Shown here: positions 1 through 64,000 of the stretch, one piece after another
Layout: each line of letters starts with the position of its first letter
Numbering within the stretch: position 1 is the first letter of the stretch
From: Vulcanimicrobiota bacterium
GTDB lineage: Bacteria; Vulcanimicrobiota; Xenobia; Xenobiales; JADMJV01
Assembly (NCBI GenBank): GCA_050250895.1
Contig: JBFWNU010000001.1
Span: forward strand, 2,628,891-2,692,890
DNA: 64,000 bases
Reading direction: 5' to 3'
Made by a program: the position numbers and the translations under genes
Notes under the pieces: generated by a model
Seen by the model: the letters and a program-made list of their open reading frames with translations, nothing else
Told to the model about the DNA's origin: nothing
The model's database searches: none

Positions 1-13810: not shown

Positions 13811-15325
13811 ATGGCAGCACCCGCCCGCAGACCAGCGCCCCGGCCCCCGGTAAGAAGCTCGGGCAACCGCAGCCGCGGACCCAGCCGACCCCCTGCCAAC
13901 AAGAGCCGCCCCAGCCGGCCGGCCAATCCCACCCCTGCCAACCAACCCGCCCGCCCCGCCAGCCCGGCGGCGCCGGCTAATCCGAATCCCGCCCCCAATC
14001 GGCCGGCTGCCACCGAGACTCCCAGCACCCACGGCCAGGCTGCCGCTGCCGGGATGGGCTCGGCTTATGCCGGCCTGCAGGCCAACCATCAACCCGCCCA
14101 GAACGGCCAGCCCGCTCAAGCCAACCAGAACAACCAGAATCAAGCCGCTGGCGAGAATGCGGCCGCCAACGGCCAGCCTAACAGCCTCAGTCTGGGCGGG
14201 CAGAACTATCAGCTCGGCTATGACCAACAGGGCCAGATGAATCAGGTCACCGGTCCCGACGGAGTCAGTTGGAACCGCAATCAGGACGGGACCTGGAAGG
14301 GCTCCAACGGCGAGACTCGCCAGTCGATGCAGCTCGACGACAAGAGTTTCTCCTACAGTACCAAGACCAGTTGGGGTCAAGAGAACCTCACCCGCTTCGA
14401 CCGCCAATCGGGCCAGAAGACCGAGTGGACCAAGGACCGCGGCGACGAGCAGTTCCATCGCGACATCCGCGGCGGCGAGCAGTATCTCTACAAGGATGGC
14501 TCGACCATCGACCGCGACGGCGCCGGGCGCATCACCGGCTTCAACGGTACCGGCGGAATGCTCCAAGAGATTGACAAGATCTCGAACATGACCGACCGCA
14601 CCATGCGCAATCTCAAGATCACCCAGATGTATAGCGACCTGTCCCGGATGATGGGCAAGACCATCCCCGGTGGGGGCGCCAACTGGAACACCTGGGCCTC
14701 GCACGCCTCCAACGAGGCCGGTTATGCCATCCGCGGCGAGCGCAACCCTTTCGGAGGCCGCGATTCCAGCACCATGGGCTTCCACGATGTCACCAAGGCG
14801 GCCATCGCACGCGGCAACAATCAGGTCTTCACCGAGATCGCCCCCGAGATGGTCAAGTTCATGGACACCGTCAACGGCATGGGCGGCAAGCCCGACGCCG
14901 GCAAGTTCAACCAGTTCCTCAACGGCATCGGCAACAAGCCCGTCCTCAAGAATGCCTTCACCGACTACTACAAGGCCAAGTTCGCTCCCGATACGGCCAG
15001 CCGCCGCCAGCACATGCTCGACGGCAACATCAAAGTGGGAATGCACGAGCAAATGCGTCTGGACCCGATGATCGACATGGCGATGCCCGATGTCGCCGGC
15101 ACTCCGGGCCGGGTGGCCATGACTCAGGGCATGAACATCAACCTGCCTCGCGAGAGCGTCAACCTCGGCTCGGCCGGTGACTGGTCCAACTTCAACAGCC
15201 GCATGAAAGTCATCGCCAACCTCTTCAGCAGCCGCCACATGGACCCCAGCGTGTTCGGCTCGCCTTTTAGCCGCGTCGAGAGTGCCGACATCATCAACGG
15301 TCACGTTCCCACTCGCTTCCAGTAG
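13811..15325 (+). CDS. Putative exported effector: low-complexity N-terminus, beta-rich repeats, DUF2515-like C-terminal domain
   Basis: P/A/N/Q-rich first ~125 aa, YD-like YDQQGQMNQVTGPDG, then RNLKITQMY, ANWNTWASHAS, GNNQVFTEIAP, HEQMRLDP. Strong codon bias. Confidence 0.65.
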   Translation: MAAPARRPAPRPPVRSSGNRSRGPSRPPANKSRPSRPANPTPANQPARPASPAAPANPNPAPNRPAATETPSTHGQAAAAGMGSAYAGLQANHQPAQNGQPAQANQNNQNQAAGENAAANGQPNSLSLGGQNYQLGYDQQGQMNQVTGPDGVSWNRNQDGTWKGSNGETRQSMQLDDKSFSYSTKTSWGQENLTRFDRQSGQKTEWTKDRGDEQFHRDIRGGEQYLYKDGSTIDRDGAGRITGFNGTGGMLQEIDKISNMTDRTMRNLKITQMYSDLSRMMGKTIPGGGANWNTWASHASNEAGYAIRGERNPFGGRDSSTMGFHDVTKAAIARGNNQVFTEIAPEMVKFMDTVNGMGGKPDAGKFNQFLNGIGNKPVLKNAFTDYYKAKFAPDTASRRQHMLDGNIKVGMHEQMRLDPMIDMAMPDVAGTPGRVAMTQGMNINLPRESVNLGSAGDWSNFNSRMKVIANLFSSRHMDPSVFGSPFSRVESADIINGHVPTRFQ

Positions 15326-15362
15326 AAGGCTCCGGCGGGATGGGTGGTGAAAGTCGTCCCCG

Positions 15363-16265
15363 ATGGGCGACGATCTTACCGAACATCTAGGCGCTGTTCC
15401 TTCGCTCGAGGGCTTGAAGAAAAGCCATCGGATGCATCTGGTGGTGATGACCGGGCCTGAGCGCGGAAGAGTTTTTCCGTTAGAACCCGGTCAGTTCATT
15501 CTGGGACGCTCTCCCGACCACTCCGACATCGTGTTGGAAGGGCGGGGCTTGAGCCGGGCTCACGCTCGTCTGATGGTCACCACCGGGTATGAACTGCTGC
15601 TCGAAGATCTGGGTTCGACCAATGGGTCGCGCATCAACGGCGAGCGCGTCGATCGCGGCAAGCTCAAGACGGGCGACAGTCTGGCCCTGGGTGAGGCGGT
15701 GGTGAAGGTCGAGTGGACCGACTCCGACGTGGCCGGCTTGATCGAAGAGCTACATCAAAGCTCCACCAGCGACGGTCTCACGGGACTTTGGAACCGGCGT
15801 AGTTTCGAACAGCGTCTGCGCCAGGAGTGGAACGCCGTGGGCCGCCAATCCAGCACCGCCGCCTGCGTGGCCCTGCTCGACATCGATCGCTTCAAGTCGA
15901 TCAATGACACCTATGGCCACGCGGCCGGCGACGCCGTGCTCAAGGGCCTGGCCAGGTTGCTCATGTCGTCATTGCGCGATGAAGACGTGGCCGCACGCTG
16001 GGGCGGCGAAGAGTTCATCTTGCTGCTTCGAGGGGCCGAACTGGCCGGGGCTGGCGTGCTGCTCGACCGCCTGCGCGAGACCATGGCCAGCCATCTATTC
16101 GAGGTGCCCACCCCCACAGGGTCGCTGACCATCCCGGTCACGGTCAGCGTGGGGGCAGCTTCGTTAAGTCCCCAACGCTCGCCTGAAGAAACCATTGCGG
16201 TGGCCGACGAGGCTCTCTATCGAGCCAAGACCACCGGCCGCAACCAGGTGTGCCTCGAGGTCTAG
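15363..16265 (+). CDS. FHA-domain diguanylate cyclase
   Basis: FHA (LGRS...SRAHA...DLGSTNGS); DGLTGLWNRR, DIDRFKSINDTYGH, RDED I-site, GGEEF. Confidence 0.93.
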   Translation: MGDDLTEHLGAVPSLEGLKKSHRMHLVVMTGPERGRVFPLEPGQFILGRSPDHSDIVLEGRGLSRAHARLMVTTGYELLLEDLGSTNGSRINGERVDRGKLKTGDSLALGEAVVKVEWTDSDVAGLIEELHQSSTSDGLTGLWNRRSFEQRLRQEWNAVGRQSSTAACVALLDIDRFKSINDTYGHAAGDAVLKGLARLLMSSLRDEDVAARWGGEEFILLLRGAELAGAGVLLDRLRETMASHLFEVPTPTGSLTIPVTVSVGAASLSPQRSPEETIAVADEALYRAKTTGRNQVCLEV

Positions 16266-16789
16266 TCGCTGCTGTCGTGCAGTAGTAGCAGGGCGGCTCC
16301 GGCCCGCTCGCTGAATTCGATGCGGTCGGGATCGCTGCCGCGAACCTTGCCTACCGGAATGCCCAGCACATCTTTGACCGTGCCGTCGGCCGTTACCCGA
16401 CCGGCCGGTAGGAAGATCCCTTTGACGGCACCGTCTTCGCTGACGCTGCCCATGGGAAGGCCCAGCGGATCTTTGACCTGACCCGACTCGGTCAGGCGCC
16501 CGACGAAGAAGGGATTGCCGAACTCGTAGAAGCGACCTTGAGTGTCGACATGGCCTTCCTGAATCCCGATGAAGTCGGTCACGACAGTGTCGTTGGGGCC
16601 GGCGCAACCCGAGACGGCTGCGGCTCCGGCCAGGGCCAGGAGTCCCAGCCCGGCCATCTTCCAGCCGGAACGGTGGGAGCCCAGTTCGACGGTGTCTTGT
16701 GGGGTCGGCAACTCGGCGGGCTCGACCGAGGGCGCTTTGCTCGCGGCTCTCGGAGGGGCGGCGTGGGTGAGGCTATTGATACTCTGCAT
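16262..16789 (-). CDS. Hypothetical protein with disordered leader, internal lipobox and short GxVxxDG beta repeats
   Basis: MQSINSL...PQDTVELG...LLALAGAAAVSGC; repeats GRLTESGQVKD, GSVSEDGAVKG, GRVTADGTVKD. Start re-called at 16789. Confidence 0.65.
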   Translation of the reverse strand: MQSINSLTHAAPPRAASKAPSVEPAELPTPQDTVELGSHRSGWKMAGLGLLALAGAAAVSGCAGPNDTVVTDFIGIQEGHVDTQGRFYEFGNPFFVGRLTESGQVKDPLGLPMGSVSEDGAVKGIFLPAGRVTADGTVKDVLGIPVGKVRGSDPDRIEFSERAGAALLLLHDSSD

Positions 16790-16832
16790 GGCACCAGTCT
16801 GCCTCACCGACCAGAAAATAGCCTGAAAGAGT

Positions 16833-17210
16833 CTAGAGTTCGACCTGCCAGTCGGGCCGACCCAGGTGCAGGCAGACCGCGTTAAAAACCAGGGCGTCAT
16901 CATCCAGGCCCAACATCGACTCGAGGTCCGGATCGGCATCGTCGCTTTCAACGAAATAATAGGCGGCTGCCTGGGCGTGAATGAGCATGGGGCCGGGGGC
17001 CTGACCCAGCATGCGCTTGAGGCCCTCGGTAAGGTCTTTGGCCAGCACGGTGTCGATGCGAGGATGGAGCGGCAGGGCTGCACGCAAGCGAAGGTGGTGA
17101 GCTTCAACCATTTGCGCCAGCGCCTCGCGTGAGAGCAGAGGGCGCTCGAGAAACTTGGCATACGCGTCCGCCGCCTCGGGCGGAAGCTCGATGGGCAGTT
17201 GGTCTTGCAT
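16833..17210 (-). CDS. YkvA/DUF1232-like protein
   Basis: AAAYYFVESDDADPDLESMLGLDDDALV. Confidence 0.65.
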   Translation of the reverse strand: MQDQLPIELPPEAADAYAKFLERPLLSREALAQMVEAHHLRLRAALPLHPRIDTVLAKDLTEGLKRMLGQAPGPMLIHAQAAAYYFVESDDADPDLESMLGLDDDALVFNAVCLHLGRPDWQVEL

Positions 17211-17254
17211 GCCCGCTAGAGTTCCACTCTGGCGGGGATACTCCCACCGGCCCG

Positions 17255-17284
17255 AAATAAAAAAGCCCCGGCTTGCGCCGGGGC
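17255..17284 (-). terminator. Intrinsic terminator
   Basis: On the minus strand: GCCCCGGC-GCAA-GCCGGGGC then TTTTTTATTT, downstream of 17351-17677. Confidence 0.8.
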
Positions 17285-17350
17285 GTTAGGTCCAACCATG
17301 CTCATCTCACTACCGAGAGGATACCGGTCCGACGTCACAAGCTCGTTAAA

Positions 17351-17677
17351 TCATTCAAGGGTCACGATCAGGTGGGGAGGGAACGAATAAGTGATCATCT
17401 CACCGTCTTCCTCGCCACCGTCCTGTTCCCACTTTTTGGCTCTAAAGAGACTTTCATCGTGGAGCTCTTTGCAACAGATGGCCACATCGCGTCGCTTCGC
17501 TTCGGTGATGGCCTTGAACAGGTGACAAATCACCCCAAATTCGATGATCCCCTCGGTGTCGGTGTATTTGCAAAAGCGTGGCTGTAGCACGCCTACCTTC
17601 ATCCGCTCGAGCAGCTCCCGAATGGTTTGCTTCATAGCTGGATCAGCGCGGCGCTTTTTCTTGGCTGGTTCAGGCAC
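17351..17677 (-). CDS. Hypothetical protein
   Basis: AAAGGAG SD before GTG, terminator downstream; no family recognised. Confidence 0.6.
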   Translation of the reverse strand: MPEPAKKKRRADPAMKQTIRELLERMKVGVLQPRFCKYTDTEGIIEFGVICHLFKAITEAKRRDVAICCKELHDESLFRAKKWEQDGGEEDGEMITYSFPPHLIVTLE

Positions 17678-17763
17678 CCGGGGGCGCTCCTTTCACTATC
17701 AATATCCCCCAAAGCCAAGATTTTTCGTGAGGGGCGGGTTTGTTCCTGGCGGAAAGGGTTTCC

Positions 17764-18045
17764 TTACAGCCAGATTCGAGCCAGCCAGAAGGCTGCCATC
17801 CCGGCCGCGATAGCAGCCCCCGCACTCTGGGTCTTCCAGGCTACCAGGCCAGTAACGAGTGCGGCCAGCCAGCGTGGGGGTTCGGGCTCGAGCAACATCG
17901 GGGCCACCAGGGCCGAAAGCACGGCCGGCGGGACATAGGGCAGGGCTGCGTTCAGCCAGCTCGGCAAGGCGCGGTCGCCCAGGCCGAGAAACGACCAGCG
18001 CAAGAGATAGGTCCCCACCGCCATGGCCAGGATCGTCACCTCCAT
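17764..18045 (-). CDS. azlD: AzlD branched-chain amino acid export subunit
   Basis: MAVGTYLLRW...LPYVPPAVLSALVAP; overlaps azlC. Confidence 0.88.
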   Translation of the reverse strand: MEVTILAMAVGTYLLRWSFLGLGDRALPSWLNAALPYVPPAVLSALVAPMLLEPEPPRWLAALVTGLVAWKTQSAGAAIAAGMAAFWLARIWL

Positions 18046-18704
18046 CGTTCGCCCGCCACACCCGCCGCCACTCCGGCCAGAGCCCCTAGCATCAATCCCA
18101 GCTTGAAAGGGAGCCCGGCCGCCAGCAGGGCCACCAGGGCGGCCACCAGCGCCGCCAGCAGGCGGGGCCGAGTGACCACGGTGGGCACCAGCAAGGCGAG
18201 AAACATCAAGGGGATCGCCATCTCAAGGTGCCACTCTGGCGGGACCACCCCGCCTAGACACACGCCCACCAGGTGGCTGAGTTGCCAGGTCGTCCACAGG
18301 GCTGTGGCGGCACCGAGGTAAAAACCCCGCCGGTCGAGTTGCGGGTCCTGGTCAAAACGAATCACGCACAAGGCGTAGCCCTGGTCCGTCAAGAGATAGG
18401 CCAGCCCTGCCCGCAGCCATACCGGTTGCTGTTCGAAATGGGGTGAGATCGACAGGCTATAGAGTAGAAACCGCAGATTGACGGTCCAGGCGGCCAGCAC
18501 CACCACGATGGCCGGCGTCGCCTTGGCTATCAAAGCGGTCGCCGCTAACTGCGAGGCCCCGGCGAACATCGACAACGACATGGCCGTGGCTTGCCAGGGC
18601 CCCATCACCCCGACCGCTGCTGCGCCAGCCACGGCGCCGAAGGGCACCACTCCGATCAAAATGGGGGCAATCCCGCGCACCCCGCTCCAGAAGGCCGTCC
18701 GCAT
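18036..18704 (-). CDS. azlC: AzlC family permease
   Basis: PFGAVAG, MFAGASQL, VNLRFLLYS, AYLLTDQGYA. Start re-called at MRTAFW; promoter TTGCAA-17-TAGGCT-7 nt-ATG. Confidence 0.9.
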   Translation of the reverse strand: MRTAFWSGVRGIAPILIGVVPFGAVAGAAAVGVMGPWQATAMSLSMFAGASQLAATALIAKATPAIVVVLAAWTVNLRFLLYSLSISPHFEQQPVWLRAGLAYLLTDQGYALCVIRFDQDPQLDRRGFYLGAATALWTTWQLSHLVGVCLGGVVPPEWHLEMAIPLMFLALLVPTVVTRPRLLAALVAALVALLAAGLPFKLGLMLGALAGVAAGVAGERWR

Positions 18705-18742
18705 GCCAGCCAGCCTAGCCGGGCTGGCAGAAATTTGCAAGT

Positions 18743-19004
18743 GGGTGCACCCACCCTCGCATACCCCTGGAACATCTCGATGGAGGCTCTCAAAGCGCGA
18801 CTCGTCTGGCATACTGTCTCTAGAGGCAGAAACGGGAAGCAAAACCGCTTCCGACAGGGCCTACATAGTAAGCTTGGAGAGACCCCGTCTCAGGCCGGCA
18901 CTGGCGGCGAAATGCGCCAGGCTACAGCTGGTCCAGATGGGTGGACCCTCCGATAGAAAGAAGCGGCTTCGTCGCGCGAGCAGCGACGGAGCTTCGCTCA
19001 TTTT
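18743..19004 (+). ncRNA. Candidate structured non-coding RNA (unidentified; divergent 6S-like RNA or MITE possible)
   Basis: Nested complementary segments close the element (18743-53/18938-48; 18767-74/18929-36; 18779-96/18872-89), plus internal hairpins and a terminal hairpin. G-U pairs favour the + strand. Confidence 0.5.
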
Positions 19005-19408
19005 AGGCGGGATTCGCTGGGGAAGTCTTTGGCCATCATGACCAGGCAGACCGCCACCATGGCCAGCAAATAGGATTTGGGCCCGCCCAACAGCGCCACG
19101 AGGAGGCCGTAGATAGCTCCTGACTCATAAAACGCCAGGGTCACGAGATGGGCTGCTTTGAAGGCCGCTATCGGGTCGGCGCCTCGGGCCAGGTTTTGGC
19201 GCATAAGACTACGGCGCAAGAAGTGGGAAGCCACCAGACCACCCAGATAAACCGAAGCCAGGCAGACCATAAAGACATGCAACTCGTAGGCCGACATATT
19301 GCTTTGTTCGGGACCCACGGCATAGCCCACCGCCAGGAAAACCAGTGGGCTGGCCATGAATACACTATGAACAACTCTGATTTCTCGCATACGATCTGTT
19401 TCGCGCAA
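18998..19408 (-). CDS. Hypothetical four-TM membrane protein
   Basis: Hydrophobic segments; LAFYESGAIYGLLV; start may be ATG 19390. Confidence 0.6.
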   Translation of the reverse strand: MRETDRMREIRVVHSVFMASPLVFLAVGYAVGPEQSNMSAYELHVFMVCLASVYLGGLVASHFLRRSLMRQNLARGADPIAAFKAAHLVTLAFYESGAIYGLLVALLGGPKSYLLAMVAVCLVMMAKDFPSESRLK

Positions 19409-19517
19409 GCAAGGAGAGTTCCCATCGTTCGAGCGAACTAGGCCGAAAGGCTTAGGTCGAACGGACGATCTTGGTGTCCTCTATTGTTCCCGATGAAGCG
19501 GCAGCCTATAATCCGGA

Positions 19518-20168
19518 GTGTCAATGAAAATAATGGATCGCATTCGGCGCAGCGTGTTTGAGCGCCGACCTGGAGAGTTCTTTACCGCCAAGGAGTTCCT
19601 CCAGTTGGGCAGTCGGGCGGCGGTCGATCAGACGCTGGCCCGCCTGGCGCGTGGTGGGCTGATCAAACGGGTGGCACGTGGCGTTTATATGCGCCCCCGC
19701 GTGCATCCGGCTCTCGACCCTGAGGTGGTCTCTCCTAACGATGTCCTGCGAGCCCTGGCCCAGACCAAAGGCGCCAGGATTCAACTCGGAGGAGGCGCGG
19801 CTGCCCATCTGCTGGGCTTGACCGAAACGATTCCCGAGAAGGTCGTCTATCTCACCGACGCCCCTTCGCGCACCTTGCAGGTGGGCACCGAGACCATCGA
19901 GCTGCGCCACGTCAGCGCTTCGACACTGGTGGGATGCGGTACCCTCGCGGGCGATGTGGTGCAAGCCATGCGCCACGTCGGTAAAGAAGGTTGCACCCGC
20001 GAGCGACTCGATCAGCTCAAAGACCGGCTGCCTCCCGACACCATCAAGGACCTGGTGGGGCTCATTCCCCGCATCGCCTCCTGGATGTCAGTCCCGATCA
20101 GCTATCTAGCCGGCGAGGACCGTCTCGATCCCAAGCCGCGGGGGCGGGCCAAAGCCCAGGCCGAATAG
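19518..20168 (+). CDS. DUF6088 / AbiEi-type antitoxin-like wHTH protein (orphan)
   Basis: FLQLGSRAAVDQTLARLARGGLIKRVARGVY, GAAAHLLGLTE, VYLTDAPSR. Confidence 0.8.
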   Translation: MSMKIMDRIRRSVFERRPGEFFTAKEFLQLGSRAAVDQTLARLARGGLIKRVARGVYMRPRVHPALDPEVVSPNDVLRALAQTKGARIQLGGGAAAHLLGLTETIPEKVVYLTDAPSRTLQVGTETIELRHVSASTLVGCGTLAGDVVQAMRHVGKEGCTRERLDQLKDRLPPDTIKDLVGLIPRIASWMSVPISYLAGEDRLDPKPRGRAKAQAE

Positions 20169-20206
20169 ACTACCCACTCTGGGTCGGATTACTAACTAGC
20201 CAGGGT

Positions 20207-20233
20207 TACATTTTTCTCTTCTCCTGCCGATAT
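20207..20233 (+). promoter_or_regulatory. sigma28 (FliA)-like promoter
   Basis: TACA-15 nt-GCCGATAT versus consensus TAAA-N15-GCCGATAA. Confidence 0.55.
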
Positions 20234-20274
20234 TCCATGTGATGGAATGGTTCGGGGGACGGGAGGAAAATCAC

Positions 20275-21393
20275 TTGAACAAAGCCACTATCCTCATCGC
20301 CGATGACGAGGAATTTGCTCTCTTGCTGCTGGGTGACTTGCTTGGCCATCATGGTTACCTGGTCGAGACCGCCGGCGACGGCGAGGCGGCTCTGCAGAAG
20401 GCCCTGGCCCTGCGACCGGACGCCATCCTGCTCGACGTGATGATGCCCAAGCTCGATGGCTTCGAGGTGTGTGCGCGGCTCAAAGCGGCCCACTCGACTC
20501 GGGCCATTCCGGTGCTGCTGGTGACCGCCCTCAACCGGCAAGAATTTCGTAATCGGGGCATCGAGGCGGGCGCCGACGACTTTTTGAACAAGCCCTATGA
20601 CGCCACCGAAATTGCCCTGCGGGTGCGTAACGCGGTTCGCACCAAGCGATTGTTTGACGAGTCAGAGAGCAACTATCAGCGATTGGCGCGCCTCGAGCGC
20701 AGCCGCGACGAGCTCGTCCACATGCTAGTGCACGACCTGCGCAACCCGCTGGCCGCCGCTTCGCTGGCCAGCGAGATGCTCGACGACGAGCTCCGGGAGT
20801 TGCTGCTAGGCGACCAGACCGCCCTTCTTCAGGCAGTTCGCGACGGGCTGCGCGAGGTGACTGGTCTGGTCAATCAGATCCTGGAATACAGCCGACTCGA
20901 GTCCGAAACCCTGCCCGTCGAGCAGACGTCGGTGGACCTGCTCGAGTTGCTCGAACGTAACGCCGCCAACCGTTTGCTCTGCGAGCGGCGGGTGGTGCTC
21001 GACATGCCCCGGTCTGGGGTGCGAATCTGCAGTGATCCCGACCTGCTCAACCGGGTGCTCGAGAACCTGCTGAGCAACGCCGTCAAATACACCAAGCGCG
21101 GCGACGAGATCCGTCTCTCGCTCAAGCTCGACGGAAAGATCGTCCACCTGGTCGTCGAGGACACGGGTTGCGGCTTTGACCCGGCCCACGCCGAAGCCAT
21201 CTTCGACAAGTTCTTCCAGGTGGAAAGGCGCGGCCTGCCTGGAGCTAACGGCTCGTCGGGTCTGGGGCTGTCGTTTTGCAAACTGGCCATCGAGGCGCTG
21301 GGGGGGACCATTCGCGCCGAGAGCCAGCCCGGCCAGGGAAGCCGCTTCGAGGTGACCCTTCCCGGGGCGCAGTGCTCCCGAGCGGTGGCCTGA
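20275..21393 (+). CDS. Hybrid REC-histidine kinase
   Basis: ILIADDE, LLDVMMP, GADDFLNKP; H-box HDLRNPL; N-box NLLSNAVKY; DTGCG; GLGLS. TTG start after GGAGG. Confidence 0.92.
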   Translation: MNKATILIADDEEFALLLLGDLLGHHGYLVETAGDGEAALQKALALRPDAILLDVMMPKLDGFEVCARLKAAHSTRAIPVLLVTALNRQEFRNRGIEAGADDFLNKPYDATEIALRVRNAVRTKRLFDESESNYQRLARLERSRDELVHMLVHDLRNPLAAASLASEMLDDELRELLLGDQTALLQAVRDGLREVTGLVNQILEYSRLESETLPVEQTSVDLLELLERNAANRLLCERRVVLDMPRSGVRICSDPDLLNRVLENLLSNAVKYTKRGDEIRLSLKLDGKIVHLVVEDTGCGFDPAHAEAIFDKFFQVERRGLPGANGSSGLGLSFCKLAIEALGGTIRAESQPGQGSRFEVTLPGAQCSRAVA

Positions 21394-21965
21394 TGAAAGC
21401 TCGCTGTCCGCTCAAGGGTGTCATCTTCACCGAGTTCCTGGGCCTGGTCGAACAAATCGGAGGTTTCGAACTTGGCGATGGCGTGATCACGGCCGCCGGC
21501 CTGGACGGCGCGTACACAGCCCTGGGAAACTATCCCTACGAAGAATTGGTGGCTCTGGTCGAGCAGCTTTCTCTGCGTCTGGGTCAGCCGGTAGCCGTCT
21601 TGCTGGAACAGTTCGGGCGCCACCTGTTCGGGCGCTTTCTACAACTTTATCCCGATCTATTTCGTGACCATCGGGATGCTTTCGCCCTACTGGCCCGGCT
21701 CGATGACACCATTCACGTCGAAGTTCGCAAGCTCTATCCTGAGGCTACACCTCCTCGCTTCGAGTGTCGCCTCGATGGAGACTCCATGGAATTGGTCTAC
21801 ACCTCGGTCCGACCCTTTGCCGACCTGGCCCGAGGGCTGCTCAACGCTTGCCTGGAGGGTTATGGCGAGGGAATCGAAGTGCACGAGCAGGACGCTCGCG
21901 GGGATCGCCGGCAGGTCCGCTTCGACTTAAGGAGGCAAGAACTTGTCCGAGTCACTCCTGCGTAG
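21393..21965 (+). CDS. H-NOX (heme NO-binding) protein
   Basis: KGVIFTEFL N-terminus, proximal His in IHVEVRKLYP, PPRF, YxSxR motif YTSVR. TGATG coupling. Confidence 0.88.
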   Translation: MKARCPLKGVIFTEFLGLVEQIGGFELGDGVITAAGLDGAYTALGNYPYEELVALVEQLSLRLGQPVAVLLEQFGRHLFGRFLQLYPDLFRDHRDAFALLARLDDTIHVEVRKLYPEATPPRFECRLDGDSMELVYTSVRPFADLARGLLNACLEGYGEGIEVHEQDARGDRRQVRFDLRRQELVRVTPA

Positions 21966-22824
21966 TCTCGAGAGAGAGCGACGGGCTCGTCAGCAGGCCG
22001 AGAGCATCGCCGAGTCTCGGACTCGAGAGCTCTATGGGCTCAACTGCCGCCTCGAGCAATTAGTGGACGAGAAGACCATCCATCTGCGTCACGCCCTGGA
22101 GGTGGCCCGATCGGCCGACCAGACCAGATCCGCCTTTATCGCCCGCATCAGCCACGAGTTGCGGACTCCCCTGACGGCCATTCTGGGTTTCACCGAATTG
22201 ATGTTGGCCGGAGTGGTGGAACCCCTCGGCCCCCGTCAGCGCACTTATCTCGAGCAGATGCAAGCCCAGGGAAAGCGCCTTCAGAACTTGCTCGAGAACC
22301 TGCTGGACTTTGCCGAGGAGCAAGAGCTGGCGCCGACCTACGCACCCTTTCTTCCCTCTCGCCTGCTGGTCGGGGCGCGGGAGGTCTTCGCCAACTTGGC
22401 GGCCCAGCGTGGATTGGCCTTTGAACTGGTGCAACAGGGTGAGGACGGGCCCTTTCACGGCTCAGCCGAGACCCTGGAATTGGTGCTGCACGGCCTGCTG
22501 AGCAATGCCCTGCGGCTGACCCCGGTCGGGGGTAAGATCAAGGTCCAGGTGACCAGTTCCTCGGACCGTCTGCGAGTGTCGGTAACCGACACCGGACCCG
22601 GTCTGAGCCGCGAAGCCATGGGGCGGCTCTTCGAGTCTTTCCATCCCCTCGACTCATCCCTCTGTGCTGAAAGCCAGGGGGCTGGCCTGGGTCTGGCCCT
22701 GGCGCGTCAAAGGGTCGAAGCCCACGGGGGACAAGTCTGGGCCTGCAGTGACGGTCCCGGCAGCGGGGCGACTTTCGCCTTCGAGGTGCCGAGTGCAGCA
22801 TCCGGCCACTTCGCCCCACCCTGA
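21943..22824 (+). CDS. H-NOX-associated histidine kinase
   Basis: LERERRARQQAE coiled coil, SHELRTPL, SNAL, DTGPG, GAGLGLAL. Confidence 0.88.
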   Translation: MSESLLRSLERERRARQQAESIAESRTRELYGLNCRLEQLVDEKTIHLRHALEVARSADQTRSAFIARISHELRTPLTAILGFTELMLAGVVEPLGPRQRTYLEQMQAQGKRLQNLLENLLDFAEEQELAPTYAPFLPSRLLVGAREVFANLAAQRGLAFELVQQGEDGPFHGSAETLELVLHGLLSNALRLTPVGGKIKVQVTSSSDRLRVSVTDTGPGLSREAMGRLFESFHPLDSSLCAESQGAGLGLALARQRVEAHGGQVWACSDGPGSGATFAFEVPSAASGHFAPP

Positions 22825-22902
22825 GGCGCCGAGCATCCCGAATCGCGGCGTCGCGCTTCGCTCTATTACAACCAGGTACTCATTGCTCAGACGCTCCTTG
22901 CA

Positions 22903-23856
22903 CTAGCTCCAGACCAGAGCCAGCGCAGCCTGAGCCGCAAAAACCCTGAGCACATCTCGCTCGAGGGGCGAGATGGAAGTCGTGCCGCTCTGTTCGGCAA
23001 ACAGGACGCCCAGTAAGCGGTCGCTGGAGCGGATGGGAATGGTGACCCACCAGGCCGTGTGTCCCTGGCGATGGAAACAACTGGGAACTGGATTGCCCAG
23101 TCCGGAAAGGGGCAGAGTGGCTCGTTCGAGCCGTGAGGTAAGCGGGCACCTGGTGCCCAGGCTAAAGGCCAGGGCTCCCTGGGCATTGCTCACGCGTAGA
23201 CCTTCGTCGTCCACCAGCGCCACGGCCAGGCCCTCGACCTCGATCTCTTGCCCCAGCCCCAGCAAGAGGTCGTGAAGAAATTCTTGATGGGGAACCGAAC
23301 CCACGATCCTGGCGGTAGCCTCGAGCACCCGGCGTTGGCTGCCCACCAGGCTGTGCAGATTGATTTCACGTTCGGCTACTCCGGCTAGATCGGCCAGCCA
23401 GGCCAGATATTCAGGGGTCACCGGGCGGGGCTCGGTGTCGATGACGCAATAGGTGCCGACCACGAACCCCTCGTTGGTGGAGAGAGGATGACCCATATAA
23501 AAGCGGATGTGAGGGGGACCGGTGACGTAGGGGTTGGTTCGAAACCGCTCGTCGAGACTGGCATCGGCGATAGTCAGGGTGCGACCCATCTCGACCACAT
23601 AGGTACAGAACGAGTTGGCTCGGGGCGATTCGCTGATGCCGGGCAACCCGCAGGCCGCCTTGAACCATTGCCGATCGGCATCCATCAAGGAGACGTAGCA
23701 AATGGGTGTGCCGAACAGGGCGGCCCCCAGCCGGCAGACCCGGTCAAAGCGCTCCTCGGTGTCGGTATCGAGAAGTTGGAGTTCTTCTAACGCCTGCAGA
23801 CGAGCTTCTTCGCGAGTCAGCATCGCCGTTTTTTCGAGCCGGTCGGCCCGATTCAT
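22903..23856 (-). CDS. Tandem GAF-domain protein without output domain
   Basis: EEARLQALEELQLLDT...EERFDR, SFC, NPYVTGPPHIRFYMG; second GAF ends AAQAALALVWS. ATGA coupling. Confidence 0.8.
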   Translation of the reverse strand: MNRADRLEKTAMLTREEARLQALEELQLLDTDTEERFDRVCRLGAALFGTPICYVSLMDADRQWFKAACGLPGISESPRANSFCTYVVEMGRTLTIADASLDERFRTNPYVTGPPHIRFYMGHPLSTNEGFVVGTYCVIDTEPRPVTPEYLAWLADLAGVAEREINLHSLVGSQRRVLEATARIVGSVPHQEFLHDLLLGLGQEIEVEGLAVALVDDEGLRVSNAQGALAFSLGTRCPLTSRLERATLPLSGLGNPVPSCFHRQGHTAWWVTIPIRSSDRLLGVLFAEQSGTTSISPLERDVLRVFAAQAALALVWS

Positions 23857-24503
23857 TCTTCCGTGTCGGGCAACTCGATAAACAGCGTTCGACTGGAGGG
23901 GGTGGTAGACCACTCATAAGGTTCCCAGCGCTGCTCGGGGCGATGGAAGTAAGCTGCGATGGTTCGCCTGCCGTCGCTCCACAAGACGGCCCCGCGACCC
24001 ATCCCCTCGAGCAGGTGGCTGGTGCGCTCAATGGGCGCTACCAGATCTTCGCTAAAGAGACGAAATTCGGCGCTTTGCTCGAGTGCCTGGCCGGCCTGGT
24101 CCAGGCTGTCTTCGCTGGGCAACTCGTCGAGCACCAGGTGGGCCGGGGCCCGCCCCTCGAGAAAGGCTTTGATGTGGCCCTGATCCTCATCGACCGCTTC
24201 GGCGAGCTCCCCGTTGAAGTAGACGTAGATCTCGTCGACCGGCTGGGGATTGGCAACTGTAAAAACCACCACCACCCGCTGGCCTTCTTGCAGGCGGCCC
24301 GATTCGGCGAGGGTGAAGCCTTTGTCCTCTGCCTGGGCGTAGAGTTGGGCCGCCGAGTCGCTGCGTGAGGCCCAGAACTGTGGGCTGCAGACGGCCCGGA
24401 AGTCGGCCTGGCGTCGGGCGTTGAGGGTCTCGGCGAAGCGAGTGCCCGGGTCGGCCAGGGCTGGCAGGGCCAGCAGCAAGGCCAGGACCAGAATGCGGCT
24501 CAC
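23853..24503 (-). CDS. Hypothetical secreted protein
   Basis: Signal peptide [17 protein letters not shown]; GTGA overlap with iorA. Confidence 0.65.
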
Positions 24504-24946
24504 GACCCGGCCGCCTGGCGAATGGCCTGACGGATGCGAACGTAGGTACCGCATCGACAAAGGTTGCCGGCCATGGCACTGTCGATCTCATCGTCACTGG
24601 GGCTGGCGTTCTGGTTGAGCAACCCCACCGCCGCCATGATCTGGCCCGACTGGCAGTAGCCGCACTGGGGTACCGCGATTTCTCGCCAGGCCTGCTGCAC
24701 GGGATGGTCTTGCAGGCCCTCGATGGTAGTGACCTCTTTGCCGACGGCTTGCGAGACGGGCAGCAGGCAGGTGCGGGTGGGGGCCCCGTCGAGGTGGACC
24801 GTGCAAGCGCCGCACAGGGTGGCTCCGCAGCCGAACTTGGTGCCCGTCAGTCCCAGGTCCTCACGCAAGACCCAGAGCAGCGGCTTGCTCGGCTCGACCT
24901 CGAGGTCATGCCGAGTGCCGTTGACGTTGAGAGTGATCTTTTCCAT
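24500..24946 (-). CDS. iorA: (2Fe-2S) subunit, isoquinoline 1-oxidoreductase alpha family
   Basis: [34 protein letters not shown]. Confidence 0.92.
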
Positions 24947-24955
24947 CGCTCCTCC

Positions 24956-27142
24956 TTAGACCAATCCGTGTTTTGCAAAGGGAAGTGACCGGATGCGCCG
25001 GCCGGTGGCGGCGAAGATGGCGTTGGCCACGGCCGGGGCCAGGGGCGGCACGCCCGGCTCGCCCACCCCGGTGGGGGCCTCGGTCGAGGGCACGATGTGG
25101 ACCTCGACCTCGGGGGTGTCGCGAATGCGCATCACCTGGTAGCGGTCGAAATTGGCCTGTTCGACCATGCCCTCTTTGAGGGTCACCTCTTCCCGGAGAG
25201 CAGCCGACAGAGCGAAGAGAATACCGCTCTCCATCTGAGCCTTGACGATGTCGGGGTTGACCGCCAGGCCACAGTCGACGGCGCACACCACCCGGTCGAC
25301 CTTGAGCTTGCCCCCGTTTACGGTCACGTCGGCCACTTCGGCCACGAAGCTGCTGAACGATTCGTGGACGGCCACCCCGCGTCCCCGTCCCGGGTCGCTG
25401 GGAGCCGGACCCGCCTTTTCCAGGGCAAGCTCGAGGGCCTTGAGCAAGCGTGGCTTGCCGGTCAACATCGTCCGGCGCAGAGCGACCGGGTCCTGGCCGG
25501 CCAGGTGGGCCAACTCGTCAAAGAAAGTCTCGGTCACATAGGCGTTGTGCGTATGACCCACCGAGCGCCACCACAAGGCCGGCACGCCGGGTTCGGGCAG
25601 ATGCAGCTCGACCCGGAGGTTGGGCACGGTGTAGCACAGGTCGGCCGAGCCCTCGACCGCGGCGTGCTCGATTTTTTGCCCGCCAAACGGCGTCCCTTTG
25701 AGGATCGACTGCACCGCCACCCGATGCTTGAAGGCGCTGATGGCGCCGGATTTGTCCACCGAACCCCAGACCTTATGCACGCTCATGGGCCGGTAGCGCC
25801 CGCCCTTGATGTCGTCTTCGCGGGTGCGCACCAACTTGACCGGGACCCGCTTTTGCATAGCCTTGGCGATGGCCACGGCGGCCATCACATAATCGCTGTC
25901 GGGAACGCCGCGCCGTCCGAAGCTGCCTCCACAATAGTAGGTGTGGACCACGATCTGATCAGGCTCAAGGCCCAGCAACCCGGCCGCGTTGGCCTGGTCG
26001 AAAGTGGGGATCTGGGTGCCGGTGTAGAGGTGGCATTCGTGCTCTTGGAGGTCGACCAGGCAGCCCGGAACCTCCATGCAGGCATGCGCCAGATACGGAA
26101 ACTCGTAGTCGGCCTCGATGGCCTTGCCTGCTTTGAGGGCCTTTTCTACATCGCCATCGTTGCGGGCCACTTCGCCGGGCCTGGCCACCAGTTCTCGGTA
26201 GTGAGCGAAGAGTTCGGCACTGCCGCGCAGCTCAGACTCGCTATCGTCCCACTCGACTTTCACCTTGTTTCGGCCCTGGCTGGCGGCCCAAAAATCGCGA
26301 GCCACTACCCCCACTCCGCGTTCGGTGGTGACCACCTCGAGCACCCCCGGCACCTCGAGCGCTTCGGCCGAATCGACCTTCTTGACCTTGCCGCCAAAGC
26401 GGGGAGGATAAAGCATCACTGCCGTGACCATGCCGGGAAGGCTGGCGTCGAGGCTAAACTGGGCCTTGCCGTCGCTCTTGTCGGCCACGTCGAGGCGCTC
26501 GACCGTCTTACCGACGTAGCGATACTTCTCGGGCGACTTGAATTCGGGTTGCTCGGGCGGCGTGATTTGGGCGGCCGCAGCGGCCACCTCGCCAAAGCCC
26601 AATTCTCGGCCGTCGGCCGTTTTGAGCCGACCCTCGGCGACCTCGATTTGGCCACTCTCGATGCCCCACTGCCTCGCGGCCGCTTCGACCAGCATTTGGC
26701 GGGCGCCGGCCCCGGCAAGCCGCAGCTGGTCCCAACTGTTGGCGATGGAACTCGAGCCCCCGGTGGCCTGAATCCCCAGGCGCAGGTTCTTATAGCGTTC
26801 GGCGTCGGCCGGGGCAAATTCCCAGCGCATCTGCTCCCAGGCAGCATCCATCTCTTCGGCCACGATGGTGGTCAGGCCGGTGGTCACCCCCTGGCCCAAC
26901 TCGGCGTGCTTGATGACCACCGTGACCGTCCCGTCGCTGCCGACCTTGACGAAGGAGTTGAGCGCCTGCAAGTTCACCGCCGGCGGGTGGGCGGGAGTCG
27001 GGGTTGCGGGCAAATTCGGCACCGGAGGGTTGGCCTGGCATCCCACCACGAATCCGGCGGTCCCCAGGCTGATCACGTGGAGGAAGTTGCGGCGGCTGAG
27101 GGTGGGAGACTGAGGGGACAGGTAACGGTGGACCTTCTGCAT
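24956..27142 (-). CDS. iorB: Molybdopterin subunit, isoquinoline 1-oxidoreductase beta / xanthine oxidase family, Tat-exported
   Basis: Tat motif SRRNFL; [39 protein letters not shown]. Start re-called at MQKVHR. Confidence 0.9.
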
Positions 27143-27199
27143 CGAAGCTGCTTCAATGGCCTGGGCGGGGATCCTCTGGCCCGGCGCGAAGCTGCGGGG

Positions 27200-28078
27200 A
27201 TGTGTGACCTGTATCGATGGCTCGACCAGCTGACCCCGGCGATGGCCCTGGCCTCGGTGGTGCGCACCTCGGGCTCGACCTATCGCAAGGTCGGGGCCCG
27301 CATGGTCATCGACGAAACGGGCGAGTTTCTCGGCCTGGTCAGCGGCGGTTGCCTCGAGCGCGAGGTGGCCCGCCGGGCTCAGCAGGTGCTGGCCGACGGC
27401 ACGCCTCAATTGGTGGCCTTCGACACACGCCAGTTTCTGGGTTGTGACGGCCTGGTCGAGATCGTCATCGAGCCTTTGCCGGCCGAACTCATCACGGCAC
27501 TGCGCCGCCAGGTCGAAGAGCGGCGTCAGGACCTGACTCTGGTCACCCCCTTTACCGGCGGAACCCGCCTGGGAAGCGGCGACCCCGAGAGCTTGAGCGT
27601 CCGCCTCGAGCCGCCTCGCCGACTGCTGATTTTCGGCTCGGGAGTCGACGTGGCGCCGATGGCCGCCATGGCCGAGTGCCTGGGTTATGAAACGGTCCGC
27701 CTGACCCACCCGGCCGATCCGGCCCGCCCCGCCGGTCTGGTCCCCCTCGACCCGGCCGGAGTGGCTCGCCGTTTTGCTCTTGACCAGCGGACGGCGGCGG
27801 TGGTGATGAACCATCATTACGGCAACGATCTGGCCTTTCTGGCCGCCCTCTGGGACAGCCCCGTCGGCTATCTGGGTTGCGTCGGCAGCCGGGCCCGGCG
27901 CGAGTGCTTGTTGGCCGATCTAGCCCAGAGCGGCCTCGCCATCGAAGCCCGCCCCTTCTTCTCGCCGGCCGGACTGAATCTTGGGGGGGAAGGGCCCGAG
28001 GCCATCGCGCTCTCGGTTCTAGCCGAGATCCAGACGGTCTTCTCGGGCGCGCCTCACCCCCACGTCCACAATGTCTGA
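27200..28078 (+). CDS. xdhC: XdhC/CoxI molybdenum cofactor chaperone
   Basis: GSTYRKVGARM, SGGCLE, GCDG, YLGCVGS, PAGLNLGGEGPEAIALS. Only the last 292 aa of the 993 aa track ORF are real. Confidence 0.88.
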   Translation: MCDLYRWLDQLTPAMALASVVRTSGSTYRKVGARMVIDETGEFLGLVSGGCLEREVARRAQQVLADGTPQLVAFDTRQFLGCDGLVEIVIEPLPAELITALRRQVEERRQDLTLVTPFTGGTRLGSGDPESLSVRLEPPRRLLIFGSGVDVAPMAAMAECLGYETVRLTHPADPARPAGLVPLDPAGVARRFALDQRTAAVVMNHHYGNDLAFLAALWDSPVGYLGCVGSRARRECLLADLAQSGLAIEARPFFSPAGLNLGGEGPEAIALSVLAEIQTVFSGAPHPHVHNV

Positions 28079-29195
28079 ACTCGAGCAGTTTCTGGCCTCG
28101 GCCCGCCAGGGCCAGACCGAGTCGAGCGGAGTCTTCTCGGTCGACCCCGTCAAAGCACGCCAGAAGCTAGCTCTCTATCAATTTACCGACCCCTACATCT
28201 ATGTCTTGCGGCTGGTGCAGGCGGCGGTGGCGGCCGGGGCTGACCAGGTCAGCGTGTCCTCGGGCCAGCGCTCGGTCGAACTCGCCTTCAACAGCCGGTT
28301 CGCCCCCGAATCCCTGGAGCAGTTGCTGACTCTAGCCGGAGCCGGCCCGCCTCATCTGGCCGCCGGCCTGTACGGCGCCCTCAACGCCCGAGCCAGCCGG
28401 ATTATCTTGAGCAGCGGCTCGGCCCGTCTAAGCCTGACGGCTGGCGGCGGCCAGTTCAGCCAGACTGAGCCGGTCGAGGGCACTCACGTGACCATTCGCC
28501 GCAAAGCCCCAGGCTTTTTCTGGAAGAGCGACCGCGAGTCGGCGCTGGTGCGCGAGCGCTGTTGCTATGCGGCCCTGCCCATTCTTTGCAATGGCAAGAT
28601 CGTCAATCGGGCCTATCTCGGCCTGCCCGGCAATGACCCCGACCTTCGCGAAGGCGAGCGGTGGTTCTTGGGCGAGCCGTTAACCGACTACACCCAGCGC
28701 GAACTCTTTCTGATCGCTGAGGAGTTTCGGCCCGATCTTGTCACCGCTCCCTGGCAGCCCACCTGGGGCGCTTCGATGGAGGCCATCGACGGGCTGGACT
28801 GGCGCACCACCAAGGAGCTGCGCCGCAACCACAGCCAAAGCGCCCGGCGCTCGCGCTCGAAGGCGGCCGATAAGTGCTTCGCCCGCTGCCCTCGCCTGGG
28901 CACCCGGCGCTCGCGCTCACTCGTCCTCCCATCCGAGACCGAAGAGACACGCGCTCACCTGCGTCCCTGCCATCTGGCTCTGGCCACTCGCCGCGACAGC
29001 CAGGGGGATTCTCAACTGGTGGTGGTGCGCGACGGAGTGGCGCTCAACACCGTCTTCAACGCCTTTCCCAGCCCGGGCGCCCTGGCCGTGGTCTCGGGGC
29101 GCGCTCTCAAGACCGACGCGGGCGGAATGGCCGTGATCGAAGACCGCAACTACACTTCGCTGTGCCAGTATCTTGAATTGCTGGCCAATAGCTAG
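28071..29195 (+). CDS. Hypothetical protein with degenerate GHKL/Hsp90-like N-terminus (paralogue of 10095-11288)
   Basis: ESSGVFSVDPVKARQKLALYQF...LRLVQAAVAAGA; ERC...PILCNG; VVVRDGVAL. Confidence 0.6.
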   Translation: MSELEQFLASARQGQTESSGVFSVDPVKARQKLALYQFTDPYIYVLRLVQAAVAAGADQVSVSSGQRSVELAFNSRFAPESLEQLLTLAGAGPPHLAAGLYGALNARASRIILSSGSARLSLTAGGGQFSQTEPVEGTHVTIRRKAPGFFWKSDRESALVRERCCYAALPILCNGKIVNRAYLGLPGNDPDLREGERWFLGEPLTDYTQRELFLIAEEFRPDLVTAPWQPTWGASMEAIDGLDWRTTKELRRNHSQSARRSRSKAADKCFARCPRLGTRRSRSLVLPSETEETRAHLRPCHLALATRRDSQGDSQLVVVRDGVALNTVFNAFPSPGALAVVSGRALKTDAGGMAVIEDRNYTSLCQYLELLANS

Positions 29196-29638
29196 CTGTC
29201 GGTAGGGTCACTCACGTCGAGGAAAGGAAATAGCCTGAAGTCACGGATATTGCGAGTCCAAAGAGTCCGCACCTGGTAGCGCCGGAGAGTGGCGGCCAAC
29301 AGGCTATCGGCGACTCGGTGCCGCCCCAGTTTGTGTTCCTCGAGCAGAGCAAGCGCGTTGACCAGGTCAATCTCATCGCTGTGAAGCACCCTGACGTTGG
29401 AACGGCCTAAATAGAGGCGCGCTTCCCCGATGGCCTGGGCCATCGAGAGGGGAGGGTCGAAGCGTCTGGAGTCCGTGACGACATGGACCATCTCGTGGAG
29501 AATCGACACCGTCACGACCATCCGCCTGGTTCGATCCGACAACAAAGCCTGCAACGCAGCCAGGGACATTTCGTGTTCGGAAAAGGCGGGAAACTGCGCG
29601 TAGATTAGGAGGTTGGTGTCGACGGCAACGTCGCTCAC
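29192..29638 (-). CDS. vapC: VapC PIN-domain toxin
   Basis: AVDTNLLIYA, conserved E, ADSLLAA, TRNIRDF. Confidence 0.88.
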   Translation of the reverse strand: MSDVAVDTNLLIYAQFPAFSEHEMSLAALQALLSDRTRRMVVTVSILHEMVHVVTDSRRFDPPLSMAQAIGEARLYLGRSNVRVLHSDEIDLVNALALLEEHKLGRHRVADSLLAATLRRYQVRTLWTRNIRDFRLFPFLDVSDPTDS

Positions 29639-29874
29639 AGGTGACGAGTGCCCATTTCGTCATAGAGTTCAAAGCGTTCGGGTAGGGCGGCTACAGGTTG
29701 ATGCCCTTCGAAAAGAGGCAGCCGCTCCAGTCGTTCGAGAGGTTGCAGCCGCTCTTCGCGATAGAGACGCATCGCCTCACGCATGAGTTCGGCAATCGGA
29801 CGGTCGGTACGGTGAGCATGAGCCCGGAAGGCTTCGTAATCCTCTTCGGATACCGAAATCGATATTGTTCTCAT
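29635..29874 (-). CDS. Ribbon-helix-helix (CopG-like) antitoxin
   Basis: MRTISISVSEEDY...IAELMREAM; GTGA overlap with vapC. Confidence 0.82.
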   Translation of the reverse strand: MRTISISVSEEDYEAFRAHAHRTDRPIAELMREAMRLYREERLQPLERLERLPLFEGHQPVAALPERFELYDEMGTRHL

Positions 29875-29910
29875 ATGGTTTATGATATGGCTCGTGGCGG
29901 CCTCCGTCAA
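29872..29910 (-). promoter_or_regulatory. Leaderless sigma70 promoter of vapBC with overlapping inverted repeat (candidate operator)
   Basis: TTGACG-17-TATCAT-7 nt-ATG; CATAT-N8-ATATG spans the -10 box and the start codon. Confidence 0.65.
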
Positions 29911-29958
29911 GACGCCGGGGAGGTATGTCCCGCTCGTGACCAGAAAAATGCAGACAGG

Positions 29959-30291
29959 GTGAAAGGTCAGATTTCAAGATACCGGCCGGCGGCACGCCTA
30001 CTATTGAGCTTGGTGTTGGTCCTGTCGATGCTCGGCTATGGGCTCGACCTCAAGTGTGCCTTTAGCTCCGATTGTTGTCAGACTGCCGACTGCTGCCACG
30101 ACTGCGGTGCCCCTCCCCACAGCGATTGGACCGATCAGGCGCAGCCAAAGCCGCCGGTGGTGCTCACCCTGGCGCCGATGTCACCAGCCGGGCCCGACCT
30201 GGGGATACCCGAGGCACCGCCTCCCCAGACGAAACTAGTCTTTCAGGCCCCAGCCAGAGCCGAACCCTCTCGAGGCCCTCCCGCCGTCTAG
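29959..30291 (+). CDS. DUF2946-like leader protein (hydrophobic N-terminus, Cys cluster, C-terminal RGPP)
   Basis: ARLLLSLVLVLSMLGYG; CAFSSDCCQTADCCHDC; Pro-rich linker; ends SRGPPAV*. Start uncertain. Confidence 0.7.
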   Translation: MKGQISRYRPAARLLLSLVLVLSMLGYGLDLKCAFSSDCCQTADCCHDCGAPPHSDWTDQAQPKPPVVLTLAPMSPAGPDLGIPEAPPPQTKLVFQAPARAEPSRGPPAV

Positions 30292-30348
30292 TTGCCACCG
30301 CTGGTCTGCTCTTGCGGCCCCGTTTCACTAGAGGTTGGAGGCATTGGA

Positions 30349-31992
30349 GTGCCCGTCATCGATCATTTGCGCGCCCGCTGGCCCTGGCTGGTCGCGGGAG
30401 CGGTTCTCTTTCTATCTATTGTCCTGGTGGGTTATGGATTATCCCGGCGTCAGGCCACCCCGGTCGAAGAGAAGCCGATTCTCTCGGTGGTGGCCGGTAG
30501 GGCCGGGAAAGCCGGCGAAGTCCTGGTAACCCAGCAGGCACTCAAATTGGCCGAGATCGAAGTCGCGCCGGCGACGGTTCGTTCTGTGGCCGACAAGCTC
30601 ACCCTCACCGGCATTGTGCGAAGTGGGGGCAACCAGAAGGCCAAGATCACGCCCCAGGTGGCTGGCGAGGTGGTCGAGATCCGGTCCCTCATCGGCGATC
30701 AGGTCAAGAAGGGCCAGGTGTTGGCCTGTCTGGCCAGCCCCGAATTGGCCAGAGCTCAAGCCGATTTTCATGAGGCCGCGGCCAGGTTGGAGGTCTTTGA
30801 AGCCGACCTGGCTCGCAAAGAACAACTGGCCAGCCTGGGCGAGTACGGTAGCGATGCTTTGGAAGACTCTCACTCTCGAGCCGTCGAGGCGGAACGCAAT
30901 CTTCTCTCGGCCCGCCGTTCGGTGGCCGAGAAAGAAGCCGAGCTGACCGAAGCCCGCAGCCAGGTCGAGGTGCTAGCCAACCGGCTTGCTCAGGCCGAGG
31001 CCGAACTGGCCGTGAAGAAGGCGCACTACGAGCGGGCCAGGGCTGTGCCCGAAGTGGTCTCGCTGCAGAATCTGGAGCGGCTTCGGGCCGATTTCGAGAA
31101 GGCGAAGGCCGACGTGGCCGTCGCCCGCGCCTCGAAGCTCCAGGGCGAGGCGCACCTTCAGGTCGCCGGTCGCAATCTGGAAACGGCCATTGCCGAGCAA
31201 CCCTTGGTGCAAAAGGAATACGAGGTCCGCCGACGGGCACTGTCCAGAGAAGAGAAGATCTTCTCGGGCGGCTTTTCACGCAACCAGGAACTGGTCGATG
31301 CCCAGGCCCGACGCAATCTGGCTCGGGTCGAGCTTAGCAGCGCGGCCGAACGGGTCAAGCTGCTGGGTGGATCCCCCGGTGGAGGCAGCCGGGTGCTGTT
31401 GCGTTCCCCCATCGCGGGCAAGGTCGAAGAGGCCTCATTGACTCTGGGCGAGAGCCTCGATTCGGATCAGGTGGCCTTTATCGTGGTCAATCTCGACCGG
31501 GTCTGGGCGACTTTGGCGGTGGCCCCCAAGGACTTGCCCAAACTGGCTGTCGGCGATCAGGTCGAGCTTCGAGCCGACGCCGCCCCCGACCGTACCTTCC
31601 AGGCTCGCCTGACCAGTGTTGGGACCACCACCGACGAAACCACCCGCACCGTGCCGGTAACCGTCGCCATCGATCATCCCGAGGCCATTTTGGCGGCCGG
31701 CTCCTACGTTCAGGCGACAGTCCTTACCGAGGTTCACCATGACCGTCTGACCGTCCCGACATCGGCCTTGCAGGAGCATACCGGCCGGGCTACCATCTAT
31801 GTGGCCAGCCCCGAGCAGGTAGGACGTTTCGAGGTGCGTCATGTGGTTCTGGGCATTCAAGAGGGCGATTGGCAAGAGATTGCCGACGGCCTGGCACCCA
31901 ACGAGTCGCTCGCTATCGGGGGCACTTTCTACCTCAAGTCAGAAGCCCTGAAGAGTTCGCTCTCCGACGGGTGCTGTGCGGTGGGGAAATAG
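30349..31992 (+). CDS. RND periplasmic adaptor, CzcB-like
   Basis: N-terminal TM, AGEVVEIRSLIGDQVKKGQVLA, long coiled coil, RSPIAGKV; C-terminal DGCCAVGK. GGAGG SD then GTG. Confidence 0.88.
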   Translation: MPVIDHLRARWPWLVAGAVLFLSIVLVGYGLSRRQATPVEEKPILSVVAGRAGKAGEVLVTQQALKLAEIEVAPATVRSVADKLTLTGIVRSGGNQKAKITPQVAGEVVEIRSLIGDQVKKGQVLACLASPELARAQADFHEAAARLEVFEADLARKEQLASLGEYGSDALEDSHSRAVEAERNLLSARRSVAEKEAELTEARSQVEVLANRLAQAEAELAVKKAHYERARAVPEVVSLQNLERLRADFEKAKADVAVARASKLQGEAHLQVAGRNLETAIAEQPLVQKEYEVRRRALSREEKIFSGGFSRNQELVDAQARRNLARVELSSAAERVKLLGGSPGGGSRVLLRSPIAGKVEEASLTLGESLDSDQVAFIVVNLDRVWATLAVAPKDLPKLAVGDQVELRADAAPDRTFQARLTSVGTTTDETTRTVPVTVAIDHPEAILAAGSYVQATVLTEVHHDRLTVPTSALQEHTGRATIYVASPEQVGRFEVRHVVLGIQEGDWQEIADGLAPNESLAIGGTFYLKSEALKSSLSDGCCAVGK

Positions 31993-31996
31993 GCTC

Positions 31997-34900
31997 TTGC
32001 TCAATCGACTCGTCCACCTCTCCATCCGGCATCGCTTCTTCGTGGTATTGTTGGCGGGATTACTGGCCATCGGTGGCCTCTACTCCGGCTTCACTCTGCC
32101 TGTCGACGCCGTCCCGGACATTACCACCACCCAGGTGGTAGTCAATACGAGTGCCCCGGCCCTGGCTCCCGAAGAGATCGAGGCCCAACTGACGCGCAGG
32201 CTCGAGCTGTTGCTTTCGGGCTTGCCCCACGTGATCGAAATGAGGAGCATCTCGCAGTTTGGGCTCTCGCAAATCACCCTGGTCTTCGAGGACGGTACCG
32301 ACATCTATTTTGCCCGCCAACTGGTCGGCGAGCGGCTGGCCGAGGCGGACCAGCAGCTGCCGCCAGGCGCCTCCTCTCCCAGCCTGGCTCCGGTGGCCAC
32401 CGGATTGGGCGAGATCTATTATGTCTTTGTCGAGAGCGAGAGCCTGTCGCTGATGGAGCGACGTTCGCTGCTGGACTGGAAGGTCAAACCACGCTTGCGC
32501 ACGGTTCCGGGAGTGATCGAGGTCAACACCTTCGGCGGCCATGTCAAGCAGTATCAAGTGCTGGCCGATCCCTATCGCCTACAGGCCTATGGAGTGAGTC
32601 TGGAACGCCTCGAACAGGCCCTGCGTCAGAACAACCAGAACGCGGGCGGCTCTTACGTTCACAAGGAGGACGAGCAGCAACTGGTGCAGGCCGTCGGCCT
32701 GGTCGAGTCCCTCGACGACCTGCGCAACATCGTGCTGCTGTCCAATGACGGCGTCCCTGTGCTGGTAAAGGATGTGGCCACCGTGTCCTTCGGGGCCGCC
32801 CCCCGCCAGGGCACCATCACCCGCAACGGTCAGGGCGAGGCAGTGGCAGCCATTGCGGTCATGCTGATGGGCGAGAACAGCCGCACCGTGACCGAGCGGG
32901 TCAAGCAAAGAGTGGCCGAAATCCAGCACGAGATGCCTCCGGGAGTGAAGCTGGTAGGCTTTCTCGACCGCACGCGATTGGTCAACGAAACCCTGCATAC
33001 CGCCGGTGAGAACCTGCTCCACGGCGGGGTCCTGGTAGTGTTGGTCCTGTTTCTCTTCCTGCTGCAACTGCGAGCCGGTCTGATCGTGAGTTCCATCATC
33101 CCCATGGCCATGCTGTTCGCGCTGATCGGCATGAGATATCTGGGTATCTCGGCCAACTTGATGAGTCTCGGAGCCATCGACTTCGGCATCGTGGTCGACG
33201 CCGCCGTCATCATCGTCGAGAATTGCGTGCGCCGGTTGGCCGAGCGGCACCATCACCTGGGTCGCGCCCTCTCTTGCCAGGAGCGTCTGGCCGTCATTGA
33301 AGAGGGCGTGGTCGAAGTGCGCCAGGCCAGCCAGTTCGGGGAACTGATCATCATCGCCGCCTATCTGCCGGTCCTTAGTCTCACCGGGGTGGAAGGCAAA
33401 ATGTTTCGGCCCATGGGTATGACCGTGATCCTGGCTCTGCTGGGGGCGGTCTTGCTGTCGGCCACCCTGGTGCCGGCCCTGTGCGCCTACTTCCTCAGCG
33501 AGGATAGCGAGCGCGAGAACCCTTTCCTCGAGAAGCTAAGGCTGCACTATCGCAAGGCCCTTCACCGGGCAATCCCCAACCGGGCCACAGTATTGGGTGT
33601 GGCCCTGGGGACTTTTCTGCTGGCCTGTCTTGCCTTTCCCCACCTGGGGGCCGAGTTTTTGCCCAAGTTGGATGAAGGCGCCATCGCGATCAATCCGGGT
33701 TATCTTCCCGGCATCTCGGTGGAGACTGCCATCGAGCGAGCCACCCTGGTTGAGCAGTATCTGCTGGCCGAGTTTCCGGATGAGATCGACGAGATCGCCA
33801 CCCGCATCGGCCGGCCCGACATCGCCACCGATCCCATGCTACTTTCTCAGCACGACATCTTCATCTCGCTAGAACCCCGCCGCCGCTGGACTCGGGCCTC
33901 CTCTAAGGAAGAACTGGTGGGGGCCATCGAGGCCTCGCTGGTCAACGTCCCGGGAATGAAGATGTCTTTCACCCAGCCCATCGAGATGCGCATGAACGAA
34001 CTCTCCCAGGGGGTCGGCATCCGGGCCGACCTGGGGGTCAAGCTGTTCGGTCCCGACATGGCCATGCTCGGGCGCAAGGCTGTCGAGGTTGCCGACGTCA
34101 TGCGGGCCATCCCGGGAAATGCCGATGTCAGTGTCGAGACCATGGCTGGGCTGCCCACCCTCAAGATTCACACCCGTCGTCGCGATCTGGCCCGGTACGG
34201 TATCAATGTGGACGATGTCAATCAGGTAGTGGCTACCGCCATTGGTGGGGCGGTGGTGGGTCAGGTGCTCGAAGGTGAAGAGGTCTACGACATTTTTCTC
34301 CGCTACCAGGAGCCGTTCCGAAAGGACAAGGAGGCCATCGCGAAGATCCTGGTCGAGAGCAGCAGTGGCCAACTGGCTCCTTTATCGGCCCTGGCCACCA
34401 TCGAAAGCTCCGAAGGGCCGGTGCAGGTCAGCCGTGAGTCGGCCCAGCGCCGAGTGGTCGTTCAGGCCAACGTGCGCGGGCGCGACCTTGGCAGTTTCGT
34501 GGAAGAAGTCCAGCAAACGGTCGAGCAGAAGGTCAAGCTGCCCCCCGGCTATCACATCGAGTGGAGTGGCCAGTATGAGCATCTCCAGTCAGGCAGGGCC
34601 CGACTGGCCATCATCGTGCCCATCACGTTTTGCATTATCTTCCTCTTGCTCTACCTGACCTATGGTAACGCCTTCGATGCCCTAAGGGTGTTCACCGGCA
34701 TTCCCTTTGCCATTACCGGGGGGATCTTTGCACTATTTTTGCGGGGCATGCCCTTCTCCATGTCGGCGGGAGTGGGTTTCATCGCTCTCTCTGGCATTGC
34801 TGTGCTGGCCGACATGGTCATGGTTCAAACCATCCGCCTTTATCTCGATCAGGGGATAGCCCCGGGTCAGGCTATCGAGATGGCCGCCCTCAACCGGCTT

Positions 34901-35104
34901 CGGCCGGTATTGATGACGGCTGCCGTGGCCGCCATCGGTTTCCTTCCCATGGCCTTGTCGAGTGGCACCGGAGCCGAGGTCCAGAAGCCACTGGCCACGG
35001 TGGTCATCGGCGGCCTGATTAGCTCCACTCTGCTGACCCTGCTGGTGCTGCCCGCCCTCTACTCTTACCTTCAGGACCGAAAGGAGGCTCCTACCGTGGA
35101 CTGA
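31997..35104 (+). CDS. czcA: CzcA/CusA family heavy-metal RND permease
   Basis: PVDAVPDIT, TGLGEIY, TM4 AIDFGIVVDAAVIIVEN (divalent-cation type), RLRPVLMTA, GAEVQKPLATVVIGG. Confidence 0.92.
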   Translation: MLNRLVHLSIRHRFFVVLLAGLLAIGGLYSGFTLPVDAVPDITTTQVVVNTSAPALAPEEIEAQLTRRLELLLSGLPHVIEMRSISQFGLSQITLVFEDGTDIYFARQLVGERLAEADQQLPPGASSPSLAPVATGLGEIYYVFVESESLSLMERRSLLDWKVKPRLRTVPGVIEVNTFGGHVKQYQVLADPYRLQAYGVSLERLEQALRQNNQNAGGSYVHKEDEQQLVQAVGLVESLDDLRNIVLLSNDGVPVLVKDVATVSFGAAPRQGTITRNGQGEAVAAIAVMLMGENSRTVTERVKQRVAEIQHEMPPGVKLVGFLDRTRLVNETLHTAGENLLHGGVLVVLVLFLFLLQLRAGLIVSSIIPMAMLFALIGMRYLGISANLMSLGAIDFGIVVDAAVIIVENCVRRLAERHHHLGRALSCQERLAVIEEGVVEVRQASQFGELIIIAAYLPVLSLTGVEGKMFRPMGMTVILALLGAVLLSATLVPALCAYFLSEDSERENPFLEKLRLHYRKALHRAIPNRATVLGVALGTFLLACLAFPHLGAEFLPKLDEGAIAINPGYLPGISVETAIERATLVEQYLLAEFPDEIDEIATRIGRPDIATDPMLLSQHDIFISLEPRRRWTRASSKEELVGAIEASLVNVPGMKMSFTQPIEMRMNELSQGVGIRADLGVKLFGPDMAMLGRKAVEVADVMRAIPGNADVSVETMAGLPTLKIHTRRRDLARYGINVDDVNQVVATAIGGAVVGQVLEGEEVYDIFLRYQEPFRKDKEAIAKILVESSSGQLAPLSALATIESSEGPVQVSRESAQRRVVVQANVRGRDLGSFVEEVQQTVEQKVKLPPGYHIEWSGQYEHLQSGRARLAIIVPITFCIIFLLLYLTYGNAFDALRVFTGIPFAITGGIFALFLRGMPFSMSAGVGFIALSGIAVLADMVMVQTIRLYLDQGIAPGQAIEMAALNRLRPVLMTAAVAAIGFLPMALSSGTGAEVQKPLATVVIGGLISSTLLTLLVLPALYSYLQDRKEAPTVD

Positions 35105-35150
35105 CAGCCAGGACGTCTCTTGCCCCAACCTAACTCGAAAAGGAGATCCC

Positions 35151-35468
35151 ATGAAAAAGACCATTTCCATTGTTCTCGTCGTGCTGGCAGCCCTGCTGTG
35201 CGGCTGCGCCAACAACCACCCCGAGCAACCCGTCGCCGACGCCACCATTCAGGCCAGTCCAACCGCTCGGGCCGCCTACGTCTATGACCTGGGCAGCAAG
35301 AAAAAAGGCGACATGGGCCTGTGCGTGATTTGTAGTGTCGACAAAGGCGAGGCGCACGAGGAGGCGGCGGCCGAAAGTATAGACTACGAAGGTAAGACCT
35401 ACCTCTTCTGCAACGAGCAAGAGAAGGCTACCTTCATCTCGGAGCCCTCGAAATACGCGGCCAAGTAA
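35151..35468 (+). CDS. YHS-domain lipoprotein
   Basis: Lipobox LCGC; CVIC...YEGKTYLFC...F...PSKY; AAGGAG SD. Confidence 0.82.
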   Translation: MKKTISIVLVVLAALLCGCANNHPEQPVADATIQASPTARAAYVYDLGSKKKGDMGLCVICSVDKGEAHEEAAAESIDYEGKTYLFCNEQEKATFISEPSKYAAK

Positions 35469-35470
35469 GC

Positions 35471-36721
35471 ATGAGCGGGAGAGTTGGTTGGAAGCTTCTG
35501 CTGCTGGTTTTCTGGCTGGCTTCTCCCGCTGGTGCTGACCCATTGTGGCCCGATGAGGCGGTCCGTCTGGCCTTGCAGATCGACCCGCGCCTGCAGCGCG
35601 AACGAGCCCTGGTGGAGGGGGCGCGGGCCTACAGCCAGGGAGCCGGCGCCCTGCCCAATCCCGTGTTGCAGCTTTCGGCCGTGGACGGAAGCTCACCGGA
35701 GGACAGCAACTCCTTGACCCAGACTCTCGAGATCGCCGGCCAGCCGTACCTGCGGGGCCAGGCCGCGGCCCGCGACCACCAGATCGCCCTGGCCGGCTTC
35801 GAGAAGACCCGGCGTGAGGTGATTCGCGAGGCGGCACGAGCCTACTATGACTACTGGGAAGCCCTGGCCGTGGCGCGACTGTATGCAGGCCAGCTCGACT
35901 TTGCCACCAGGCTGCAAGACATCGCCGAAAAACGTCTGGCCGCCGGCGAGATTTCGTCTCAGGAGAAGCTGCGCGTCGAGCAAAACCGCGCTGAGGTCGA
36001 GGTGGCCGTCGTGAGCATCAACGGCCAGCTGGCCGTGGCTCGGCGCCGGCTCGAGGCCATGTTGGCCGACCAATCCTTCAGGTTACCCTCGACCGAGGAG
36101 CCCGTTCCCGACGCCCCGGCCTTCGCCGGGCTCACCAGCGATCAGTTCCAAGAACTCGAATTGGGGCTGGTGACCCGCCCTGAACTCGTGGCCGCCCAGC
36201 GGGCCGCCGAGCGAGACGACTTCGCGGCCCGCCTGGCGGGGCGAGCGGGAGCCCCTGACTTGCAGGTCAGCGCCTACCGCTCCAGCCTCGGCAATCTGGC
36301 CAACCAGGGAATCCAGTTTTCGCTGGTCGTTCCCCTGTTTGACTGGGGACGAACCGGAGCCGAGGCGGCCCGTCGCAGAAAAGTGGCCGAGGCTCGGGTT
36401 TACGAGGTTTTCGCCGTCCGGCGTCAGGTCGGCCTGGAACTCTATTCGGCCTTTAATGCCTACCAGATAGCCCGACAAAAGCGCGACCTGACCCGTCAAC
36501 TGGCCGGCAACTATCTGCACTTCATGCAGGTCACGCACCAGGGCTACGCCATCGGGCTGCTCTCGTTCGTGGAAGTCTTCGACGCGCAGTCCGCCAATCT
36601 GCGTGGCTTTGAGTCATACCTCCGGGCTGAAGCCGAGTTCAGACGCGCCCAGGTCGAACTCTGGTGGGCCTCTGGTCTCGACTACGGGCCGAGCCGCGCC
36701 GACGAGGCGGCCGCGCTATGA
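35471..36721 (+). CDS. TolC/CzcC-family outer membrane factor
   Basis: Signal peptide, ALPNPVL, two helical repeats, VPLFDW, YAIGLLSFVEVFDAQ. Confidence 0.88.
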   Translation: MSGRVGWKLLLLVFWLASPAGADPLWPDEAVRLALQIDPRLQRERALVEGARAYSQGAGALPNPVLQLSAVDGSSPEDSNSLTQTLEIAGQPYLRGQAAARDHQIALAGFEKTRREVIREAARAYYDYWEALAVARLYAGQLDFATRLQDIAEKRLAAGEISSQEKLRVEQNRAEVEVAVVSINGQLAVARRRLEAMLADQSFRLPSTEEPVPDAPAFAGLTSDQFQELELGLVTRPELVAAQRAAERDDFAARLAGRAGAPDLQVSAYRSSLGNLANQGIQFSLVVPLFDWGRTGAEAARRRKVAEARVYEVFAVRRQVGLELYSAFNAYQIARQKRDLTRQLAGNYLHFMQVTHQGYAIGLLSFVEVFDAQSANLRGFESYLRAEAEFRRAQVELWWASGLDYGPSRADEAAAL

Positions 36722-36906
36722 ACTCTACGATCTGGTTCGTAAACCTACAATGTTCACCGGAAAGTGTCGGTTTCAAGGCTTTGAAGGTTGGTTTCGCTTG
36801 TTAAATGTCTGTATCAATCTTGTGATTGTGTCTAGATTTTAACATTCCTCCGTTAGAGTGTTCCCAGAGGCTCCGGAAGCAACCGGGCCCAAAGCAGGAG
36901 GAAACA

Positions 36907-37503
36907 ATGCAAGTCTCAGCTCTCAACCACACCAACGTAGTAAACCGGCCCTTCGAGTGGGCCGAGAATGTGTCTCTCGAGGCTCCGCCGGAGCAACCAC
37001 AAATGAGCCCCGAGCTGCGTAACTATTATCGAAACGCGGCTGACGATGTCCAATCCTTGCGGACCACTACCGCCCGCCCTCTGCCCATTCCCCAGCAGGT
37101 CATTCCCAACGGGGATTCCACCTGGAAAAGCAAGCCGGACTCGATGTTCTCGTTTCTGTGCGACGAGTGGACCTGGTCGGTGACCCGAACCGACGATCAG
37201 CTCCGCATGTTCTGTCCGGGCTGCGACCGGCAGGGCAACAATCAAGACAAGCAGATCGTCTTGCAGAACAACCCCGACGGTTCGACCACCCTCAAGATCC
37301 AGTTCGACGGTCAATGGCTGCCCGACGTCAAGGGGCGGGTCGAGCAGACTCGTAACGGCATGGTGTTCGTGGGCGAGAACGGCATGCGCATCGAGATGCG
37401 CAACACCCGCGACGGGTTCGATCTATCCTTCGACGGAATGGAAAAGCTGCCGGGCAAGTTGCCTAAGCTCAACGGCGAGACCATCAAGTTCCGGCGCGGC
37501 TAG
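36907..37503 (+). CDS. Hypothetical protein (no Sec signal; MQV- N-terminus; beta-rich C-terminus)
   Basis: AGGAGG SD then ATG 36907; good codon bias; CPGC motif. Confidence 0.7.
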   Translation: MQVSALNHTNVVNRPFEWAENVSLEAPPEQPQMSPELRNYYRNAADDVQSLRTTTARPLPIPQQVIPNGDSTWKSKPDSMFSFLCDEWTWSVTRTDDQLRMFCPGCDRQGNNQDKQIVLQNNPDGSTTLKIQFDGQWLPDVKGRVEQTRNGMVFVGENGMRIEMRNTRDGFDLSFDGMEKLPGKLPKLNGETIKFRRG

Positions 37504-37561
37504 CCGGAGGTTGTCTCGCTTTGGTCGTCGTGGTAGATTCGATGTAGATACGGAGGCGGGA

Positions 37562-37804
37562 TTGAAGACACAACTGGCAATGTGGGGCAATAGCCTGGCC
37601 GTTAGGATACCCAGGGCGCTAACCGAGGAACTCTCCCTGATGAAGGGTGTCGAGGTCGATCTTCAGGTCGAGGACGGGCGTCTCGTCGTCGTGCCGACCA
37701 GGCGGCCCCACTATGAACTGGGTGATCTGGTTCGCGAGATCACCGACGAGAATCGCCACCCGCAGCTCGACTGGGGCGAGGCGAGGGGGGAGGAGGCGTG
37801 GTGA
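37562..37804 (+). CDS. mazE: MazE/AbrB antitoxin
   Basis: MWGNSLAVRIP...DWGEARGEEAW; GGAGG then TTG. Confidence 0.88.
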   Translation: MKTQLAMWGNSLAVRIPRALTEELSLMKGVEVDLQVEDGRLVVVPTRRPHYELGDLVREITDENRHPQLDWGEARGEEAW

Positions 37805-38011
37805 GTGGCTCTGTTTTGCCCCGTCACTTCACGGCGGAAAGGCTACCCTTTCGAGGTTCCCCTGCCGACTGGCGGGCCTGTAGCCGGGGTCGTGCTAGCC
37901 GACCAGGTTCGTTGTCTGGATTGGAGGGCGCGGCGCGCTGACCTGATTGCCACCGCCGAGGCATCTCTGGTGGAAGAGGTGGTGGCCCGCGTAGAGGCGC
38001 TGATCCGCTAG
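37798..38011 (+). pseudogene. mazF: MazF toxin with internal N-terminal deletion
   Basis: Only the C-terminal half remains (ALFCPVTSRRKGYPFEV...LADQVRCLDWRAR); the GDxxW...GxEQxGxRP segment is absent. Confidence 0.78.
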
Positions 38012-40566
38012 TGGCCATCCCCCAGCAACCCGGGAAAAGACTTGACCAGGGCCGGCAGCCAGACTACCGCTGCCACCAGGTTGGCGCTCACCCCGACGGC
38101 CATCACAAAGCCCAGGGTAGCGATACCCAGGTGGTCGGCGGTCATCAGGGTGCCAAAGCCCAGCACGGTGGAAAGGGCTGACAGGGCCACCGCCGGCCCG
38201 GTGGAGTGGGCGAATAACGAGCCGCCCTCTTCGAGCAAGCGATGGACGACATGCACGCCAAACACCAGACCGATGCCCAACGTCAGCGGCAAAGCCATGC
38301 AGTTGGCGGCATTGAAGCGGACTCCGCTCAGGCCCATCGCGCCCAGCATCCAGATGACCCCCACCACCTTGGGAAAGAGGGCCAAAAGAGCCAGCCGCAG
38401 CGAGCGAAAGTGAAGCAGCAGCAACAGGCAGATGACGATCAGGGCGTTGCGGCCGGCTTCTTCATAGGCCGTGCGTAGCGCCTCGAGATAGTGATAGATC
38501 AACACCGGGCTGCCGGTCACGCCGGGGTCGACCTGGTGAAGTTGAGCGAGAAAGTCTTCCAGTTGTTCGCGCTGCCACAGGTCGTGGCGGGGTTGGATCC
38601 GCAAGAGCAGACGCCCTGAGCGGCCCAGGTAGCGAGCGCGCAGGGTGGTGGGGAGGTCTTCGAGGGTGAGGGGGCCGGCGGCCGTCTGAGCTTTGAGGCC
38701 CTCGAGGGAGTCGCGCAGATCCGAGAGCAGGTGGCCCTCGAACGCCTCGATGCTGTCTTGAATGGGGCCGGGACCCATCGGCTCGACCGCCTTCTCGATG
38801 CGCTCGAGGAGCTGGCGGCTGCGCTCGACCTCGGGCGAGTCGGGCAACCCTTCGAGGTTGCGGCGCAGGCCGGCTCGAGCTCGCTTGAACGAACGCTCGA
38901 GGCTGGTCAGCGAGGTGGTGGTGGGCTGGGGTAGGGGCAGGCTGGCGGCCACTTCGACCACCGCCTCTACCCGCTCTTGCTTGCCCTCCTCAGCGCGGGG
39001 CAGAAAGGGAGCCAGCGAGCTGGTGCTGAGTACCCCGGGCAGGCGCTCGAAACGCTCGCGCAGTTCATAGAGTTGGTCGAGGTCGTCGGCCACGGCCACG
39101 GCCCGCAGGCTGCACCACTCCAGCTGCCGTTCGACTCGGGCCGAGGTCGATTCCGGGCTCTGCATATTGAGCAGATTGTAGTCAAAGCTCACTCGAGGCA
39201 GCCAGACCAGGGCTAGCACCGTGACCACCAGGCAGAGCTTGTGGACCAGGCCGGGTTGCTCGGCTAGCCATTGCTCTCCCCGGGCCAGGTTGGTCCAGTG
39301 GAAGGAGGGAGCTTTTTTGTGGCCTTTTCGCTCGCCCAGGGTGAGCAGGGCCGGCAGGGCCACGACGATGATGGCAAAGCAGATGAGCACACCCAGACCG
39401 GCGATCAAGCCGAGTTCGCCCACGGCTCGAAACGAGGTGGGTAAGAGGGCGAAGAAGGCCACGGCGGTGGCCACAGCGCCGGTGAAGTTCTCGACCCCCG
39501 AGGTGGCCATGGTGGTCTCGAGGGCGGGCAGGGTGTCGAGCTTCTGGCGCTCTTCTTCATAGCGATAAAGGATGTGCACGCCGAAGTCGATTCCCAGCCC
39601 GACCAGGATCGAGACGAAATTGACGGTGATGAGATTGAGGTGCTCGACCGAGAGCGAAGCCACTCCGATCGAGATGGTGATGCCGGCCAGCAGGCTGAGA
39701 ATGGCCAGATTGGGGCGCCGAAACTCGCCGAAGGCAAAGGTGAACAGCAGGTTGCAACAGATGACCGACAGGATGGCTGAACGGATGGCGTCGCGGGTGG
39801 TGGTGGCGGCGTCTTCGGCTTCGAGCAGCGACTCGCCGGTGAGCGAACCCTGGATCTGGGTGCCTGAACAAACCCGGGTGATCAGTTCGTGACTGACTTT
39901 GGCAGCCGCCATCGGATCGTCGGTTTCGAACAGCAACAGATGGGTCGAGGGCAGGGTGAAATAGAACACCCGGGGCGGTCTGGGGTGTTCAAACGGGCTG
40001 CGGTAAGGGCTGCGCCCGCGCGACTCGAAGCTTTCGGCCAGTTGCTCGAGGATGCCGTTGAGCAGCGGCAGAGATTCTTCAAGGTCATGCGGCTTTTCCA
40101 GGTGGGCCAGGAGGCCGGCCAGACCCTGGTTGGAAAGGGCCGTCAGAAAAGGGCGGGCCCCGCGCAGTTCGTCGGCCAGCTCGTCGAGTTTGGGGTTGGA
40201 GAGAAAATACAGGCCACGCTCTTGGATCTGGGGCAACTCGACCCGGCCCAGCACCCGGTGAAAGAGCTCAGGGCGCTGCTGGAGCAACTGCTCGAGGCGG
40301 GTGATGGCCTCTTCGCGCTCGGCCTCACCGCCGCCCTGAAGAAGGATGACCAGGTCCCGGCTCTCGTCAAACTCCTGGCGAAAATCGCGAAAGAGAGCCT
40401 GGACGGGGTGGTCGGCCCGGAGCAGATTGGTGCGATCGCTCGAGAAAGACAGGTGGCCGGCCGCCAAGCAGCCAGCCAATCCCGTCAGCAGAGCCACTAC
40501 CAACAGGGCGATCCGAGGGGCCGTGTGGACCGCTCGGGTCAGCCCCACCAGCAGCCGCTCGATCAC
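38008..40566 (-). CDS. MMPL/RND lipid transporter (HpnN-like)
   Basis: Two RND repeats; ILVGLGIDFGVHIL; FDYNLLNMQ; LGIGLVFGVHVV. GTGA-coupled to the crt genes. Confidence 0.85.
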   Translation of the reverse strand: MIERLLVGLTRAVHTAPRIALLVVALLTGLAGCLAAGHLSFSSDRTNLLRADHPVQALFRDFRQEFDESRDLVILLQGGGEAEREEAITRLEQLLQQRPELFHRVLGRVELPQIQERGLYFLSNPKLDELADELRGARPFLTALSNQGLAGLLAHLEKPHDLEESLPLLNGILEQLAESFESRGRSPYRSPFEHPRPPRVFYFTLPSTHLLLFETDDPMAAAKVSHELITRVCSGTQIQGSLTGESLLEAEDAATTTRDAIRSAILSVICCNLLFTFAFGEFRRPNLAILSLLAGITISIGVASLSVEHLNLITVNFVSILVGLGIDFGVHILYRYEEERQKLDTLPALETTMATSGVENFTGAVATAVAFFALLPTSFRAVGELGLIAGLGVLICFAIIVVALPALLTLGERKGHKKAPSFHWTNLARGEQWLAEQPGLVHKLCLVVTVLALVWLPRVSFDYNLLNMQSPESTSARVERQLEWCSLRAVAVADDLDQLYELRERFERLPGVLSTSSLAPFLPRAEEGKQERVEAVVEVAASLPLPQPTTTSLTSLERSFKRARAGLRRNLEGLPDSPEVERSRQLLERIEKAVEPMGPGPIQDSIEAFEGHLLSDLRDSLEGLKAQTAAGPLTLEDLPTTLRARYLGRSGRLLLRIQPRHDLWQREQLEDFLAQLHQVDPGVTGSPVLIYHYLEALRTAYEEAGRNALIVICLLLLLHFRSLRLALLALFPKVVGVIWMLGAMGLSGVRFNAANCMALPLTLGIGLVFGVHVVHRLLEEGGSLFAHSTGPAVALSALSTVLGFGTLMTADHLGIATLGFVMAVGVSANLVAAVVWLPALVKSFPGLLGDGH

Positions 40567-42095
40567 GACACGGCCGCGACCGCCGGTTCACCCTTCTCGA
40601 CAAAACCGTCCTGGTCGAGAGCGTCGGCGGCGATCCAGCCCGACATGGTCACCATCGGCATGCCCGGGCCCGGATGGGCAGCCCCACCGGCCAGATAGAG
40701 ACCTTTGAGCTCGCGGCGGTTGCCGGGCTTGAAGGCTCCGTTCATCTTGCCGTGGCTGGCCAGACCATAGATGGCGCCGTCGAGCACGGCGTAGCGATCG
40801 TGAATGTCCTGCGGGGTGAGATGGTGCTCGACCTTGATGCGACTCTCGAGGTCTTTCATGCCGGCCGTGCGCTCGAGCTTGTCGATGATGGTCTTGCGAT
40901 ACTCGGGCAGCATCTTGTTCCAGTCGTGGTGCTTGCGCAGATAAGGAGTGTGCACCAGCACATAGAGGGCGTCGCCACCGGCCGGAGCCACGCCCGGCTC
41001 GGTGATGGCCGGTGCGGCCAGATAACAGGTCGGGTCGGGAGCCGGTTCGCCCTTGTGATAGATGAAGTCGAACTCTTCCTCGGGGTCTTTCGAGAAGACG
41101 AAATCGTGGTGCGCCAGCTGCTCGTAACGCTGGTCGAGGCCCCAATAGAAGACCACCCCTGAACAGGCGGGCTCATACTCGCGCTTGCCTTCGAACTTTT
41201 TGGCCAGGTCGCCGCCCAGCAGTTCGCGATAGGTGCGCACCGAGTCCATGTTCGAGACCACCGCCGCTAGCTCGAGGGTCTCGCCTCCGGCCAGTTGCAC
41301 GCCGGTCACCTGACCCGAGTGGTGCAAAATCTTGTCGACCTTGACGCCGGTGCGGAACTCGACGCCCAGTTCGTCGGCCAGCTTCTTGAGGGCCACCGGC
41401 ACGGCCCGGGTGCCGCCCATGGGATACCAGACGCCCTCGGTGGTCTGCATGTGAGCGATACCGCAGAGCACGGCCGGAGCGGCTTCGGGCGAGGAGCCGA
41501 CGTATTGCACGAAGTGATCGAGCATCTGGGCCACTCGCTCGTCTTTGATAAACGAGCGCACCGTGCTCGAGACGGTCTGGCCCGGGCGCATCTGCAAGAA
41601 GTTCTTGAGCGAGGACAGGCTGGTGAAGTCGGAGGGCTCGATGATGTCCCAGACCGAGTCGACCGGACGCCAGAAGAAGTAGTTCTCGCTGAGCTTGTGC
41701 AAAGTCTCGGCCAGCACCAGAAACTTCTTGTAGCTGGCGGGGTCGGCTTTGTGGTGGCTGAAATCCTGCAGCGTTTTGGTCATCCCGTCGAGCGATTCGG
41801 TCAGATCGAGCACCGAGCCGTCGTCGAAGAACGAGCGCCACTGAGGGTCGAGGCGAACCAGGTCGAGGCGATCCTCCATCTTCAGTCCGGCCTCTTCGAA
41901 GACCCGTCGCAGCACCGACGGCAGGGTCAAGATGGTGGGCCCCATGTCGAACCGAAAGCCGTCTTTCTCCCAGACGGCCGCTTTGCCGCCCAGCCAATCG
42001 TTGCGCTCGAGCACCACCACGGAATAGCCCCGGGCGGCCAGCGTGCAGGCTGCGGATAGTCCGGCCAGGCCGGCTCCAATGACTCCTACTTTCAT
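40563..42095 (-). CDS. CrtI-family FAD oxidoreductase, probably CrtP/CrtNb-type diapocarotenoid oxidase
   Basis: VIGAGLAGL, FRFDMGPTILT, EPACSG, GAIYG, GGAAHPGPGMPMVTMSG. Confidence 0.82.
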   Translation of the reverse strand: MKVGVIGAGLAGLSAACTLAARGYSVVVLERNDWLGGKAAVWEKDGFRFDMGPTILTLPSVLRRVFEEAGLKMEDRLDLVRLDPQWRSFFDDGSVLDLTESLDGMTKTLQDFSHHKADPASYKKFLVLAETLHKLSENYFFWRPVDSVWDIIEPSDFTSLSSLKNFLQMRPGQTVSSTVRSFIKDERVAQMLDHFVQYVGSSPEAAPAVLCGIAHMQTTEGVWYPMGGTRAVPVALKKLADELGVEFRTGVKVDKILHHSGQVTGVQLAGGETLELAAVVSNMDSVRTYRELLGGDLAKKFEGKREYEPACSGVVFYWGLDQRYEQLAHHDFVFSKDPEEEFDFIYHKGEPAPDPTCYLAAPAITEPGVAPAGGDALYVLVHTPYLRKHHDWNKMLPEYRKTIIDKLERTAGMKDLESRIKVEHHLTPQDIHDRYAVLDGAIYGLASHGKMNGAFKPGNRRELKGLYLAGGAAHPGPGMPMVTMSGWIAADALDQDGFVEKGEPAVAAVS

Positions 42096-43489
42096 CCTAT
42101 CGACCTTCTTTCTTTGCGTCTCGCTCTAGCTTTTTTAGCCCTTTCACGGGCCACCGCCATGATCATTTTCGAAAATCCCCGCCAACGACTCAGCAGGTCG
42201 CCCGCGTGGGCCGCGTGCAGATAGCCCTCCAGGACGGCCTCGTCGGTGTCGGCGGGCGGGTCCAGGTGATAGAGGGGGCCCTTGCCCCGCACCTGGACCG
42301 AGCGCTGGCGGGTCATCTGCAGTAAACCTTCCCGCCCCCGCGTCAGGCCAAAACCGCTGGCTCCCCGCCCGCCAAAGGCCAACCGGGGATCGGCGGTGGG
42401 AGCGATCAGGTCGTTGATGGTGACCACTCCGACCTGTAATTGGGCGGCCGTTCGGCGCGCCCGGGCTTCGGGTCCGAAGACGGCCGCCGTCAAGCCATAG
42501 GGGCAATCGTTGACCAGCTCGATGGCCTGAGCCGTGGACTCGGTGGCCACCAGCGAGAGCACCGGCTCGAACACCGCCTCACGCACCAGCCGACACCCGG
42601 GTTGCACCCGGGTCACCACCAGCGGACCGCTGTTGGGCTGGCCCACCAGGCAGCGTCCTCCGGACTCGGCCACCCATTCGGGCAAAGCGCCGTTGAGAGG
42701 TATCCGGGCGGTTCCCTCCAGCTGGGCCACCAGCCGTTCTTCCAACTGGGTCAGCAGGGGGGCCGGCACGAAAGCCCGGCGGGGAGCCATGCAAGTCTTG
42801 CCCTGATTGAGCCGCAGGCCGAAGGCCAGGGCCCGGGCCACCAGCTCGAGGTCGGCGCCGGTCTCGATGATGACCGCGTCACACCCCGACAATTCGGCCA
42901 CCACCGGGGTCACCGTCTCGGCCGCCAGCCGCAAGACGGCACGACCGGTTGCGTTCGAACCGGTCAAAACGACCAGGTCGACCCCTTCGGCCAATAGCTG
43001 GGGAACCGTCTCGATGGCGCTGGGAGCCAGGCTCAAAGGCAGCCCCTGGGCGGCCTCGAGCAGAAACTCGAGCGGTTTCTCCATGCCCGGGGCCGGCTTG
43101 ATGATGACGGCGTTGCCCGCAGCCAGAGCCTGAAAGGCCTGGACAGCCGGTAAAAAGAACGGATAGTTGGCGGGAGCCAGAATCAGCACCACGCCGAGTG
43201 GGTCGCGGTAGACTTCGAGTTCGACCGCCCCCAGCCAGAACGGTCTTCCGGCCGCGCTGATCTTGTGAGGCGCCAGCAAGGCCTCGGCCTCGCGCTCGAG
43301 AAACCGGCAGGCGTCCAGGCTGGGAATCAGCTCGCTGGAAAGGGCTTCAGCCCGGCTGCAACCGCGCAGCTCGACCAGGCAATCGCTCAGCCCTTCGAAG
43401 CGGTCGGCCAGCCGCGTGCGAACCCGACGAAGGCGGTCCAGGCGCGAGCTGACCCCCAGACGGGCCCACTCTGCTTGGGCGGCTCTCAA
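42092..43489 (-). CDS. Aldehyde dehydrogenase (AldH/CrtNc-like carotenoid aldehyde oxidase)
   Basis: PLGVVLILAPANYP, LTGS, ELSG, NQGKTCMAP, FEPV, FGGRGASGFG. TTG start overlaps the crtN stop. Confidence 0.85.
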   Translation of the reverse strand: MRAAQAEWARLGVSSRLDRLRRVRTRLADRFEGLSDCLVELRGCSRAEALSSELIPSLDACRFLEREAEALLAPHKISAAGRPFWLGAVELEVYRDPLGVVLILAPANYPFFLPAVQAFQALAAGNAVIIKPAPGMEKPLEFLLEAAQGLPLSLAPSAIETVPQLLAEGVDLVVLTGSNATGRAVLRLAAETVTPVVAELSGCDAVIIETGADLELVARALAFGLRLNQGKTCMAPRRAFVPAPLLTQLEERLVAQLEGTARIPLNGALPEWVAESGGRCLVGQPNSGPLVVTRVQPGCRLVREAVFEPVLSLVATESTAQAIELVNDCPYGLTAAVFGPEARARRTAAQLQVGVVTINDLIAPTADPRLAFGGRGASGFGLTRGREGLLQMTRQRSVQVRGKGPLYHLDPPADTDEAVLEGYLHAAHAGDLLSRWRGFSKMIMAVARERAKKARARRKERRSIG

Positions 43490-44991
43490 GAGCGGAAGGC
43501 CACCCGGTTCGGGTCGAGGCCCAGGTCTTTGCACAGCAAGGTCGAGGTAATGCGGCTCGAGCTGTAGATGACCGGCAGGCCGCTGCCGGGATGGGTGCCG
43601 CCGCCGACGAGATAGACGCCGTCGAGATCGTTGAAACGGTTGCCCGGTCGCCAGTGCAGCATCTGGGTGATATTGTGGGCCAGGCTGAAAGTGGCTCCCC
43701 GATAGACCTCGAGCTGATTGCACCAGTCCTCGGGAGTCATGATGCGCTCGGTCACGATCCGATCTTCGATGTCGTGCAATCCCAACCGGCCCAACTGACG
43801 CAGCGCCAGCCGCCGGAACGAATGCTTCTCGGTCTGCCAGTCGATGTTGCCTTGCAGGTGGGGCACCGGAACCAGCAGATAGAGCGCGCTGTACCCCTCG
43901 GGGGCCAGGGTCGAGTCGGTCACCCCGGGGTTTTGCAGATAGAACGAGGGGTCGTTCGAGAGCCGGAAGTGGCGCGTGATGTCTTCGATGTTCTGCTGGT
44001 AGTCGCTCGAGAAATAGATGGTGTGGTGGGCGGCGTCCACGCTGCCCTTGATGCCAAGATAGAGCATGAAGGTCGAGCAGGAATAGCGCTTGCCCTCGAT
44101 CTTCTTGTCGGTCCACCGCTTGCGCAGGTGGTTGGGCACCAGCCGGGTCATGGCTTGGGCAAAGTCGGCGTTGATGACCAGGGCCCGGCAAGGCAGCTTC
44201 TCTTTGTTGGTGCGCACGCCCACGGCGCGGCGACCCTCGAAGAGCACTTCTTCGACCTCCTCTTCCAGGCGGAAGTCGACCCCCATCGAGCGGGCGATGT
44301 CAGCCATCTTCTCGGAAACGGCCGCGCAACCGCCCTCGGGGTGATAGACGCCATGCTCGTACTCCAGGAAGCTGAGGATGGTGAACAGGCTGGGGCACTG
44401 GAAGGGCGACATCCCCAGATACTTCGACTGGAAGGAAAAGGCCAGCCGCACCCGCGGGTCCTGGAAGAAGGTGGCCAGGTCGGCATCTACCGAGCGCCAG
44501 GGCCGGACCAAGGGCAACAGCTTGAGCATATCCAGGCTCAGCAGCCGGGTCCAGCTTTCAAACGGCGACTCGAGGATCGGGGCAAAGCTGTCGAGCTTGC
44601 GCCGGTTCTCGCGCAGAAAGGCCTCGAGATTGGTCGCGTCATGCAGCGAGAATCGGGCCACCTCGGCCTCCATCCGCTCGAGGTCGGCGGTGGCGTCGAT
44701 CTGGCCTCCATCACCGAAGACCAGCCGGTACTGGGGGTCGAGCCGGGTCATCTTGACCTCTTGAAAGAGGTCGAAACCTACCGTCTTGAAGATCTCTTCG
44801 AGAATTCGGGGATAGAGAAAGAACGTCGGCCCGCAGTCGAAGCGAAAGCCATCGGTCTCGATAGCCGAGCACCGCCCACCAACTCTTGGTAGACGTTCGA
44901 CCACAGTCACCTTGAGGCCCGCATGGGCCAGTAGCATCGCGGCTGCGAGCCCCCCCGGCCCGGCCCCTACGATGACAATCCGATCGTGCAT
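43486..44991 (-). CDS. crtN: Phytoene/diapophytoene desaturase (CrtI/CrtN)
   Basis: IVGAGPGGL, FDCGPTF, FQSKYLGMSPF, YSCSTFMLYLG, GGGTHPGSGLPVIY. Confidence 0.82.
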   Translation of the reverse strand: MHDRIVIVGAGPGGLAAAMLLAHAGLKVTVVERLPRVGGRCSAIETDGFRFDCGPTFFLYPRILEEIFKTVGFDLFQEVKMTRLDPQYRLVFGDGGQIDATADLERMEAEVARFSLHDATNLEAFLRENRRKLDSFAPILESPFESWTRLLSLDMLKLLPLVRPWRSVDADLATFFQDPRVRLAFSFQSKYLGMSPFQCPSLFTILSFLEYEHGVYHPEGGCAAVSEKMADIARSMGVDFRLEEEVEEVLFEGRRAVGVRTNKEKLPCRALVINADFAQAMTRLVPNHLRKRWTDKKIEGKRYSCSTFMLYLGIKGSVDAAHHTIYFSSDYQQNIEDITRHFRLSNDPSFYLQNPGVTDSTLAPEGYSALYLLVPVPHLQGNIDWQTEKHSFRRLALRQLGRLGLHDIEDRIVTERIMTPEDWCNQLEVYRGATFSLAHNITQMLHWRPGNRFNDLDGVYLVGGGTHPGSGLPVIYSSSRITSTLLCKDLGLDPNRVAFRS

Positions 44992-45145
44992 CGGGGACGT
45001 TTTAACGCCCGGAGGGGATTTCCTGGCTCATTTCCTATGGTTACGCGCCAAGCGGCGCTGTTCAGAAACTGTTAACATTCACCGGCTAAGAGCGACCTGA
45101 ACGCCGCTGAGCAGGATTTCTCGGGTGCACCCGGCACTTGCCCGG

Positions 45146-45811
45146 ATGGCTATCCAGGCGATCGTGTTTGACATGGACGGGATACTCATCGATTCTGAGC
45201 CCTTCTGGCGCAAAGCCGAAGTGGAAGAATTCGGAGCCGTCGGGTTGCAGTTGACCGAGCAGGACTGTCACCAGACCACGGGCCTTCGCATCGACGAAGT
45301 CGTGGCCTTTCGCCACGCCCAGCAGCCCTGGAGCACTCCCTCGCAAGCCGAAGTGGCGGAACGCATCACGGCGCGGGTGGCCGAATTCGTGACCAGCCTC
45401 GGGCAACCCCTCGAGGGTGCCCGCCAGGCCCTGGAGGTAGCCCGCCAGACCGGACTGCCGCTGGGGCTGGCCTCGTCTTCGACCTATCGGCTCATCGAGT
45501 GTACGCTCGAGAGTCTCGGGCTCAAAGCCTTTTTCGATGTCATCCACTCGGCTCAGGAAGAGGCTCTGGGCAAGCCCCATCCGGCTGTCTATCTGGCCGC
45601 GGCCGCCAAGCTGGGGGTGGCGGCGCCTCACTGCCTGGCCATCGAAGATTCGCTCAACGGAGTGATCGCCGCTAAGGCCGCCCGCATGACGGTGGTAGCC
45701 ATCCCCGAAGCCCACCAGCAAGAGGATCCGCGCTTTGGCGTGGCCGACCATCGGCTGGCCGGCCTCGAGGAGCTGGTCCGTCTCTTACCGGTCCTCGTCG
45801 GAGCTGCCTGA
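45146..45811 (+). CDS. HAD-family sugar-phosphate phosphatase (YniC/HxpB-like)
   Basis: FDMDGILIDSEPFW, LASSS, GKPHPAVY, IEDSLNG. Confidence 0.88.
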   Translation: MAIQAIVFDMDGILIDSEPFWRKAEVEEFGAVGLQLTEQDCHQTTGLRIDEVVAFRHAQQPWSTPSQAEVAERITARVAEFVTSLGQPLEGARQALEVARQTGLPLGLASSSTYRLIECTLESLGLKAFFDVIHSAQEEALGKPHPAVYLAAAAKLGVAAPHCLAIEDSLNGVIAAKAARMTVVAIPEAHQQEDPRFGVADHRLAGLEELVRLLPVLVGAA

Positions 45812-46159
45812 GAGCAGGATCTGGCCGGCTTCGAGCAGAGCGTCGACGTGGGTCGGGGAGACCCCCAGGGTGCGGGCCACCAGCCGGATCTGCTCCATTT
45901 CGCCGGGGTCGACCTCGCCGTCGGCCATACTGATCTTGAGCAGCTGGTCGAGGAGCTGGGTGCGGCTGGCTTCGTCGGGAAAGGCCGAGGCCAGATCCAC
46001 CGGTTCCTTGTTCTTGCCCGCCTCGATCAGATCGGCGGCGGTCACCCCCAGCGAGCTGAGAATGTCGGCCATCGCCTCGCGTTCCTGGGCGTCAAACGAG
46101 CCGTCGGCCATGGCCATGGCCCACAGGGCCTTGAGTCGAGCGCGCATCTGGTGATCCAT
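45785..46159 (-). CDS. TerB-family protein
   Basis: Two AxADG...E repeats (MAMADGSFDAQERE; ISMADGEVDPGEME). Confidence 0.78.
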   Translation of the reverse strand: MDHQMRARLKALWAMAMADGSFDAQEREAMADILSSLGVTAADLIEAGKNKEPVDLASAFPDEASRTQLLDQLLKISMADGEVDPGEMEQIRLVARTLGVSPTHVDALLEAGQILLSGSSDEDR

Positions 46160-46181
46160 CTGCTCTGGTTCTGGCCGCTGG

Positions 46182-46697
46182 CTAAGGTTCCCTACCGCCC
46201 CCCAGGTACTGCTCGAGGGCCCGCCGCGTGCTGGGGAACGAAAGGTTATGCCAGGGCAGCTCGTCGGGGCTGAAAAAGCGCGCCTGATTGCACTCTGGGC
46301 CCACCTGGGGGGTGGCTTTTTCGACCCGGGCAAGATAGACCAGCACCAGCACGATGCTGCCCGGCGAGTGAAACACTCCCAGCAGCTCCTGGGCCTGGAC
46401 TTCCAATCCCGCTTCCTCCAGGGTTTCGCGGGCGGCCGCCAGGGCTGGTTGCTCGCCGCGATCGACGTAGCCGCCAGGATAGGTCCAGGTGTCGACCGGG
46501 GCGATGGCCCGTCGCACCAGCAGAATGCGGTCGGCCTCGTCGCGAACGATGCAGCCGGCGGCCACCTTGGGATCGAGAAAGTGGATGCGTCCGCAGCCGC
46601 TGCAAACCGGGCGTTCCGCTCCCTCGACCTGGCGTGGCTCGAGGGGGCCGGCGCAAGCCGGGCAGAAGCGATAGACTTCCTGGTCGGGGTGGATCAC
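46182..46697 (-). CDS. NUDIX hydrolase with zinc ribbon
   Basis: CPAC...CSGC; Nudix box PGGYVDRGEQPALAAARETLEEAGL. Confidence 0.88.
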   Translation of the reverse strand: MIHPDQEVYRFCPACAGPLEPRQVEGAERPVCSGCGRIHFLDPKVAAGCIVRDEADRILLVRRAIAPVDTWTYPGGYVDRGEQPALAAARETLEEAGLEVQAQELLGVFHSPGSIVLVLVYLARVEKATPQVGPECNQARFFSPDELPWHNLSFPSTRRALEQYLGGGREP

Positions 46698-47431
46698 TGG
46701 CGGTGCACGCGAAAACCGGCCGAACTTTGCATGGTGGGCATCACCTCGAGGCGATTGATGTTCACCCGGGCCGGCAGGCTGGCGCACCAGAAGACGGCCT
46801 CGGCGATATCCTCGGCCGTCAGTGGTTCGAAACCCTCATAGACGGCGTCGGCCTTTTGCCGGTCGCCAGCGAAGCGCACCAGCGAGAACTCGGTCTCGAC
46901 CATGCCCGGTTCGATGTTGGTGACCCGGATGTTCTTGCCATGCAGGTCACAGCGCAAATTGAGCGAGAACTGCTCGACGAACGCCTTGGTGCCCCCGTAG
47001 ACGTGGCCGCCCGGGTAAGGGTAAGTGCCGGCCACCGAACCGAGGTTGATGATGTGGCCGTGGTCACGCTCGACCATCCCCGGCAGAACCGCTCGGGTCA
47101 GACGCAGCAGGCCGTTGATATTCAAGTCGACCATGGCCAGCCAGTCGTCCATGGAGCACTCCCAGGCCGGGGCCATCCCGTGGGCGCAGCCGGCGTTGTT
47201 GACCAACACCGACACGGGGCCCAACTCCGCTACGAAGTCGGCCACCGCCTGACTGTCGGTGACATCGAGCGGGTGGGCCGTAGCCCTGGACCCCAGCTTC
47301 TTGGTCAGAGCCTCGAGCCGGTCCCGGCGCCGGGCGGTCAGGATGACCTGGTGGCCTTCGGCCACGAAACGCTCGGCCACCGCTTGTCCGATACCGGCTG
47401 AAGCTCCGGTGACCAGCACCAGCTCGCTCAT
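46694..47431 (-). CDS. SDR oxidoreductase (YdfG-like)
   Basis: VTGASAGIG, NNAG, YGGTK, NIEPGMVETEFS. Confidence 0.9.
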   Translation of the reverse strand: MSELVLVTGASAGIGQAVAERFVAEGHQVILTARRRDRLEALTKKLGSRATAHPLDVTDSQAVADFVAELGPVSVLVNNAGCAHGMAPAWECSMDDWLAMVDLNINGLLRLTRAVLPGMVERDHGHIINLGSVAGTYPYPGGHVYGGTKAFVEQFSLNLRCDLHGKNIRVTNIEPGMVETEFSLVRFAGDRQKADAVYEGFEPLTAEDIAEAVFWCASLPARVNINRLEVMPTMQSSAGFRVHRQ

Positions 47432-47781
47432 GCGCCCAGCATCTCGAAGACCGAGGTGATTTGGCGCTCGGCGCCGCAATACATGCACTTACTCAGGCGC
47501 TTGCCCAGAACCCGCCCACACTGGCCACAGCTGGCCGTCTCTTGCGAGGCGGTGCCCAACTGCTGCACCCGAGCCAGCAGCTCTTCATCGGTCATGCCGT
47601 GTTTTTCCTGGAGCAACTCCCACATAGCCCGACAGACAAGGGTCAGGTTGGCCACCTTGTCCTCGAGATACTTCAGGTTGCTCTGAGCGCTCTCGGCTGC
47701 CCGGGCCGCCGATTGAGCCTCGCCCCGGGCGCCGGCGATGTTTTGCTGCTGGCGCATTTCCCAGAAGAAACTACCTGCCAC
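47428..47781 (-). CDS. Small coiled-coil protein with C-terminal zinc ribbon
   Basis: CGQC...CMYC; GGAGG SD; ATGA coupling. Confidence 0.7.
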   Translation of the reverse strand: MAGSFFWEMRQQQNIAGARGEAQSAARAAESAQSNLKYLEDKVANLTLVCRAMWELLQEKHGMTDEELLARVQQLGTASQETASCGQCGRVLGKRLSKCMYCGAERQITSVFEMLGA

Positions 47782-47790
47782 TTCCGCCTC

Positions 47791-49107
47791 CTAACGTCGG
47801 AAGAGACGTTGCCAGAACGTCTTCTTCTCTCCACCCACGGGTTGGGCCACCGGCTCGGGCTCGAGCCGGATCTCCTCCCCGCCGAACTCTAGCGCCCACG
47901 GCCCGGGCTTGGGATACTGCAAGACCTTGGGCAGAATCGGTCGCGGCTGGCGACCACACAGGGCCTTCCAGGCTGTCAGGGCCGAGTTGGGCGGGCGCCC
48001 CTCGTAGATCTCTTGAAGATTGAGATACCAATTCTTTAGCAACAAAGGCACCAGCTGAGGGTCGGCCTTGAGGGCCTCTTCGGTGAGGTTTTGCATCAGC
48101 TTGTTCACGTTGGGTTCGGCCTGGGCCGGCGGACCGAGCGAGTGCAGCTCGGCGCTGAGCAGGCGATAGAGCATCAGGTCGAAATCGTTGAGGCTACCGG
48201 CGTCGAGCACCTGCTTGACGGCCGCGTCCAGGAGAGGGTTGCCGGTGCGACCGTGCCAGATCTCGGCCGCCGGGCGCGACTCTTCTTCGTTCAGGTGGCT
48301 GTAGATCAGACCCAGGGCGATCTTGCCGACGTAGTTGAGGTTGACATCGCGAGCGTCGATCATCATCTCGAGGGTGCGATGATAGGTCTCGCGCCCCTCG
48401 TCGAGATGTCCGGCCGCCACCAGGCTGTCGGCCCTCTCGCCCAGGGCGGTGGTCTGGTCGGTGGCCGAAGGGGGCGGCTCTCCTTCCCGCACCATCTCGA
48501 GGCGCAGGCACAGATCAGGATGGGCCCCGCCGGCGTAGAGCCGCACCACGTCTCCCGAGACCAGCTCTTCCACCTGGCGAAACTCGCCAAATGGCCCCAG
48601 CACCTGGGTGGTCGGGGCCATCACCTTGAACTCCTTAGTCTCGCCTGCCTTGCGAATGGCCACCACGGCGGCCGTGGCCGAGACGATGTCGCCCTCGAGC
48701 GGCGGCGCCGGTTCATGGGGAATGGCATAGGAGACGATCTTGAGAAAGTCCTCGACCTGCTTTTTTTCGACCGGAAAGGGAAAGCGAAACTTTCCGTGGG
48801 AGAGATAGAGCAGCAGCATGGGATGCTGGCGCGCCAGCGACAGCACCCGCAGGCGAATCGGCTTGGGAGCGAGCTGCCCGATGATCTCGGCCGGACCGTC
48901 GGTCTGGGTTTCGAGGGTGCCGGCGGCCCGGGCGATCATGCGGCGCAGGTCTTTCATTTCGGCCGCCGACAGCGAGAGCATGATGGGTGAAGGCAGCTCG
49001 CCACAATGGAAGACCAGCCCGGCGAAACCGCTATAGCCCAGATCGACGAGATCGAGGCGGCGATCCGGCAACTCGAAGCTTGCCAGTTTGTCGAAGTCTA
49101 ACTCCAT
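47791..49107 (-). CDS. Hypothetical protein
   Basis: Long ORF with host-like codon usage; C-terminal KKTFWQRLF amphipathic tail. Confidence 0.65.
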   Translation of the reverse strand: MELDFDKLASFELPDRRLDLVDLGYSGFAGLVFHCGELPSPIMLSLSAAEMKDLRRMIARAAGTLETQTDGPAEIIGQLAPKPIRLRVLSLARQHPMLLLYLSHGKFRFPFPVEKKQVEDFLKIVSYAIPHEPAPPLEGDIVSATAAVVAIRKAGETKEFKVMAPTTQVLGPFGEFRQVEELVSGDVVRLYAGGAHPDLCLRLEMVREGEPPPSATDQTTALGERADSLVAAGHLDEGRETYHRTLEMMIDARDVNLNYVGKIALGLIYSHLNEEESRPAAEIWHGRTGNPLLDAAVKQVLDAGSLNDFDLMLYRLLSAELHSLGPPAQAEPNVNKLMQNLTEEALKADPQLVPLLLKNWYLNLQEIYEGRPPNSALTAWKALCGRQPRPILPKVLQYPKPGPWALEFGGEEIRLEPEPVAQPVGGEKKTFWQRLFRR

Positions 49108-49147
49108 GGGACCCCCTACCATTGCGGCCCTTGGCCCACTTTATCCT

Positions 49148-49552
49148 TTAGGGTACAAGCATCGTCGGCAAAGTCGCACACAGAGCCACTTTGTGGCTCA
49201 CCCCCGGCCGCGAGGAAGCGTCGACCAGGGGGCGAGAGCCTAGCACCAGCAGCTCGGCGCCGGCCTCGTTGGCCAGTTCGACAATGGCCAGATGTCGGAT
49301 GCCTACGGTTACTCGTGACGAGCCCGAGGCCAGTCCCAGACGCTCTTCTTCGGCCGAGAGCTTCTGCTGCGACTTCTGCTTGAGTTCTTCGTGGAAAGCT
49401 CGAATCTCGGGGTCATCGCTGTCCACGTCGTCGACGGCCTCGACCACGTGAACCAGTTCGAGCTGGCCCTGAGTTGCCCGGGCCAAACGCAAGGCCTCGT
49501 CGGCGGCGCGGGCCGCGAGGTCGCTAAAATCAGTGGCTACGACAATTTTCAT
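49148..49552 (-). CDS. Universal stress protein
   Basis: MKIVVATDFS, LVHV, AELLVLGSR. Confidence 0.88.
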   Translation of the reverse strand: MKIVVATDFSDLAARAADEALRLARATQGQLELVHVVEAVDDVDSDDPEIRAFHEELKQKSQQKLSAEEERLGLASGSSRVTVGIRHLAIVELANEAGAELLVLGSRPLVDASSRPGVSHKVALCATLPTMLVP

Positions 49553-49597
49553 ACCGCACTCTTACCCAGATCGCGACCCGTCTCCACCTGGGGGGCT

Positions 49598-49774
49598 CTA
49601 GTCTGCGTCGGGCTTTTTGCGCCTGGGCGCCAAGCGCTCGCCCACATCGGAGAACTGGCCCTCGATGGTGTCGGCAGCCTTCATCATCTCGCTGAGGATC
49701 AGTTGAGCCACATCGTTAAATCGCTCTTGTAGAGTGCGCTGGCGAGGCAGTTCCACCGGTTCATCGAGGCTCAT
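49598..49774 (-). CDS. Small hypothetical protein (58 aa)
   Basis: MSLDEPVEL...; fills the gap between co-oriented genes. Confidence 0.45.
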   Translation of the reverse strand: MSLDEPVELPRQRTLQERFNDVAQLILSEMMKAADTIEGQFSDVGERLAPRRKKPDAD

Positions 49775-49808
49775 GCGAGGGGTCTTCGACGGGCGCAGGG
49801 CGATCTCC

Positions 49809-50621
49809 CTACCCGGGCCAGTTCGAGCCTTCGCCCACCCAGTCGTCCCAGGCCGGTTCGCTTTCGCTCGGTGGCGCCTCTTCGGCCGCGGGAGCAGCTT
49901 CAGCCTCGACCGCCGGGGCGGGGGCGGGCGTCTCTTCACCGCCCCAGAAGACCTCTTCCTCGCCGCTTCCCCAGCCCTGGCCCGATTGGGCCGGGGTTTT
50001 GGGGGCCTCAGCCTTGAGCCGGTCGGTCCACACCCGAATAGCGTCCATGACATCGTCCTGGCTGTGGGCGGCGGCCTCTTCCCAGGGTGTGCGGTTGCGC
50101 TTGAGGTCGCGGGCCTTGAGCAACGACGGATAGGCCTCGAGGTGGCGCACCACCAGGTCGGTCTGACCGGTAATGGCGGCCGTGAACACGTCATGGCGGG
50201 CGCCGTGGGCCAAGAGCACCTCGACCTTGTCTTGAAAACCCTCTTCGATGGCCGTAAAGAGCGGGGTTTCGGCCGAGGCGGGCAGGTTGACGTCGGCCCC
50301 GTGGGCGCACAACAGCTGGACCATCTCGAGGTCGGCCTCGGCCACCGCCAGCACCAGGGCCGGGGTCAGCCCGCGACCCGGCTCGAAGCCGATGGCGTTG
50401 ATGTCGGCCCCGGCCTCGAGCAGGCACTCGACCACCTCGCGCTGGCCGTGCAACACGGCATAATGCAGGGCCGTGTTGGTGAAGCCGTTGGAGGTCGGCT
50501 CGAGATGACGCGCCACTCCTTCATAGGTCTGGTTTACCAGCCCCGGTTCTTGGTGCAGAAGGCTACGCAGAGTGGGAAGGTCGGCGGTTAGGACGGCTTG
50601 CCAGAAGTTGGTGACGGACAT
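49809..50621 (-). CDS. Ankyrin-repeat protein
   Basis: TALHYAV, LLEAGADIN, TPLFTAI, LLAHGA; acidic low-complexity tail. Confidence 0.85.
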   Translation of the reverse strand: MSVTNFWQAVLTADLPTLRSLLHQEPGLVNQTYEGVARHLEPTSNGFTNTALHYAVLHGQREVVECLLEAGADINAIGFEPGRGLTPALVLAVAEADLEMVQLLCAHGADVNLPASAETPLFTAIEEGFQDKVEVLLAHGARHDVFTAAITGQTDLVVRHLEAYPSLLKARDLKRNRTPWEEAAAHSQDDVMDAIRVWTDRLKAEAPKTPAQSGQGWGSGEEEVFWGGEETPAPAPAVEAEAAPAAEEAPPSESEPAWDDWVGEGSNWPG

Positions 50622-50658
50622 TCACGCCACTTCGCACTTTCAGCCGCGAAACCTGTGG

Positions 50659-51222
50659 TCAGGCCTTGTTGGCCTGGTTGACCATTTGCTTGGCCCGGTC
50701 AGAATACCACATGCCGATGGTGGCCCCCGAATTCATGGCCCCGTCGCCGCGAGGCAAGTCTCCGCGCAGGCTGAAATAGACCCAGAAGCCATTGAGGGCG
50801 GCCGACGGATCGGTCTCGTGTTTGGCCAGGGCGTTGGCCAGCATGCGGGCGCTGGGCAAGCGCCGAAACTTATTGAGATGGCTCAGCAGGTTGCTGATGA
50901 GTTCGGGAGTGGCCGTCATGTCGTGCTCCATCTGCAGGCGCCGCAGGCAGATATCGGCTCCGGCCACGCCGACCAGCAGGGCTACCGGGTCGAGGTTTAC
51001 CGAGCGGTTCGCCAGTTTGAGCGCGGTCGAATCGTTGACGGCTGCCCGCAGCACTTCGAGCTGCTCGCTCTTGGTGTCGCCCAGCGAGCAGAGTTCGCCT
51101 GGATGAGCCTGGCATAGCTGTTGGCGCACCAGCGGGTCTTGCAGGGCTTGTTGGCAATTCTCGCCGCAAACGGCCACCAGGCTGACAAACGGCGGAATCT
51201 TGGTCTTGAAAAGCCCTCCCAT
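50659..51222 (-). CDS. Hypothetical protein
   Basis: GAGGGG SD then ATG (MGGLFK); no family recognised. Confidence 0.6.
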   Translation of the reverse strand: MGGLFKTKIPPFVSLVAVCGENCQQALQDPLVRQQLCQAHPGELCSLGDTKSEQLEVLRAAVNDSTALKLANRSVNLDPVALLVGVAGADICLRRLQMEHDMTATPELISNLLSHLNKFRRLPSARMLANALAKHETDPSAALNGFWVYFSLRGDLPRGDGAMNSGATIGMWYSDRAKQMVNQANKA

Positions 51223-51326
51223 GACACCCCTCACTACGGCACTTGGCCTGTTGTTTGCCGCCGTGACTCCAGTTCCTCTTCGTTTGGCCGGCAGGGGACA
51301 CCGACGAGCACAGACAAGAGGCCCCG

Positions 51327-51974
51327 GTGGAAAATCGGCGCGTTTTTGCCCGCATACCCTGCCGCCTGATCGTGTCAGTCCTTGGCTCCTCGGGAGCTTC
51401 GGTGGGAGAGATCCGAAATATCGGGCTAGGCGGCCTGCAGGCGCGTCTGCCGCGGCGACTGGCCGAGAATAGCCAGGCTCGGATCGCCCCCAATTTCGAA
51501 GGCGCCACCCCCCTGACTTACGAGGTGTGCTGGACCACCCCGGCCGGGGGCAGTTTTGATACGGGGTTTCGCTTTCCCGAGTCTTTGAGCAGCTTCTGGT
51601 TCTCGTGGGCGGCCGATCTGCTGGCCGGGGCCGACTTGACCAACAGCGAAGTGATGGAGCGTCGCCATTTGGTGCGCCTGGCCTGCAGCCTGAAAGCCGA
51701 GCTCCAGGCCGGCCAGAGCAGCTTCGTGGGAGATGTGCTCGACCTCGGCGCCGGCGGGGCGTTAGTCGAGAGCATGACCGAACTCGAGCCCGGCAGTCGG
51801 GTCAAGCTTACCATCGGCTCTCCGGTGCGAGTGGGCAACCTCGAGGCCCGTATTGCCCGTCGCTGGGAGGGCACCCCGCTACGCTACGGGTTGGAATTCG
51901 TCAATCTGCGCGAGCGCCATCGGTTGGCCCTGGTGCGCCTGCTCGACCTGCTGTTGCGCCGCGATGGGGCTTAG
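51327..51974 (+). CDS. Tandem PilZ-domain protein
   Basis: RRVFAR...NIGLGG and ERRHLVR...DLGAGG (RxxxR and D/NxxxxG motifs). Confidence 0.82.
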   Translation: MENRRVFARIPCRLIVSVLGSSGASVGEIRNIGLGGLQARLPRRLAENSQARIAPNFEGATPLTYEVCWTTPAGGSFDTGFRFPESLSSFWFSWAADLLAGADLTNSEVMERRHLVRLACSLKAELQAGQSSFVGDVLDLGAGGALVESMTELEPGSRVKLTIGSPVRVGNLEARIARRWEGTPLRYGLEFVNLRERHRLALVRLLDLLLRRDGA

Positions 51975-52591
51975 TCCTGGCGGATGTCGACGCGAAAATC
52001 GTTGACCTGGATGAACTCCTCGTCGACCTTGATCTCGGTCCGCAAGGCTTCCTGGGGCTGGCTATGGGCCAGCAATTCGGCCGGAGACATGGCTAACACG
52101 GCCTGGTGATGGGTGATGGCCTGGCGCGTGACGGCGAGCGACTGTTTCACTTCGCCCAGATCGTGGCGGGCCGTCTTGAGCACGGCTTTGTCGAACTCGG
52201 CCGGACGGACCCACGACTTGACGAGGTCGCGATAGTTGCTCGGGCCGACAAGGGCGCCGTAGAAGCCGATGGCCAGGGTCAGACCCGGCACCCAGGGGGC
52301 CACGCCGGGAATTTGGCTCAAGCCGGCCGAGAGGGCCGCACCGACGCCCAGGCTGGCCGCCGAAACCTGCCAGCCCTTCCAGGCCGGGGGCTTCTTCAGA
52401 ATCGCCTGGGACTCGTCAAAACGAGGCCGGCTGATCGATTGCAGCGAACGGCTGAAACGGTCGCTGGCGATGAAGTCGGTTAGAAACTGCTCTTCTTGCT
52501 CGAGCCGGGCCTGAGCCTGCTGGGCCAGCGGTAGCTCGCGGCTGGCTCGGGCGCGCAGGTTGCTAGCCGCGTCGATCTGGGCCAGTTGCAT
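51971..52591 (-). CDS. Hypothetical two-TM coiled-coil protein
   Basis: MQL- N-terminus, central TM hairpin, C-terminal IKVDEEFIQVNDFRV. TGATG coupling. Confidence 0.65.
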   Translation of the reverse strand: MQLAQIDAASNLRARASRELPLAQQAQARLEQEEQFLTDFIASDRFSRSLQSISRPRFDESQAILKKPPAWKGWQVSAASLGVGAALSAGLSQIPGVAPWVPGLTLAIGFYGALVGPSNYRDLVKSWVRPAEFDKAVLKTARHDLGEVKQSLAVTRQAITHHQAVLAMSPAELLAHSQPQEALRTEIKVDEEFIQVNDFRVDIRQD

Positions 52592-53391
52592 CAGTAGCCT
52601 CCGCTGAAAACGCCCAGGCCGCCCAGCCCAAACATCACCGCCGCCGAGCCGAGCACGCCAGCGGCGCCGCCGAAGTGGCCTGCCAGTAATAGACCGGTCA
52701 GTGTGGCCGCGCCGCCCAGGGCGGCTTTGGTCTGGTTGTCGAAGGACACGGCCGCTCCCAGACCCGCTCCGCAGATCACCCCCACGCCAAGCAAGACAGG
52801 CAGGGGAGCGCCGGCCATGGGCAGGGCCGAGGCGAACAACCCCAGGGCGCCGCCGGCCAGACCCTGACCCACATCGAACTGGCGAAAATCAGGGCGCCAG
52901 CCGCGCTGTTCGAGCCGGAGTTCGCCCGAGGCCACGTCTTCGGTGACGGTCACCTTGAACTTGTCGTTGCGGTAGTTGCCGGTGTGCTCCTGGGTATAGA
53001 CGCGCACCGGCCGCGGCGTGCCCACCAGGCCGAGAAAGCCGTCTTTGCGGGTCGTTTCTTCGAGGGTGTAGCGGTTGACACCGTTGTTCCAGTTCTCGTC
53101 GCCGTTCCAATAGAAGAGGCTCGAGACATCGGCTTTGGTGGGCTTGCCGTCGGGACCGATTGCGGCCGTGGCGGTGAGCACCACTTCATCCTGGCCGCGG
53201 CCGTCGGGCACCACCACCGAGGCGCCCCCCTGGCGCGAAGACCCCTGACGAGACACGGCTACGCGCTGGGGCGAGGGGTCGAAGTCGAGACCGTTCTGGT
53301 CGTTGACGTTGGCCACTGCGGCGGCCATGGCGAGGGTGCGCTGTTTGACGCGCTGAGCTTCGGCGAGCTGGTCGGGGTTAGCGATTTTCAT
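52591..53391 (-). CDS. Hypothetical protein with C-terminal glycine-rich hydrophobic helices
   Basis: AGGAG SD; MKI- N-terminus, beta-rich middle, about four GxxxG-rich segments. Confidence 0.7.
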   Translation of the reverse strand: MKIANPDQLAEAQRVKQRTLAMAAAVANVNDQNGLDFDPSPQRVAVSRQGSSRQGGASVVVPDGRGQDEVVLTATAAIGPDGKPTKADVSSLFYWNGDENWNNGVNRYTLEETTRKDGFLGLVGTPRPVRVYTQEHTGNYRNDKFKVTVTEDVASGELRLEQRGWRPDFRQFDVGQGLAGGALGLFASALPMAGAPLPVLLGVGVICGAGLGAAVSFDNQTKAALGGAATLTGLLLAGHFGGAAGVLGSAAVMFGLGGLGVFSGGY

Positions 53392-53435
53392 GGTCGTTCT
53401 CCTGCTCCTTCATTGTAGCGGCAGGGTAGGCCGCT

Positions 53436-54482
53436 TTGGTTTCTATTCTGTTGCGGTGTGTCGATTTCAAAGGACCCGACCCTCTTCTTCCGGAAGAAAA
53501 CAGGCAAGCTAGCGAAGCGAGGTATCGAGGGTTGGAGAGCTTCTTTCTCGGGCTGGTGGTCGACTCGACCGAGACCAGCGCGTTGCTCTACGACGATCAG
53601 GGCAAACGGCGGGCCGCGACCGTGTTGCCCAACAAAGATTTCAGCAGCTCGCGCGAACTGTTGCGCACGGCCACACTGGCGTCGTTCGAGGCGGCCCGTG
53701 ACGGTTTGCTGGTGGGGGCGGTCGGCTTGTCGGGGCTCGATTCAGCCGCCCATCGCCAGTCGGCCGCCCGCATGCTGGCGGGCATGATGCCGTCGAATTC
53801 TCTGGTCTTAGTGGGCGACTTTCTCGAGATGACGCTGGCCGGAGCCACCGACTTTCAGCCCGGCCGTCTTTTCTATTCGTGCAGCGAGGCGGCCGTGGCC
53901 AGTCTCGACCAGCGCGGCAACTTTGCCAAGGCCGAGGCTCCTCGCGATCCGATGGGCGCCGAAGGCAGCGCCCTCTGGCTGGGGACCCGCACGCTGCTCG
54001 TGCTGACCCGCATGATGACCGGCAAGATGGCCATCGAACCCCGGCTGGTGCAGGCAGTCGAGGGCTTCTTCGGCTTCTCGCTGGAAGAGGGCCTGGCCGG
54101 GTTGGCCGGCATCGAGCCCGAGCGGGTCAAAGGATTGTCCCAGGTGACCCTCGAGCTGTCGACCTATCCCGATCCCGTGCCGGCCTGTCGCGCCCTGGTG
54201 CTGCAGGCCTGTCGCCGCCTGCGTAGCCTGGCGGCTGAGCTGCCTAACCCTGCGGGCAGCTGGTATCAGGGGTCGGGGTTGGTGGGCAGTCTGCGCGAAG
54301 AGTTGGCCCAACAGCTCGAACTCCACGAGTGGAACGAATGTCGCGCCGGCGCCGTGGAGGGGGCGGTAGGCCTGGCTCAGGCCGGCCACCGGGTCCGCGA
54401 CGACCTGCCCGAGACAGGGGTCACCGATCTCTCGCCGCTGGTCTGGCAAAAGGCTTTCCAGAGCGGTCGTCCCAACCCCTGA
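53436..54482 (+). CDS. Degenerate BadF/N-acetylglucosamine kinase-like (ASKHA) protein
   Basis: VGLSGLD, GAEGSALWLG, GAVEGA; the phosphate-1 DGGGT motif is replaced by VDSTET. Start uncertain. Confidence 0.6.
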   Translation: MVSILLRCVDFKGPDPLLPEENRQASEARYRGLESFFLGLVVDSTETSALLYDDQGKRRAATVLPNKDFSSSRELLRTATLASFEAARDGLLVGAVGLSGLDSAAHRQSAARMLAGMMPSNSLVLVGDFLEMTLAGATDFQPGRLFYSCSEAAVASLDQRGNFAKAEAPRDPMGAEGSALWLGTRTLLVLTRMMTGKMAIEPRLVQAVEGFFGFSLEEGLAGLAGIEPERVKGLSQVTLELSTYPDPVPACRALVLQACRRLRSLAAELPNPAGSWYQGSGLVGSLREELAQQLELHEWNECRAGAVEGAVGLAQAGHRVRDDLPETGVTDLSPLVWQKAFQSGRPNP

Positions 54483-54501
54483 CGTGTGCTAGAATCTACA
54501 G

Positions 54502-54888
54502 GTGGGGACGCGCAGGGGATACAGCTTCGTCGAGATTGTGGTGGCCTTCGCCCTGCTCTCGTTGATGGTGGGCATCTTTTTCAATTTGCTGCCCGCTTCC
54601 CGCCTGGCCTCGCATCGGGCCGAGAACCGGCTGCTGGCCAGCAATCTGGCCCAAAACCTGCTAGAGGAGCGGCGCTCGCGCCCTTTTGACGAACTGGTGG
54701 TGGGAACCACCGAGAATTTCACCGAGGTCCACGGTCGCATCACCTACAATATGACCCTGAACGTCAGCGCCGTCAGCGGGGTTGATTCGAAGTACGTCAA
54801 ACAGGCTCGGGTCGAGGTCAATTGGCAGGAGAAGGGGGGTCCCCAGAAGCTTGTCTACGAGTTGCGCCTCTTCCAGCAAAACCGCTAG
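54502..54888 (+). CDS. Type IV pilin / pseudopilin (PilV-like)
   Basis: RRG|YSFVEIVVAFALL class III signal peptide; TGcTAGAAT 6 nt upstream of GTG. Confidence 0.82.
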   Translation: MGTRRGYSFVEIVVAFALLSLMVGIFFNLLPASRLASHRAENRLLASNLAQNLLEERRSRPFDELVVGTTENFTEVHGRITYNMTLNVSAVSGVDSKYVKQARVEVNWQEKGGPQKLVYELRLFQQNR

Positions 54889-55486
54889 CGGTTTCACCCT
54901 CTTAGAGGTGATGGTGGCCGCCACCCTCACCTTGCTGCTGCTGGGCCTGTGTTTTTCTTTCTTGATTCCGGCCTTGCGTCACAGCCGGCATGGCGCTGTT
55001 CAGGCCGAATTGCAGCAGATGGCTACGCTGTCGATGCGAAAACTGGTGGATGACATCGAGAAGACCAACTATTCGGGCATTTCGTTGCGCCAGGACCCGG
55101 TGGTACTGGCCATTCATCCTCTGGTCGACGTCACACCGGGCGGTCGTCGAGTCTATGCCGACTCGCTGATCGTCTATTTCTACGACAGCGACAACCAGGT
55201 GCTCAAGCGTCGCAGTTGGCCTCCCGAGCCTCCGACCGGAATTCCTCATCCGGGCACGGAGGCGGGCATGCGGCTCTCGGCCGCCCAGCTCCAGATGTTT
55301 CCCGGGGAATCGTCGGGGGCTCGCAACATGGCCAACTCGCTGGCCGAGTTCGAGATCACTCACGCCGGCATCGGCGGGTTCCTCCAGTTGCCCCTGACGG
55401 TGCGCATGGTCACCGAAAGCGGATCGGGCCAGGAGCGCGAACGATTCGAACTGGTCCGGACCATCACCCTACGAAACCAACTATGA
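54851..55486 (+). CDS. Type IV pilin / pseudopilin (PilW/GspJ-like)
   Basis: G|FTLLEVMVAA class III signal peptide; probable TTG start at 54851. Confidence 0.8.
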   Translation: MSTSCASSSKTASGFTLLEVMVAATLTLLLLGLCFSFLIPALRHSRHGAVQAELQQMATLSMRKLVDDIEKTNYSGISLRQDPVVLAIHPLVDVTPGGRRVYADSLIVYFYDSDNQVLKRRSWPPEPPTGIPHPGTEAGMRLSAAQLQMFPGESSGARNMANSLAEFEITHAGIGGFLQLPLTVRMVTESGSGQERERFELVRTITLRNQL

Positions 55487-56787
55487 CACGCTTGATTCCG
55501 CTCTTGCTGGCGCTGAGCCTGGTGGCCGCAGCCCAACCTCCCGTCTCGCGCCGCGTCAGCTTCAACCTGCGGCCCGAGAACGCCACCGTCTGGATGCTCG
55601 ACGAAAGCGGCGATTACAACTATGTGGGCAAGGCCGGTCAGGCCATCAGCCTCGACTTGCACGGCCGCAGCTCGCAATTTCGCTTTCAGGCCGAGGGGTG
55701 GAAGACCAGCAGCAAGGTCGTCGAGAACGGGGTGTTGCGCGACTATGACCAGTGGCCCGAGAACGGCCAGCCGTTTCTGCTCGAGCCTGACAGCCGCGCC
55801 GTGCTGCTGGCCTATTATCTGCGCCCCTGGCGTTGGGCCCTCGGCCTGATGGCGGGGCTGGCCCTGGTGGGGCTCAACCACTGGCGCCGGCGGGGCGCTC
55901 GCATGGCCAAGCTCGAGTCGCTGACCATCAAGGGGGCGACCGAAGGAGACCTGGTCGGGGGTCGACTGGGCCGGTACCGCCTCACGGATCGTCTGGGCCG
56001 GGGTGGGATGGCCACCGTCTATCGGGCCATTCCCGATGGCTCTCTCAACGAGGACGAGGCGGTGGCCATCAAGCTCATCGAAGCGGACGAGGCCGATCGC
56101 GACGAGGGGCTCGACCGTTTTCGCCGCGAGGTGAGGGCTTATCAGAGCCTGGATCATCCCAACATCGTGCGCCTGATCGAGTGGGTCGATAGCGAAGAGC
56201 CTTACTATATCGTGATGGAACTGCTCGAGGGCGGCACCCTCGAGAAGATGGTTCGCGAAGGGGTGTCACCGGGACGGGCGGTAGCCGTGCTCGACGAGGT
56301 GATGCGAGGCGTCGCCCACGCCCACCACGAGGGTATCGTCCACCGAGACCTCAAGCCGGGCAACGTGATGTTCACCGCTGGCGGCCACGCCAAGGTCATG
56401 GATTTTGGCCTGGCTCGCGGCCATTTTCTCAAGACGGTAACGGTCACGGGGACGGTGTTGGGCACCCCGGCTTATATGGCTCCCGAGCAGATCCAGGGCC
56501 TACCGCCCAGCCCCTCGATGGACCAGTATGCCCTGGGCATCGTGGCCTATCAACTGCTGACCGGCCGTCTGCCTTTCGACAGTGACGACATGATGGGGGT
56601 AGTAACCGCCCATCTGGTCAGCGAGCCACCGCCGCTGCGGCAGTTCAAGCCGACTCTGCCCGAGACGCTCGAGGCGGTGGTCTTGAAGATGCTGGTGAAG
56701 GATCCGGCGGAGCGTTTTGCCGGGGTCGAAGAGGCCCGTCAGGCCCTGCTAGCGGCGGCCCGGCAGTTGCCCAGGGAACAAGCTTGA
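55483..56787 (+). CDS. Receptor-type Ser/Thr protein kinase (signal peptide, extracytoplasmic domain, TM, C-terminal kinase)
   Basis: MTRLIPLLLALSLVAAA; TM WALGLMAGLALVGL; GRGGMATVY, VAIK, HRDLKPGN, DFG, APE. ATGA coupling. Confidence 0.9.
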   Translation: MTRLIPLLLALSLVAAAQPPVSRRVSFNLRPENATVWMLDESGDYNYVGKAGQAISLDLHGRSSQFRFQAEGWKTSSKVVENGVLRDYDQWPENGQPFLLEPDSRAVLLAYYLRPWRWALGLMAGLALVGLNHWRRRGARMAKLESLTIKGATEGDLVGGRLGRYRLTDRLGRGGMATVYRAIPDGSLNEDEAVAIKLIEADEADRDEGLDRFRREVRAYQSLDHPNIVRLIEWVDSEEPYYIVMELLEGGTLEKMVREGVSPGRAVAVLDEVMRGVAHAHHEGIVHRDLKPGNVMFTAGGHAKVMDFGLARGHFLKTVTVTGTVLGTPAYMAPEQIQGLPPSPSMDQYALGIVAYQLLTGRLPFDSDDMMGVVTAHLVSEPPPLRQFKPTLPETLEAVVLKMLVKDPAERFAGVEEARQALLAAARQLPREQA

Positions 56788-56808
56788 GCTGAGCGAACTG
56801 GTGGGGCC

Positions 56809-57222
56809 ATGGATTACACCAGGCGTCCCATGCCATTCTCTTTGCTCGAAGCCGATGACGGCGGCGTGCTGGTCTATGTCGGCCAGCACCAGTGGGTGGT
56901 TGACCCTCTCACTGGAGAATACTTCAAGCTCGAGGGGGCGGCCGCCGAAGCCAAACAGGTCCGCTCCCTGACCCTTTATCAACGAGCCAGCGAACTGGGC
57001 GCCAAAATGGCTCCCGAGGACATCTATGTCGAGGTGAAGTTACCAAAAGGTGTCCTCCATCTCGAGCAGACCGGCCCCAATTCGCTCAGCGTAGGCTGTG
57101 TGGACCTCGACCTTCAGCAAGACGGAACCTTCATGGGGCGAGGCGAAGAGGCTCCCCCGGTCTATTTCCACCGGGACGGTCGAGCCGAAGTGCTCGAGGA
57201 TGGCGAAGAGTCAAACAGTTAG
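56809..57222 (+). CDS. Hypothetical protein
   Basis: Co-oriented ORF with typical codon usage. Confidence 0.55.
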   Translation: MDYTRRPMPFSLLEADDGGVLVYVGQHQWVVDPLTGEYFKLEGAAAEAKQVRSLTLYQRASELGAKMAPEDIYVEVKLPKGVLHLEQTGPNSLSVGCVDLDLQQDGTFMGRGEEAPPVYFHRDGRAEVLEDGEESNS

Positions 57223-57259
57223 CAACAGCCCTGCAACGCCAGGAAGCTAGTTTGCTACC

Positions 57260-59215
57260 GTGCCAACCCAGATCTTGTATGGTATCGTCGACGAGCGGCT
57301 GACCTCGGAGGCCTTCGCGGCCCTGTGCGGTCGGCTGGCCGGCGTTCCCTTTGTCAAAGTGGTGGTGGTGCGCGAGAGCGGCATCGTCCACTTTATCAAC
57401 CACCACGCCTATCAGTTCCATTCCGATTACATCGCCGAGCAGATACTGGGAGAGTCGTCCAAAGAGCTCGACCAGCGTCTCGACAGCTTCAACGAAGAGG
57501 TCTATCATAGCCCCGACCGGCGCTACCTGCTGGGCACGGTGGGCATGCACCAGAAGAAGAAAGGCCGCGCCTTCTACACCCTCGAGACGGTCGAAGTCGA
57601 CACCATGGGCCCGGCCTTGATCAAGGCCTTCTACGAGGCCGTCAAAGGCAAACTCGACCGCTCCTTCCGTCTCTATTTCAAGCCCAACAACCACCAACAA
57701 GAAGAAGACGCCGAGGGCGTCCCCATCATGACTGCCTCGGCCTTGTTCGAGCAGTCCGAGTACCTGCCCCTGAATGCGGGTCTTGCCGAAGGGCGCCTAC
57801 GGGCCTTCGAGACTGAAGCCGAGTTCCGTCGCCATCGGGATAGCCTGGAGTGGTACGACATCATCGTCATGCATCGAGTGCCCGACGATATTCCCCGCCT
57901 GTCGGGGATCATCAACGCCTCGCACACTACTCCGTTGTCGCATACCAACGTCCTGGCCAGCGGCTGGCAGATTCCCAACGCGGTCCAGATCGGGGTGCTC
58001 GATCGCATCGCCAAAGAGGGCCTGGACGAGGGCTGGGTCCGCTACGAGGTCGACTCCAAAGCGGCGGCCATCAGCCTCGAGAGCATCCCTCAGCCCGACC
58101 AGCCGCGCAAACCCGCCTGGGCCCTGCACCGGGTTCGTCTCGAAGCCCCCGACGTCGAGACAGCAGCCATTGTCGACCTGAGCGAGTTGCGCCTGTCGGA
58201 CCGCTTTCGCTACGGCACCAAAGCCGCCAATCTGGGCGAGTTGCATTACCTGCTCGAGCACGGCTCGAACCGGGTGCTAGGGTTCTATCAATTGCCGCGG
58301 CCCCCGCGCGCCAACCTCTTGCGGCACCTTTCCGATTTTCTGGGAGTGGCCGAAGAGTCGCGTGAATTGACCGAGGCGGCGCTGGATTTCTTGCGCGGGC
58401 TGGTCAAAGTGCCGCGCGGACTGGCCCTGCCGTTTTCCTTGCAGCGCGAGTTCCTCGAGTCCTCACCCACCATCCAACAGACGCTGGGCAAGCTCAAAAT
58501 GGCCCTGCAGCTCGATGCCCGCGAGGTCGAGCCCCTGTGCGTGTCGCTGCAGAACCTGATCCGTAAGACTCGCATGCCCGACGGCCTGCGCGAGCGCATC
58601 GACGAGAAGATCACCGAACATCTGCTGGGCGTCTCGACTTTCGTAGTGCGCAGCTCCTCCAACGCCGAAGACCTCGAAGATTTCTCGGCCGCCGGGGTCT
58701 ATGAGTCGATCAACCACATCACCACCGCCGAGACGCTCTTCGCCAGTATCAAAGAGGTATGGGCCTCGCTGCTCTCGCCGCGCAGCACCAGGCTGCGCCA
58801 GGAAGTGGGCATCTCGCTCGATGACGCTTATATGGGGGTCATCCTCCAAGAGCAGGTGCCGGCTTCGGTGGGCGGCGTGATGGTGACCACCAACCCCACC
58901 AATCGGGAAGACTTCCGCAACGTCTATCTCAACGCTTCGTTGCTCTCGGTCGAGAAGGTCGTCTCGGGCGGCGAGTTGCCCATCCAATACCTTTTCAACT
59001 CGGTGGAGGGAGGCGGGCGCACGTTGAGTCTGGGCGACGCCCACACCGATCTCGAGAGCGAATGGCTCGAGTTGTTGGGCAAGATGGCCTACGCCGGCCG
59101 CTTGCTCCAATCCCATTTCTCCCCTGACTACACCTTCAGCTGGCCGGTCGATGTCGAGTGGTTGGCCAACCCTGACGGACTCTACATTCTGCAATTGAGG
59201 CCCTACGCCCGATGA
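57260..59215 (+). CDS. PEP/pyruvate-binding (PPDK-type ATP-grasp) dikinase-like protein with central phospho-His domain
   Basis: TTPLSHTNVLA..WQIPNA; YGTKAANLGEL; VRSSSNAEDL..FSAAGVYES; QEQV; DVEW; YILQLRP. Confidence 0.8.
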   Translation: MPTQILYGIVDERLTSEAFAALCGRLAGVPFVKVVVVRESGIVHFINHHAYQFHSDYIAEQILGESSKELDQRLDSFNEEVYHSPDRRYLLGTVGMHQKKKGRAFYTLETVEVDTMGPALIKAFYEAVKGKLDRSFRLYFKPNNHQQEEDAEGVPIMTASALFEQSEYLPLNAGLAEGRLRAFETEAEFRRHRDSLEWYDIIVMHRVPDDIPRLSGIINASHTTPLSHTNVLASGWQIPNAVQIGVLDRIAKEGLDEGWVRYEVDSKAAAISLESIPQPDQPRKPAWALHRVRLEAPDVETAAIVDLSELRLSDRFRYGTKAANLGELHYLLEHGSNRVLGFYQLPRPPRANLLRHLSDFLGVAEESRELTEAALDFLRGLVKVPRGLALPFSLQREFLESSPTIQQTLGKLKMALQLDAREVEPLCVSLQNLIRKTRMPDGLRERIDEKITEHLLGVSTFVVRSSSNAEDLEDFSAAGVYESINHITTAETLFASIKEVWASLLSPRSTRLRQEVGISLDDAYMGVILQEQVPASVGGVMVTTNPTNREDFRNVYLNASLLSVEKVVSGGELPIQYLFNSVEGGGRTLSLGDAHTDLESEWLELLGKMAYAGRLLQSHFSPDYTFSWPVDVEWLANPDGLYILQLRPYAR

Positions 59216-60363
59216 CGCACCGTATCATCAAACTCTATCACGCTTACACTTTCTTTTTTTCGTTGCTCTTCTGGGTGCCGATCTTTTATGAGTTCCAAAA
59301 ACAGATGGGTCTGTCTGACGGCGAGATCTTCGCCATCCAGAGCTTCTACTACCTGGCTTTCTGCGTGCTCGAGCTACCCACCGGCTTTCTGGCCGACCGC
59401 TTTGGCAATCGGCGCATTCTGGCCTGGGCCGCGGTCACCCTGGTGGCGGCTAACTTGCTGCCCATCGGCTGGCCCACCTTCGCCGGTTTTCTGTTTCACT
59501 GGCTGCTGATTGCGGTGGCTCGTTCGCTGGTGTCGGGCTCAGCCAGCGCCTACCTTTATGACTATCTCGAGCGGACCGGCGAAACCGACTGGTATCGCCA
59601 GACCGAGGGCAACGCGCGGGCTCTGAGCCTGTTCGGCCGGGTGGCCGCCTGGGGCGTGGTGGGCTATCTGATGGAGTGGCACGTGACCCTGCCCTACTGG
59701 CTGACCGCCCTGGCCGCCTCGCTGGCCCTGATGGTGGCGGCCCGCCTGCCCGAGGGCGAGCGCAGCACCGAGCCGTGGAGTTTTCGGGCTTGCTTTGAGG
59801 CCTTGCGGACCACTCCTCGGCTGTGGCTGATGATGGGCTCGGGCCTGTCCATCTTCGTGCTGGCCAGGCTGGTCCAGGTCAACCTCTTCCAACCGCTGCT
59901 GGCCTCCAAAGACTATGGAATCCCGGCTTTCGGAGTCATCATGGGCATCACCACCCTGTTCGAAGCGGCCGGTTCGGCCTGGGCCGAGAAAGTGGCTCAG
60001 CGCTTCGGCGAGCTCCCCAGCGTGTTCTGGGTGGCGGTAGTGATGGCCGCCACCACGGCTCTGTTCCCCGCCGCCGGCTGGCAGTTGACCTTCGTGCTGA
60101 TGTCGATCTTCGCCCTGGCCTGCGGGGTGGCTTTTCCTATCCAGCGCAAGCTGCTCAACGAATCCATTCCCAAGCCCCAACTGCGAGCCACGCTGTTGTC
60201 GGTGGAGTCGCTGCTCGATCGGGCCGCCTGCTCGGGGATGGCGGCCATCTCGGGAGCCTTCATGGCCTCGCACCACATGGGGTTGCTACTTTACCTGGCT
60301 GCGGCCACCACTCTGGCCGTGACGGCCGCGTTACTCTACATTTATTCGGCCAGGCAGTCGTGA
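59212..60363 (+). CDS. MFS transporter
   Basis: ELPTGFLADRFGNR, SGSASAYLYD, about 12 TM; ATGA overlap. Confidence 0.9.
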   Translation: MTHRIIKLYHAYTFFFSLLFWVPIFYEFQKQMGLSDGEIFAIQSFYYLAFCVLELPTGFLADRFGNRRILAWAAVTLVAANLLPIGWPTFAGFLFHWLLIAVARSLVSGSASAYLYDYLERTGETDWYRQTEGNARALSLFGRVAAWGVVGYLMEWHVTLPYWLTALAASLALMVAARLPEGERSTEPWSFRACFEALRTTPRLWLMMGSGLSIFVLARLVQVNLFQPLLASKDYGIPAFGVIMGITTLFEAAGSAWAEKVAQRFGELPSVFWVAVVMAATTALFPAAGWQLTFVLMSIFALACGVAFPIQRKLLNESIPKPQLRATLLSVESLLDRAACSGMAAISGAFMASHHMGLLLYLAAATTLAVTAALLYIYSARQS

Positions 60364-61412
60364 GACGCCTGCTGGCCTGTCTGGCGCTGGCCTTTGGCCT
60401 GGCCCTGGCGGGTTGCCAGAAAGAATCGGCTCTCGACGCGGCCCTGCGCAAGTCGCTGGCTTATCTGGCCGGCCAGCAGTCCGAAGACGGCGGCTGGCGC
60501 TCGAAGGTCACCGAGCCGTTCAAGGACGGACCGTCGCTGACTCCGGTGGTGCTCAAGGCCTTCGTCTTCGCTCCCCCCGAACTGGCCGGACCCGCCAGCA
60601 TTCGCGAGCGCGGCCAGGCCTATCTGACCGGGCTCGGCCCCGAGCAATTCGAGGCCCTGCCCTTTCCCGTTTATAGCCTGTCGATGGCAGTGGCGGTGAT
60701 GCCTGCCAGCGATCCGCGGGCCAATCTGGTCAAGGTGATCCGCACCCATCAATTGGTCGAGGAGCTGGGTTGGCAGCCGGCCGATCTGGAATACGGCGGC
60801 TGGGGTGAGGGGATCGAGCCTTATCGCAAGAAGGACGGCAAGACCGACGACCCGGCCGCCAGCCCCAACATCTCCAACACGCTCTTCGCCCTGGGCGGGC
60901 TGCACTTTGCCGGCGCGAAGTCGGACGACCCGGCCGTGGTCAAAGCCTTCGAATTCGTCAAGCACTGCCAGAACGCAGACGGCGGCTTCTTCTATTCGCC
61001 CACCAATCTGCGTCAGAACAAAGGCGGTAAGGACGAACAGGGCCAGAGCTTATCCTACGGCAGCCCCACCTGTGACGGCATTCGCGCCCTCAACTTGTGC
61101 GGTGTCTCGGCCGATGACGAGCGCATGGTGAAAGCTCGTAAATGGCTCGACGGGCACTTCGAGGTCAAGTCGGTGCCGGGCATGGAGGGGCAGAGCCCCG
61201 TCTACTTCTACTATTGCTGGACGCTGGCCCACGCCTGGAGGCTCGACCCCCCCGCCAAAGCTCGGGTCCAGCAACTGGCCGATCACCTGGTCAGCTTGCA
61301 GAACGAAGACGGCTCGTTCACCAACCCCAACCCCGCCATGATCGAGGGCGACCCGCTGGTAGCTACGACGCTGGCCACGGCCGCCCTCGCTTTGTGTCGC
61401 TCGATGCTCTAG
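60360..61412 (+). CDS. Lipoprotein with prenyltransferase/squalene-oxidase (QW-like) repeats
   Basis: Lipobox LALAGC; QQSEDGGW, CQNADGGF, LQNEDGSF; no DxDD. GTGA overlap. Confidence 0.78.
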   Translation: MRRLLACLALAFGLALAGCQKESALDAALRKSLAYLAGQQSEDGGWRSKVTEPFKDGPSLTPVVLKAFVFAPPELAGPASIRERGQAYLTGLGPEQFEALPFPVYSLSMAVAVMPASDPRANLVKVIRTHQLVEELGWQPADLEYGGWGEGIEPYRKKDGKTDDPAASPNISNTLFALGGLHFAGAKSDDPAVVKAFEFVKHCQNADGGFFYSPTNLRQNKGGKDEQGQSLSYGSPTCDGIRALNLCGVSADDERMVKARKWLDGHFEVKSVPGMEGQSPVYFYYCWTLAHAWRLDPPAKARVQQLADHLVSLQNEDGSFTNPNPAMIEGDPLVATTLATAALALCRSML

Positions 61413-62596
61413 TTGTAACCGTAGCCCGGCCAGAAGCACTCTTCCGAGCTGACGTGAGGGATGATGCGCCAGAACGAGCCGGCTTTGGTGGATAGCCAGA
61501 TGATGACGTCGGTGCCGTCGTCGATGGCCACCATGCCACAGGGGTAGTCGGATTGGATCTTACCGTCGGCGTGCTCGGATGGAAGCCAGGCGGAGGCCAC
61601 CGGATCGAAATAGTGGATTTTCTTCGAAGTGATCACCACCACTTCGTCTCCGTCGGGATAGACAGCGATGCCCTCGGGCTTCTTCATCCCCGGGTCTTGA
61701 TAGAGCGTCGGATCCCAGCTGTCAGTGGCGGGGTAGTAGCGGCGGATACCGCGATTCTCGGTGTCGGCCACCCACACTTCCGAGCCATCGGCCACGATGG
61801 CCACGCCTTTGGGATGGTTGAGGGGGGCGGCCGCACACTTCTTCCACGCCAGAGTGTTGGTGTCGAATTCCCACAGCTGGTTGCCAGCGGCGTCGGCCAC
61901 GTAGACATGCTTGAGCAACTCATCGGCGGCGATGCCGGTGATTTCGACTACACCCCCGGGCTTGCGCGGGTCGGTCCAGTTCGCCAGAGGGTTGGTCAGG
62001 TCCAGCGAGCGAAGCCCCTGAGCGTTGGTGTCGACCGCCCACAGCTTGGACATCGTCTTGTCTGCGGCCATATCGCCTGGGCGTCCGCCGGGCATCTGAG
62101 GCGGCGAGGTGAACATCTGGCCGGTGGGGTGGTTCCACAGGCACGGACCCGACTGGTCGGCCAGGCTCACCAGGGCCTTCTTGCCGTTCTGCCAGGCCGC
62201 CGTCCCATAGTAGGGATCATAAGCCTTGCGCAAAGTCTGGACTTTGGTCTTGAAGCCGGACGGGCCGATGATGGTCACTTCGAGCACCCGTAACTCGGGG
62301 TCGGGAGTGCCGTCGCCGTCGAAGTCGCCGGGATTGATCACGTCGACTTCATAGGTATACTCGGAGAACTGACCCGAGAAGCTCGAGGAAGTGGCCGTCA
62401 GCTGATCGAGCGGCATGGCCAGGATCCTCTCCATCGTGCTCTGCTTCAAGAAGTTGGCCACCGACAGCTGGCGGGCGCGACCCGACGAGGAAGTGGCCGA
62501 GGCGAACAGTCCGAGCAAGAAGGAGATGGAAAGGAACGCGATGGACATCGCCACCAGCAGTTCCAGGAACGTCAAGCCTCGCTTGCGTTGTCTCAT
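61409..62596 (-). CDS. Pilin-like protein fused to an NHL/beta-propeller domain
   Basis: KRG|LTFLELLVAM; DFDGDG loop; repeats PGDMAAD, ITGIAAD..VYVAD, PKGVAI..VWVAD, PEGIAV. Confidence 0.78.
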   Translation of the reverse strand: MRQRKRGLTFLELLVAMSIAFLSISFLLGLFASATSSSGRARQLSVANFLKQSTMERILAMPLDQLTATSSSFSGQFSEYTYEVDVINPGDFDGDGTPDPELRVLEVTIIGPSGFKTKVQTLRKAYDPYYGTAAWQNGKKALVSLADQSGPCLWNHPTGQMFTSPPQMPGGRPGDMAADKTMSKLWAVDTNAQGLRSLDLTNPLANWTDPRKPGGVVEITGIAADELLKHVYVADAAGNQLWEFDTNTLAWKKCAAAPLNHPKGVAIVADGSEVWVADTENRGIRRYYPATDSWDPTLYQDPGMKKPEGIAVYPDGDEVVVITSKKIHYFDPVASAWLPSEHADGKIQSDYPCGMVAIDDGTDVIIWLSTKAGSFWRIIPHVSSEECFWPGYGYN

Positions 62597-63168
62597 AGCT
62601 TCTTCACCCTAACATCGAGATTAGGAGAGATGTTGACATCGTTGATTTTCAGCGCGACCTGGAGCATCTGCACGCCGAAGGTGGTGGACGGGTCTATGTA
62701 CGAAAGCGAGAAGGACTCGACATTTTGAGCCAGGGTCCTGGTCTCGAGGGGAGTGTGGGTGGTCGCATCGCCCAGGTCGAAACTGGTCGAATAGAGGCTG
62801 CGAATGATTCGTTGGTTCTGGTCATCGTAGCTGAGCCCAACCACGATATCGGCGTTGGTGGCCGCGTTGAAGCGGCGGAAGATGAAAGGCTTGTCGGTAA
62901 CACCGGGAGTGTAGGGGCTGCCCGAAACAAAGGCGGGGAGGGCCGGATCGGGCGCATACATCTTCTGGCACATGCGCAGTTCGCGGCCGACCCACTCGAG
63001 GCTGTTCACCGCTCGTCGAAAGTCCTGCGTCTTTTTGCTGGTCACGGCCTGATTGCGATAGGCCAACACCACGGCATGAGCCACCATGGAGGAGAAGATG
63101 GCCAGCACTCCCGCCACGATGAGAATCTCTATCAGGGTCATGCCCTGTTTGCTACTGGCTGGCGTCAT
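62593..63168 (-). CDS. Type IV pilin / pseudopilin (PilW-like)
   Basis: KQG|MTLIEILIVA. Confidence 0.8.
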   Translation of the reverse strand: MTPASSKQGMTLIEILIVAGVLAIFSSMVAHAVVLAYRNQAVTSKKTQDFRRAVNSLEWVGRELRMCQKMYAPDPALPAFVSGSPYTPGVTDKPFIFRRFNAATNADIVVGLSYDDQNQRIIRSLYSTSFDLGDATTHTPLETRTLAQNVESFSLSYIDPSTTFGVQMLQVALKINDVNISPNLDVRVKKL

Positions 63169-63541
63169 ACAGTTTGGAGAAATCCCCCTGAGGAGCTACC
63201 AGGGTTCTTTCCGACACCGTGTCTCCAGAGGAATTGACCAAAAATCCTTTGGAACGAACGGTGCCATCGGCTTCAACGGTGACTTCGAAACGATCGTGCG
63301 GGTCTCCGGGTGGCATGGAAAACACCTGGGGTGACCCGGGAGTGAACGAACTGGGGCGGGCTCGGTAATATTCGATCCCGGAAATGGCCAAATAATAGGC
63401 CTCGGTAGAATTGTTCTGTTGGCCCGCAAAACGATAGTCTTGCTCGGTAAAGGTGAGAAATGCGAGCCCCAGGACTAACAGGAAGATGGCCAGCAACAGC
63501 GCCGTGATCATTGCGATCCCTCTGCGCTTGTGCTTCTTCAT
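63152..63541 (-). CDS. PilX-like minor pilin
   Basis: RRG|IAMITALL (no Glu5), AYYLAISGIEY. Confidence 0.75.
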   Translation of the reverse strand: MKKHKRRGIAMITALLLAIFLLVLGLAFLTFTEQDYRFAGQQNNSTEAYYLAISGIEYYRARPSSFTPGSPQVFSMPPGDPHDRFEVTVEADGTVRSKGFLVNSSGDTVSERTLVAPQGDFSKLYDASQ

Positions 63542-64000
63542 CCCCCGAATTTACCTAGAATAGAGTAAATCGGTAGAAACAGCCCCACGCATGTTGCACC
63601 CATCACAATTCCCATGATAGCAATCATGATCGGTTCCAGCAAGTTAACTGCCTGAGAAAGTTGCAAATCGTTCTGTAATTGGATAAACTGGCAAGTTTGC
63701 TGGAGCGACTCGGACATCTGGCCGACCTGCTCGCCGACCAGTAACATCGACTCGACGATCGGCGGGAAATAAGGGATTGCCGAGATCGCCTCGGAGAGCG
63801 AGCCCAGCTCGTACAGGCGTGCACTCACCTCGGCGATATCTTTGCGATAAGTCTTGAACGGGGCGGTGGCCTCGAGCATATCGAGGCCTCGAGTGATGGC
63901 GATACCGTCGCGATGGATGGCCGCCATCACGTCGAGGAAATCGACGCACAGGATGTTGCCGATGAGCTTGCGGCTCCACTTGACCTCGAGGGCCCGGTCG
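63538..64000 (-). CDS. pilC: PilC/GspF platform protein, C-terminal part (begins beyond the right edge)
   Basis: GSLSEAI, FPPIVESMLLVGEQVG, LLEPIMI, LFLPIY; frame is open to the window edge. Confidence 0.85.
   Translation of the reverse strand, partial: DRALEVKWSRKLIGNILCVDFLDVMAAIHRDGIAITRGLDMLEATAPFKTYRKDIAEVSARLYELGSLSEAISAIPYFPPIVESMLLVGEQVGQMSESLQQTCQFIQLQNDLQLSQAVNLLEPIMIAIMGIVMGATCVGLFLPIYSILGKFGG

Follow-up and report, generated by a model that had tools for sequence, protein, structure and literature searches.

In Rhodobacter capsulatus, stalling on the CutF peptide is prolonged by copper and melts a stem-loop lying over the Shine-Dalgarno (SD) sequence of the next gene (Ozturk et al. 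2023, PMC9973294; bioRxiv 10.1101/2025.02.05.636593). What lies downstream of CutF-like genes is most often an OEP, ACR_tran or HlyD_D23 gene, i.e., one of a Cus/Czc system (PMC9973294). For CruR of Bordetella pertussis (Bp2923, a DUF2946 protein), the arrest gives way in the presence of copper, and an importer is thereby switched off through Rho (Roy et al. 2022, PMC9426467); control of an exporter should have the reverse polarity. The arrest of CruR at its RAPP motif has been shown in vitro (PMC12992588). In SecM, VemP and MifM, arrest of an exported nascent chain likewise opens a structure over a downstream SD and a pulling force releases it, but these three sense the export machinery itself and lack any metal-type motif.

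The RAPP/RGPP class of arrest peptides includes ApdA, ApdP, ApcA and seven S. lividans proteins (Fujiwara et al. 2024, 2025; PMC10987492, PMC12992588). Arrest in this class depends on the Arg and leaves the Pro codons in the P and A sites (PMC12992588). RGPP is the most robust RAPP-like arrest core and, when compared in four arrest-peptide contexts, arrested most strongly (PMC12992588). RAPP and RGPP are depleted in proteomes, yet they are over-represented close to the C-terminal end in small secretory or membrane proteins, 5′ of metal-related genes among others (PMC12992588). Some members of the class share conserved Cys or His residues and metal-related neighbours, of which TonB receptors, YcnI, PCu(A)C and PepSY are named; the terms efflux and RND do not occur in the main text of that report (PMC12992588). 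Both CutF-like and RAPP/RGPP upstream open reading frames (uORFs) have already been located 5′ of Cus/Czc RND genes by bioinformatics. Experimental tests of such control have so far concerned copper only, with CutF (oxidase) and CruR (importer), and the link to RND exporters is bioinformatic only.

In the present study, we analysed a 64,000-nucleotide stretch of DNA (hereafter the window). An earlier note on it had proposed a metal-sensing arrest leader with an SD-masking hairpin before a Czc-type efflux operon, taking RAPP and RGPP to be arrest sequences, a premise that the published RGPP arrest bears out (PMC12992588).

Results

The uORF and its predicted product

Retranslation returned the uORF as it had been described, with 110 residues, of which six are Cys, a hydrophobic N-terminus and RGPPAV at the end. 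It starts at GTG 29959 and ends at TAG 30289-30291, and a gap of 57 nt separates it from the co-directional adaptor gene (Table 1). A longer in-frame ORF from TTG 29698 (197 aa) was rejected, as it would run into the RHH gene, which is divergent, and as homolog N-termini line up with GTG 29959 instead. Within the peptide, G-Y-G/S-Y-S may represent a signal-peptidase-like site. In an AF2 model built from a 12-sequence alignment, a helix of residues 9-27 was the sole confident element; the mean pLDDT was 55, with values below 50 in 46 of the 110 residues, including most of the spacer. The C-terminus reads R105, G106, P107, P108, A109 and V110, leaving two residues past RGPP. The predicted arrest would place CCT 30277-79 in the P site and CCC 30280-82 in the A site, CCT being a rare codon that accounts for 14 of the 161 Pro codons in six neighbouring genes. 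Searches of Rfam, with the entire window and with 29800-30500 at E ≤ 1, gave rRNAs only and no match to the leader.

Table 1. Features of the leader and of the operon downstream, in window coordinates
Feature	Position	Strand	Basis
Promoter-like site TCGATA-16-TATGAT, within the spacer separating the uORF from the divergent RHH antitoxin gene	29859..29886	+	Consensus scan only, 9/12 matches; no proof of function
uORF, 110 aa, penta-Cys/RGPP peptide family without a name	29959..30291	+	Translation and homolog profiles
Hydrophobic signal/anchor segment, residues 11-29, after a basic N-terminus with K2, R7, R9 and R13	29989..30045	+	Sequence reading
C>G bubble, candidate Rho-utilisation region; GC skew minimum -0.385 at 30220-30299	30020..30340	+	Composition profile
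Cys cluster, candidate periplasmic metal or thiol sensor	30055..30105	+	C33-x5-C39C40-x4-C45C46-x2-C49
Pro-rich spacer, weakly conserved, length constrained, 56 aa	30106..30270	+	Homolog comparison
RGPP codons CGA GGC CCT CCC, predicted arrest site	30271..30282	+	Invariant R-G-P-P
Predicted hairpin, 5′ arm: anti-SD CCUCC 30277-81, GCC 30283-85, UCUAGU 30287-92 with the stop TAG	30275..30292	+	Pair probabilities
Predicted hairpin, 3′ arm, including the adaptor SD GGAGG 30337-41	30327..30342	+	Pair probabilities 0.95-1.0
Periplasmic adaptor (membrane-fusion protein), 547 aa	30349..31992	+	HlyD_D23 3.8e-29; TIGR01730 148 bits, cut-off 94.9
HME-RND permease, CusA/CzcA family	31976..35104	+	TIGR00914 1206.8 bits, cut-off 701.45
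YHS-domain protein, lipoprotein-like N-terminus	35151..35468	+	PF04945 30.7 bits, cut-off 30.3; lipobox-like LLCGC by reading
Outer-membrane efflux factor	35471..36721	+	PF02321 OEP 6.2e-28

A peptide family with two conserved blocks

The uORF peptide has 34 database homologs, which fall into 22 clusters at 90% identity. Some of the contigs that carry them are long, reaching 247,640 nt for P0013, 37,215 nt for P0004, 22,781 nt for P0035, 13,798 nt for P0008 and 12,464 nt for P0007. An exhaustive phmmer search with the single sequence recovered 4, and profile searches recovered 11 and then 17 clusters. A single-sequence word-index search of a 5.8-billion-protein set returned 18 candidates, none of which scored; the window's ORF was absent from these too. 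RGPP is kept in 32 of the 34 homologs, 1-11 residues from the stop. Of the two that do not carry it, one is a protein truncated at the end of a 521-nt contig, whose cluster mate does carry RGPP, and the other is a frameshifted read-through. The penta-Cys pattern occurs in 30 of the 34, the other four being fragments, a deletion or a variant with one residue changed in spacing.

Twelve positions, L22, Y27, L29, C33, C40, C45, C46, C49, R105, G106, P107 and P108, are invariant in all 20 aligned sequences, which share 25-37% identity with the window's peptide. Since RGPP and five Cys stay invariant at only this identity, the conservation of the peptide motifs exceeds chance. Judged by sequence comparison, the uORF is therefore a real, conserved coding gene. 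The two blocks singled out by the earlier note, the Cys cluster after the anchor and the C-terminal RGPP, are the conserved blocks of the family. The distance between them is also constrained: from CCxxC to the R of RGPP, it measures 60-63 aa in the 30 homologs with both motifs and 56 aa in the window (59-62 and 55 intervening residues, C49 to R105 in the window), making the window's spacer 4-7 residues shorter than that of every homolog.

Searches of Pfam, NCBIfam and PDB sequences with the peptide and the family gave zero matches. The family profile found nothing in the six-frame ORFs of 80 adaptor-related loci (0/80), the window's ORF alone scoring; these loci came from a contig search with the adaptor protein and reach at most 39% identity in the best segment and at most 32% across most of the protein. 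The homolog P0013 was matchless by tblastn against a plasmid collection. In an Atlas feature search, the same homolog led to small-protein clusters without names and, at rank 12 with 92 shared features, to a 'DUF2946/DUF6769' cluster, which we treat as a lead only. By sequence, the peptide is not of the DUF2946 type: PF11162 matched none of 12 family members at E ≤ 10, and the window's peptide had no match at E ≤ 0.01. Alignment of the family by hhalign gave probabilities of 0.2% against a weak DUF2946 ORF (L030) and 0.1% against a DUF6660-like ORF (L017). The CXXC of the DUF2946 type is nevertheless present as the invariant C46-H-D-C49, within the larger five-Cys cluster.

Likeness to CutF, CruR and the RAPP/RGPP class

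The window's uORF fits the RAPP/RGPP class in its R-[AG]-P-P core, its small size (<300 aa), the position of the motif near the C-terminus, its N-terminal signal/TM segment (by sequence reading and the AF2 helix) and its co-directional downstream gene. It also falls within the rule-based 'CutF-like' class on all four rules (PMC9973294). Like CutF, its product is small and exported, has its Cys motif behind the signal sequence and bears a Pro motif within the final 15 residues; only a short gap separates the uORF from a metal gene on the same strand, and a stem-loop is predicted to cover the SD of that gene. The logic proposed for both is alike as well, i.e., metal would lengthen the stall and raise expression of a detoxifying system. 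In contrast to CutF, the window's family has a penta-Cys cluster with CxxC rather than CxxxC, the stall motif is RGPP rather than of the PPP type, and the next gene encodes the adaptor of a non-Cus, Czc-like pump instead of a multicopper oxidase.

CruR resembles the window's peptide as a uORF product that is exported, has little structure and carries a CXXC (PMC9426467). It was reported to be mostly disordered, as is the window's peptide in the AF2 model. Furthermore, in both an R-x-P-P core stands 2-3 residues short of the C-terminus, the two motifs keep a conserved distance and a C>G bubble covers the 3′ part (PMC9426467). The spacing differs, however: about 45 intervening residues, conserved within 1-2, lie between the motifs of CruR (PMC9426467), against 55 in the window's peptide and 59-62 in its homologs. 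CruR carries RAPP and belongs to DUF2946, whereas the window's peptide carries RGPP and does not belong to DUF2946. By sequence, the penta-Cys/RGPP peptides thus form a new family within an already described kind of control. The family is not named in the published texts on CutF, CruR and the RAPP/RGPP peptides, supplementary lists aside.

The downstream operon encodes a Czc-like pump

After the uORF, the genes follow in the order adaptor, CzcA-type RND permease, YHS lipoprotein and outer-membrane factor. GTG 30349 was preferred as the adaptor start because GGAGG 30337-41 stands 7 nt 5′ of it; TTG 30292, which abuts the uORF stop, was passed over. In the permease, D402-F-G is followed by D408 and by E415-N, and the alignment with E. 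coli CusA reads AIDFGIVVDAAVIIVEN. Residues N573, Q625 and E675 of the permease occupy the positions of M573, M623 and M672 of CusA, with 367 identities among 1021 aligned positions. We take the TM4 motif D-F-G-x3-D-x-A-x3-V-E-N, together with the missing CusA triad Met573/623/672, to denote a Czc-like and not a Cus-like pump. The sequence thus places the pump with the HME-RND permeases, Czc-like rather than Cus-like, in agreement with the DFGxxxD exporter noted earlier. The claim that no regulator adjoins the operon was likewise upheld, as no MerR, ArsR or metal two-component gene was found among the Pfam-scanned ORFs over about 16-47 kb. The nearest histidine kinases (20239-22824), about 7 kb off, adjoin an H-NOX gene.

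Predicted pairing of the adaptor SD

Folding of 30265-30355, the check suggested in the earlier note, gave the proposed pairs in the minimum free energy structure (-32.2 kcal/mol). The ensemble of 30180-30420 gave probabilities of 0.56-1.0, mostly at least 0.95, for pairing of 30277-81/30337-41, 30283-85/30333-35 and 30287-92/30327-32; for the SD with its anti-SD the value was about 1. The 91-nt fold was not set apart from its shuffles (z = -0.63; 45 of 200 shuffles at least as stable). Opening the stretch from the SD to the start costs 14.15 kcal/mol, compared to 12.6 ± 2.7 kcal/mol on shuffling of the sequence upstream, with 53 of 200 shuffles costing at least as much as the native one. Thus, a hairpin hiding the adaptor SD is predicted with high pair probabilities but is indistinguishable from background folding. 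In a rough comparison with 21 other ORF starts of the window, chosen heuristically, two were equally or more closed than the adaptor ribosome-binding site (RBS); among the 10 starts with a recognisable SD, the adaptor RBS was the most closed (0 of the 9 others match it).

The 5′ arm falls inside the assumed footprint of an arrested ribosome, 30265-30292, which takes the first Pro codon to be in the P site, the arrest position mapped for CruR. With this footprint imposed, opening the RBS would still cost 10.9 kcal/mol, and the SD finds new partners in 30295-99 or in another CCUCC, at 30220-24. The suggestion that a ribosome stalled at RGPP would open the hairpin is therefore sustained as far as the footprint contains the 5′ arm, but in the model the SD does not become free. 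Pairing between the SD and the Pro-Pro codons was found in none of four analogous, unrelated R[AG]PP uORF loci (L004, L006, L007 and L038), whose starts were picked by eye.

Discussion

The uORF is probably a cis-acting sensor leader of the CutF/CruR/SecM type preceding an RND operon for heavy-metal efflux. Most likely it serves as a built-in sensor by which the pump is turned on, because the uORF encodes a Cys-rich, exported RGPP peptide, adjoins the pump genes and belongs to a conserved family. The interpretation in the earlier note was partly supported: it stood with respect to the conserved coding gene, the arrest motif and the pump type, while the peptide is not of the DUF2946 type by sequence and the hairpin does not stand out from background folding.

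For this uORF we infer the arrest, the topology, the ligand, the direction of the response and the coupling, be it SD unmasking or anti-termination, along the following lines. The N-terminal signal/anchor would direct the nascent chain to the Sec translocon, and the ribosome would arrest at R105-G-P-P108, Pro107-tRNA occupying the P site and the codon for Pro108 the A site. About 56-63 residues would then part the peptidyl-transferase centre from the Cys cluster, roughly the span of the ribosomal tunnel and the translocon; the five conserved Cys are therefore proposed to lie just beyond the membrane. When no ligand is bound, export or folding would pull the chain, the arrest would be released and the uORF would terminate, after which the adaptor SD would remain paired with the Pro-Pro/stop region. 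A thiophilic metal on the Cys cluster would delay this release. The stalled ribosome over 30265-30292 would then cover the entire 5′ arm and free GGAGG 30337-41, and it may additionally shield the C-rich Rho-loading region; in this proposal, the adaptor, pump, YHS and OMP genes would therefore be expressed.

The same arrest-peptide sensor could act through Rho-dependent termination, as in Bordetella CruR, the SD hairpin being incidental or secondary. The stall would shield a C-rich rut region, and its release would let Rho terminate transcription before the adaptor gene. The C>G bubble at about 30020-30340 spans the 3′ two-thirds of the uORF and the spacer before the adaptor gene and has positive skew on either side; in position and nature it matches the rut region mapped in cruR (PMC9426467), and the SD hairpin is not above chance. 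However, the C-richness need not be selected, because the coding is Pro-rich, and, unlike rut sites, which are free of structure (PMC9426467), the region is predicted to fold strongly. We consider Rho coupling rather unlikely. It is quite improbable that the peptide instead senses periplasmic thiol oxidation (Dsb) or Sec export capacity, disulfide formation in the Cys cluster providing the pulling force and the efflux operon being only the regulated cargo. Five invariant Cys directly after the signal segment would suit such a role, RAPP/RGPP uORFs are also enriched 5′ of DsbA and thioredoxin genes and have conserved Cys pairs, and classical arrest peptides monitor Sec/YidC (PMC12992588). Yet what lies downstream is a complete heavy-metal RND system with a YHS protein of the metal-binding type, and the operon holds no redox or Sec gene.

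The Cys-rich exported peptide, encoded in the same orientation as the pump genes, could also be a small periplasmic or membrane metal-binding accessory of the pump, chaperone-like, in which RGPP has no regulatory role. This seems very unlikely, considering that the model is disordered past the signal helix and that the sole conserved C-terminal feature is the arrest core RGPP, otherwise avoided in proteomes (PMC12992588). As for a chance, untranslated ORF in GC-rich DNA, the GTG start, the weak SD-like sequence before it, a GC3 of 0.69 against 0.74-0.78 in adjacent genes and the lack of a self-match in the clustered protein set would all agree with it. Its probability is nevertheless negligible, being contradicted by 34 homologs in 22 clusters with a protein-level pattern of conservation.

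A more specific version of the sensor reading, in which the penta-Cys/RGPP family acts as a regulator-free, co-translational periplasmic sensor of thiophilic divalent metals (Zn, Cd, Co) and gates translation or transcription of a Czc-like RND pump, is put forward tentatively and is on the whole doubtful. If it were true, this would be the first non-copper, exporter-controlling arrest-peptide sensor, and the spacer of about 60 residues would be tuned such that the Cys cluster leaves SecYEG just as RGPP reaches the peptidyl-transferase centre.

In textbooks, metal efflux pumps exemplify two-component or MerR-type regulation. A pump turned on by its own leader peptide would have a compact, protein-free device for sensing the periplasm during export of the chain. 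With RGPP and five Cys invariant, the spacer fixed and only 57 nt to the adaptor gene, the locus and its family offer a clean and small non-Cus test case, and the penta-Cys/RGPP peptides add a family outside Pfam coverage. Unrelated two-TM R[AG]PP uORFs precede czc-type operons of Acidobacteriota and Binatia; taken together with these, the specific version, if true, would mean that arrest-peptide control of heavy-metal efflux arose several times.

The leader and its homologs

The core reading of the earlier note, a conserved Cys-rich RGPP leader before a Czc-like efflux operon, is supported at the sequence level by the homolog family and the operon genes. Translation, gene calls and homologs also confirmed that a Cys-rich uORF ending near RGPP stands ahead of the operon. 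Its peptide is basic at the N-terminus (K2, R7, R9, R13) and hydrophobic over residues 11-29; six cysteines (C33-x5-C39C40-x4-C45C46-x2-C49) and then a Pro-rich stretch follow, and the C-terminus reads ...E-P-S-R105-G-P-P108-A-V-stop.

A single-sequence word-index search with the peptide gave no match. Exhaustive phmmer against 1.84 billion representatives returned four proteins (E 1.6e-8 to 1.9e-5), and profile searches from alignments of these hits returned 11 and then 17 clusters. Overall, 22 distinct 90%-identity clusters were obtained, which amount to 34 database sequences after the cluster members were added. RGPP is present in 32 of the 34, as a single copy each, 1-11 residues from the C-terminal end. 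The two homologs without it are P0005, a protein of a 521-nt contig whose cluster mate P0024 carries RGPP, and P0019, a 239-aa read-through that diverges from its cluster mates just past 'RG'. Across 20 aligned sequences, which share 25-37% identity with the window's peptide, L22, Y27, L29, C33, C40, C45, C46, C49, R105, G106, P107 and P108 are invariant; the family consensus for the residues preceding RGPP is [DE]-P-[VS]. The stretch from the Cys block to RGPP is weakly conserved in sequence but kept in length (60-63 residues in the 30 homologs having both motifs, 56 in the window). Judged by these relatives, the uORF is a real gene.

AlphaFold2 with a 12-sequence alignment was confident for helix 9-27 only, the remainder being disordered (mean pLDDT 55). 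The predicted features do not match a folded periplasmic protein. They fit a nascent-chain sensor, which requires a signal to target the chain, a motif for the ligand, a spacer of fixed length and an arrest core; the Cys cluster is the candidate ligand motif. Pfam, NCBIfam and PDB sequence searches with the peptide and its relatives gave no match. The former label 'DUF2946-type' therefore holds for the architecture but not for family membership, as PF11162 (DUF2946) matched 0 of 12 family members even at E ≤ 10, and hhalign of the family against the ORF of L030 (a distant adaptor locus), itself only a weak DUF2946 match, gave a probability of 0.2%.

The efflux operon and its surroundings

Aligned with E. 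coli CusA (L081), the RND permease reads AIDFGIVVDAAVIIVEN in TM4 and has N573, Q625 and E675 at the positions of CusA M573, M623 and M672. We take this TM4 motif and the CusA Met positions to be markers separating Czc-like from Cu(I)/Ag(I) pumps. These residues indicate a Czc-like pump, probably with divalent cations rather than Cu(I)/Ag(I) as its substrates. The absence of an adjacent metal regulator, noticed earlier, was borne out: no MerR, ArsR or metal two-component genes were found among the ORFs scanned, about 16 to 47 kb of the window. The closest histidine kinases flank an H-NOX gene. In this cluster, a hybrid response-regulator/histidine kinase, an H-NOX (HNOB) protein and a second histidine kinase are encoded consecutively, which looks like NO or haem-ligand signalling.

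A 57-nt spacer separates the uORF stop from the adaptor start. TTG 30292, in the adaptor reading frame, abuts the uORF stop (TAG directly followed by TTG) and, if used, would lengthen the adaptor by 19 aa at its N-terminus and couple its translation to the uORF by termination-reinitiation; GTG 30349, with GGAGG 7 nt upstream, was judged the likelier start. The YHS-domain protein, encoded between the RND and outer-membrane factor genes, has LLCGC in its lipoprotein-like signal and an extra C-x2-C, and may assist the pump by handling metal in the periplasm. The operon lies between two toxin-antitoxin pairs of type II, possibly a sign of a mobile or island-like context; an ORF without assigned function also lies downstream.

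Features of the window and leader-like ORFs at distant adaptor loci (L-numbers)
Feature	Position	Strand	Remarks
rRNA operon	2159-7169	+	complete (16S, 23S, 5S)
Histidine kinase/H-NOX cluster	20239-22824	+
RHH/PIN toxin-antitoxin pair	29192-29876	-	upstream of uORF
uORF	29959-30291	+	110 codons; GTG start; stop TAG 30289-91
SD of adaptor gene	30337-41	+	GGAGG
Adaptor (membrane-fusion protein)	start 30349	+	GTG start; 547 aa
CusA/CzcA-family RND permease	31976-35104	+	TIGR00914, 1206.8 bits (cut-off 701.45)
YHS-domain protein	35151-35468	+	105 aa; lipoprotein-like N-terminus
Outer-membrane factor	35471-36721	+
MazE/MazF (MazE/PemK-like) pair	37511-38011	+	downstream of operon
Two-TM uORFs	L004:1913-2332, L006:2134-2553, L007:2043-2462, L012:308-745, L038:825-1244	+	Acidobacteriota and Binatia MAGs
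ORF related to two-TM uORFs	L064:3243-3662		ends NRPPP
His-rich ORF (Chitinophagales)	L068:2246-2632	+	HHHHDEAEHH...; ends GLRAPPFLA
DUF2946-like ORF (Roseibium)	L030:3343-3723	+	sub-threshold, E 0.005; ends KRPPRLL
DUF6660-like ORF (Phycisphaerae MAG)	L017:1726-2241	+	E 1.3e-5; ends HPPRA

Possible coupling of the leader to the operon

The earlier note proposed that the Pro-Pro codons pair with the adaptor SD and hide it. This pairing is predicted as described, in the MFE of 30265-30355 and in the ensemble of 30180-30420, where GGAGG 30337-41 pairs with CCUCC 30277-81, GGU 30333-35 with GCC 30283-85 and ACUAGA 30327-32 with UCUAGU 30287-92 (pair probabilities 0.56-1.0, mostly ≥ 0.95). The 16S 3′ end in the window carries the canonical anti-SD CCUCC. 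However, the structure is no more stable than shuffled sequences: the 91-nt fold has z = -0.63, with 45/200 shuffles equally or more stable, and the 201-nt fold z = +0.14. The SD-to-start opening cost is 14.15 kcal/mol versus 12.6 ± 2.7 with the upstream part shuffled, and 53/200 such sequences reach the native cost. Statistical support for the hairpin is weak, and analogous pairing of the SD with Pro-Pro codons was found in none of four analogous, unrelated loci (starts guessed). Two small points, rare CCT use and the closed adaptor RBS, lean towards a hairpin role. CCT makes up 14 of 161 local Pro codons (six genes) and is the first Pro codon of RGPP; the uORF has three CCT Pro codons (30112, 30220, 30277), each followed by CCC, so that the anti-SD-like pentamer CCTCC occurs three times. 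When 21 other window ORFs were roughly compared, with starts chosen heuristically, the RBS was equally or more closed in 2/21, and in 0/9 of those with a recognisable SD.

In RAPP-class arrest, the P site is occupied by the first Pro codon and the A site by the second (PMC12992588). With an assumed footprint of -12 to +15, an arrested ribosome would cover 30265-30292, the entire 5′ arm, and the hairpin position relative to the arrest site fits SD unmasking. With this footprint imposed, the RBS is still predicted to take 10.9 kcal/mol to open, as the SD finds another partner in 30295-99 or the second CCUCC (30220-24); under the footprint of a terminating ribosome it pairs preferentially with the latter (probability 0.74). 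Besides, negative GC skew extends over about 30020-30340 (minimum -0.385 at 30220-30299), with positive skew on either side. In cruR, a C>G bubble is a Rho-loading site masked by the stalled ribosome (PMC9426467). Since the bubble here is of the same kind, Rho anti-termination may operate in place of SD unmasking or alongside it.

Relation to known leaders

Of the RAPP-like cores, RGPP arrests most robustly, and proteomes are depleted of RAPP/RGPP, which cluster near the C-termini of small secretory/membrane proteins upstream of diverse genes, metal-related ones included (PMC12992588). Arrest in vitro has been reported for seven S. lividans examples and CruR (PMC12992588); the main text of that article mentions neither efflux nor RND. 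The mechanism of CutF has been shown (PMC9973294; bioRxiv 10.1101/2025.02.05.636593). CutF-like genes, a rule-defined class, most often lie upstream of the Cus/Czc genes OEP, ACR_tran and HlyD_D23 (PMC9973294), and our uORF falls within the class by its defining rules. This kind of leader is already known, including its bioinformatic tie to RND pumps. Among the papers and passages covered on ribosome stalling, CzcA, uORFs or CutF-like proteins, none was found to have tested such a leader experimentally on an RND exporter. New here, as judged by sequence comparison, is a separate family, marked by a five-Cys motif of its own together with RGPP and a ~60-residue spacer, and placed before a non-Cus pump.

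Other leader-like ORFs occur among the 80 loci found through distant relatives of the adaptor. Two-TM uORFs of about 139-145 aa, unrelated to the window's uORF, were seen at 5/80 loci. They share the motif 'FPVIS-x-[ST]DDL' and end GR[AG]PP or YRGPP, 1-6 residues from the stop, with OEP-adaptor-RND genes directly downstream; CCT-CCN at Pro-Pro yields CCTCC in 3/5. Pfam gave no match for these, their relative at L064 or the His-rich ORF. The latter lies just upstream of a 510-aa ORF and an adaptor match, and the DUF2946-like ORF immediately precedes its adaptor gene.
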